Of a DNA stretch of 38,679 bases, positions 1-38,679 are shown piece after piece. Within the stretch, counting starts at the first letter, position 1. Every line of letters starts with the position of its first letter. The notes below the pieces were generated by a model, which worked only from the letters and a program-made list of their open reading frames with translations, had not been told where the DNA came from and ran no database searches. The translations under genes were made by a program, and so were the position numbers. This DNA is from a virus (lineage: Duplodnaviria > Caudoviricetes), in IMG/VR virus record IMGVR_UViG_3300020045_005470, positions 1 through 38,679 of that record. One strand, written 5' to 3'.

Positions 1-1330
1 TCGCAGGATTAGGACAAGATTACACAATACCAACGGGAGCAATTGCATTAAAAGGATGGATAAATGACGGAATTCAACATTTAGAACAAACAGGCTTTGA
101 AAGCGATTTAAACACATTTACACAAACAGGTGCAATAGTCACATTTAAGAAAACAATTACAACAAATCAACGAATAATTATAGACTACTACTTATGAAAA
201 ACATACTTTTTTTACTATTTTCAATAGCAACGTTTGGGCAAGTCTCAACAGGAAATGAAACCCCGTTCGACTATGGAATACAAAATACAGCCGCTCAATT
301 AGTCGGAAATTCTGATTATGTAGTTACACAAGGAAACGATGGTACTTATGGTAAATATTTGTTTAACTTAAATAATATTGACAAAAAACAATATTTATCA
401 ACTGGTTTGGTTAAAAATGGGACGGTTTCCATAAATGCAGACCCGACAAAATACAATATTAGTGCAGGAATTGGGGTTATAACAAATTATGACAATCCAG
501 AAATACCAACGTGTACGGTCGTTAATTTTCCTGCTGTTATTGGAAAGACACCGACTTATTTGACTACTGGACTTATAACGTATGTAGCTATAAATTCAAT
601 CGGTGTAGTAGTTGAACAAGCTACACAATTTACAACAAGCCAAAGACGTGATTTGATTATATTGGGTGCGGTGATACACAGTAACCTAACAACAATAAAC
701 GTAGTCAATAATATTTCAGCACCTACCAATGCAGACACAAATCAATTACACGACCTTATGACTTATATAGGCGCGTTAAATTTGACTGGAAATAAATACA
801 CGGCAAACGGTGCTAATTTAAGTTTGGACAAAAGCGCGGGTTCGATATTTAAACCGGGTGTAAACTTTGCAACTGATTGGAAGAAACCACACGAATTAGA
901 ACAGTCTTTGCAAACATTATTGACGTTTAGATACAGGCTTTCTAACGGAACGGAATACGCAGATGCTACCGTTTTAAACCCTGCTGTTTATGAATCAGGA
1001 GGAACTTTAATATCCGTACCATCGAATAAATTTACCATTCAAACGGTTACAATGTTTCAAACAGGTTTGACACGAATACAGCCGGGACAAAACATTTACA
1101 ATTCACTTGCAGAAGCTGAAAGTGCTATTTTAACGCGTTCATTTGTTGTTGAAACTAATATAGCTGCAAACGGAATAACACGCGCTTATGTGATATTAAG
1201 GAATTCTGCAACATCATTACAAAATACAAGTGATGCAAAAATAATTGAGACTACTAAATTTGGAGGCGTTGCAAGTGGTGGGGTTTCTTTAAGTGATGCG
1301 GCTATTATCGCAGCTTTGGGGTATACGCCA
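1..1330 (+). repeat. Diverged direct repeat, copy 1 (copy 2 at 34561..35890)
   Basis: Colinear at a constant offset of 34560 nt with no indel seen; many synonymous differences; similarity ends after the codons for ALGYTP. Confidence 0.95.
3..197 (+). CDS. 5'-truncated paralog of the 34257..34757 baseplate/fibre-associated protein
   Basis: Manual translation AGLGQDYTIPTGAIALKGWINDGIQHLEQTGFESDLNTF...QRIIIDYYL* aligns without gaps to the C-terminus of 34257..34757; ATGA overlap with ORF 194. Confidence 0.85.
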   Translation, partial: AGLGQDYTIPTGAIALKGWINDGIQHLEQTGFESDLNTFTQTGAIVTFKKTITTNQRIIIDYYL

Positions 1331-3568
1331 GCAAATTTAACAGACGTTAATACAACTAATTCCAACGGAAATACTATCTGGGTAGCTTCAAATGACGCAA
1401 CAACAGAACAAAAAAAGAACGCTTTATATGTTTGTGACGGGACAGCAGATGAGGTTCAGATAAATCAAGCAATACAGGCTATTTCAGCAAGCAGAGGAGG
1501 AACAGTTCGCTTAACGCAGGGTAGGTTTTCATTGTCAACGCCTATTATAATTGATAGAGCCTTAGCGTTAGTTGGCTCTGGTCGTGGAATAAAATTGTCA
1601 CTCGATAATCCTGCTACGGCAACAGACACAAGGGGTACGGCAATTTATCAAACTACTAATACGGATGTGATTAAAATAGACACCCCTAATAAGTTACAAG
1701 GGTTTGAAATAAAAGATTTACTTTTAGTTGGATACGGCAGACAAAACACACCAACAGGACACGGTATTCATATAGCAGGAGGTTCTGATGTTTCTGTAAT
1801 TAGAAATGTTTCGATTTCTGATTGTTATGCAGGTATATTTTACAATCACGATGTAACAGCTCAAATGCTAGACACGCCTTGGGTTGACCAATGTACCATA
1901 CAAAGAAACCACATTGGAATGCTTATTATTGGGGGTCATTTAATGCGAATAACTAATAATATTTTTTGGGAAAATTATGGAATAGGTTCTTATGGCGGTT
2001 ATGATTTCAATTGCGGAGGAATAGCCATTCAGGGACTTGGTAATAATTTAATTTCAAACAATCATTTTGGAGAAAATAATTTCATCGAGGATGCAAATGC
2101 TTCTAAAAACAGCTCCCATTTATCTTTAATTTATGCAAATGATTTAGTATCAAATAATTTTTTTGGTGGCATTCAAGGGAACGGAATAAAAATGACAGGC
2201 TATGTGTCTTACTCTAAGGTGTCAAACAATTATTTTACAAACTTCGGCAAAGGAACAGGGCTAACTAACGCTCAAAGGTCGGGTATTTATATTGAGTTTT
2301 CACAAAGTAATGTTATTGAAAATAACTATATGCTTTCAGCTACCGGAAGTTATGGTATTTATGAAGATTATACCAGTTTTAAAAATTCTTTTGTAAACAA
2401 TGTATTTCAAGACTTGATAAACAACACGGCAAACAGGATATTTTCAGAAGGTACTGAAAATTATCAAAACGGAACAATTGTAAGACCTGATTTGTTGCCT
2501 GAAAAATACGTTCCTGTGAGTGGCGATATTGATATAAACGACAACAAAACATTTATAGCAGAAACTTATTTTAATGAAAATATAGGAGTGGGTGCTGGCA
2601 CTGGAATTATATCCACAGGCATATCAGATATGACAGGAAATATACAAGGGCAATCCATAATACTTAGGCAAGATAATTTATTAGACGGCACATTGATAAG
2701 ACCTGTGCCATCTGGAAGTGCTGGCGATTATGATTTTCATACTTTTAAAAATTCTATTTTAGACGGTAATTTATTTTTACAGAGATTACTTGGTAGTGTA
2801 GGTATTGGAAATGGAAGCAATGCAAATTCTACAGGTAAAAAATTAGATGTATGGGGGAATGCCGCAATCGGCGGAGGCGCAAGATATGACGTTAATGCAA
2901 CTTTAGAGGTAAGTGCGTCCGGGAATAATTCGGTTGTTTATTCAAGGCCAGCGTCTTCAAATCAAAACGGATTCTTTTTCAACACCGCCGGGAACTTTGA
3001 TTGGTTTGTTGGTAATTTTGGATACGAAACAAATATGTTGTTTTATGACGTTTCCAATGGCAAGACTAGGTTAAAAATAACGCCAGGATCGGCTGAGGCA
3101 TCTTTAGAAATTGACGGAACTACGGGTAATTTTAAAATAACTTCTACACCTCCAACCAGTTCAGGAACATACGACATTTTAACAAGGAATACGAGTACTG
3201 GAGTTGTTGAGAAAATAGCGTCAGCGTCAGGAGCCTATACACCCATCTTGACAAACACTACTAATATATCATCAAGCACATTAAATGCTGCATATTATAC
3301 TCGAATTGGGAATTTAATAACAGTAACTATTGCAGTTCAGACTACTTTGACAGCAGCAGCAGAAACTGTTTTAACTTTTTCTTTGCCTATATCAGGAGCA
3401 ACCACAGTAAATGGCATTGGACAAGGTAACTTAACATCAGGAGGTGGTTCTATTAATGGTTATGGGATAGTTGATATTACAAATTCAACTACAGGACAAT
3501 TAAGGATCGGAAAGCCAGATGGTAGCGGTTCAGGAGTTACAAATATAATTTTTACTTATTCACTTTAA
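194..3568 (+). CDS. Tail fibre/tailspike-like adhesin with pectin-lyase-like parallel beta-helix (putative depolymerase)
   Basis: 1124 aa; CDGTADEVQINQAI...GGTVRL motif typical of the start of tailspike beta-helices; repeated I(S/T)NNxF rungs; ALGYTP linker; lies between structural and lysis genes; signal-peptide-like N-terminus. Confidence 0.75.
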   Translation: MKNILFLLFSIATFGQVSTGNETPFDYGIQNTAAQLVGNSDYVVTQGNDGTYGKYLFNLNNIDKKQYLSTGLVKNGTVSINADPTKYNISAGIGVITNYDNPEIPTCTVVNFPAVIGKTPTYLTTGLITYVAINSIGVVVEQATQFTTSQRRDLIILGAVIHSNLTTINVVNNISAPTNADTNQLHDLMTYIGALNLTGNKYTANGANLSLDKSAGSIFKPGVNFATDWKKPHELEQSLQTLLTFRYRLSNGTEYADATVLNPAVYESGGTLISVPSNKFTIQTVTMFQTGLTRIQPGQNIYNSLAEAESAILTRSFVVETNIAANGITRAYVILRNSATSLQNTSDAKIIETTKFGGVASGGVSLSDAAIIAALGYTPANLTDVNTTNSNGNTIWVASNDATTEQKKNALYVCDGTADEVQINQAIQAISASRGGTVRLTQGRFSLSTPIIIDRALALVGSGRGIKLSLDNPATATDTRGTAIYQTTNTDVIKIDTPNKLQGFEIKDLLLVGYGRQNTPTGHGIHIAGGSDVSVIRNVSISDCYAGIFYNHDVTAQMLDTPWVDQCTIQRNHIGMLIIGGHLMRITNNIFWENYGIGSYGGYDFNCGGIAIQGLGNNLISNNHFGENNFIEDANASKNSSHLSLIYANDLVSNNFFGGIQGNGIKMTGYVSYSKVSNNYFTNFGKGTGLTNAQRSGIYIEFSQSNVIENNYMLSATGSYGIYEDYTSFKNSFVNNVFQDLINNTANRIFSEGTENYQNGTIVRPDLLPEKYVPVSGDIDINDNKTFIAETYFNENIGVGAGTGIISTGISDMTGNIQGQSIILRQDNLLDGTLIRPVPSGSAGDYDFHTFKNSILDGNLFLQRLLGSVGIGNGSNANSTGKKLDVWGNAAIGGGARYDVNATLEVSASGNNSVVYSRPASSNQNGFFFNTAGNFDWFVGNFGYETNMLFYDVSNGKTRLKITPGSAEASLEIDGTTGNFKITSTPPTSSGTYDILTRNTSTGVVEKIASASGAYTPILTNTTNISSSTLNAAYYTRIGNLITVTIAVQTTLTAAAETVLTFSLPISGATTVNGIGQGNLTSGGGSINGYGIVDITNSTTGQLRIGKPDGSGSGVTNIIFTYSL

Positions 3569-3581
3569 AACTAAATAAATT

Positions 3582-3737
3582 ATGAAAAATTGGAAAACTA
3601 ACCTAGCGGCATTAATTGTAGCAGGAATTGGAATCGCAACCGCTATGGGTTGGATCACGGCAGAAGTTGGAACGGCGATAGCCACTATTGCCACTGCGAT
3701 AGGATTTGGTGTAGCTAAAGACAACACCGCAAAATAA
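3582..3737 (+). CDS. Small two-TM holin-like protein (51 aa, not in ORF track)
   Basis: Manual translation MKNWKTNLAALIVAGIGIATAMGWITAEVGTAIATIATAIGFGVAKDNTAK; two hydrophobic segments; upstream of endolysin. Confidence 0.65.
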   Translation: MKNWKTNLAALIVAGIGIATAMGWITAEVGTAIATIATAIGFGVAKDNTAK

Positions 3738-3747
3738 AAATTAAATC

Positions 3748-3779
3748 ATTCCCACTTTTAAAATGGTGGGAATTTTTTT
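3748..3779 (+). terminator. Intrinsic terminator
   Basis: attcccac (3748-3755) / gtgggaat (3766-3773) followed by a T tract. Confidence 0.7.
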
Positions 3780-3804
3780 GTACTTTTGAATAAACGTTAT
3801 TATT

Positions 3805-4191
3805 ATGATTGAATATATTGCATTTATGGGAGCTGTTTTAGGATATCCTTTAGCTTGGTACTTTGGAGGTAAAAAGAAAAACGAGGTCGATTCGGTTACG
3901 GCAATTTCAGAAATGTATGACCGTTTTTTGATACAATACAAGTCGAGAATGGACGAAATGCAGTTCGAAGTAACTTGTGTAAAAGACCATTATAAAGCCA
4001 TTCAATTGCAATTTAATGATATGTCATTAGCTTACACACGTGAAGTTGAGGTATCACAAAATTGGGAAAAGCTACATAAAGAGCTAAAAGAAAAGTACGA
4101 CGAACTTGAAAAGAATTATGATACTTTGAAAAAGGATCACGATGCACTTAGAAAAGATTATGAGAAGTATAAAAAAAGTATGATAAATTAA
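3805..4191 (+). CDS. N-terminal TM plus coiled-coil lysis-cassette protein (holin/antiholin-like)
   Basis: Hydrophobic N-terminus then KKK and a long heptad pattern; directly upstream of endolysin; TActTTTG box at 3781-3788. Confidence 0.55.
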   Translation: MIEYIAFMGAVLGYPLAWYFGGKKKNEVDSVTAISEMYDRFLIQYKSRMDEMQFEVTCVKDHYKAIQLQFNDMSLAYTREVEVSQNWEKLHKELKEKYDELEKNYDTLKKDHDALRKDYEKYKKSMIN

Positions 4192-4193
4192 GT

Positions 4194-4634
4194 ATGAAAA
4201 AAATATCACAAAAAGGAGTTGAACTTTTAGCAGAATTAGAAGGGATTAGGTTGAAACCGTATCTTTGTCCTGCTGGAGTTCCTACAATTGGATTGGGAAA
4301 TACTTTTTATGAAAATGGTACAAAGGTAACTATGCAAGATAAAGCCATAACCAAAGAAGAAGCATACCATTTATTTTATATGATTGCTACAAAATTTGAA
4401 AAGACCTTAAACGATGTTTTACCAAGTGATTTAAATCAAAATAAATTTGATGCTTTATTTTGTTTCTGTTATAATGTTGGACAAAATGCATTTAAGAAAA
4501 GTACATTATTAAAACGTGTTATAAACAATCAAAATGACATTGGAGGAATTACACAGGCTTTTTTAATGTGGAAAGGCAAAAATAATATACTTTTATCAAG
4601 ACAAAAAAAACAAATTAATCGATACTTTTTATGA
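4194..4634 (+). CDS. Endolysin, GH24 phage lysozyme
   Basis: EGIRLKPYLCPAGVPTIG matches E-x8-(D/C)-x5-T; FDAL..F.YNVG motif. Confidence 0.92.
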   Translation: MKKISQKGVELLAELEGIRLKPYLCPAGVPTIGLGNTFYENGTKVTMQDKAITKEEAYHLFYMIATKFEKTLNDVLPSDLNQNKFDALFCFCYNVGQNAFKKSTLLKRVINNQNDIGGITQAFLMWKGKNNILLSRQKKQINRYFL

Positions 4635-4707
4635 AAAATATCGAAAAATTATATGAAAAAATTAGTTGGTATTTATTTGGTGGTAAAGGTGGGATTTGTA
4701 GATATTA

Positions 4708-4726
4708 ATTTATATTGATTCTTAAT
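4708..4726. promoter_or_regulatory. 19-bp palindromic operator (Fur-box-like) 1
   Basis: ATTTATATTGATTCTTAAT, 15/18 to ATTTAGAATnATTCTAAAT; just upstream of TAtaTTTG at 4738-4745. Confidence 0.5.
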
Positions 4727-4790
4727 AAAATAAGTTGTATATTTGAGGTTCAAAATATATCCATATCGATTATATTAAAAATCTAGCCTC

Positions 4791-4819
4791 AAAACCATAA
4801 CCCCCGTTATGGTTTTTTT
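4791..4819 (+). terminator. Intrinsic terminator
   Basis: aaaaccataac-cccc-gttatggtttt, 11-bp stem followed by T tract. Confidence 0.8.
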
Positions 4820-4832
4820 ATATCTTTACATT

Positions 4833-5243
4833 ATGAAAAAACATTCTCTTGAAATATCCACAATTTTAGCTATCATCATACTATTGCTATTATCTAGTTG
4901 TGGAACTCGTAAAACTGACACAATACATAAAGATAGCATTTCAATCAATAATACGTACTCTCAGGGCTCGAAAATAGTTTTAGGTAATACTTTTACGTAT
5001 AAGCCATTTGACAACGCTAAACCAATGATTTTGGACGGTAAGGAGTATAAAAATGCGATTATTTCAAATGATAAAAGTATTGTTATTGAAAAGTGGAAAA
5101 CTCGCAATATAAACAAGACTATTGTAATTGAAAAAATAAAGAAAACAGAAAAAACCGACCACACATTCTTATGGATCGGTTTAGCTTTTGTTATTTGCTT
5201 ATTTGTGTTTTTGTGGTTTTATTTGCCTAAGTTTAAGGTTTAG
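4833..5243 (+). CDS. Putative unimolecular spanin (lipoprotein with C-terminal TM)
   Basis: Start moved to MKKHSLE; lipobox LSSC; C-terminal TM FLWIGLAFVICLFVFLWFYL; beta-rich middle; follows endolysin. Confidence 0.75.
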   Translation: MKKHSLEISTILAIIILLLLSSCGTRKTDTIHKDSISINNTYSQGSKIVLGNTFTYKPFDNAKPMILDGKEYKNAIISNDKSIVIEKWKTRNINKTIVIEKIKKTEKTDHTFLWIGLAFVICLFVFLWFYLPKFKV

Positions 5244-5718
5244 TAATTAGTAGAAGTGTTTTAATAGCTTCTATTCCCTTTTCGGTAACGCTGTAAACTT
5301 GATTGTTGAATCTTTGGTAGTTTTCCATTAATCCAAGCGAAACTAATTTTTCACATCGTTCGTGTTTTTCGTTGTAAGATGAATAATTTCTATAAAATTC
5401 ATCAGGACAATAATCTCCTATTCTTACACCTAAAGAATGTGTTAAATGATTTATTTCTTTTTCTGATAAATCATTAAGAAGTTCGCTTTTTGCTTGACTG
5501 TATAAATCTCTTTCTGGAAATCTTCGGGTTCTAATGTGTTTTTTCAACTCCCAAAAAGTATAACATTCGTCATTTATGCATTTTTCCTTAACTGCTTCGT
5601 TCTGGTTTTTGCCATAAATAACTTCAAATTGTTTATCGTCTTGCCACATATAATGATTGTACGCGTCAATAAAAAAATCTGGAAATATACATTTGTATGC
5701 TTTTAATTCTAAAGTCAT
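5233..5718 (-). CDS. Hypothetical protein; only credible minus-strand gene; possible C-terminal winged-helix
   Basis: 161 aa in otherwise empty space; minus-strand TAgaTTTG box at 5761-5768; LVSLGLM...YSVTEKG resembles a wHTH wing. Confidence 0.7.
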   Translation of the reverse strand: MTLELKAYKCIFPDFFIDAYNHYMWQDDKQFEVIYGKNQNEAVKEKCINDECYTFWELKKHIRTRRFPERDLYSQAKSELLNDLSEKEINHLTHSLGVRIGDYCPDEFYRNYSSYNEKHERCEKLVSLGLMENYQRFNNQVYSVTEKGIEAIKTLLLITKP

Positions 5719-5760
5719 AATTTAAATTTTAATTGATTGGTAATTCGTGGTACATTTCAA

Positions 5761-5865
5761 CAAATCTACAAAATATATCAATACAATAGTTATTGTTGTG
5801 ATAGTTTAGAATGATTCTATATTACGTTGTTGTTGTTGTATATTTAAAAATAGGTTGTATATTTG
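5761..5865. promoter_or_regulatory. Divergent promoter pair with central Fur-box-like operator 2
   Basis: Minus-strand TAGATTTG (5761-5768), plus-strand TATATTTG (5858-5865), GTTTAGAATGATTCTATAT at 5804-5822 (16/18). Confidence 0.7.
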
Positions 5866-5889
5866 TTGAACAATTTAAAACTAAAAATT

Positions 5890-6072
5890 ATGAAATTTAT
5901 TAAATTAAGATTATGCGACGGAACAGAAGTATTTGCAAATATGTCTTTAGCTTTTGACATATATAAAAATGTAAATGTAGAAAAAAGCAACACACATATA
6001 TCATTTGGAAATGATTATGTTTTAACTGTTTTAGAAACTCCTTTAGAAATATTAAACCTAATAAACAACTAA
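5890..6072 (+). CDS. Hypothetical early protein
   Basis: ATG in aaaaattATG context after the promoter; MKFIKL start. Confidence 0.7.
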   Translation: MKFIKLRLCDGTEVFANMSLAFDIYKNVNVEKSNTHISFGNDYVLTVLETPLEILNLINN

Positions 6073-6077
6073 TAACC

Positions 6078-6260
6078 ATGCAAGAAATCAAACACCTTTA
6101 TAAAATGCTAAAAGACAAAAAAGCATTTTGCGTGGAATTATCCAAAGAAGTAGAAACAAGCCCTTTGAGCTTATACAACCATTGGTTTGGAAGCTTTTGG
6201 GCTATTCCAGAAAAGTATCAAGAATTAGTATTAACAAAATTAAAAGAAAAACAATTATGA
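6078..6260 (+). CDS. Small putative HTH DNA-binding protein
   Basis: 60 aa; ELSKEVETSPLSLYNHW resembles helix-turn-helix. Confidence 0.5.
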   Translation: MQEIKHLYKMLKDKKAFCVELSKEVETSPLSLYNHWFGSFWAIPEKYQELVLTKLKEKQL

Positions 6261-6643
6261 GACCAATAGCAATGAAATGTACACAGGAACAATTTGATAG
6301 TATTAAGGATAGGATAGTATATGAAAACATTGGAAACTTTAATAACTGTCCTTATTTGACTAACGATAATTTTTTCTCCAAAAGCGGAATTACAAATGGA
6401 ACTGAAATCTACGAAACATTCAACGCAAACATATTTTTACAAGCGTGTGATGTTGAAGTAGAGAAGGTTTGGAAGGGTAGAGAAATGCAGTATAGAACTA
6501 TTGGGAATGACTTATGGTGTGACATTGACAGTTTCGAATTTAGACTCAAACCACAACCAAACTATCAAAAAGAAATTGAAGCACTTCAAAATGCTGCTAA
6601 AGAAAACGGAATGAAAGTAATAATTAATTTTGAAAAGATATGA
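6257..6643 (+). CDS. Hypothetical protein
   Basis: Start moved to the ATGA overlap (MRPIAMKC); coupled to neighbours. Confidence 0.7.
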   Translation: MRPIAMKCTQEQFDSIKDRIVYENIGNFNNCPYLTNDNFFSKSGITNGTEIYETFNANIFLQACDVEVEKVWKGREMQYRTIGNDLWCDIDSFEFRLKPQPNYQKEIEALQNAAKENGMKVIINFEKI

Positions 6644-6828
6644 GCGCACAAGAACAACACCAAGACTTTTTAATGCTTCAAATAAAAGCGTTACAAACTG
6701 AAAACGAACGTTTGAATAACGAACTTAGAAAAGTTAAAGAAGTAGCTTTTAAAGTTACGCTAACCGATCCAAACTTCGACAAACCATTAAACGAAATAGA
6801 AACTAATTATGAAATTGTAACATTATGA
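6640..6828 (+). CDS. Hypothetical coiled-coil protein
   Basis: ATGA overlaps at both ends. Confidence 0.65.
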   Translation: MSAQEQHQDFLMLQIKALQTENERLNNELRKVKEVAFKVTLTDPNFDKPLNEIETNYEIVTL

Positions 6829-7061
6829 TACTAACAGAAAATTACTCAATTGAGTTCGACGAAAATAACGCTATATTAGTGTTTAAAGAAAACAAAAACA
6901 GCGAAAAGAAAGGCGATTATGTTTCAACAGATAGATTTTACTATCCAAATTTAAAAACGTGCTTAAACGCGTTTATTCAAAAGGATTTGCACGGTTCAAC
7001 CACTGTTTTAAATGTGTTGAATAGGATTGATGAATTAGAAAAAATAATATCTAAAATATGA
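6825..7061 (+). CDS. Hypothetical protein
   Basis: ATGA overlaps at both ends. Confidence 0.65.
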   Translation: MILTENYSIEFDENNAILVFKENKNSEKKGDYVSTDRFYYPNLKTCLNAFIQKDLHGSTTVLNVLNRIDELEKIISKI

Positions 7062-7321
7062 AAACAATATACAACACTTATGTAATAATGGAATCGCAGG
7101 AGCAATGCGATAGAATGAAACAATTATGTATTGACAATGATTTGAAAATTTGGGAAGATGAGCTATTTATCTTTCATAAAGAATTAGGTAATCAATTCTA
7201 CAATACTATTGATCCGGGTCAAAATGGGTATGTTTATTGTTTTACTGTTTTATATGAAAGCGAACACAAAACAGAAATAACCGAAGCCGAATTTATCGAA
7301 CTTTTAACAACTACAAAATGA
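7058..7321 (+). CDS. Hypothetical protein
   Basis: ATGA overlaps at both ends. Confidence 0.65.
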   Translation: MKTIYNTYVIMESQEQCDRMKQLCIDNDLKIWEDELFIFHKELGNQFYNTIDPGQNGYVYCFTVLYESEHKTEITEAEFIELLTTTK

Positions 7322-7521
7322 GCCTAGACACCCACACCGAACACAATCCAAAAAATCCAATTAACGAAATCGAATGCACACCGCAAACTGAACTCGAAGA
7401 ACAGCAAGATTGGAATAAAGAACTACTATCTAAAATAAATAAAACAAAAGCAATTATTTTAGAATTTGAAACATCGCCAAATATGGTATTAATACAATTA
7501 AAAAAACTTTATAAATTATGA
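7318..7521 (+). CDS. Hypothetical protein
   Basis: ATGA overlaps at both ends. Confidence 0.65.
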   Translation: MSLDTHTEHNPKNPINEIECTPQTELEEQQDWNKELLSKINKTKAIILEFETSPNMVLIQLKKLYKL

Positions 7522-8198
7522 AAAACGAGATTCAAATAATGCCAGTAAACGACATAATGGATATGTCAAAAATGTTTGTAGAAAGCGGAATGTTTACCGA
7601 TGCCAAAAGCGTTGCACAAGCGTTCGTAAAAATACAGGCCGGACAAGAAATAGGATTAGCGCCATTTGCCGCAATGTCGGGGATTAATGTAATTATGGGT
7701 AAACCAACATTTGGGGCTGGGGTAATTGCATCAAGCGTAAAAGGTAGCGGAAAATATGATTTTAAAGTATCGCAATTGGATGATAAAGCCTGTTCAATAG
7801 ATTTCTTTGAAGGCAAGGATTTAATAGGAAACTCTACATTTACTATTGAAGACGCAAAAAAACAAGGCACAAAAAATCTGGACAAATTCCCAAAGAATAT
7901 GCTTTATGCCCGCGCAATGTCTAACGGCCAGAAGTGGTTTTGTCCTGATGTGTTTCAAATGGCAGTTTATGTTCCAGAGGAAATGCCAGAAGTCACGCAA
8001 GACGTGCAGCACGTTGAAGTAATTGAAACAAAACCTATTCCGGTAATGAATGACAAGCAATTAAAAAAACTTCTTGAAACAGCTTCAATTGAGCGTTTAG
8101 AAGAAGTTTTGAATATGATTGAAGAAGAGAAGTTAATGGCTACGCAAGTACAGGTTTTAAATTTGGAAGATAAATTAAAAGAATTAAGAAATGAGTAA
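7518..8198 (+). CDS. RecT/Red-beta-like single-strand annealing protein
   Basis: KIQAGQEIGLAP...INVIMGKP and KFPKNMLYARA...VYVPEEM motifs seen in phage SSAPs; near an SSB-like gene. Confidence 0.65.
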   Translation: MKNEIQIMPVNDIMDMSKMFVESGMFTDAKSVAQAFVKIQAGQEIGLAPFAAMSGINVIMGKPTFGAGVIASSVKGSGKYDFKVSQLDDKACSIDFFEGKDLIGNSTFTIEDAKKQGTKNLDKFPKNMLYARAMSNGQKWFCPDVFQMAVYVPEEMPEVTQDVQHVEVIETKPIPVMNDKQLKKLLETASIERLEEVLNMIEEEKLMATQVQVLNLEDKLKELRNE

Positions 8199-8634
8199 AC
8201 TACAATTTTTTGAAATGAGAGCGGAACAAATGACCGCTCTCTACGATAGCACTTTCACGAAAAAAGATGCTATTAAAACAGGCGAGAATTTAATCGAAAG
8301 CGTATTAGAATCAGGCGACTGCGATATAATGGAATTAGGAGCAAATTTAGCCCGTTTAGAGCAAGTTGTTAGTTCAGCAATGGCAAAGTTCAGAAGTCAT
8401 ATTATTGACAAAGAAAAACAAATAGTTTTAGGTGTTGAATTTTCGCCAGTTAACGGTGGTAATACTGTAAATTATGCAGAAGATGAAGTTTACGTAACAA
8501 TTAAAAATGATCTAGATGCCAGAACGGAACAATTAAAAATGGCACAAAAACAAGATACATTCGATGCTTACGGAAATCAAGTTCCTAAAGTATCAACAAC
8601 GCCAAGAAAATCAAGTATAACAATTAAATTTTAA
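8191..8634 (+). CDS. Hypothetical recombination-module protein
   Basis: 147 aa between SSAP and DUF3127; ends in SSITIKF. Confidence 0.7.
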   Translation: MSKLQFFEMRAEQMTALYDSTFTKKDAIKTGENLIESVLESGDCDIMELGANLARLEQVVSSAMAKFRSHIIDKEKQIVLGVEFSPVNGGNTVNYAEDEVYVTIKNDLDARTEQLKMAQKQDTFDAYGNQVPKVSTTPRKSSITIKF

Positions 8635-8639
8635 TAAAA

Positions 8640-8909
8640 ATGGAAGTATCAGGAAAAGTGCATTTTATCGGGGAATCAATAACAGTTTCATCAAGTTACG
8701 AAAAAAGAGAAGTGGTAGTTAAGACAGATGAGCAATACCCACAATTTATTAGTATTGAATTTTCACAAGGAAAATGCAATGATAAAATAGACGCGTTAAT
8801 GGTAGGTAGCGATGTGACGATAGGAATAAATTTACAAGGCAGGGAATGGACAAATCCACAAGGCGAGGTTAAATATTTCAATTCTATAAAAGGTTGGAAA
8901 GTTTCTTAA
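8640..8909 (+). CDS. DUF3127 family OB-fold, SSB-like protein
   Basis: MEVSGKV...KREVVV.TDEQYPQ.I.IEF...INLQGREW...KYFNSIKGWK. Confidence 0.85.
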   Translation: MEVSGKVHFIGESITVSSSYEKREVVVKTDEQYPQFISIEFSQGKCNDKIDALMVGSDVTIGINLQGREWTNPQGEVKYFNSIKGWKVS

Positions 8910-8911
8910 CT

Positions 8912-8983
8912 ATTTAGAACAAATATAAATAAAATAATAAGTACGCTTTTTTGTTGTACTTATTATTTTTTTGTTTATCTTTG
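8912..8983 (+). promoter_or_regulatory. Fur-box-like operator 3, 14-bp inverted repeat and promoter
   Basis: ATTTAGAACAAATATAAAT 8912-8930 (15/18); aaaataataagtac 8931-8944 / gtacttattatttt 8956-8969; TAtcTTTG 8976-8983. Confidence 0.65.
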
Positions 8984-9013
8984 AATATTGAAAATCACTA
9001 AAAAATAGAAATT

Positions 9014-9175
9014 ATGACAATCGAAATAAACAAAACGGTAAGCAAATCAGGAAGAAGAGTATTGTGGTTTCCATCTATAAACGGTAAAAGAATAACAAGT
9101 ACTAATTTCGGTAAAAAATGGGAAGCTATAAAATTAGGAAAATTATATTTAGAAATTAAAAGTAATCAATTATGA
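9014..9175 (+). CDS. Hypothetical basic protein (53 aa, not in ORF track)
   Basis: MTIEINKTVSKSGRRVLWFPSINGKRITSTNFGKKWEAIKLGKLYLEIKSNQL; first ORF after the promoter; ATGA overlap with HTH gene. Confidence 0.65.
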   Translation: MTIEINKTVSKSGRRVLWFPSINGKRITSTNFGKKWEAIKLGKLYLEIKSNQL

Positions 9176-9375
9176 AAACAACAAAACCATTTCAAGACCT
9201 ACTTAACATATCAGGTCTTACACAAACAGAATTTGCAGCACGTTTTGAAACTTCAAAGCAAATGATTTCAGACTGGAAAAATGGACGTAAAAACTGCAAA
9301 GTTGAAACCTTACAAAAAATAGCCGAATCGTTTGGCTATACATTAAATATTGAATTTAAAATAGAGAAAAAATGA
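9172..9375 (+). CDS. XRE-family HTH regulator (Cro/CI-like)
   Basis: GLTQTEFAARFETSKQMISDWKNG...ETLQKIAESFG. Confidence 0.9.
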   Translation: MKTTKPFQDLLNISGLTQTEFAARFETSKQMISDWKNGRKNCKVETLQKIAESFGYTLNIEFKIEKK

Positions 9376-9452
9376 AAGCATTATTAGTCCTTATCGCAGC
9401 TATTATTATAATAGTAACAATACATATATTAACCCCTCAATATTACAAATGA
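9372..9452 (+). CDS. Tiny single-TM peptide (26 aa)
   Basis: MKALLVLIAAIIIIVTIHILTPQYYK; ATGA overlaps at both ends. Confidence 0.5.
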   Translation: MKALLVLIAAIIIIVTIHILTPQYYK

Positions 9453-9679
9453 TGATACTACTCACCACATTAATACTCGCAATATTCCTGTTTTTAGCAC
9501 TAGTTGCGTTATACATTTCCTTTACCTTAGGAATGGATTTAAACGAAGAAAACGAAGCGTTGCAAGAACGTTTAAAAGAAATCGAAAAAGAGTTGAAATT
9601 TCAAATTGACTTAAAAAAGATGTATGAGATTGGATATGATAAATTGAAACAAAATGAAAACGCCCCAACAAATATCTAA
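9449..9679 (+). CDS. TM plus coiled-coil hypothetical protein
   Basis: Hydrophobic first ~27 aa then heptads. Confidence 0.65.
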   Translation: MMILLTTLILAIFLFLALVALYISFTLGMDLNEENEALQERLKEIEKELKFQIDLKKMYEIGYDKLKQNENAPTNI

Positions 9680-9917
9680 AATTTGCGGAACAACTTGGGA
9701 AATAGTTTACCGAGCGATTCAAAGATTAAATATCATTCCAGTACATAAAAAAGGCAGGATATGTTATTACGATGAATTTCAATTTGAGTTGATTATTGAT
9801 AATTTGTTTTATACCGGAAAAATAGAATATTTGATTTATGAAAGCAAAATGAACATCCCGGAAGTAGAAGAAAGTTTTGAGGAATTTAAAAAGAGAACTT
9901 ATGGAAAAATTAATTAG
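9654..9917 (+). CDS. Putative MerR/excisionase-like HTH protein
   Basis: TPQQISKICGTTWEIVYRAIQRLNI.P...GR...Y pattern. Confidence 0.5.
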   Translation: MKTPQQISKICGTTWEIVYRAIQRLNIIPVHKKGRICYYDEFQFELIIDNLFYTGKIEYLIYESKMNIPEVEESFEEFKKRTYGKIN

Positions 9918-10371
9918 TATGACTGATTTTGTTTTAGAGCAAGATAAAAAAGCAAGTTTAGGCGGTGCTTATGATAAAATTGTTAGATACGCCAAATTCC
10001 TTAAACAATCTTTAACGCTCGGAATGTTTGTCCCTTGTGATGAAAATGGAAACGTATTAGAAGAAATAAACGAAGATTATCCAAATAATGTTGAATATTT
10101 TGAAGAGATTGAACAGTATAATAAAGCTAAAAAAAGATGTTTGTTTGAGGGGTTTGAGTGTAATTATTTTGATTTAGGAGGTGCTGAAATAACTAATAAG
10201 TCATCTTTCGAGATTATAAATAAAGATAATATTCAGATTTGTATATATAAATCAAAGCCAAATTATTTTATTTGGAATAATACAAATGGAAAAGAACATC
10301 CTATAATCGAAGACCTTATAAAATACAAACCATTACTAACTCCTACATCACAAAAACAATTATCATTATGA
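9901..10371 (+). CDS. Hypothetical phage protein
   Basis: Start moved to MEKLISMTDFVL; long ORF within the operon. Confidence 0.7.
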   Translation: MEKLISMTDFVLEQDKKASLGGAYDKIVRYAKFLKQSLTLGMFVPCDENGNVLEEINEDYPNNVEYFEEIEQYNKAKKRCLFEGFECNYFDLGGAEITNKSSFEIINKDNIQICIYKSKPNYFIWNNTNGKEHPIIEDLIKYKPLLTPTSQKQLSL

Positions 10372-10547
10372 AAGAGTATAAAGGAATAAACTGGAATAGA
10401 CAAAAACAACGATGGATAGCAACGATAAATAATCATCATTGCGGTTCATTTACAGACCAAATTGAAGCGGTTCGATGCCGTGATATGTATATTATTACGC
10501 ATGGATTGGATTTGAAAAAATTACAAATTTTAAAAAAGAAATTATGA
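10368..10547 (+). CDS. Stand-alone AP2-like DNA-binding domain protein (59 aa, not in ORF track)
   Basis: MKEYKGINWNRQKQRWIATINNHHCGSFTDQIEAVRCRD matches AP2 pattern YKGV.W......W.A.I....G.F....EA...D; ATGA overlaps. Confidence 0.65.
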   Translation: MKEYKGINWNRQKQRWIATINNHHCGSFTDQIEAVRCRDMYIITHGLDLKKLQILKKKL

Positions 10548-10732
10548 AAACAGCAGTAAAAACAACAATTAAAGCGAATGAGAATTTAACAGTTAAAGAA
10601 AGTGTTCAAAACATTTATGATGCATTAGCGGATAAACACGCATTTATTATGCTTACATTGGTATCGCATAGCGGAACAGAAACGAAAGTAGGAATTAAAA
10701 AAACTTCTATTAAAATGTTTAAGCAATTATGA
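10544..10732 (+). CDS. Hypothetical protein
   Basis: ATGA overlaps at both ends. Confidence 0.6.
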   Translation: MKTAVKTTIKANENLTVKESVQNIYDALADKHAFIMLTLVSHSGTETKVGIKKTSIKMFKQL

Positions 10733-10887
10733 AAGATTTAATCGAAAGAATACTAAAACTACGTGAAGAAATAAAAGATTTGACCCTCGGTAAAAATGCC
10801 ATTCAAAACGAAATAAACAAGAAAAAAGAAGTTTTGGAAGAGTTGGAAAAACTTACCGTTAATCAATTAGAGTTGTTTGAGCAATGA
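10729..10887 (+). CDS. Small coiled-coil protein ending QLELFEQ (52 aa, not in ORF track)
   Basis: MKDLIERILKLREEIKDLTLGKNAIQNEINKKKEVLEELEKLTVNQLELFEQ; ATGA overlaps. Confidence 0.6.
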   Translation: MKDLIERILKLREEIKDLTLGKNAIQNEINKKKEVLEELEKLTVNQLELFEQ

Positions 10888-11075
10888 AAGTTTTATGTAA
10901 ACATTGCGAAAATCTTTGCAAAAAATTTGGAAGGATTGAATGTGAAGATTACAAAAAGACCAGTATTGATGATTTAGAAAATCAAAGAAAACAACTTTTG
11001 GTATCTGGACAAAATCCAGCTTTATTAAAAGAAATTCAAAGAAAGCTAGATTATTTTAATTGGGGTATTAAATAA
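10884..11075 (+). CDS. Small four-Cys protein (paralog of 18499..18687)
   Basis: CKHC-x3-C-x7-C-x2-Y. Confidence 0.65.
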   Translation: MKVLCKHCENLCKKFGRIECEDYKKTSIDDLENQRKQLLVSGQNPALLKEIQRKLDYFNWGIK

Positions 11076-11080
11076 TTTTG

Positions 11081-11186
11081 TATATTTGCTTTATAGTTGC
11101 CGTCTCACATTACGAAACAAACGGAATTATAACTAATCCGATAATGAACATAGAAGTGAGACGCTATGGGATTTATCGGATTTTTT
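11081..11186 (+). promoter_or_regulatory. Promoter plus structured leader/attenuator A
   Basis: TAtaTTTG 11081-11088; cgtctcac 11101-11108 complementary to gtgagacg 11156-11163 in the loop of hairpin aatccgataa/ttatcggatt (11135-11182) followed by T tract. Confidence 0.75.
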
Positions 11187-11198
11187 AATTTATATTAT

Positions 11199-11570
11199 AT
11201 GGATAGAATTTATCATCGTTATGAAAAATGGGAATGTTTTAAAAATGGATTTTTTAGAAATGTTTCTGGACAAGAAAAAATACCTTTATCTGAAAAGGTT
11301 ATAGAGTTATTTAATGATTCTGAAAAAACAAAGGAATTTATGTTTAAGGTTATAAGCGAATGGAAATATTCGTGTGAACACAATTTAAGCAATTTATCAT
11401 TAAATCGAGTTGCTTGGCTTGGACAGTCAGCGTGCTGTATTTATGCTAAAATTCCATATTCAATCACAATGGAAAATTGGCGAAATGTTCCAAAAGATAA
11501 ACAAGATATTGCCTGCGATATTGCAGAAAAAATAATTAAAGAGTATGAATTATGCCTAAAATCTATTTAG
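11199..11570 (+). CDS. Hypothetical protein heading the IbrAB-like operon
   Basis: Start moved to MDRIYHRYEKWE (ATG 11166 lies inside the leader hairpin); overlaps the next gene. Confidence 0.75.
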   Translation: MDRIYHRYEKWECFKNGFFRNVSGQEKIPLSEKVIELFNDSEKTKEFMFKVISEWKYSCEHNLSNLSLNRVAWLGQSACCIYAKIPYSITMENWRNVPKDKQDIACDIAEKIIKEYELCLKSI

Positions 11571-12766
11571 AACAAAACGTTTACGATGCAGCGGTTGAAA
11601 GAGTAAAATTTACTTTTGACAACTTTGAAAAAATATATCTTTCGTTTTCGGCCGGAAAAGATAGTACCGTAATGCTTCACATAGTAATGGATGAGGCAGT
11701 TAAAAGAAATGTAAAAATAGGACTAATGATAGTTGACTTAGAAGGACAGTATAAATTAACTATTGATCACATGAAAGCTTGTATTGAAATGTACAAAGAT
11801 AATATTGATTTATATTGGGTATGCTTACCTATTCACTTAAGAAATGCCGTTTCTGTATTTAAGCCATTTTGGAAGTGCTGGGATTCAGAAGTAAAACAGG
11901 ACTGGATTAGAGAGCTGCCTAAACAATCCATTTCAGACCCTAAATTTTTTCCATTTTTTCGTGACGGTATGGAATTCGAGGAATTTGTTCCAGAGTTTGG
12001 TGAATGGTATTCTCAGGGCAAAACTTGTGCGTGCTTGGTTGGAATTAGAGCAGACGAAAGTCTTAATCGCTATAGAACCATTGCAAGTGATAAAAAAATA
12101 AAATTTCAAAATAAGCAGTACACTACAAAAGTTACTGACAATATTTTTAATGTTTACCCAATTTACGACTGGAAAACAGAGGATATATGGACTTATCACG
12201 GTAAAAACAAACACAAAAGGCACAATGGATTATATGATATGATGCAAAAAGCTGGCCTATCAATTCATTTGCAACGCATTTGCCAACCATATGGAGACGA
12301 TCAAAGAAGAGGTCTGTATCTATTTCATTTAATTGAGCCAGAAACTTGGGCAAAAGTAGTGGCAAGAGTTGAGGGCGCAAATAGTGGTGCATTATACGTT
12401 CAAGATACCGGAAACATAAACGGTTACGGAAAGATAACAAAGCCTATGCATCATACTTGGAAGTCGTTTTCTGAATTAATATTAAATACTTTGCCGGAAG
12501 TTACATCTGAACATTATAAAAATAAAGTTTTCACTTTTATTAAATGGTGGGAAGAAAGAGGTTATAAAGACGGCATTCCCGATGAAGCACCATCTATTTT
12601 AGAGAGCGAAAGACTCGCGCCATCTTGGAGACGTATATGTAAGTCATTATTAAGGAATGACTATTGGTGCAAAGGACTTGGATTTACCCAACACAAAACA
12701 GATGCTTATAACAAGTATTTAAAACTAAAGAAAGAACAAAGAGAATTAAACAATTTTAAATTATAA
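11552..12766 (+). CDS. ibrA: PAPS-reductase-like PP-loop protein with DUF3440 (IbrA/YbdN-like)
   Basis: SFSAGKDS PP-loop, GIRADES, YPIYDW, RICQPYG, PSWRRICK motifs; adjacent ParB-like gene. Confidence 0.85.
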   Translation: MPKIYLEQNVYDAAVERVKFTFDNFEKIYLSFSAGKDSTVMLHIVMDEAVKRNVKIGLMIVDLEGQYKLTIDHMKACIEMYKDNIDLYWVCLPIHLRNAVSVFKPFWKCWDSEVKQDWIRELPKQSISDPKFFPFFRDGMEFEEFVPEFGEWYSQGKTCACLVGIRADESLNRYRTIASDKKIKFQNKQYTTKVTDNIFNVYPIYDWKTEDIWTYHGKNKHKRHNGLYDMMQKAGLSIHLQRICQPYGDDQRRGLYLFHLIEPETWAKVVARVEGANSGALYVQDTGNINGYGKITKPMHHTWKSFSELILNTLPEVTSEHYKNKVFTFIKWWEERGYKDGIPDEAPSILESERLAPSWRRICKSLLRNDYWCKGLGFTQHKTDAYNKYLKLKKEQRELNNFKL

Positions 12767-12771
12767 TAATT

Positions 12772-13419
12772 ATGAAAAATCAAATTATATCACTTATTCA
12801 AGAGCTGCAAAAATTAAATGTAGATGAAAAAGTACAAGCTATGAATGAAATAAAAATAGCAATGCACGAAATAAGCCCTTTTAATTCTGAGCCTGTAGAT
12901 TGTGTTTTATGGGTAAAAAATGAAACTATACACGCTAACGACTATAACCCAAATAGCGTTGCGCCTCCAGAAATGGAATTGCTTAGGCTTTCAATAAGTT
13001 CAGATGGATATACACAGCCAATTGTTTCTATGTTGGAAGACGATATGCAAACGAGGGAGGTTATAGATGGGTTTCACAGAAATAGAGTTGGAAAAGAATG
13101 TGAGGAAATTCAAAAAAGAGTTCACGGATACTTGCCAGTAGTTACGATTAATGAAGACAGGACTAAAATAAATGACCGAGTAGCCTCTACTATTAGACAT
13201 AACAGAGCTAGAGGAAAGCATAAGATTGACGCCATGAGCGATATTGTTATTGACTTGAAAAAACGTAATTGGAGCGACGCAAAAATATCTAAAAATCTTG
13301 GAATGGATCAGGACGAGGTTTTGAGGCTTTGTCAAATTGGAGGTTTGGCCGAATTGTTTTCAGACAAAGAATTTTCTAAAAGCTGGGAAGCTGAAAATTA
13401 CCAAGATGATGAAATATAG
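12772..13419 (+). CDS. ibrB: ParB/Srx N-terminal domain protein (IbrB/YbdM-like)
   Basis: NDYNPNSVAPPEM, GYTQPIV, VIDGFHR, STIRHNRARGKH, C-terminal HTH. Confidence 0.85.
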   Translation: MKNQIISLIQELQKLNVDEKVQAMNEIKIAMHEISPFNSEPVDCVLWVKNETIHANDYNPNSVAPPEMELLRLSISSDGYTQPIVSMLEDDMQTREVIDGFHRNRVGKECEEIQKRVHGYLPVVTINEDRTKINDRVASTIRHNRARGKHKIDAMSDIVIDLKKRNWSDAKISKNLGMDQDEVLRLCQIGGLAELFSDKEFSKSWEAENYQDDEI

Positions 13420-14143
13420 CAATGACAAAAGAGTGAGTTTTGATAGTAAGACTCACTCTTACTTTTTAGGTAAAAAAAGACTTGAATCGGTAACGACTTT
13501 ATTAAGTACGTTTAAAAACAAATTTGATTCTGAATACTGGAGCAAAGTAATAGCCAAAAGAGAGAACAAAACACAGGAAGAAATACTCGAACAATGGAAG
13601 GAAAAAGCTAATAAATCCTGTGAAATAGGAACGGCAATACATAAGATATTTGAAGATTATACGTTAGGGAATTATTCGTTATTACACAATGAAATTTCAA
13701 TTGATTTTTTTGACATAAAGCCGGAATATTTTACAGAATTTCACGCAAAAGCAATTGTAACAACTAATTTTATAAAAGACTTTTTTCTAACTAAAAGAAT
13801 TATTCCTTTACATTCCGAATACATTTGCTATAACGAATCGATTGCCGGGCAAATAGATATGATATGTACAGACTCAAAAGGAAATTATTACATTTTAGAC
13901 TTTAAAACAAATGAGAAAATAGATTTTGAGTCTTATAAGAATACGAAAATGCTGGGTATTTTAAACTTTATTGACGATAGTAGTTATTGGCATTATTGTT
14001 TACAGCTATCTATTTACAAAGAGTTATGTAAAGAATTTGATATAAGAAAATTATTTTTAGTTCATATAACAAAAGAAAAATATCATTTTATTGAGTGTGA
14101 AAACATTTTAGAAAAAATAAATTTAAGTGATATAATTCAATAA
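13406..14143 (+). CDS. PD-(D/E)XK exonuclease-like protein
   Basis: SVTTLL, GTAIH, IAGQIDMI...ILDFKT, HYCLQLSIY motifs; start moved to MMKYS. Confidence 0.85.
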   Translation: MMKYSNDKRVSFDSKTHSYFLGKKRLESVTTLLSTFKNKFDSEYWSKVIAKRENKTQEEILEQWKEKANKSCEIGTAIHKIFEDYTLGNYSLLHNEISIDFFDIKPEYFTEFHAKAIVTTNFIKDFFLTKRIIPLHSEYICYNESIAGQIDMICTDSKGNYYILDFKTNEKIDFESYKNTKMLGILNFIDDSSYWHYCLQLSIYKELCKEFDIRKLFLVHITKEKYHFIECENILEKINLSDIIQ

Positions 14144-14150
14144 AATTTAT

Positions 14151-14252
14151 TATATTTGTGTTTGTATTATTGGTGGAGCATTAATACACAGAAAAACATT
14201 ATTGACTATCCTATCAGGGCGGAACTCCACTTCCAAACTGATAGGATTTTTT
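14151..14252 (+). promoter_or_regulatory. Promoter plus structured leader/attenuator B
   Basis: TAtaTTTG 14151-14158; hairpin tgtatta/taataca with loop gtggag (14173-14178); hairpin atcctatcag/ctgataggat (14208-14247) with loop ctccac (14225-14230) followed by T tract. Confidence 0.8.
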
Positions 14253-14257
14253 ATATT

Positions 14258-15802
14258 ATGAAAAAAACACTTTACCCACATCAAAAAGATTTCCTTGATG
14301 AAATACTTTTAAAAATTAAAGAAGTAGATTCTGTTTGTTGCCAATTAAGTACAGGCGGCGGAAAGACCGTAGTGTTTACAGAGCTAGTTAAAATTTTAGA
14401 TTCAAAGACATTAATTTTAGTTGATAGTATTGATCTTGTAAATCAAACTTTTGATACATTTAAAAAACAAGGTGTTGACGTTGGTTGTATTTTGGCTGGA
14501 AATACAAAAATACCTGAAAATAAAGTAATTGTTGCAATGATAAAAAGTCTTTGGAATAGACGTAAAAAAATGCCATTATTTGAAGTTTGCATAATCGACG
14601 AATGCCATTTATGGGAGGTAAATAAGCTATTTGAATTTTTACCAAACTGCAAACGAATTGGATTTACAGCAACCCCAGTAAGATTAAAACGAACCAAAAT
14701 AGACGATGAGTATTCGGAAGTTGAAACGATGTCGCAATGGTATGATAATATTGTATGCGGCAAACCAATTAGCTGGTTAATGGAGCACGGATATTTAATA
14801 CCAGAAAAAAACGAATACATTGACTTTGACTCATCAGGATTAAAAACAGATGCAAGCGGTGAATTTACCGCTTCTTCACTAAAAGAAGTATTCCAAAGTG
14901 AAACTTATAAAAATGCACTTCGTAAAACTTTTGATAAATTATGCGACGGTAAAAAAACTTTACTTTTCACTTCGTCAACCGAAACTAACGCAATTTATGC
15001 AGAACTTTTTAGCGATAAAAACGTAAAAACATACGATAGCGTAAATAATAATCCAAACGAACGCGATGATATTGTAGAATGGTTTAGGACTACACCGGAT
15101 GCCGTTTTAATTAATACCGGATGTTTCACAAAAGGTTTTGACGTTTGCGATGTCGAGGTAATTTTAATGGCACGCGCAACAAAAAGCCTTTCGTTATGGA
15201 TTCAAATAGCTGGCCGTGGAGCTCGTAAAACCTCAAAAATAGAAAAACCTTATTTTTTATTAATCGATGGGGGTAACAATAATGAAGAACACGGAATATT
15301 TAGTTTTGATAGGGATTGGAGAAAGATATTTTTTGATAAACAACGAAAATCATATTTAAAAGACATTTACGAATGTGAAGAATGCGGCTTTAGTTTTGAG
15401 AAAAAAGACAAAATATGTCCTAATTGCGGGTGTGAAATTCCTGAAAAAGAAAAACCGGAAGAAGTTGAACAAAAGGAGTTTGTAATTAAAGGACAAAAAA
15501 ATAAGATTTTACCCCCTACTTTAGATTTAGAATTTCATATTATTAAGGGTCATTCTAAATATGAAACATTAAAGATTTTAAGAATGAAGTGGATTACTTT
15601 TTTATGTAAATTAGACCTCCCATTTAATGACTTCATTTGGCACGAAAATAAAGGAAATTTCCAAATGAGATTTAATAAATTTTTAAGACCGTTATTTTTT
15701 AAAATATTAGCTTCAATTTTAAAAGATGGAAAACATACAAAATACAATACTGTTTGCGAAAAAATACTAACCGATACTAAAATAAAAAAATATGAAATTT
15801 AG
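14258..15802 (+). CDS. Superfamily 2 DExH helicase with C-terminal zinc ribbon
   Basis: LYPHQ, TGGGKT, DECH, TATP, KGFD, QIAGRGAR, CEEC...CPNC; start moved to MKKTLY. Confidence 0.92.
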   Translation: MKKTLYPHQKDFLDEILLKIKEVDSVCCQLSTGGGKTVVFTELVKILDSKTLILVDSIDLVNQTFDTFKKQGVDVGCILAGNTKIPENKVIVAMIKSLWNRRKKMPLFEVCIIDECHLWEVNKLFEFLPNCKRIGFTATPVRLKRTKIDDEYSEVETMSQWYDNIVCGKPISWLMEHGYLIPEKNEYIDFDSSGLKTDASGEFTASSLKEVFQSETYKNALRKTFDKLCDGKKTLLFTSSTETNAIYAELFSDKNVKTYDSVNNNPNERDDIVEWFRTTPDAVLINTGCFTKGFDVCDVEVILMARATKSLSLWIQIAGRGARKTSKIEKPYFLLIDGGNNNEEHGIFSFDRDWRKIFFDKQRKSYLKDIYECEECGFSFEKKDKICPNCGCEIPEKEKPEEVEQKEFVIKGQKNKILPPTLDLEFHIIKGHSKYETLKILRMKWITFLCKLDLPFNDFIWHENKGNFQMRFNKFLRPLFFKILASILKDGKHTKYNTVCEKILTDTKIKKYEI

Positions 15803-17963
15803 CTTTTACCAAAATATAAAAGACCTTAATAAAACCGATATTGATTTAGAAAATTATATTGATATTGTTAAAAACGGTAAGTATCAGGATTTAGTTTTAA
15901 CGGCTCGTTCGGTTAAAAAAGACGTTCAAAAATATAAGGAACTAAAAAACCAAATGCCAGTTATTACAGGTTCAGCAGTAATGAATCAAGGCAGTAAAAA
16001 TGCTTCAAATATTTTAGAATTGAATGGTTTAATTGTGATTGATATTGATGATGATGTAGATTTACAATTGTTAAATAAAATTAATGAAGATAAATACACT
16101 TTTGTTTCTCATCGTTCTTTTGGAGGTGACGGGCTTTGTGTATTTATAAAAATTAATCCAAATAAGTTTTTGGAATCGTTTAATGAAATTGGACAATATT
16201 ATTGGGATACGTTCAATATTATGATTGATCAAAGTTGCAAAAATAAAAACCGTTTGCGCTTTTTGTCTTATGACCCATATATTTTCCAGAATGAAAAAGC
16301 GGTTAAATTTATTGCAAAAACAAAAGAAAAAAAGATAGTAAAGAAAGATTTTATCTTTGTTCAAGATGACTTTAGCCAAATTATAGATAAATTAAAAGGT
16401 ATTGATCTATGCCAAGATGACTATAAAAGATATTGCGACATTGGTTTTGCAATAGGTTCGAAGTTTGGAGATTCTGGATTAAATTACTTTAAAGCAATTT
16501 GCCAAAATGGATCTAAATATGTAGAAAAAGATATTGAAAAACACTATAAAAACTTTTGTAAAGGTGGTAATATAACGATTGGAACATTTTATCACTATGT
16601 AAAAAGCGAAGGAATAGAAGTTTATTCTGAACTTACAAAGAAAACTATTGCAACGGTGGCAATGCAAAAAACACAAGGTACACCTACAATTGAAAGTGTA
16701 AAAAAACACGTTACTGAGGTTTTAAAATTAGAAGCTCCAACAGACGAATTAATTTTGGATATTATTAATTCAAAAATTGATTTACAAGTTGAGAGTGAAG
16801 AAACCGAAGTAAACCAGTTAAAAAACTTTATTCACGAAAATTACAATCCATACCGGGATTCAATCACAAATGAAATTTTTATAAACGATAAAATTTTAGA
16901 TGACATAAAATTAAATTCTATTTACTTTTCTGCTAAAAATTGTCTTGATTTTAACGTGAATAAGTCAGACGTTCGAGATATGATAAATAGTGAGGCAACA
17001 CAAGTTATTAATCCATTAAATGAATTTTTTAGTAACAAAGAGTTTGAAACTGGAAATATCGAAAAATATGCAGATTGCATTTATCCAAATTCAGATTATA
17101 ACCGCTGGGCTTTTAAAAAGTGGCTTATTGGTTCGGTTCATAATTGGATTAGTCCACATCACGAAACAAAAGTAAGCCCCTTAACTTTAGTTCTTTGTGG
17201 TCAAAAACAAGGGACTGGAAAGACTTCTTTTTTTAGGAACCTATTGCCAAAAGATTTACGAAAATATCTAATTGAGCACCGCATCGATGCAAAAGATAAA
17301 GATTCAATTTACAACCTTGTAAAAGGACTTTTAGTTTTAGATGATGAGTTTGGGGGACTAGCCACAAAAGACGTAAAAGACTTTAAAAAAATAGCCGATG
17401 CAAACCAAATCGACATACGTTTGCCGTATTCCGCTTTTTACTCAAAAATGAAACGTAAAGCCTCTTTATGCGGCACAAGCAATGAGCGTGATGTTTTAAA
17501 AGATGTTACCGGAAATAGACGTATTTTACCTATAAATGTGGAAAGTATCGATTATGATCGAATGATAAAAATCAATACAGATGATTTATGGCGCGAAGTG
17601 TTTGATTTATACCGTAAAGACTTCGATTGGAAAATATATAGTAGTGATGATATTGAATATTTGAAAAGTAATACATCATTTAATCTTGAAGTTATGCCAG
17701 TCGAAGAAATATTTTTTGATACTTATTCTTTAGAAGAAAATGGAAAACATACAGAAGAGCAAATTTTAAATCAAGGTCAAATTTTACATAAGCTAAATTC
17801 GGTAATGTCTTTTAATATTTCAAAATACGATATTAAGGATATACTTACAAAAAACAAAATAATTTACAAATCTTATAAAAGAAATGGAAAAGTAGTTTTC
17901 GGATTAAAATTATTTACCGAACCGATATTTAATCAAAATGAAAGTAATAACGTACCTTTTTAG
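15792..17963 (+). CDS. Primase-helicase (BT4734/VirE N-terminal domain, PriCT-like, VapE/VirE P-loop)
   Basis: IVIDID, HRSFGGDG, DQSCKN..RLRFLSYDP; Walker A GQKQGTGKT; LDDE; DVTGNRR. Confidence 0.88.
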   Translation: MKFSFYQNIKDLNKTDIDLENYIDIVKNGKYQDLVLTARSVKKDVQKYKELKNQMPVITGSAVMNQGSKNASNILELNGLIVIDIDDDVDLQLLNKINEDKYTFVSHRSFGGDGLCVFIKINPNKFLESFNEIGQYYWDTFNIMIDQSCKNKNRLRFLSYDPYIFQNEKAVKFIAKTKEKKIVKKDFIFVQDDFSQIIDKLKGIDLCQDDYKRYCDIGFAIGSKFGDSGLNYFKAICQNGSKYVEKDIEKHYKNFCKGGNITIGTFYHYVKSEGIEVYSELTKKTIATVAMQKTQGTPTIESVKKHVTEVLKLEAPTDELILDIINSKIDLQVESEETEVNQLKNFIHENYNPYRDSITNEIFINDKILDDIKLNSIYFSAKNCLDFNVNKSDVRDMINSEATQVINPLNEFFSNKEFETGNIEKYADCIYPNSDYNRWAFKKWLIGSVHNWISPHHETKVSPLTLVLCGQKQGTGKTSFFRNLLPKDLRKYLIEHRIDAKDKDSIYNLVKGLLVLDDEFGGLATKDVKDFKKIADANQIDIRLPYSAFYSKMKRKASLCGTSNERDVLKDVTGNRRILPINVESIDYDRMIKINTDDLWREVFDLYRKDFDWKIYSSDDIEYLKSNTSFNLEVMPVEEIFFDTYSLEENGKHTEEQILNQGQILHKLNSVMSFNISKYDIKDILTKNKIIYKSYKRNGKVVFGLKLFTEPIFNQNESNNVPF

Positions 17964-17967
17964 GCTA

Positions 17968-18179
17968 AAAGGTAATAAGGTAAGAAAAAGGTAATAAAAA
18001 AACATTACCTAATAAGCCCAATGAGAATAAGACTTAAACCCAAAGGTAATAAGGTAAGGTAAATTTATTATAAAACTCTACAAATAATTTCATTTTACAT
18101 ATATTACGCATATTATGAATTTTTATATTTTTTCTAAACTCTTTTAAAATAAAAATATTACCCCTAAAAACATTACCTA
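17968..18179. repeat. Iteron cluster, putative replication origin
   Basis: aaaggtaataaggtaag x2 (17968-17984, 18042-18058), aaaaacattaccta x2 (17998-18011, 18166-18179), AGGTAA units on both strands around an AT-rich core, right after the primase. Confidence 0.75.
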
Positions 18180-18502
18180 TGACAGAATCACAATTACAAC
18201 AAAAAATGATAATTTGGTTTAAAAACGAATACCAAATTAAAGGAAAAGGATTAATTTTCGCAGTTCCAAACGGTGGATCCAGAAATATTCTCGAGGCCAA
18301 AAACTTAAAACTTACCGGGCAAATGGCAGGGGTTTCTGATTTGATAGTATTACTAAATAATAAATGTATTTTTATTGAAGTGAAAGGCGAAAAAGGAATC
18401 CAAAGCGAAGTGCAAATAAAATTCCAAAACAACGTACAATTATTGGGATTTGAATATTATTTAGTTAGAAGTTTGGAAGAATTTAAAAAAATTATAATAT
18501 GA
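18179..18502 (+). CDS. VRR-NUC domain nuclease (Holliday junction resolvase-like)
   Basis: TESQLQ...AVPNGG.R...GVSDLIV...FIEVK...QSEVQ. Confidence 0.9.
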   Translation: MTESQLQQKMIIWFKNEYQIKGKGLIFAVPNGGSRNILEAKNLKLTGQMAGVSDLIVLLNNKCIFIEVKGEKGIQSEVQIKFQNNVQLLGFEYYLVRSLEEFKKIII

Positions 18503-18687
18503 CAACTAACTGCAAACATTGCTTTTTAAAATGCAAAGTAAAAGGAAAAACAGAATGCGACAAATACCAATCAATAGCATCACGCCCAGAACAATTAAAA
18601 ATAGAAATTAAAGAAGCTTTTAAAATTGGTGATTATGAGAATGGGAAGGAATTACAGGATGAGTTATTTAGAATGAATCACGGGTAG
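18499..18687 (+). CDS. Small four-Cys protein (paralog of 10884..11075)
   Basis: CKHC-x3-C-x7-C-x2-Y. Confidence 0.65.
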   Translation: MTTNCKHCFLKCKVKGKTECDKYQSIASRPEQLKIEIKEAFKIGDYENGKELQDELFRMNHG

Positions 18688-18689
18688 TT

Positions 18690-18751
18690 GTTTAGAATGA
18701 TTATAAATTACAATAATATAATCCAAAATACATATAAATATTGTAAATTTG
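18690..18751 (+). promoter_or_regulatory. Fur-box-like operator 4 plus promoter
   Basis: GTTTAGAATGATTATAAAT 18690-18708 (16/18); TAaaTTTG 18744-18751. Confidence 0.65.
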
Positions 18752-18775
18752 AAAAACTTTAAAAATATAGAAAAT

Positions 18776-19126
18776 ATGGAAAAATTAACGCTAGGTACAA
18801 TTAGAGACAAAAAATCTGAAAAAGAATTAAAAAAAGAATTTGAATTTATTAATTTTTCAGAAGCTATTAAAAAAGAAATGTTACTGAATGGTATTTATTA
18901 TAGAAAAGCAAAATTTCAATGCTTCAATGACAATATGTTTACTTATGGTTATTCAAATCATTCTACATTTTTTGAATTTACTTTTATGTGTGAAGATACT
19001 TTATTAGACAGAATGACTATTAAAAGCTTATTAGAATTAAAAAATATAAAATGGTTTGACAATAGGATTTTCGACAAAAAAACAATGGAAGTGTTAGGCG
19101 GTATTTCATATTCCGTATTGGATTAA
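18776..19126 (+). CDS. Hypothetical protein
   Basis: Start moved to MEKLTL downstream of the promoter. Confidence 0.65.
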   Translation: MEKLTLGTIRDKKSEKELKKEFEFINFSEAIKKEMLLNGIYYRKAKFQCFNDNMFTYGYSNHSTFFEFTFMCEDTLLDRMTIKSLLELKNIKWFDNRIFDKKTMEVLGGISYSVLD

Positions 19127-19253
19127 ACATAATCTACTACAAATAACATTAGATCGTTGGTTAAACGGCACTAGAATTATATCATTGCATCGTTTGGAAT
19201 GTTTGGCTAAAGAGGATGGAATGAAAATTGTAATTAAAATAGAAAAATTATGA
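19125..19253 (+). pseudogene. 5'-truncated XRE HTH gene remnant
   Basis: KHNLLQITLDRWLNGTRIISLHRLECLAKEDGMKIVIKIEKL* aligns to the C-terminal two-thirds of 9172..9375; no upstream in-frame ATG; ATGA overlap with the next gene. Confidence 0.6.
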
Positions 19254-19762
19254 AAACATTAGTAATACATCCAAAAGACACATCTACAGATTTTTTATCT
19301 CATATTTATAAATATAGAAATTTTACAGTTGTTACGGATAACCCTCCAAATTCCACATTAAGAAAAATGCTAAGAATCCACGACAGAATTATTATGCTGG
19401 GTCACGGAACAAAAGATGGTCTTTTTGGTCATAAAAAGTTTATGATTGACTCAAATGACGTGGCTACTTTGAGAGAAAAAGAAATAATAGCCATATGGTG
19501 TAACGCTGATGAATTTGTAAAAAAATACAATTTAAAAGGCTTTTATAGTGGGATGTTTATTTCTGAATTTGACGAGGCTTATTATGAAGGGGTTTATGGA
19601 TTAACAACTGATGAAATAGAAAAATCCAATAACGATTTTGCAAAAATATTAGGTAAGTATTTAGATAGTGATAATATTTTAGAATCAGTTAAAGATGAGT
19701 ACAGAGATGACGACAACTCAGTCGTAGTGTTTAATAGAAATAGATTGTTTAGTAATCGATAA
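19250..19762 (+). CDS. Hypothetical protein with possible clan-CD (caspase/gingipain-like) His-Cys dyad
   Basis: IIMLGHG and IIAIWCNA, each after a hydrophobic strand, about 30 aa apart. Confidence 0.55.
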   Translation: MKTLVIHPKDTSTDFLSHIYKYRNFTVVTDNPPNSTLRKMLRIHDRIIMLGHGTKDGLFGHKKFMIDSNDVATLREKEIIAIWCNADEFVKKYNLKGFYSGMFISEFDEAYYEGVYGLTTDEIEKSNNDFAKILGKYLDSDNILESVKDEYRDDDNSVVVFNRNRLFSNR

Positions 19763-19774
19763 AAATACAATCAA

Positions 19775-20245
19775 ATGAAACTAACAAAAAAATTTATTAA
19801 AGAAAATGCGGAAATGACTTTGAAAGAAGCGTTTCCTGAGGTGTTTGAAACATTTACAGGATGGATGATAAGTAATGGTAATGGATGGTTAGGATATTTT
19901 GAAAAAAACATTTTAAAATACGGATTAGTTGATGAATTTTGGTTTTTGTCGTCTAAAGCTATTATTGTAAAAACTGTAAATTGCGATAGACCAGCTACAC
20001 CACAAGAAATTAAAGACGCTTTAGAAAAAGAAGCGGTTAGGCGTTACCCAAAAGAATGTACAGTTAAAGATTTATCCGGAGAAATTAAAAAACTATACTT
20101 ACAAAGATATTATGATTATTATTTAGAAGCAAATGATCTTTATTTTTGTGGATTGTTAATGTTTAAAAATGGACAATGGGCAACCATCATACCAACAATC
20201 ACAAAACAAGAAGCAGAGGAACGTTTAGGAGTGAAAATAATATGA
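19775..20245 (+). CDS. Hypothetical protein
   Basis: 156 aa ORF within the operon. Confidence 0.7.
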   Translation: MKLTKKFIKENAEMTLKEAFPEVFETFTGWMISNGNGWLGYFEKNILKYGLVDEFWFLSSKAIIVKTVNCDRPATPQEIKDALEKEAVRRYPKECTVKDLSGEIKKLYLQRYYDYYLEANDLYFCGLLMFKNGQWATIIPTITKQEAEERLGVKII

Positions 20246-20445
20246 AAACCTACATAACAACCCTACAAGCCATCGATAACACCGATGGCTTATTAAAACA
20301 ATTCATTGGACAGAATATTATGGCAAATAATATCGATGAAGCCGAAGAAATATGTATCAATTCGTTTCCATTTTTAAGCGTCTTAGGAGAAAAAATATGT
20401 GAGTATGATGAAAATATGAATGAAGTTGATGTTAGTTTGAATTAA
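20242..20445 (+). CDS. Hypothetical protein
   Basis: Start moved to the ATGA overlap (MKTYITT). Confidence 0.6.
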   Translation: MKTYITTLQAIDNTDGLLKQFIGQNIMANNIDEAEEICINSFPFLSVLGEKICEYDENMNEVDVSLN

Positions 20446-20458
20446 ATTTGTAAATTTG
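20443..20458 (+). promoter_or_regulatory. Tandem TAnnTTTG boxes before the terminase genes
   Basis: taaatttg-taaatttg ending 4 nt before the ATG at 20463. Confidence 0.5.
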
Positions 20459-20462
20459 GGGT

Positions 20463-20900
20463 ATGGCATATAATCAAGAACAGCAAGATAAAATATTTAA
20501 TGAGATTTGCGAGTATATAGAGCAAGGTAAGTCTTTGCGCTCTATACTTAAATCTTTTGATATGCCAAGCTCACGAACATTTTATAGTTGGTTAGATGAA
20601 AGCGAAGAGAAAGTAAAACAATACGCGCGCGCGACCGAGATCAGAGCTGAAAATATATTTGAAGATATGTTAGAGATTGCAGACGATGGAACTAATGACT
20701 ATATGACTATAACTAAAGGAGATATTGAATACAATGTTGAAGATAGAGAAGTGACAAATAGAAGTAAGTTGAGACTTGATGCTCGTAAGTGGATGCTTTC
20801 TAAAATGCAGCCTAAAAAATATGGCGATAAAATACAACAGGATATTGAAATTACAGGATCTTTAAACATTCCAAATATTCCAGACATTGGAAACCGATAA
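20463..20900 (+). CDS. terS: Terminase small subunit (Sf6-like)
   Basis: GKSLRSI...MPS..TFYSWL...QYARA...EIADD...RSKLRLDARKWMLSKMQPKKYGDK. Confidence 0.9.
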   Translation: MAYNQEQQDKIFNEICEYIEQGKSLRSILKSFDMPSSRTFYSWLDESEEKVKQYARATEIRAENIFEDMLEIADDGTNDYMTITKGDIEYNVEDREVTNRSKLRLDARKWMLSKMQPKKYGDKIQQDIEITGSLNIPNIPDIGNR

Positions 20901-22107
20901 TAAATATAAATATTCAAAAGCGTATTTCAAAATATGTAATTTGATATTGAATAATCCAAAAGAAACTGTATTTGTTATTCGTGGTGGTCAGGGAGCGAGT
21001 AAAACTATTTCTATTTTGGAATTATTAATCCAAAGCCTTATAAGTTCGCCAAAGGAAATATCTGTTTTAAGCTCGGAACTTTCAAAAATGAAACGAACGG
21101 TTATTCGAGATTACAAAAAGATTTGCAAAGATTGGGGAATTATTAAGAACGATTCAGATTTCAACAAGTCAGAAAGTAAACACGAACTACCAAACGATTC
21201 TTATTTAGACTTCTTAGGTGCTGATATTAACGATGTTGGTAAAGGATTTAGACGCGATATACTTTATATCAATGAAGCCGATAAAATGGAGATTGATACA
21301 GCGGTTCAATTTATTTCACGTGCTAAATTAACGATTATTGATTATAACCCTGACTCTTTATTCTGGGGTGACGACTACATAAATGAAAATAATTTCATTA
21401 CACTAACTTTTGAAGATAACGAGTACTTGCCACAAAGCGAGGTCGATTCTATTCTAGACTATAAATTAAAAGGGTTTCATAATCCAAAATTACCATTTGA
21501 ATTACTTTTTAAAGACGATAATATCAAATCAACTTATTGGGCAAACAAGTGGCGCGTGTATGGATTAGGTATGGTAGGGTCGTTAGATGGGGTCGTGTTT
21601 AATAATTGGAGAGAGATTGAAACTATGCCAACCGAAGCGAGGTTGTTGGGATATGGTGTCGATTTTGGATACTCAAACGATCCAACCGCTATAATTGAAG
21701 TTTGGAAATATAACGATAAACGAATTTTAAACGAGATTTGCTATTCAAAAGGACTTTCAAATAGAGAGATTGCCAATAGAATCGATACATTAATGCCTGC
21801 TTACTGCGATAGTGCCGAACCGAAATCAATTGCAGAGCTGCAAGACCTTGGAATTAATGCCTATCCAGTTGGGAAAGGTGCTGATTCCATTAATTTCGGT
21901 ATTCAAATAATGCAGGAATACGACTACTTAATAACTTCAAAGTCAGTTAATTTAATTAATGAATTTCAAAAATACACGTGGCAAAAAAATAAACGAACCG
22001 GAGACAAAGAAAATAAACCAATAGATAAATTTAATCACGCAATAGATGCTACAAGGTATCACGAAATGGAATCTATCAACGGAAATTCAACACTATGCAT
22101 AAAATAA
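20887..22107 (+). CDS. terL: Terminase large subunit (PBSX/SPP1-like)
   Basis: RGGQGASKT Walker A, YINEA Walker B, DYNP, GVDFGYSNDPTA, DSAEP, NHAIDATRY; TTG start. Confidence 0.92.
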   Translation: METDNKYKYSKAYFKICNLILNNPKETVFVIRGGQGASKTISILELLIQSLISSPKEISVLSSELSKMKRTVIRDYKKICKDWGIIKNDSDFNKSESKHELPNDSYLDFLGADINDVGKGFRRDILYINEADKMEIDTAVQFISRAKLTIIDYNPDSLFWGDDYINENNFITLTFEDNEYLPQSEVDSILDYKLKGFHNPKLPFELLFKDDNIKSTYWANKWRVYGLGMVGSLDGVVFNNWREIETMPTEARLLGYGVDFGYSNDPTAIIEVWKYNDKRILNEICYSKGLSNREIANRIDTLMPAYCDSAEPKSIAELQDLGINAYPVGKGADSINFGIQIMQEYDYLITSKSVNLINEFQKYTWQKNKRTGDKENKPIDKFNHAIDATRYHEMESINGNSTLCIK

Positions 22108-22538
22108 CTGAACTAAAAGCAGGTGAATTTATTGACTTGCAGGAGTATGCAAAGTCGTTGCAAAAAGAAAGTGAAGATTCAGTTGATATAATTGAAAAAT
22201 TTTATTTACTTTTGAATGGACAAATGCCAAAGACTGAAAAAGAATGCTTTGAAATTGTAGAAGATTACGCAATACAGATTGAGCAAGTCAAAGAAGATTT
22301 TGAATTTATATTTAATCCCCCACCGTTACCTAGCACAATTGAAAATCAATTGAATTCAATAGGTGACGAATATCGTAAAGAGTTTTCAGAAATGTACGGG
22401 GGTTGGGTAGAATTAGTTTATTTGATTTCGACAGTATTTCAATATAAACCGGATGAAGTTTTAGAAATGAGGGCACAGGATTTTTTATTTTGGGGTAATT
22501 ATTTGTTACATAAAAAATACGTAGAAAATATAAAATGA
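22095..22538 (+). CDS. Hypothetical acidic protein (possible tail assembly chaperone)
   Basis: ORF within the tail gene block; function inferred from position only. Confidence 0.55.
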   Translation: MHKITELKAGEFIDLQEYAKSLQKESEDSVDIIEKFYLLLNGQMPKTEKECFEIVEDYAIQIEQVKEDFEFIFNPPPLPSTIENQLNSIGDEYRKEFSEMYGGWVELVYLISTVFQYKPDEVLEMRAQDFLFWGNYLLHKKYVENIK

Positions 22539-22981
22539 TTTCAAAAATAACGAACTATATCGTAAATCAATTTCAACAAGATGAATTAGTCCATACTATT
22601 TCTTTGGAGGCAATCGATGTTAAAAAAGAAAATATATATCCTTTAGTAGCTTTAAAATACAATGGAGAAGATGAAAACGAAGACGGATCGCTTCTTTATC
22701 ACGACTATACCATCCATATTTTACAGCAACGCGACAGCAACCGTAAAATGAAGCCTTCTAAATTATTGGAAGAAACTAATTGGATTGACAACCTTAACGA
22801 ATGCAGTTCTATAGCTAATAATTTTATTAATTATATCCGTAGATTAGAGATAAACGAGAACATAAACGTAGTAACCGTTTCTAAAAAAGAACCGTTGTCA
22901 GGATTTGGAGGTGCAAATCTTGACGGTTTTGTGTTTGACATTACTTTTAGTATGCCTAATACTGGATATTGTGGAACGTAG
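22535..22981 (+). CDS. Putative tail terminator/completion protein
   Basis: 148 aa; IYPLV motif and beta-rich C-terminus; next to gp10-like genes. Confidence 0.5.
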   Translation: MISKITNYIVNQFQQDELVHTISLEAIDVKKENIYPLVALKYNGEDENEDGSLLYHDYTIHILQQRDSNRKMKPSKLLEETNWIDNLNECSSIANNFINYIRRLEINENINVVTVSKKEPLSGFGGANLDGFVFDITFSMPNTGYCGT

Positions 22982-23396
22982 TACGTCAGAATTACAAAGC
23001 ATAGCGCGTGAGATTGTGGCTAAAAGTAAAAAGAGTGCTCACGTTGATACTGGTAGACTGAAAAGAAGTATTAGTTACGTAATTAATTTACAAGGCATAC
23101 CTACTTTCACTGAAGTTTTTTATGGACAATTTGGTGACAACTCGGATTTAGAGGAAAATTTAAAAGCAATGTGGCCTAGTGATGAGCCCTACAATTTAAT
23201 TTGGGTAGATGATAATGGAAATCCGTATCAAGTTATTCGTAAAACAGCAAGCGGACGCGTTGGAATTGAAACAAAAGCAACGAAAGCCACAACAAGAAAA
23301 AGTTTAGGTATTAATGGAATTAAGAACTTTTTAAAAAGTTTTAACAATGGCAAAGCGCAGGACACGGCAACAGATAGCAGCGGACAAGATAATTAG
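22971..23396 (+). CDS. HK97 gp10-like neck/tail completion protein
   Basis: AHVDTGRLKRSI motif; probable GTG start at 22971. Confidence 0.6.
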   Translation: MERSTSELQSIAREIVAKSKKSAHVDTGRLKRSISYVINLQGIPTFTEVFYGQFGDNSDLEENLKAMWPSDEPYNLIWVDDNGNPYQVIRKTASGRVGIETKATKATTRKSLGINGIKNFLKSFNNGKAQDTATDSSGQDN

Positions 23397-23679
23397 AAAA
23401 AATCTTGATATTTTGGGTGAGAAAATTTATAAACAAACCAGAAGAACCACAAGAGTATTAACTGGAAGTTTGAAAAATTCGATTAACTTTGCTGTAAAAC
23501 CTGATACAAGATTGACGTTTTACCAAAATGTATACGGTAAAGATGTAAGGCCAGCAGGTAAAAAAAGCGGCGAACTTGATGCTTTGATGATTACAATTAA
23601 GGAATTGTTACCCGAAGGAATAGAAGTTATAAAAAAAGATTTAACAGAAAGTATTTTATATCCATTCAGAAATAAATGA
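23347..23679 (+). CDS. Second HK97 gp10-like protein
   Basis: TRVLTGSLKNSI motif. Confidence 0.55.
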   Translation: MAKRRTRQQIAADKIIRKNLDILGEKIYKQTRRTTRVLTGSLKNSINFAVKPDTRLTFYQNVYGKDVRPAGKKSGELDALMITIKELLPEGIEVIKKDLTESILYPFRNK

Positions 23680-24815
23680 TCACACCAACTACCATAACCA
23701 GCGAAAATCAAATTTACCTTACGGGTTCGCCAATTAATTTAAGGATTAGAAATCTTGCAGCAGACAGCACAATTAAAAGTGTAGTTTGTGAATTATATGT
23801 TTGGAACGGAAATCTAAACGCACCGCCAACATTGGCGAGTTATACATTGGTTGCTGACAAAGTTTCAAAGTTAGATAACTATATTAATTTTCAAATAGCT
23901 GAAATAATACGCTCACATATTACAGGAACTAAATTTGCGTGGACTTCTGGAAACGATGCACCAAGTATCGCAGGTGAAGGCGTATTTTTTCAAACTAAAT
24001 ACCAAGTAACAAATGATGGCGATGTCGTAGAAGCTGCTATATCAAGTACTACGAACTTCGCCACCCTTGGTTATAGATATGACTTTGAACAGTTGGGAGA
24101 TTTAGGATTACCTCAGCCTTATTTAGGATTGTTGCCTATAAATTATTCAAGGAATTACACCGAAAAAATACAGTATTTCAAACGTGATTTTGATTATACA
24201 AAGACTTTAGAAGCTTGCACAAGCAAAAATATAATTTTAAGTGTAGTTAATCCGGTCACAACTTGCAAACCTCAATTAGGTGACAAGTACCTAGTAGTTT
24301 ACATTAACCGTTTAGGATTGTGGGATTATTTTACGCCATACGGTAAGACAATCAAATCAACCAAAGTAAGTTCAGATACGAACCCTAGATTATATCGAAA
24401 TCCAAATAGCATAAATAATAATGTCATTCATTCAAAGTCACGCGTAATTGATACATCTGAGCAATCGTACACGATTAATACTGGAGACCTTCATGAAACA
24501 ATGATTGAACAAGTCGAAGAAGTTATTTATTCGCCATTGGTTTACTTATTGGAATTTACAGGCGAAGTATTTACAGTTATTCAAGAAGGTTTAACTGTTG
24601 ATAGTACAACGGTAACGGTTGATGGTACGACATACACGGTTGACAATGATACCGTGACAACTTTAGATTTAGGATATTATTCTACATTCAAACAAATACC
24701 AGTAACAAACGGAAATACTAATTTTGTTAAGAAAACACGTTTGAATGATAAAGGAAAGATAAATTATGATTTGACTTTTGACGTGACTATGGATCGAATT
24801 AATAATTTAAGATAA
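23676..24815 (+). CDS. Virion tail/baseplate structural protein
   Basis: 379 aa beta-rich; YINRLGLWDYF motif; TVD repeats; upstream of hub-like gene and tape measure. Confidence 0.6.
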   Translation: MITPTTITSENQIYLTGSPINLRIRNLAADSTIKSVVCELYVWNGNLNAPPTLASYTLVADKVSKLDNYINFQIAEIIRSHITGTKFAWTSGNDAPSIAGEGVFFQTKYQVTNDGDVVEAAISSTTNFATLGYRYDFEQLGDLGLPQPYLGLLPINYSRNYTEKIQYFKRDFDYTKTLEACTSKNIILSVVNPVTTCKPQLGDKYLVVYINRLGLWDYFTPYGKTIKSTKVSSDTNPRLYRNPNSINNNVIHSKSRVIDTSEQSYTINTGDLHETMIEQVEEVIYSPLVYLLEFTGEVFTVIQEGLTVDSTTVTVDGTTYTVDNDTVTTLDLGYYSTFKQIPVTNGNTNFVKKTRLNDKGKINYDLTFDVTMDRINNLR

Positions 24816-27055
24816 TGAATTTAAAAACAGAAGTATATATTTCAATAGATAACGAAAACTTTAGTAAAATTGATTTAGCGAAAAACGAATCAATCAATAT
24901 AAAGTATGTACTTAAAGACACGACTGATTTATCGAAAATATTTTCGCCTTTTAGTTTATCATTCACTTTTCCCGGAACATTAAACAATCAAAGAATTTTT
25001 GGTTTTGTTGGAAATACAAAAGTATTCAAGACAAAAACAGATAATGTTTTCGCGTGCAAGATTTACAGCAACGGATTATTAAGTCAAACAGGTAAATTAA
25101 AACTTACCGAGGTTAGGGAAGAAAATGGCTTTATAAAATCATTTACAGCTAATTTCACAACTACAATGATTTCGTTGCAGACTCGTATGGGAAGTGATTT
25201 AATTAATGATTTGCCGACCACACCAGTTAAAATAAAATGGTTACCTAACGATGTGTTTAGCTCATTAAGTTCTATTAAAGTTCATTCATCAGGAGCGAAA
25301 TATTACGTGCCATTAATTTCAAGAAATAGAATTTTTCAAAGAAGATTAAATATCGAAACAGATTATTTGGACAATGTTTTTTATGTTGCTGGTGCAGATC
25401 CAGCAAGTACAAAAACAATTAAATCATCTGAATTAAGACCAGCAATCCAAGGGCGTACAATTATTGATTTAATCAAAGCTAAATACAATCTCATTATTGA
25501 TATGCCGTTAGAGTCAACACAAGAGTATAACGATTGGTACGTTTACTGTAATGCAGAAAGTACAGCAACAAACAATTTAGTAAAAGTTGATTTAATTAAT
25601 CCGTTTGTTTTATCAGTAGTTGACCAAAAAAACGATATTGGCGGAGACGGTTTGCCTAGCTCCCCAAGATACACAACTACAATGGATACGGTTAACGACA
25701 ACATCACTATATTACAAAACAATTCATTCTATCCAACAAGGTGGGGAGGCGATTTTCAATTAACTGTTAGGCTAAATGGAATTATTATTTTAGATGACGC
25801 TACAACAGGCGATTTCCTAATAACAGTTAAAAGAAGCGATGGGCGAATTTTATACAGCGAAACAGTTTCTAAAATAGGCACGATGTTAGAAGCAGAAATA
25901 AACATAACCGATGAAATGTTTATTGGAACTTCTTTAACTTTTTCAATTGAAATTTCACCCAAACAAACATCAACTTGGAATAAGATGGATTTTTTCACCA
26001 TTCAAGAATATTACCACACTTATAAATTTTTGACAGTAAAATCAGTAGAAAGAAAAAAATGGCAATATGTAAGTTTTGGAAATGACAATAGCGCGCAATC
26101 AGGAGCGGGAATAATTGATTTATTTAAAGCTTTGCCGCAAACAAAATGCGTAGATTTCTTAAATTCATTTTTCAAAACGTTTAATATTTCAATATTCGAC
26201 GCTTCGCCAAATGACGATAAACTTTTTTGGTTAACGCCTCAGGATTTACTAGTGGAAAATAAAGCATTTTCTAAAAAAGTAGTAGATTATACGCCTTATA
26301 TTGTGTCAAAAAACATAACAAAAAGCTTACCGGCTGATTTCAATTACTATAATTTCAAACATTTAACGTCAAAATACAAATCAAATATTGATTTTAAATC
26401 GACAAACGGTATAGAATTTGGACAAACTACATATCCAACTATTAAACCTACTGAAAATTTAAACGAGTATAAGGTAGAAACTGGATTTTCAATCTTAGAA
26501 GCTTTGCCAATATCTGGAATGACAGACGAATTTACAAGTTACGGGTTTAATTCAGACGCACCGGAAACATTAGAAGGGGGCGAAAAAAGATATAAGCCAA
26601 ATGTAGATGAATTAACTATTTTCTTTGCGTGTGTATTACGTAATTTATCAGGTGATAAGGTTTTAGGATTTCAAAAAACTAGCCTAAGCGGGGCATTAAT
26701 TACAGCACCGTTAAATTCATATATAAAAACAAGTCCGGTACATCCTAACGGTTTTAGCTTTGGATTTAGTTTGATTCAAGAAAGCGTACAACGTAGTTTA
26801 TATTATGATTTTTATAAAACACAAACAGAAAGATTATTAAATCCAAACACTTTAAACCAATCTTTTGAATTAGAATTACCAGCAAGCGAATTAGTTTTAA
26901 ACTATGCAACAACCGAAAGTGGAATGTCATTAGTTCCAGACGGTTTTAGATTACAAAATGAAATAATATTGCAGGAAAATAGATTTTCACTAATTGACGC
27001 TACTATTGATATTACAACCGGAAAAGCAAAAATAAACGCATTAAATTTTACATAA
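24815..27055 (+). CDS. Putative baseplate hub/tail tip protein
   Basis: 746 aa; FSLSFTFPGT..N..IF N-terminal motif; adjacent to tape measure. Confidence 0.6.
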   Translation: MNLKTEVYISIDNENFSKIDLAKNESINIKYVLKDTTDLSKIFSPFSLSFTFPGTLNNQRIFGFVGNTKVFKTKTDNVFACKIYSNGLLSQTGKLKLTEVREENGFIKSFTANFTTTMISLQTRMGSDLINDLPTTPVKIKWLPNDVFSSLSSIKVHSSGAKYYVPLISRNRIFQRRLNIETDYLDNVFYVAGADPASTKTIKSSELRPAIQGRTIIDLIKAKYNLIIDMPLESTQEYNDWYVYCNAESTATNNLVKVDLINPFVLSVVDQKNDIGGDGLPSSPRYTTTMDTVNDNITILQNNSFYPTRWGGDFQLTVRLNGIIILDDATTGDFLITVKRSDGRILYSETVSKIGTMLEAEINITDEMFIGTSLTFSIEISPKQTSTWNKMDFFTIQEYYHTYKFLTVKSVERKKWQYVSFGNDNSAQSGAGIIDLFKALPQTKCVDFLNSFFKTFNISIFDASPNDDKLFWLTPQDLLVENKAFSKKVVDYTPYIVSKNITKSLPADFNYYNFKHLTSKYKSNIDFKSTNGIEFGQTTYPTIKPTENLNEYKVETGFSILEALPISGMTDEFTSYGFNSDAPETLEGGEKRYKPNVDELTIFFACVLRNLSGDKVLGFQKTSLSGALITAPLNSYIKTSPVHPNGFSFGFSLIQESVQRSLYYDFYKTQTERLLNPNTLNQSFELELPASELVLNYATTESGMSLVPDGFRLQNEIILQENRFSLIDATIDITTGKAKINALNFT

Positions 27056-27056
27056 A

Positions 27057-29009
27057 ATGGCAGACGAAACAAGTAAAGAAAAGGTAGTAATTGATTTTAG
27101 CACGAATGCAAATGCAGCTAAAAAAGACACAGATAATTTTCGTGCGTCCATTGATGCAACGGTAACGAGTACTGAGGAACAAACACAGGCGGTCACTCAG
27201 CAGGACAAGGCTTATAAAAGTATGAAAACTCAGCTTCGTGAGGCTAATCAAGAGTTAACAAAGTCTATTCAACTATACGGAGAAACTTCAACGCAGGCGG
27301 TTAACGCGGCAAAAGGAGTAGCAAATTTAAAGGATCAAATAGGTTTCGCAAAAGATTTAAGCGAGTCATTTAATCCTGATCAAAAAATGAAAGCGTTAGG
27401 TGCGGCAACCAAACTAGCTGGAACAGGATTACAGGGCGTTACTTCTGGAATGGCTTTGTTTGGTGACCAATCAAAAGACACACAAGAACAGCTATTAAAA
27501 GTGCAGGCGGCTATGGCTTTTAGTGATGCAATTAGTGGTTTATCAAATATTGGAGACCAATTTCAAGTATTTAAATCAGTTGTAAAATCTACATATGCCT
27601 CAATTATTACAGCAAAGCAAGCTGAAATAGTTGTAACCGAGGAAGCAACAGCGAAGCAAATAATTTTAAATACGGTTGCAAAAGCAAACCCATATATTTT
27701 ATTAGCTTCAATAATTGGTGCTGTTACTATTGCTACAGTTGCTTGGTATCAAGCCAGCGATAAAGCAAAAACATCATTAAACGAAGCTACAAGCGCGGTT
27801 TCCAAAAACAAAATGCAAACAGAAGCTTTGACCGAATCAATTGACGAATCGAAAAGCTCTACTGAAGCCTATAATAACATTGAAGTTTTGCGAGCTAAGT
27901 CATTAGGAGCAACAGACGAGCAAATCCAAAAGATTATAAAAAGCCAGAAAGAAATGGCCGTTACAAATGCGGGCAGCGCGTCTAGCGAAGCTTATGCAAA
28001 TTTACTAACAGCAGGTGAAGCGGCAAGATTAGCGATTAAAACCGGTAATAAGGACTTAATTAAAGACGCTCAAGAAAACCAAAAAGCAGCACAGGAACTT
28101 TATAAAAAATCAAATGATAGTTATAACCAAGCTATTTTAGCAGACGTTGAAAATAATTTAAATGCAAAAATTGAAGCGAATACAAAACAAAAGGAAATTG
28201 ATGACAAAGCAGACCAAAAAGAACAAGAAAGACGTGACAAAATAGCAGAAAAGAAAAGACAAGAACGTGAAAAAGAATTAGAGTTACAAAAAGCCTTTGA
28301 TGCCGATGTTTTAAAACAGCAACAAGCAATGAATTTGGCACGTGTTGAAATTGAAATGCAAGATAAAGCAGACGAACGCGAAAGATTACAATTACAGCAA
28401 GAAGAAACAAGTGCTAATATCGATGCTTTAGACGCTCAAAATGAAGCCAGCGCGAAAAAACAAATCGATACCGAACAAAAAATAGTTGACGCAAAAAAAG
28501 CAAATCAACAACAGATAGTATCAGGTGGCGAACAGCTAATTAAAAATGTGGCTTCATTAGCCGGAAAAAACAAAGCTATTCAAAAAGCCGCTATTATTGC
28601 GGATGGGGGTGTGTCTGTAGGAAAAGCGGTTGCGAATACCAGTGAGGCGGTTACAAAGGATTTAGCGAAAGGGATGCCGTTTTCAATTCCACTAGTTGCA
28701 TTAGATTTAGCAGTAGGAGCGACTTCGATAGCTTCAATTATTTCTGGAACTTCGAAAGCATTACAGGCAGTAGGAGGTGGTAGCGCACCGACAGCACCAA
28801 GTTTGCCAAGCTCACAAGGGATCTCGGCAACACCGCAAACAGGATTTCAAGCATCAAGTGAAAATCAAATAAGCACCTCGATAAATAACGCACAACAACA
28901 AACGCCAATTATCAAGGCTTTCGTAGTGGGGAGCGACGTTACAACGCAGCAAAGCTTAGATGCTAATTTAGTAAAGCAAAATAGTTTTGGTGGGGCAGTT
29001 GTAAAATAA
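27057..29009 (+). CDS. Tail tape measure protein
   Basis: 650 aa A/Q/K-rich helical; LLKVQAAMA, ANPYILLA and AFVVGSDVT motifs. Confidence 0.8.
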   Translation: MADETSKEKVVIDFSTNANAAKKDTDNFRASIDATVTSTEEQTQAVTQQDKAYKSMKTQLREANQELTKSIQLYGETSTQAVNAAKGVANLKDQIGFAKDLSESFNPDQKMKALGAATKLAGTGLQGVTSGMALFGDQSKDTQEQLLKVQAAMAFSDAISGLSNIGDQFQVFKSVVKSTYASIITAKQAEIVVTEEATAKQIILNTVAKANPYILLASIIGAVTIATVAWYQASDKAKTSLNEATSAVSKNKMQTEALTESIDESKSSTEAYNNIEVLRAKSLGATDEQIQKIIKSQKEMAVTNAGSASSEAYANLLTAGEAARLAIKTGNKDLIKDAQENQKAAQELYKKSNDSYNQAILADVENNLNAKIEANTKQKEIDDKADQKEQERRDKIAEKKRQEREKELELQKAFDADVLKQQQAMNLARVEIEMQDKADERERLQLQQEETSANIDALDAQNEASAKKQIDTEQKIVDAKKANQQQIVSGGEQLIKNVASLAGKNKAIQKAAIIADGGVSVGKAVANTSEAVTKDLAKGMPFSIPLVALDLAVGATSIASIISGTSKALQAVGGGSAPTAPSLPSSQGISATPQTGFQASSENQISTSINNAQQQTPIIKAFVVGSDVTTQQSLDANLVKQNSFGGAVVK

Positions 29010-29043
29010 TTAAATAAAATGTAATTTGTATTATAATATTATT

Positions 29044-29156
29044 TATATTTGCTATGAATAATTGTGTGAAGTTGCACAAAACCAAAATTTAGCCATTTTG
29101 AAAAAACGTATTAAAAGACCTAAAAGCCTACTTGATTAATTTCGAGTAGGCTTTTT
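29044..29156 (+). promoter_or_regulatory. Promoter plus structured leader C with terminator hairpin, ahead of the head operon
   Basis: TAtaTTTG 29044-29051; hairpin ttgtgt-gaagtt-gcacaa 29062-29079; 14-bp hairpin 29122-29155 with T tract. Confidence 0.65.
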
Positions 29157-29174
29157 GTCGTTACATTCAAAAAT

Positions 29175-30197
29175 ATGAAAGTATATAAATTAACAAGACC
29201 AGAAGATTATAAAGGATTATTTGCTGAAAGTTTGGTGACAGATCCAGCTATCCAAAGTAATTTAATGGCGTTTAGCGAAGAAAAAGAGTTCACATTTCAG
29301 GATGAGGAGCAAAGAATTATCTATGCGCCCGCTTTGATACCTAACAAAATGATTTTTCGCAAAGATATTCAGGGAGAACCAGCACACGTATATTTTGAAA
29401 AAGAAACTATCAAAGAATTACTAATCGAGCAATCAAGACAAGGACAAAAAACACTTATAAACGTAAACCATTCAGCGGACGTAGTTGAAGGGTGTTTTAT
29501 TTTCGAATCTTGGATAGTTGATGATAAACAAATCGATAAATCTTTTAAAATGGGTTTCGATGTTCCAGAAGGTACGTTAATGCGAGGTTACAAAATCGAT
29601 AACGATGCAGTTTGGAATGATATTAAATTAGGAAATTTAAAAGGTCTTTCAATTGAAGGTCAATTATTTCCAGAAGAAGTAAAATTAAATAAACACGATA
29701 TGAACAAAAAAGGATTAATTACTTTGGCAATTGAAGCTTTTAAAGCAGCTTTTAAATTTGCCGATATGACTGACTACGGAAACGGTTTCTTTGGTTCGTC
29801 TTTAGAATTGGGATCTATTATTTCCGATAAAGACGGCAACCCAATGGCAAACGCTGAATTTGAGTACGAAAAAAATAAGTACAAAACCGATGATATGGGA
29901 GCGATTTCAGAAATCGAACCTATCGAAGATGCACCAGCAGAGCCGGCAGATGATGGTAAAGATGCTAAAATCTTAGAATTAGAAACTAAAATTGCTGATT
30001 TAGAAGCGAAACTTACCGAGGCAACAGCCACAAAAATGGCTAACGAGGCAGTGATCCCAGAATTAGAAGCTAGACTTGTAAAACTTGAATCTGAGTTGAT
30101 TGAAGCAAGAAAAATTAAACCTATCATTTTAGCTGAGGAAGTTCCTTATGAAAAAATGACCAACGCACAAAAAGTAAAATTTAACCGAAACAAATAA
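29175..30197 (+). CDS. Prohead protease/scaffold (XkdF-like serine protease)
   Basis: RIIYAPALIPNK.I.R, NVNH, FESWIV, LKGLSIEG; acidic coiled-coil C-terminus; upstream of capsid gene. Confidence 0.8.
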   Translation: MKVYKLTRPEDYKGLFAESLVTDPAIQSNLMAFSEEKEFTFQDEEQRIIYAPALIPNKMIFRKDIQGEPAHVYFEKETIKELLIEQSRQGQKTLINVNHSADVVEGCFIFESWIVDDKQIDKSFKMGFDVPEGTLMRGYKIDNDAVWNDIKLGNLKGLSIEGQLFPEEVKLNKHDMNKKGLITLAIEAFKAAFKFADMTDYGNGFFGSSLELGSIISDKDGNPMANAEFEYEKNKYKTDDMGAISEIEPIEDAPAEPADDGKDAKILELETKIADLEAKLTEATATKMANEAVIPELEARLVKLESELIEARKIKPIILAEEVPYEKMTNAQKVKFNRNK

Positions 30198-30200
30198 AAA

Positions 30201-30476
30201 ATGTTAGAAGAAGAAAAAAAACCAGAAGAAATAGAGGCTGCCATCGAACCGAAGGCAGAAACTAAAGGCGATGCTAAAAAAGAACCGAAGGCAGAAACTA
30301 AAAAATCATTTTTAAATCCGTTCGAAACAGGCGTTTCTTACAAAGACTTTTTAAAAGAAGTTAAGGATTCTAAAAAATCAATTGCGGAATATTGCAAAGG
30401 AAAATTAAAAGACGAAGAAATTTCTTGGATTGAAATTGAAATCGCTAATTTCGAAAACAACCAAACTAACAAATAA
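30201..30476 (+). CDS. Hypothetical charged protein with duplicated EPKAETK
   Basis: Exact 21-nt repeat gaaccgaaggcagaaactaaa at 30246-30266 and 30282-30302. Confidence 0.65.
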   Translation: MLEEEKKPEEIEAAIEPKAETKGDAKKEPKAETKKSFLNPFETGVSYKDFLKEVKDSKKSIAEYCKGKLKDEEISWIEIEIANFENNQTNK

Positions 30477-30483
30477 AAAAACT

Positions 30484-31518
30484 ATGGCAGTATCATTTAC
30501 AGGCGTAAAAACCGCCCAATCGGAATATCCTGAAATCGTTCAGGAAATTTATGCAGACTCACCAACGTTCCGAGGTGAAACAATTGAAATTGTAGAAGGG
30601 CATAAATCAGGAATGGATATTTACGAAAGTTCAGCAAGCGTGACTTTTTCAGCGGCAAACTACGGTCAAGTAACAGCCGACAACGTAGCTTTATCTTCTG
30701 AAAAATCAGTGGTAAATCTTAAAACGTTTAACGTTGAGGGAATCATTGACGAAAGCACTTTGTTAAGCACTCGTTTTGAAAAAACAATGGCGGCAGGCGC
30801 TTACAATGTTGTATCAGATGAATTCGATAAAAAAGTTTTGATTCAAGTGCAACCAGCTATTGGCGCAAAATTAGAATCAGGAGTTTGGAATGGAGCGACA
30901 GCGGATACAAAAGCAGCTATTGCAGCATTAACACCGGGAGCGGCTCAAGGCTCTATTTCAGCAGGCGCACAAACATTAGTTGCAGCAATGCCAACTACTT
31001 TGTTTGATTCAGTACCAGCTACAATGCTTTACAATGATTCGCAATCGAAAGCAGTTCCGGGAGCAGGTTTAGGAGACTACAAAAAAGTATTGACAATTGC
31101 GGCTGTAACAAGTGCTACAATCGTTGCGGAGTACGTTAAGATTTACAATGTGATTCCAGACGATGTTTTGGTAAAAGTAGGTGATGATGCACCAGTAATT
31201 TTTGCGCCAAAAGGTGATTATAAATTAATCAAAGCAGCAAACAGAGTTCAGGGCGCAGCCTTACAAGAAAACTTTGTTGGAACTTCATTCAACGATATGT
31301 ATTTCAACGATGTTAAAATCATATTTGTTGACCTTGTAGGATTTAGAATTGCAGCACAAAAATATAACCTTAAATTGGTTATGGATTTATTGAGTGATTC
31401 ATCTCAATTGATTATCGAAAAAGAAGCTAACGCCTCTACTCGTAGAATCTTGAAAATGATCAACACAATGACTACTTGGGTTGTGAAACAAAAATGGAAC
31501 GTTCTTTACGGAGGATAA
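30484..31518 (+). CDS. Major capsid protein (probable)
   Basis: 344 aa from MAVSFTG; follows protease/scaffold; followed by a terminator. Confidence 0.7.
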   Translation: MAVSFTGVKTAQSEYPEIVQEIYADSPTFRGETIEIVEGHKSGMDIYESSASVTFSAANYGQVTADNVALSSEKSVVNLKTFNVEGIIDESTLLSTRFEKTMAAGAYNVVSDEFDKKVLIQVQPAIGAKLESGVWNGATADTKAAIAALTPGAAQGSISAGAQTLVAAMPTTLFDSVPATMLYNDSQSKAVPGAGLGDYKKVLTIAAVTSATIVAEYVKIYNVIPDDVLVKVGDDAPVIFAPKGDYKLIKAANRVQGAALQENFVGTSFNDMYFNDVKIIFVDLVGFRIAAQKYNLKLVMDLLSDSSQLIIEKEANASTRRILKMINTMTTWVVKQKWNVLYGG

Positions 31519-31536
31519 TCTATAATTATTCTAAAT
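31518..31536. promoter_or_regulatory. Fur-box-like operator 5
   Basis: ATCTATAATTATTCTAAAT, 16/18; between the capsid stop codon and the terminator. Confidence 0.45.
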
Positions 31537-31539
31537 AAC

Positions 31540-31566
31540 AAACCCTCTCATTTGAGGGGGTTTTTT
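31540..31566 (+). terminator. Intrinsic terminator after capsid gene
   Basis: aaaccctctc-attt-gagggggttt plus further T residues. Confidence 0.8.
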
Positions 31567-31580
31567 AATACAAAAAGTTT

Positions 31581-31883
31581 ATGCCACGAATAAATTTAGG
31601 AGTTCTCAATTGTTTGCCAGCGAATAAATTACCTATTGGTTACAAAAAGCCATTGGTTAATACATTCCAGGCTTACAATTCAATAGAAAAATTAAACTTA
31701 ATTGTTTTGAAATCTGAGGTTAAAAAACCGATGATTGATATTGTAAACAGTTTAAAAAAACAAATTAATTCTTTAGTTGAAAAAAGAGAAAATATAGAAA
31801 CATTCGGGGTTTTGAAAAACATTTCAGAAAATGAAACTTCACACATTTGCGAAGTTGATCTTTACATTAAAAATTTAATTTAA
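31581..31883 (+). CDS. Hypothetical protein
   Basis: 100 aa ORF filling the intergenic space. Confidence 0.6.
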   Translation: MPRINLGVLNCLPANKLPIGYKKPLVNTFQAYNSIEKLNLIVLKSEVKKPMIDIVNSLKKQINSLVEKRENIETFGVLKNISENETSHICEVDLYIKNLI

Positions 31884-31896
31884 AAAATAAAAAGAT

Positions 31897-32421
31897 ATGC
31901 CAGTATGCGGAACAACGCTCACAGCGTCACGAAAAAAAACAGGCTTCGTTAAGCCAAAAGGATATAAGGCTATTGGATTTGCAGTATGGGATAGTACTAG
32001 CATAATCCAAAATACGGCAACAGGCGTTATAGCTTTGCCTGTAGGAATTACAGATGTTTATCGTTTTGAGGTAAAAAATACAGCGGACAACTTTATTGAA
32101 ACAGCCGCAAAAGATATGGTGACAATGACTGGTCAAAAAACAGGCGTTGGAACTTTCGCTTTAATGTATTGCGATAGGATTGCAAATGTTACAGATGCAC
32201 AGGCATTATTGGACGGTGTGTTTAATATTTTCTTTGAACACAACGATGGTAGTGTTACGGTTGCAGGTGCTGTTAATGGTGCGGATATTACACAAGTAGT
32301 AGAGAGCACAGATGCGCAAGGTTTCCTATTTACAGCAAGCACAATTGAGCCATCATTCGCTTATACTTTAGCTAGCGCAGGAGTAACGGCTTATAATGCT
32401 ATTGTAGTAGCCGTAGTATAA
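31897..32421 (+). CDS. Putative major tail (tube) protein
   Basis: 174 aa A/T/G-rich; beta pattern and position after capsid gene. Confidence 0.55.
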   Translation: MPVCGTTLTASRKKTGFVKPKGYKAIGFAVWDSTSIIQNTATGVIALPVGITDVYRFEVKNTADNFIETAAKDMVTMTGQKTGVGTFALMYCDRIANVTDAQALLDGVFNIFFEHNDGSVTVAGAVNGADITQVVESTDAQGFLFTASTIEPSFAYTLASAGVTAYNAIVVAVV

Positions 32422-32744
32422 TGAAAGTTATAAAATTAAATACACCTTTTGAGTTGAGCGCGGTTCTTAGAATTGCGCCAACTTATGGGGATGTACTAAT
32501 TTTCACAGCAATAAACGAATTTTCACAAGTTGAAATTACTCAAACATTAACTTGGACAATAAAAAACGATAGATTATTATTTACTTTAGCTTCAAACGTA
32601 GATTTTAAAGCTGGAAATAAGTACGAAATATCTATTTCAAACGACACAAAAATCATTTACTTAGGAAAAATGATAGTTGTAAATGAATTAACTGACATTC
32701 AAAACTACACACCATCGAAACAAACGACGCAACGCTTCATTTAA
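32421..32744 (+). CDS. Hypothetical virion protein
   Basis: TAATG overlaps at both ends; beta-rich. Confidence 0.6.
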   Translation: MKVIKLNTPFELSAVLRIAPTYGDVLIFTAINEFSQVEITQTLTWTIKNDRLLFTLASNVDFKAGNKYEISISNDTKIIYLGKMIVVNELTDIQNYTPSKQTTQRFI

Positions 32745-33793
32745 TGACTTTTTCAGCTTATATGCCTTCTATAAAAGAAGTCGTTGTAGGCACAAAATAC
32801 ATTTTAAACGGGGTGAATAACGAAAACTACAAACTATTTGGAGATGCTTACGATGATAGCGTAACTAATAGCGCATGTATTAATGATATTTCAAACTTAG
32901 TAGTTGGTGAAGGATTAATTGATGCGTCAAATACTCACAATCCTTATATTAATATTTCTGAACAAGATTTTAATCTTGCAGTTTTGGATTACGAAAAACA
33001 AGGCGCGTGTACTTTTGAGATAGTTTGGGGATCAGAAAATAAACCAGCTAAAATATTCCATAAGCCAATTGAAACAATAGGATTGAACGTAAATGAAAAT
33101 CAGGAAATAAATGGCTATTGGTATTCTTATGATTGGTGCAAAAAATGGAAGTATGTGCCACAATTTTACACTAAATTTAATGGTGAAAAACCAGAAAACG
33201 GAGTTTCTATTTTAAGAATTGTTCGCCCATCAAATGAACCTTTGTTCCCACGTCCTCATTGGTTTCCTGCTTTACGCTGGGCACAAGATGAAGGATTAAT
33301 GGCTCAACATTCATTTAGCGATATTAAAACTGGATTTTCAGGTCAAAAAGTAATTAATTGGGCGGGAGGTCGTGGACTTACAGATGCGCAAAAAGATGAT
33401 GCAGCCACTAAATTAAGAGATAAATTTTCTGGAATAAATGGTCAAAGAATAGTCGTTTCAGTTGGAAATAGTCCTGAAAATGCAGTTATAGTAGATAATA
33501 TTGACCCGCCAAATGTAAACGCAACTTATGTTAATTATACCGAAGAAGCTGAAAGAAAAATATTAATTGCGCACTCATATCCAGCTATTTTATTAGCCGG
33601 TTCAAAAACAGGTTTTAGTTCAAATGCAGACGAAATAGCAGTTGCTACGAAATCAGTATTTAGGAGAAAAATAAACCCAGATAGAAATGTAATTTTAAGC
33701 GAGTTACAAAAAGTTTTTAAATTAATTGAGCCGTCTATTGTTTTAGACTGTAAAAACTTTGATAGTGATAATTTAGATACCAATACCAAATGA
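32744..33793 (+). CDS. Portal protein (probable)
   Basis: YDDSVTNSACIN, ERKILIAHSYP.IL.G...GFSSNADEI...I.P pattern of portal stem and crown helices. Confidence 0.75.
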   Translation: MTFSAYMPSIKEVVVGTKYILNGVNNENYKLFGDAYDDSVTNSACINDISNLVVGEGLIDASNTHNPYINISEQDFNLAVLDYEKQGACTFEIVWGSENKPAKIFHKPIETIGLNVNENQEINGYWYSYDWCKKWKYVPQFYTKFNGEKPENGVSILRIVRPSNEPLFPRPHWFPALRWAQDEGLMAQHSFSDIKTGFSGQKVINWAGGRGLTDAQKDDAATKLRDKFSGINGQRIVVSVGNSPENAVIVDNIDPPNVNATYVNYTEEAERKILIAHSYPAILLAGSKTGFSSNADEIAVATKSVFRRKINPDRNVILSELQKVFKLIEPSIVLDCKNFDSDNLDTNTK

Positions 33794-34266
33794 GCCAAAT
33801 AAAACTTTTTATACAGCCTTCCGATGTAATTTCATTGACTCAATTCGATGGAAACATTGACATTGACAATATGAAGCCTATGATTTTTATCGCTCAAACA
33901 ACGCACTTAAAAGCGTTTTTAGGTTTAAAATTATACGACAAGATTTATGCTGATTTTGATGCAGACACTTTAGCGGGTGAGTACTTAATTATTTTCAATG
34001 ATTACATAAAAGACTTTTTATCTTACTATACGTCCGCATTATTTGTTGATTTTGGAAGCTATAAAGTTTCAGAAAATGGTATACATAAAATATCCAGTGA
34101 AAATTTGGTGAATTTAGACGCTTCTGAAATTGAAAGATTAACTTTGAAATACTTATCTTTGATTGCAGGAGTTGAAGCAAATTTTAAGGAATATGTTTCA
34201 GATAAAAATCTTCCAGAATTGCAAGAACATAGTATTAATATAGAAGATTCATTCCCATGGCATTAA
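33790..34266 (+). CDS. Putative head-tail adaptor
   Basis: GNIDID...I.IAQ..HL..FLG.KLY helical pattern; directly after portal. Confidence 0.55.
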   Translation: MSQIKLFIQPSDVISLTQFDGNIDIDNMKPMIFIAQTTHLKAFLGLKLYDKIYADFDADTLAGEYLIIFNDYIKDFLSYYTSALFVDFGSYKVSENGIHKISSENLVNLDASEIERLTLKYLSLIAGVEANFKEYVSDKNLPELQEHSINIEDSFPWH

Positions 34267-34757
34267 TACAAAACATAAATGTTTCGACTCCTAATGATGG
34301 TTTAGGCGATACGCTTCGGGATTCACAAGTTAAGGCAAATGAGAACTTTGCCGAACTTAATTTAAAAAAAGTTGAAGTACAGGCTGGATTTGGATTGACA
34401 CAGGAAAATTTTACAACTGCTGAAAAGGCTAAACTTGCCGACATTGCAGCCGATGCCGAAAAGAATGTACAAGCAAACTGGAATCAATTAGATGATACCC
34501 AAGACGACTTTATTATTGGAAAACCAACAAGTATTTTACAAACTATATCATCATTACGATTTATAGGAGCAGGGCAAACTTATACTATTTCAGTTGGGGG
34601 AATTGCATTTAAAGGATGGATAAATGATGGAGTGCAACATTTAGAGCAAGCAGGTTTTGAAAGCGATTTAAATACGTTTATTCAAATAGGAAATAATGTT
34701 ACATTTAAAAAACCAATCACAGCAGGACAACGAATAATTTTAGACTTTTACTTATGA
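34257..34757 (+). CDS. Baseplate/fibre-attachment protein with T4 gp9/gp10-like N-terminal motif
   Basis: INVSTPNDGLGDTLRDSQVKANENFAEL. Confidence 0.65.
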   Translation: MALIQNINVSTPNDGLGDTLRDSQVKANENFAELNLKKVEVQAGFGLTQENFTTAEKAKLADIAADAEKNVQANWNQLDDTQDDFIIGKPTSILQTISSLRFIGAGQTYTISVGGIAFKGWINDGVQHLEQAGFESDLNTFIQIGNNVTFKKPITAGQRIILDFYL

Positions 34758-35890
34758 AAAATATACTTTTTTTACTTTTTTCAATCGCAACATTTGGACA
34801 AGTTTCTACAGGTCAAGAAACCCCGTTCGACTATGGAATACAAAATACAGCCGCACAATTAGTTGGTAATTCTGACTATGTAGTTACGCAGGGTAGCGAT
34901 GGTACTTATGGAAAGTATTTATTTAACTTAAACAATATTGACAAAAAACAATATTTAGCTACTGGTTTAATTAAAAACGGTACTATTTCAATAAATGCAG
35001 ACCCGACAAAATATAATATTAGCGCAGGAATAGGGGTTATAACAAATTACGACAATCCAGAAATACCAACGTGTACGGTCGTTAATTTTCCTGCTGTTAC
35101 TGGAAAAACACCAACCTATTTAAATATAGGACTTATAACATACGTTGCAATAAATTCAAGCGGTGTAGTCGTTGAGCAAGCTACACAATTTACAACAAGT
35201 CAAAGACGTGATTTAATTATATTGGGGGCGGTTATTCATTCTAATTTAACAAGCATAAACGTAGTAAATAATATTAGTGCTCCAACAAACGCAGATACAA
35301 ACCAACTACACGACCTTATGACTTATATAGGGGCGTTAAATTTAACAGGAAATAAATATACTGCAAATGGCGCGAATCTCTCTCTCGATAAAAGCGCGGG
35401 AAGTATATTTAAAGCAGGCGTTAATTTTGCAACTGATTGGAAGAAGCCACACGAATTAGAACAATCTTTACAAACATTATTGACGTTTAGATATAGACTT
35501 TCTAACGGCACGGAATATGCAGACGCTACGGTTTTAAATCCTGCTATATATGAATCAGGGGGAATTTTAATAGCCGTACCATCGAACAAATTTACCATTC
35601 AAACGGTTACAATGTTTCAAACAGGTTTGACACGAATACAGCCGGGACAAAACATTTATAATTCACTTGCAGAAGCTGAAAGTGCTATTTTAACGCGTTC
35701 TTTCGTTGTTGAAACGAATATAGCTGCAAACGGAATAACACGCGCTTATGTGATATTACGTAATTCAGCAACATCATTACAGAATATAAATGATGCAAAA
35801 ATAATTGAGACTACTAAATTTGGAGGTGTTGCAAGTGGTGGGGTTTCTTTAAGTGATTCGGCTATTATTGCGGCTTTGGGATATACGCCG
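34561..35890 (+). repeat. Diverged direct repeat, copy 2 (copy 1 at 1..1330)
   Basis: Gapless alignment at offset 34560. Confidence 0.95.
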
Positions 35891-36766
35891 GAAAATGCAG
35901 CGAATAAAAGTAATGCTTATGTAGTTGATGGCACAGGAACTAAATATTACACGTCAGATTATATTAATACAAATTTACCCACTAATTACACTACAATTGT
36001 TTATGTGAATTCAACATCGCCAAATACGGCGACTATTTTTGATGATGTTAATCCCCCTATTGCGAATGATGATGCTTTGAAATTAAGTACAGCAAATTTA
36101 TATATTGGAACAGACGCAAGTACTTGGGTGTATAATGGCAGTACTTATGTGACTAAAACAGTTCCTACTTCATCAAACTTTTATATAGAAAGCACTACGA
36201 CTGATGCTGGAAGCAACAAAACATCCAACATACAAAGGTCTGGAGGTGTTGTTTTTGGAAATTACATATACTCTTACGGAGAAATAGTTTCTAAAAAAGC
36301 AGCATCCGATACGGTACTTTCTGGAAGTAATTTTAGATTATTTAACAATGCAGGAACAGATGGAAATATTTTTCAATTGAACGCCTCAAACGGTATAGAT
36401 ATATGGAATTACACAAGTGGAGTTTGGAACAAAAGATTTACTTTCTCAAGTAGCGGCATATTTTCGGCTACTGCAATAAACGCAGGTATTGTGGTTCGTA
36501 AAATTTCAACAAACACAACGCTTTCAGATAGCGATAATGGGAAAGTAATTCTACTTACTGCATCATGCACAGTTACTTTACCAAATGGGTTAATGAACGG
36601 TTTTAACTGTTCTTTTTCCACGTTAGCAGGCGTTACAATGACTTATGCGTTAGGTGGGTCTGTTACATTATTAAACAATATAGGAACTACAATGGCTGAA
36701 AAACTAAGCCATACAATTGTAAATACGGGGGTTTCAAATGAATATTTAACAGCTGGGTCGTTATGA
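34754..36766 (+). CDS. Second tail fibre/adhesin, paralog of 194..3568 with a different C-terminus
   Basis: First 379 aa differ from ORF 194 at 17 positions by my count; unrelated after ALGYTP. Confidence 0.75.
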   Translation: MKNILFLLFSIATFGQVSTGQETPFDYGIQNTAAQLVGNSDYVVTQGSDGTYGKYLFNLNNIDKKQYLATGLIKNGTISINADPTKYNISAGIGVITNYDNPEIPTCTVVNFPAVTGKTPTYLNIGLITYVAINSSGVVVEQATQFTTSQRRDLIILGAVIHSNLTSINVVNNISAPTNADTNQLHDLMTYIGALNLTGNKYTANGANLSLDKSAGSIFKAGVNFATDWKKPHELEQSLQTLLTFRYRLSNGTEYADATVLNPAIYESGGILIAVPSNKFTIQTVTMFQTGLTRIQPGQNIYNSLAEAESAILTRSFVVETNIAANGITRAYVILRNSATSLQNINDAKIIETTKFGGVASGGVSLSDSAIIAALGYTPENAANKSNAYVVDGTGTKYYTSDYINTNLPTNYTTIVYVNSTSPNTATIFDDVNPPIANDDALKLSTANLYIGTDASTWVYNGSTYVTKTVPTSSNFYIESTTTDAGSNKTSNIQRSGGVVFGNYIYSYGEIVSKKAASDTVLSGSNFRLFNNAGTDGNIFQLNASNGIDIWNYTSGVWNKRFTFSSSGIFSATAINAGIVVRKISTNTTLSDSDNGKVILLTASCTVTLPNGLMNGFNCSFSTLAGVTMTYALGGSVTLLNNIGTTMAEKLSHTIVNTGVSNEYLTAGSL

Positions 36767-38472
36767 GAAAATTAATTACACTATTATTATTCCCATTACT
36801 GGTAAGTGCGCAATACAATTTATTTGCACGTCAAAATTTTGCGTATAAAGTTTCAAATGGTACTAACACTGAAATTGGAGGCGTTGCGGCTACAATTTCA
36901 ACACCTGCATTATTAGCAACTAAATTAGGAATTTCAGTAGGTGCTATTTCTAATTTTACTATTGTAGGAAGTGATATTAAATGCAGGATTACAGGGAGTT
37001 ACGTAATACCAACTAATTGTTGGAACGGTAACACTTCAATTACCAGTTATGTTGATTCAGACTATTTGATAACATCTGTTCTTGACGGAGCTTTTTCAAA
37101 TACAAATTTATCGGGACGTATTGATTTTAGAAACGCAACGTCTATTGGAACTAATGCTTTCAGAGTATCAAATGTAACTGAATTTTTATTTTATAATGCA
37201 ACAAGCGTTGGGGATGGATGTTTTTATTTAACTCCTTTAGCAAAACAGATATACATACCAAAATGCACATTACTCGGAACCACTTCTGGAGATAACGCTG
37301 TATTTTTAGGAATAGACGCAACTGCTAAAATATATGCAAATCCTTCTTTAGCCACTAATAACGCTGGAAACCCAGACGGAGATTTGACTTATGCTTCTGG
37401 GCGTGGATCAATAATTCGATACGTTTCTAATTTTACCGCGCCAAATCCGGTCACTGATTTAGCCTCAGGCGGAACATACAACACAGCGATTAAATTAAAC
37501 TTTACGGCTCCGACAGGAAGTACAAATGCTATTGATTATTATGAGGTATATAAAAATGGGACAATTCAAACGCTACAAATAACGACATCAGGACAATATG
37601 TTACGGGTTTAACATCTTCTACAAGTTATGACTTTACATTAATTGCGGTTGATATTTTTTATAATAAATCAGTTATAAGCAATACTTTAAGTCTTTTTAC
37701 TACAAATAGAATAGCGGTTGACGCAGACGCAATTGCTTATATTTCTGCATCATCAAATTCTATTTATCAGGATATTATTGATGACATGTTTGTTTCTTTG
37801 AAATCAAATTCTCTTTATTCAAAAATACAATCGTTTTATCCAAATATAGGAACGGCATCACAACAAAAATATAATGGCAAGAACCCATTAGATACAGATG
37901 CAGCATTTAGATTGACTTATTCTGGAACTGCAACTTTCAGTGATTTAGGATATACACCTAATGGAAGTAATGGATATGCTAACTCTTATTTCAGTCCAAG
38001 TGTAAATCAAACATTAAATAGTAATGGAATTACAATAGTTTCAGGAACTAACAGCGTGCCAACAAGTGGAGATGTTTATGAAACAGGTTCTCAAATTTCT
38101 AGTTCACAATCCAGTATTTTATCTGTAAAAGTAAGTAGTGGAAATTTGGCGGCTTTTAGAATGCAATCATCTTATGTTACAGCTTCAACAGGGGCAAATG
38201 CAAGAGGGATTTTCACGGGAACAAAACAAAGTTCAACAGTTAGTAAATTGTTTAAAAATGGTTCGCTAATAGGAACAGGTACGGGTGGGGGGACTTTGCC
38301 AACAATTAACATATTTATAGGTGCAATTAATTTAGGAGGTACGCCATACGGATATTCAAATCAAAGAATTCAATCCGTTTGGTTTCACGAAGGATTAAGC
38401 GATGCAGAAACCGCAACTTTTCACGCAATTATAGATACGTTTGAATCATTAATAGGTCGTAAAACTTGGTAA
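36763..38472 (+). CDS. Adhesin-like protein: signal peptide, BspA-type LRRs, FN3, C-terminal lectin/LamG-like domain
   Basis: MRKLITLLLFPLLVSA-Q; SVLDGAF/SIGTNAF/SVGDGCF repeats; APNPVTDL...YEVYKNG...GLTSSTSYDFTLIAVD FN3 pattern. Confidence 0.7.
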   Translation: MRKLITLLLFPLLVSAQYNLFARQNFAYKVSNGTNTEIGGVAATISTPALLATKLGISVGAISNFTIVGSDIKCRITGSYVIPTNCWNGNTSITSYVDSDYLITSVLDGAFSNTNLSGRIDFRNATSIGTNAFRVSNVTEFLFYNATSVGDGCFYLTPLAKQIYIPKCTLLGTTSGDNAVFLGIDATAKIYANPSLATNNAGNPDGDLTYASGRGSIIRYVSNFTAPNPVTDLASGGTYNTAIKLNFTAPTGSTNAIDYYEVYKNGTIQTLQITTSGQYVTGLTSSTSYDFTLIAVDIFYNKSVISNTLSLFTTNRIAVDADAIAYISASSNSIYQDIIDDMFVSLKSNSLYSKIQSFYPNIGTASQQKYNGKNPLDTDAAFRLTYSGTATFSDLGYTPNGSNGYANSYFSPSVNQTLNSNGITIVSGTNSVPTSGDVYETGSQISSSQSSILSVKVSSGNLAAFRMQSSYVTASTGANARGIFTGTKQSSTVSKLFKNGSLIGTGTGGGTLPTINIFIGAINLGGTPYGYSNQRIQSVWFHEGLSDAETATFHAIIDTFESLIGRKTW

Positions 38473-38483
38473 ATTAAATAAAT

Positions 38484-38679
38484 ATGAAAGTAATATCAAA
38501 AACAAAAGCAATTCTTTTACACGATAGAAAAGGAATTTTAGAAGAGTTTGTACAAATCAAAATACAACAAACTTTTAGGGATAGCGATAACAAAACTATC
38601 CAATTTAAAACAACTGATACATTGGTTTTAAACAAAGGACTGGAAAATGAAAGTTACCAAGTTCATAAAGACCGTGACG
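38484..38679 (+). CDS. Hypothetical protein, 3'-truncated by window end
   Basis: MKVISKTKAILLHDRKGILEEFVQIKIQQTFRD... open to the end of the window. Confidence 0.6.
   Translation, partial: MKVISKTKAILLHDRKGILEEFVQIKIQQTFRDSDNKTIQFKTTDTLVLNKGLENESYQVHKDRD

Follow-up and report, generated by a model that had tools for sequence, protein, structure and literature searches.

A widespread, covarying family of predicted kissing-loop terminator leaders in phages of Bacteroidota

The phage leaders described here have their closest counterparts in layout in guanidine-IV (GGAM-1/mepA) and Gd4v, in which a loop-loop pseudoknot likewise links two hairpins, the one at the 3′ end being a Rho-independent terminator (PMC7736828, PMC11611296, PMC9788692). 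These RNAs also occupy a 5′ leader of ~90 nt and use a kissing loop that counters the terminator but does not overlap the terminator stem; in guanidine-IV, as outlined in PMC11611296 and PMC7736828, the contact that P1 makes with the loop of the terminator keeps the latter from assembling during a narrow transcription window. A second set of relatives, P4 CI (seqA/seqB/seqC), P1/P7 C4 and Gifsy-1 IsrK, shares with our leaders a phage setting in which internal complementary segments and a premature terminator precede replication or antirepressor genes (PMC4825925, PMC2864571). In the account given by PMC4825925, the replication genes of P4 are silenced by a self-derived RNA, which pairs with seqA and seqC, and the transcript on which IsrK acts is its own; by analogy, the short RNA made from a leader of the present type could act on the transcript from which it comes. 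In P4 CI and P1 C4, as here, the complementary target lies upstream of the active loop on the same transcript.

The DNA analyzed (the window) covers the full 38.7 kb of a virus record and comes from a tailed phage, with genes for terminase, portal, endolysin, helicase and primase. Its TAnnTTTG boxes fit the Bacteroidota −7 consensus, which points to a flavobacterium-like Bacteroidota as the inferred host. Two leaders are considered, leader B (the 11081 element, before an IbrAB-like operon) and leader A (the 14151 element). Leader B, at 11081–11199, follows an ORF that ends at 11075 and precedes an IbrAB-like block of three genes. We call its 5′ hairpin P1, its terminator-like hairpin P2, the 5′ code a and the code in the P2 loop a′. 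Start sites in F. johnsoniae lie 4–5 nt behind the −7 box (PMC6847099), and this spacing positions the predicted start of leader B among the following features.

11081–11088, + strand: Bacteroidota −7 promoter box TATATTTG, matching the consensus TANNTTTG (as given in PMC6847099)
~11093–11094, + strand: predicted transcription start of leader B, from the box spacing
11093–11135, + strand: P1, weak 5′ hairpin of uncertain register (folding, ~−5 kcal/mol)
11101–11108, + strand: 5′ code a, CGTCTCAC (RNA CGUCUCAC), partner of the P2 loop (sequence and alignment covariation)
11135–11182, + strand: P2, terminator-like hairpin with a 10-nt loop (RNAfold)
11135–11144/11173–11182, + strand: P2 lower stem, 10 bp (sequence, folding)
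11145–11148/11169–11172, + strand: P2 4×4 internal loop UGAA/GGAU (U·U/G·A/A·G/A·G type)
within 11135–11182, + strand: P2 upper stem, 5 bp, CAUAG/CUAUG (sequence, folding)
11154–11163, + strand: P2 terminal loop AAGUGAGACG (sequence)
11156–11163, + strand: loop code a′, GTGAGACG (RNA GUGAGACG) (sequence and alignment)
11181–11186, + strand: U tract (T run), predicted termination point (sequence)
11199, + strand: ATG start codon of the operon, 12 nt past the T run
11199–11570, + strand: first ORF, 123 aa, a gene traveling with IbrAB, with no Pfam or PHROG family
11552–12766, + strand: IbrA-like PAPS_reduct + DUF3440 protein
12772–13419, + strand: IbrB-like ParB-family protein (phrog_2159)
14151–14258, + strand: leader A, of the same architecture, before the helicase-primase operon (ATG at 14258); code GUGGAG (14173)/CUCCAC (14225)

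An earlier note on this DNA had placed the box, the two 8-mers, the hairpin, the U tract and the ATG of leader B correctly in every case, and the full 8-nt complementarity that it reported between 11101–11108 and 11156–11163 is present. Each 8-mer occurs once on the + strand, and a match of 8 nt between the two windows of leader B is reached in 8 of 5,000 dinucleotide shuffles; the 6-nt match of leader A is reached in 151 of 5,000. RNAfold returns P2 as listed (z −2.6 for 11093–11190), and at −14.4 kcal/mol with six T residues behind it P2 of leader B has the stable hairpin and U tract expected of an intrinsic terminator. Neither this P2 nor that of leader A was listed by a simple perfect-stem terminator scan of the window because the stems of that scan permit no internal loop. 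P1 of leader B is weak (−5.1 kcal/mol), and its minimum-energy fold buries three of the eight complementary code bases. In truncated folds, made with programs that cannot treat a kissing loop jointly with both hairpins, the a:a′ helix is the most stable structure between 11160 and 11176, and the terminator takes over at 11180. Chance as the source of the a/a′ complementarity is ruled out by the shuffles together with the cross-paired controls and the alignment covariation described below.

Leader A, whose ATG follows just 10 nt beyond the stem, differs from leader B in its P2 internal loop and is 51% identical to it; the codes of the two cross-pair over 3 nt only, and a model built from B-type leaders detects leader A only at E 0.02. 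The two are distinct subtypes of a common architecture. At this identity and with unlike internal loops, the pair alone does not amount to covariation, so that the “natural covariation inside one genome” proposed for them does not hold for A and B by themselves, although covariation is found in the wider family.

Elsewhere in the window, the 123-aa ORF behind leader B has a tblastn match in 73 of 80 IbrA loci. A strong 14-bp hairpin with a T-rich tail (13429–13460), just past the ParB-like gene and overlapping the likely start of an exonuclease ORF, may mark the end of the IbrAB transcript. Another box, at 29044, is followed by an inverted repeat AAAAGCCTACTTGA..TCGAGTAGGCTTTT (29098–29175) immediately before the head-protease gene; no 5′/loop complementarity was found in this element, which is possibly a different type of gate on late genes. 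The tail-fiber paralogues (194–3568 and 34754–36766, both phrog_5668) share a stretch of 82% identity (5–304 versus 34565–34864), a possible receptor-binding duplication or recombination cassette.

A detector that used only the box, hairpin and U tract was run across the window and 98 loci reached through IbrA and helicase proteins; it yielded 195 candidates whose pairing lengths are bimodal, with a background at 2–4 nt and leaders at 6–10 nt. In an independent test on viral contigs, a pattern free of any complementarity, though carrying the GGATTT of the subtype of leader B, gave 120 matches, 54 without a hairpin and 65 unique ones with it; at least 7 nt of 5′/loop complementarity is present in 38 of these 65, versus 3.1% of cross-paired controls in which 5′ ends were crossed with the loops of different matches. 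In an alignment of 37 non-redundant B-type leaders (of 54; alignment A1), P1 is 89.8% paired and the 8-bp a:a′ helix 97.6%, the latter percentage being partly built in because rows were chosen for pairing of at least 7 nt; the diversity of pair types is not built in by this selection, and both sides change in six of the eight pairs. The covariation score of 0.725 lies above all 500 shuffles and all slid controls (0.219 shuffled, at most 0.093 slid), and RNAalifold selects the a:a′ helix unaided. The search for further leaders with kept complementarity, which the earlier note had called for, brought the family to 229 unique leaders in 135 clusters (85% identity) with 72 codes, the code frequencies being biased by two codes that served as queries in part of the search; one doubtful match (L179) was excluded before the co-residence, promoter/target and cluster counts. 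The idea that phages carry a family of RNA elements differing in their loop pairs is thus strongly supported by the blind scan, the covariation in A1, the 72 codes and RNAalifold, and we regard the kissing-loop terminator leader of Bacteroidota phages, as defined from sequence, as confirmed to be a real, widespread and covarying family.

Across the family the predicted loop-loop helix has 6–9 bp, a and a′ are 47–59 nt apart, and the overall length is tight, with 80–98 nt from the box to the end of P2. Median energies are −4.6 kcal/mol for P1 and −16.6 kcal/mol for P2, whose lower stem has a median of 10 bp and is followed by a median of 7 T in 8 nt; P2 is interrupted by an internal loop in 130 of 135 clusters, 63 of which have a conserved UGA/GAU loop. 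The 5′ code is pyrimidine-rich in 89 clusters and purine-rich in 39, so that pairing rather than sequence is what is conserved. Subtype I has, in A1, near-invariant unpaired letters (AC ending a, A-x-x-A-U-A in loop 1, UGAA/GxxU) that are missing from leader A and from 72 of the 135 clusters. Two leaders (L094 at 2322 and L360 at 11632) reverse the polarity of leader B, with GUGAGAC at the 5′ end and GUCUCAC in the loop; their loops match the loop side, not the 5′ side, of B-type codes.

Compared with guanidine-IV and Gd4v, the phage leaders have unconserved kissing letters (six of eight pairs vary, in 72 codes of both polarities), precede replication, homing-nuclease and accessory genes instead of SugE/MATE/GNAT genes (no SugE, MATE, PnuC or GNAT gene is among the 64 first genes scanned), and are carried by phages with Bacteroidota promoters. 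The leader thus appears to work like this class without belonging to it, the conserved loop letters and typical genes being missing. Nor does it seem to be a member of the c4/CI group as described in PMC2864571. Unlike P4 CI and P1 C4, 65 of 67 phage leaders are without a second target downstream (seqC, a2b2), the search over 400 nt giving 2 of 67 versus 9 of 1,286 controls, which is no enrichment; the phage leaders are also much shorter, with no separate processed antisense domain seen. Rfam, c4 models included, gave no relevant match in the window or in 20 leader loci. A plasmid-type antisense-RNA attenuator would have a convergent promoter; opposite-strand TAnnTTTG boxes, the one promoter type counted, lie within 120 nt downstream of 6 of 104 leaders versus 47 of 352 control windows, so that the promoter counts lend no support to the antisense transcripts over the loops that the earlier note had suggested looking for. 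The pRNA of phage phi29 is likewise short and phage-encoded, and the letters of its two complementary loops covary from phage to phage. It is a single free-standing packaging RNA; the leaders, in contrast, occur in multiple copies per genome and always directly before ORFs.

Parts of the family have possibly been catalogued already among the anonymous candidates of Fremin et al. 2023, of which DNAVirus_8377 (105 nt, with a terminator, Bacteroidetes hosts and NUMOD4/HNH/GIY-YIG genes) and DNAVirus_187 (49 nt, DUF1376/DUF4373) fit parts of it in length, habitat, host and downstream genes when compared by description only (PMC10690425). The main text of that paper contains neither “kissing” nor “DUF6291,” and the literature searched, which left subscription papers largely outside, showed no description of a kissing-loop leader family.

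The end of the stem lies 6–52 nt from the start codon, mostly 10–30 nt. From 107 listed first genes, 64 were scanned, omitting homologues of the helicase and of the IbrAB partner as well as near duplicates: 13 encode DUF6291 proteins and seven NUMOD4-HNH proteins, GIY-YIG, Lin1244_N, DUF1376, primase, DEAD helicase and DUF6378 occur once each, and 38 have no family. One DUF6291 protein has homologues annotated as “replication protein” in cultured phages. At helicase homologues the leader stands directly before the gene in 15 of 17 assessable loci and a single gene further upstream in the remaining two, and judged by such gene assignments the leaders appear to lie mostly before replication genes. 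A leader is present at just 11 of 71 assessable IbrAB-partner genes, and hence is not part of the IbrAB module. A helicase 95% identical to that of the window (locus L087) follows a leader that is 69% like leader B and 46% like leader A; leaders are thus exchanged as modules between near-identical genes, in a comparison whose leader tree has poor resolution, with support for 3 of its 12 inner branches. Two near-identical leaders at one locus (L006, at 1648 and 13013, 11.4 kb apart) each precede the start of a NUMOD4-type gene, and the leader seems to move together with homing-nuclease genes.

Complete or partial sequences of seven cultured phages were inspected; six of these phages were picked by sequence match, and Cellulophaga phi38:1 for its published infection RNA-seq. 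The six, 11b, Gundel_1, elemoA_7-9A, phi13:2, lillamy9-1 and Harreka_1, carry a leader, and Gundel_1 has one ahead of a replication protein and another ahead of an antirepressor; phi38:1 has none among 76 candidates. The box of the 11b leader is at 33621; the leaders of elemoA_7-9A (minus strand) and lillamy9-1 lie at about 10312 and 14098, respectively, and the two of Gundel_1 at about 16777 and 33891. In cellular genomes, just short contigs of two MAGs scored: a GTDB pattern scan gave 16 matches, including three leaders (L230, L232 and L233) on contigs of 1.6–6.5 kb, and an insensitive search with a model of one subtype (R1) found no match in 150 other genomes of the class to which genome G001 belongs, among 26 candidates scored per genome. 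One MAG (G003; L233) has two subtype-I leaders on short contigs and is labeled Candidatus Fonsibacter, which is not a member of Bacteroidota; these are likely mis-binned phage DNA.

Building on the layout, the loop-loop covariation, the position before start codons and the exchange of leaders, all of which are read directly from the sequences, we infer that transcription starts at the box, can terminate at the U tract, and is modulated by a kiss formed in the nascent RNA that has an antiterminating effect. In this promoter-proximal leader, the 5′ code a pairs perfectly with loop a′ of the predicted intrinsic terminator, and we posit, with a probability of roughly 0.6, that this loop-loop contact arises in the course of transcription and impedes closure of the terminator, leading to read-through into the operon. 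The leader is then likely a gate that lets transcription through to the genes behind it. In 132 of 135 clusters no promoter box lies between P2 and +20 of these genes, yet they include initiators, helicase and primase, and read-through would thus be needed. The P2 internal loop would let the short upper stem expose a′ first and slow zipping of the lower stem; by hindering closure of that stem, the kissing contact would allow a fraction of polymerases to read through. The kiss would close a ring through the 5′ arm, around which the polymerase-tethered 3′ arm would have to wind about one turn, plausibly a slow process. A kinetic race, rather than a ligand pocket, would set the level of read-through, and the leading candidate for an input that shifts this race is the terminated RNA of the leader itself, acting in trans.

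Other readings of the kiss have been considered. It could be a tertiary fold that the short RNA adopts after termination, stabilizing this RNA or turning it into a decoy or a protein binder, read-through being left to terminator leakiness or to a separate antiterminator. A crude estimate of P1-P2 linker reach (reach/rod with a median of 1.05, falling below 1 in 50 of 125 and sufficient in 75 of 125) favors neither side, so that the kiss and a complete P2 may occur together, the kiss then belonging to the terminated RNA instead; a negative correlation between linker length and P2 length may be a boundary artifact and is left out of the argument. The invariant unpaired letters of subtype I, which suggest a defined three-dimensional fold, and the tight length point the same way, but these letters are missing from leader A and over half of the clusters, a leader always stands close ahead of a start codon, and several copies with different codes occur per genome; we consider this reading unlikely. 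A true riboswitch or protein-dependent antiterminator, in which a small molecule or protein recognizes the kissed structure, for instance at its tandem G·A internal loop, would accord with the arrangement shared with guanidine-IV and Gd4v and with the internal loop conserved in 63 clusters. Guanidine-IV requires conserved loop bases, however, and here the loop letters are free; with downstream genes that share no metabolic theme and leaders at so few IbrAB-partner loci, this reading is distinctly unlikely. Cis-encoded antisense RNA or translational control, through P2 over the start region or a leader peptide, is most unlikely: the short stem-to-ATG distance in leader A and the tuning of Flavobacterium initiation by structure near the start codon, as reported in PMC6847099, would suit it, but most spacings exceed 15 nt, the U tract is conserved and opposite-strand boxes are fewer than in control windows. 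A leader peptide from the conserved AUGA was rejected: the frame that starts at the AUG of the AUGA loop stays open across the hairpin in just 16 of 63 cases, and the A is replaced in 12 of 63.

Action in trans is compatible with the cis kiss and would supply its control input. Terminated leaders of ~90 nt could accumulate, and their P2 loops could kiss the nascent 5′ code, block the cis kiss and so bring about termination; the outcome would be a burst on entry followed by shut-off, or a code-specific incompatibility, in the manner of the silencing of P4 replication genes by CI RNA. The position before replication operons (helicase loci, DUF6291 genes), the swap of leaders between near-identical helicase genes and the P4 precedent summarized in PMC4825925 speak for such a self-made repressor, as does the lack of cross-pairing in 22 of 23 co-resident pairs. 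Yet a single cross-pairing in 23 is not significantly below the 14.3% expected (p = 0.14), so selection for orthogonality is not supported, and that one case is L006, with the same code twice before its two NUMOD4-type genes. Loop pairs are therefore orthogonal as a fact of sequence, in the window and in these 22 pairs, but not beyond chance; by the same counts, the suggestion that they insulate different operons lacks support as a selected function. Among 12 pairs of near relatives, none fetched by code, change per pair is 0.22 in the code (21/96), 0.25 in the upper stem (12/48), 0.15 in P1 and 0.10 in the lower stem; the code thus does not evolve faster than the stems and gives no sign of extra diversifying selection. 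This and the absence, unlike P4 with its seqC, of a second downstream target argue against a trans repressor, which we regard as a tentative possibility.

If the cis-kiss reading is right, a widespread and uncatalogued gate would act on DNA-replication operons of Bacteroidota viruses, and kissing-loop antitermination of the guanidine-IV type would work with free letters and without a ligand pocket. It would also provide a part of ~90 bases with programmable codes for controlling genes in Flavobacterium and in Bacteroidota more generally, for which few regulatory tools exist. The copies in cultured phages make the choice between cis and trans directly testable; insulation of operons would be relevant only for RNAs acting in trans. 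In that case, and we offer this as speculation, the leaders might be interchangeable, protein-free RNA counters: the cis kiss would fire replication genes in a naive cell, the terminated product would shut the operon in trans, and the code of 6–9 letters would set phage incompatibility groups and separate the operons of one phage.

What the first reader, a model, noticed from the sequence alone, without database searches (positions are those of the whole stretch)
14151..14260. Kissing-loop attenuator-like leader RNA ahead of the helicase/primase operon
Seen: a TAtaTTTG promoter box, then hairpin 1 (tgtatta 14163-14169 / taataca 14182-14188) with loop GTGGAG, an A-rich linker, then hairpin 2 (atcctatcag/ctgataggat plus inner ggaa/ttcc) with loop CTCCAC, the exact complement of loop 1. 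A U tract follows and the helicase ATG comes 5 nt later. Established: long-range loop pairing and attenuation control rep genes of IncI/IncB and pT181/pIP501 plasmids. Inference: a cis-regulatory RNA (or ~90-nt sRNA) whose loop-loop pseudoknot gates termination or translation of replication genes. I cannot assign it to a named RNA family.
Basis: partly seen in the sequence, partly recalled or inferred. Interest (0 to 1): 0.85.

Follow-up and report, generated by a model that had tools for sequence, protein, structure and literature searches.

The report
Swappable kissing-loop RNA gate on replication
Ahead of its DNA-replication genes this phage carries a ~90-base two-hairpin leader whose loops are exact complements, a pairing that related phages keep with more than twenty different letter codes, and it likely acts as an uncatalogued RNA switch that decides whether transcription stops or runs on.

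Summary
A Bacteroidota promoter box (14151-58) is followed by a 5' hairpin, an A-rich linker, a terminator-like hairpin and the helicase-primase genes. The two loops are exact complements.

The pairing is not chance. 25 of 27 close helicase relatives carry the design, with 11 different codes. In a code-blind scan, 67 of 93 distinct matches had a perfect 7/7 partner. The kissing helix was 99.6% paired, with compensatory changes.

The leader is a portable cassette. It heads helicase, initiator, recombinase and HNH/GIY-YIG genes, often recurs in a genome (twice here) with different codes, and is scattered at random over the helicase tree. Cultured lytic Flavobacterium phages (mumin9-1, morran9-1) carry it.

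Best reading (0.55): loop-loop kissing blocks completion of the terminator, as in the guanidine-IV riboswitch but without a ligand pocket. The plasmid-type antisense RNA was not supported. The input is unproven; code-matched short transcripts acting in trans are the boldest option.

There was no Rfam match and nothing in ten literature searches. No expression data were available. This scan noted the same design earlier on other DNA.

The parts
14151..14158 (+). Bacteroidota sigma-A -7 box (TAnnTTTG); predicted +1 at 14163
   Evidence: sequence; box lies at -12 to -5 in Flavobacterium (PMC9723704 passage); hairpin 1 begins at +1/+2 in 30 of 50 elements
14163..14188 (+). Hairpin 1 (7 bp + mismatch + 2 bp), at the predicted 5' end of the transcript
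14173..14178 (+). Loop 1 code GTGGAG
14189..14207 (+). A/U-rich linker, 19 nt, predicted unpaired
   Evidence: code-to-code spacing 45-53 nt in 65 of 65 rows of the sister subfamily
14208..14247 (+). Hairpin 2, terminator-like: 10-bp lower stem, 3x3 purine-rich internal loop, 4-bp upper stem
   Evidence: stems covary in relatives
14225..14230 (+). Loop 2 code CTCCAC, exact complement of loop 1
14247..14252 (+). U tract; ATG follows 5 nt later
   Evidence: 5 or more T in the 8 nt after the stem in 46 of 50 elements
14258..15802 (+). SF2 DNA helicase (ResIII, Helicase_C; phrog_16), first gene behind the leader
   Evidence: 60% identical to the helicase of Flavobacterium phage mumin9-1
15792..17963 (+). 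Primase-helicase (BT4734-like N, PriCT-2, VapE-like), overlapping the helicase end
11081..11186 (+). Second copy of the design: box 11081-88, code CGTCTCAC 11101-08, terminator-like hairpin 11135-82 with loop code GTGAGACG 11156-63, ATG 11199; hairpin 1 fold less certain
11199..13419 (+). Operon behind the second copy: unknown 123-aa ORF, PAPS-reductase/DUF3440 protein, ParB-like protein

Best explanation
This is a two-hairpin leader with complementary loops in front of the phage's helicase-primase genes, and it likely works as an attenuator in which loop-loop kissing blocks completion of the terminator. Host polymerase would start at 14163 and hairpin 1 would fold at once. About 60 nt later the 4-bp upper stem of hairpin 2 would present loop 2. 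If the loops kiss before the lower stem zips, hairpin 1, the linker and the 5' arm of hairpin 2 form a closed ring. The polymerase-tethered 3' arm could then finish the terminator only by threading that ring or by over-stretching the linker, so transcription would read through. If the kiss is late or loop 1 is occupied, the terminator closes and a ~90-nt RNA is released. The closed stem ends 10 nt before the ATG, so it would probably hinder translation as well. The 6-9-nt code fixes which RNA can pair with which. The input I favour, and the weakest step, is code-matched leader RNA competing for loop 1 in trans as phage DNA and transcripts accumulate. Shown: anatomy, covariation, gene context, cassette swapping. 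Inferred: transcription, termination, the sign of the switch, the input.
For: (1) Covariation. 25 of the 27 loci with helicases at least 66% identical carry the full design with 11 codes; one is cut at the contig end and one keeps hairpin 2 only; the 3 distant loci show none. In a scan blind to 6 of 7 code letters, 67 of 93 distinct matches had a perfect 7/7 partner, in 11 codes. On 38 of those rows the kissing helix is 99.6% paired, 4 of its 7 pairs change on both sides, and it holds no G-U; 0 of 500 shuffles reached the whole-structure score. (2) Cis geometry. Spacing is 45-53 nt in 65 of 65 rows. Both loops are mostly 5'-A plus the code (56 of 65 for loop 2). (3) Terminator features. 46 of 50 elements have 5 or more T in the 8 nt after the stem, and the lower stem has G-U pairs on this strand (31 of 520 cells). 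(4) No classical antiterminator helix competes: mean z -0.38, 6 of 50 at or below -2. (5) Precedent. [quoted passage not shown] (6) Toy geometry of my own: span over linker contour has a median of 0.68 if the linker is straight and 0.98 if it must wind. The Gauss linking number goes from about -0.1 (upper stem only) to about -1.2 (full hairpin) at the four linker positions that agree with each other, of eight tried. (7) Of 51 downstream proteins scanned, 28 are DNA-metabolism proteins, 1 is structural and 22 are unknown.
Against: No transcript, 3' end or reporter data exist for this element. A few elements have poor U tracts (4 of 50 with 4 or fewer T), and the T-rich stretch could partly be the A/U-rich translation start region. 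The strict terminator scan does not list this hairpin because its apical part is too long. A straight linker can span the finished structure (0.68), so kiss and terminator can coexist in free RNA; the clash rests on an idealised model. Linker length does not rise with stack height (rho -0.41, distorted by over-extended predicted stems). A cis switch alone has no obvious input and does not explain the fast code turnover. The shuffle control ignores relatedness.
Confidence: 0.55

Rival explanations
1. Trans address code as the main function: the terminated ~90-nt RNA is the regulator. Its loop 2 binds loop 1 of nascent leaders with the same code, from the same or a co-infecting phage, and forces termination. 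This would be copy-number or co-infection control by a same-strand RNA; it extends the best explanation rather than replacing it.
For: Leader codes are scattered at random on the helicase tree: 17 changes against 18.4 for shuffled labels, with 36 of 200 shuffles as low. L109 and L116 share 94% of the 50 nt upstream and have near-identical helicases, yet different leaders; L095 and L096 are a looser case (82% upstream, sister helicases). Within one genome, 0 of 48 non-cognate loop pairs reach 6 bp, against 13.5% across genomes. Code changes are 20 transversion-type against 2 transition-type; the stems give 42 against 24. Precedents: short IsrK acts in trans on its own read-through transcript, and P4 CI RNA terminates replication transcripts (PMC4825925).
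Against: G433 has the same code twice; the pair was merged by my deduplication, so the 0 of 48 omits it. Single codes are widely shared (30 of 67). The transversion count re-counts the same two switches many times. Only 1 of 34 records has a tyrosine integrase and 0 of 34 a resolvase, so prophage immunity is not the setting. The released RNA could kiss in cis and hide its loops. Swapping can also come from recombination at the promoter box or from homing endonucleases.
Confidence: 0.2
2. The switch acts mainly on translation: closed hairpin 2 crowds the ribosome landing zone, the kiss keeps it open, and termination is minor.
For: The stem ends 10 nt before the ATG here and within 23 nt in 41 of 46 elements with an ORF. 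Some U tracts are weak. The IncI repZ pseudoknot activates translation (PMC8383071 passage).
Against: Strong U tracts in 46 of 50 elements. Five elements lie 31-48 nt from the ATG.
Confidence: 0.1
3. Opposite sign, or a structural role: the kiss helps the terminator form, or folds the released RNA into a stable compact particle (possibly a dimer), and a phage or host protein binding the GA-rich internal loop or the kiss causes read-through.
For: The internal loop is a conserved tandem-GA type (GAT/TGA in 36, TGA/GAT in 8 of 65 rows). Positions 2 and 4 of the code are invariant in one subfamily although the pattern left them free. The straight-linker span is feasible.
Against: The focal element's internal loop differs (GGC/AAA). 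Codes without the GT start exist and the G-rich strand can sit in either loop, which is hard to square with one protein site. No antiterminator gene was annotated among the 52 window proteins scanned.
Confidence: 0.12
4. An ordinary promoter-plus-terminator shuffling cassette (PeSL-like), with the loop match as a by-product.
For: It is portable, recurs within genomes and is swapped at gene borders, as T4-type PeSLs are (PMC2839356).
Against: Perfect complementarity across more than 20 codes with double changes cannot be a by-product. Copies within a genome mostly differ in sequence, whereas PeSLs are repeats.
Confidence: 0.03

Closest known systems
Guanidine-IV riboswitch (PMC11611296; 8 passages read)
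   Same: A 5' hairpin loop kisses the loop of the nascent terminator hairpin; the kiss hinders the full terminator stem; linker shortening creates the clash.
   Different: It has a conserved ligand-binding sequence and sits before mepA genes. Here the kissing letters vary over more than 20 codes and swap sides, and the genes are phage replication genes. No Rfam match.
IncI-alpha repZ pseudoknot with Inc RNA; pT181/pIP501 attenuators (PMC8383071 review; passages)
   Same: Long-range loop pairing or attenuation in the leader of replication genes.
   Different: They need an antisense RNA from the other strand; none is indicated here. The IncI partner is a site near the ribosome binding site, not a terminator loop.
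P4 CI RNA (seqA/seqC) and P1 c4 antisense RNA (PMC4825925 passage; Rfam RF01695 listed in PMC2864571 table)
   Same: Same-strand complementary boxes in a phage leader that govern premature termination before replication genes.
   Different: They use a separate processed RNA and several target boxes, in lysogens. Here there are two loops only, usually no third copy of the code, and the phages almost all lack integrases.
IsrK of Gifsy-1 (PMC4825925; abstract and 2 passages)
   Same: A short terminated transcript and a read-through mRNA come from one promoter; the short form acts in trans.
   Different: IsrK activates translation through a target downstream of its terminator; no 5'-loop to terminator-loop code was seen in what I read.
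PeSL cassettes of T4-type phages (PMC2839356; abstract and passages)
   Same: A portable promoter plus terminator unit at gene borders.
   Different: No loop-loop pairing was seen in the passages read; PeSLs are sequence repeats in hyperplastic regions.
HK022 put RNAs (recalled, not read)
   Same: A two-hairpin nascent RNA right after a phage promoter that affects termination.
   Different: As recalled, it binds polymerase, has adjacent stems and holds no terminator or variable code.

Membership tests
Any Rfam 15 family | Match to a covariance model at gathering score | tested here: not met
   0 matches in the window and in 18 relative loci; only weak matches far below cut-off at E-value thresholds
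Guanidine-IV riboswitch | Kissing loop between a 5' hairpin and the terminator loop | tested here: met
   by covariation, not by experiment
Guanidine-IV riboswitch | Conserved ligand-binding loop sequence and family model match | tested here: not met
   codes vary and swap sides; no Rfam hit
Guanidine-IV riboswitch | The kiss promotes read-through | not testable with these tools
   needs termination assays; only toy geometry here
IncI / pT181-type antisense control | Antisense promoter and RNA on the opposite strand over the leader | tested here: not met
   7 minus-strand TAnnTTTG boxes in 10,767 nt of 50 elements against 11.7 expected, 1 strict box; other promoter types were not tested
IncI / pT181-type antisense control | Leader of replication genes | tested here: met
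IncI / pT181-type antisense control | Alternative antiterminator helix | tested here: not met
   mean z -0.38; 6 of 50 at or below -2
P4 CI / P1 c4 immunity RNA | Separate small RNA and further complementary target boxes | tested here: not met
   18 of 29 codes of 7 nt or more occur only at their own two sites; the others occur 3-7 times and the extra sites were not inspected; no C4 hit
P4 CI / P1 c4 immunity RNA | Temperate phage (lysogen immunity) | tested here: not met
   integrase 1 of 34, resolvase 0 of 34; muminphages described as lytic only; plasmid-like carriage is not excluded
Intrinsic terminator | Stable hairpin followed at once by a U tract | tested here: met
   -18.3 kcal/mol and a run of 6 T; not listed by the strict scan
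Intrinsic terminator | RNA 3' end at the U tract | not testable with these tools
   no RNA run was listed
PeSL cassette | Repeated near-identical promoter/stem-loop units within a genome | tested here: not met
   one BLAST match in the own genome; copies mostly differ in code and stems, with G433 an exception

The most novel reading that the evidence does not exclude
These leaders are self-addressed RNA switches. Each terminated ~90-nt transcript carries both halves of a 6-9-nt address and shuts off any leader with the same address, its own or that of a co-infecting phage. Non-integrating phages would thus count their own genomes and interfere with kin through swappable RNA cassettes, with no repressor, ligand or antisense gene. 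Read-through would rest on a topological lock: the kiss closes a ring that the polymerase-bound strand cannot thread.
Probability: 0.22. Interest if true: 0.93.

Novelty: new variant of a known kind. Interest (0 to 1): 0.78.

Why it matters
It is an abundant, uncatalogued RNA family at the head of replication operons in Bacteroidota phages, whose gene control is barely studied. A kissing-loop attenuator without a ligand pocket or antisense partner, but with a natural library of more than 20 codes, would surprise riboswitch and phage specialists. It can be tested now, because cultured phage-host pairs carry it (mumin9-1, morran9-1 on Flavobacterium LMO6/LMO9). It would also give a clean natural test of whether RNA topology can block an intrinsic terminator, and a set of RNA parts with distinct codes for Bacteroidota genetics.

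Tried and rejected
Expression: no RNA holder was listed for 13900-14600; this is no evidence either way.

Host chromosomes: a GTGGAG-family pattern over GTDB gave 1 hit, on a 2.6-kb contig of a Flavobacterium MAG. Model R1 hit 1 of 151 genomes, but only 25 of several thousand candidates per genome were scored. Patterns hit 1 of 401 genomes and 18 of 251, with at least as many reversed-pattern control hits. So it was not found above chance in those searched.

Cellulophaga phages phi12:1 and phi46:1: no element by my detectors.

The in-frame TTG ORF from 14156 was rejected as an N-terminal extension, because box-to-ATG distances in relatives (97, 105, 107, 114-118 nt) do not keep the frame.

The late leader at 29044 was rejected as a third copy: its loops give only a wobble match, and two relatives do not keep it.

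Linker length against stem height gave no support.

A code-blind exception: 3 distinct matches (L309, L310, L346) have promoter, hairpin and terminator but a 4-nt loop and no kiss.

Literature: ten searches listed no paper on this element. The phage-isolation paper has no occurrence of 'promoter'. In the Fremin 2023 candidate catalogue, 6 supplementary files held none of 5 motifs, but files 1, 2 and 4 could not be searched, so it may be listed there unannotated. bioRxiv supplements and subscription papers were not visible.

Full report
Setting. The window is a whole 38,679-base virus record. It has tail, lysis, recombination, replication and packaging genes and no integrase or resolvase. Its helicase is 60% identical to that of the cultured Flavobacterium phages of the mumin group. 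The Flavobacterium-type host is an inference from this and from the promoter form.

Observation. The box lies at -12 to -5 in Flavobacterium (PMC9723704, 7 passages read), which puts +1 at 14163, the first base of hairpin 1. The region folds better than all 200 shuffles.

Covariation, test 1: gene-anchored. One search returned 30 helicase loci. Of the 27 at 66% identity or more, 25 carry box, hairpin 1, linker, hairpin 2 and T run with complementary loops; four of these have a small or endonuclease ORF between leader and helicase. One locus is cut at the contig end, and one (L114) keeps hairpin 2 only. The three distant loci show none (L103 and L113 read by eye). Eleven codes occur, and the G-rich strand may sit in either loop.

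Covariation, test 2: focal family with both loops unspecified. All distinct matches with box and lower stem were complementary, 17 of 17 among 68 and 16 of 16 among 100. A compensatory GTAGAG/CTCTAC variant occurs.

Covariation, test 3: sister subfamily with six of seven code letters unspecified. 67 of 93 distinct matches had a perfect 7/7 partner, in 11 codes (the scan covered 43 of 64 parts). Most of the other 26 look like coding sequence by eye; three are a promoter-hairpin-terminator unit without a kiss. I aligned 38 of the 65 full-length rows (at most 8 per code, two near-duplicates dropped). The kissing helix is 99.6% paired, with 4 of 7 pairs changing on both sides and no G-U; slid controls fall to 35-49% paired. 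Rows were chosen for having the complement, hairpin 1 was fixed by the pattern, and the shuffle ignores kinship, so the 67 of 93 is the fair figure.

Distribution. The GTGGAG version alone precedes many unrelated genes. I fetched 28 records chosen because they hold an element (G424 lacks its last 1.2 kb) and added the window and four cultured phages. A detector that requires 6 bp of complement gave 50 elements in 31 genomes after I dropped 3 doubtful rows; it misses some known copies, such as 11081. I scanned 50 of the 81 downstream proteins plus one from the window: 11 HNH/GIY-YIG endonucleases, 10 initiators or loaders, 5 helicases or primases, 1 Erf, 1 RNase H, 1 structural and 22 unknown. 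Mumin9-1 has two elements and morran9-1 one, at their replication or SSB genes. These phages are described as lytic only (PMC7077304, 12 passages). One of 34 records has a tyrosine integrase. Flavobacterium chromosomes gave no signal above chance, in insensitive searches.

Swapping. On a 25-protein helicase tree the leader code needs 17 changes against 18.4 for shuffled labels. L109 and L116 have the same upstream DNA and near-identical helicases but different leaders; L095 and L096 are a looser case. Copies within a genome mostly have different codes: 0 of 48 non-cognate pairs reach 6 bp against 13.5% across genomes. But G433 has one code twice, which my deduplication merged, and operon slots have their own code lineages, so this is weak. 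Code changes are mostly transversion-type (20 of 22, against 42 of 66 in stems), but the same two switches are counted repeatedly.

Mechanism. Hairpin 2 looks like a terminator (46 of 50 with 5 or more T in 8 nt), and no conserved ordinary antiterminator helix was found. No antisense promoter is enriched, and 18 of 29 longer codes have no third site in their genome. That leaves the kiss as the switch. The guanidine-IV riboswitch shows experimentally that a kiss between a 5' loop and the nascent terminator loop hinders the terminator, and that stem growth strains the linker (PMC11611296, 8 passages). My toy geometry agrees: the linker spans the finished stack at 0.68 of its contour if straight and 0.98 if wound. 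Completing hairpin 2 under an intact kiss changes the linking by about one turn at four of eight linker positions; the other four gave larger, scattered values, probably because my connectors cut the helix. This is an idealised model, not evidence of function. What tips the race is open. Code-matched short transcripts in trans would explain the code turnover, with IsrK and P4 CI as precedents (PMC4825925, abstract and 2 passages). Against this, the released RNA could kiss in cis, and single codes are widely shared.

Comparison and novelty. No Rfam family matched. It fails defining features of guanidine-IV (conserved ligand site), IncI/pT181 (antisense gene; PMC8383071, passages), P4/P1 (separate RNA, lysogeny) and PeSL (repeats; PMC2839356, abstract and passages). 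It works like guanidine-IV and sits like the plasmid leaders. Ten searches listed no description. PMC2864571 was seen as table passages. PMC10690425 was seen as passages and 6 supplementary files, with 3 files unsearched. HK022 put and the SECIS-like look of the internal loop are recalled, not read. Earlier notes of this scan describe the same design on other DNA; they are unchecked and are not counted as support.

Verdict. A real, conserved and apparently uncatalogued RNA element: a new variant of the kissing-loop attenuator kind, interest 0.78. The RNA structure is well supported; the regulatory sign and input are inferred.

Noticed in passing
window 29044-29175 (+): Late-gene leader: promoter box, small hairpin, then a very stable terminator-like hairpin (z -5.2) before the XkdF-like head protease gene; a similar layout occurs in L409 and L392, but the loops are not complementary. 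It looks like a late antitermination gate.
   Followed up: partly
window 4738-4815 (+): Another promoter, hairpin and terminator-like hairpin directly before a 144-aa ORF (phrog_5885), z -4.8, with no loop complement.
   Followed up: no
window 11199-13419 (+): Unknown 123-aa ORF, PAPS-reductase/DUF3440 and ParB-like genes (IbrA/IbrB-like, a label taken from earlier scan notes) sit behind the second kissing-loop leader; the real start appears to be 11199, not 11166.
   Followed up: partly
L114:684-813 versus L115:2075-2181: Near-identical loci; L114 lacks the promoter and hairpin 1 but keeps hairpin 2. A natural deletion or an assembly artefact.
   Followed up: no
L253-L372 (sister subfamily): The internal loop of hairpin 2 is mostly a symmetric UGAU/UGAU-type tandem-GA motif, resembling the SECIS core as I recall it; many of these leaders directly precede free-standing HNH or GIY-YIG endonuclease genes.
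   Followed up: partly
L113:9943-10057 and G433 near 26556: Kissing-loop leaders with other codes outside the replication block; the G433 one heads a homing endonuclease followed by a structural gene.
   Followed up: partly
L309, L310, L346: A related-looking promoter-hairpin-terminator unit with a 4-nt loop and no kiss.
   Followed up: no
window 194-3568 and 34754-36766: Two tail-fibre genes with similar N-terminal regions (same PHROG hits, similar DNA stretches).
   Followed up: no
window 13429-13460: A 14-bp hairpin with a T run near the border of the ParB-like and exonuclease genes, the stronger of two terminator-like hits in the region scanned.
   Followed up: no
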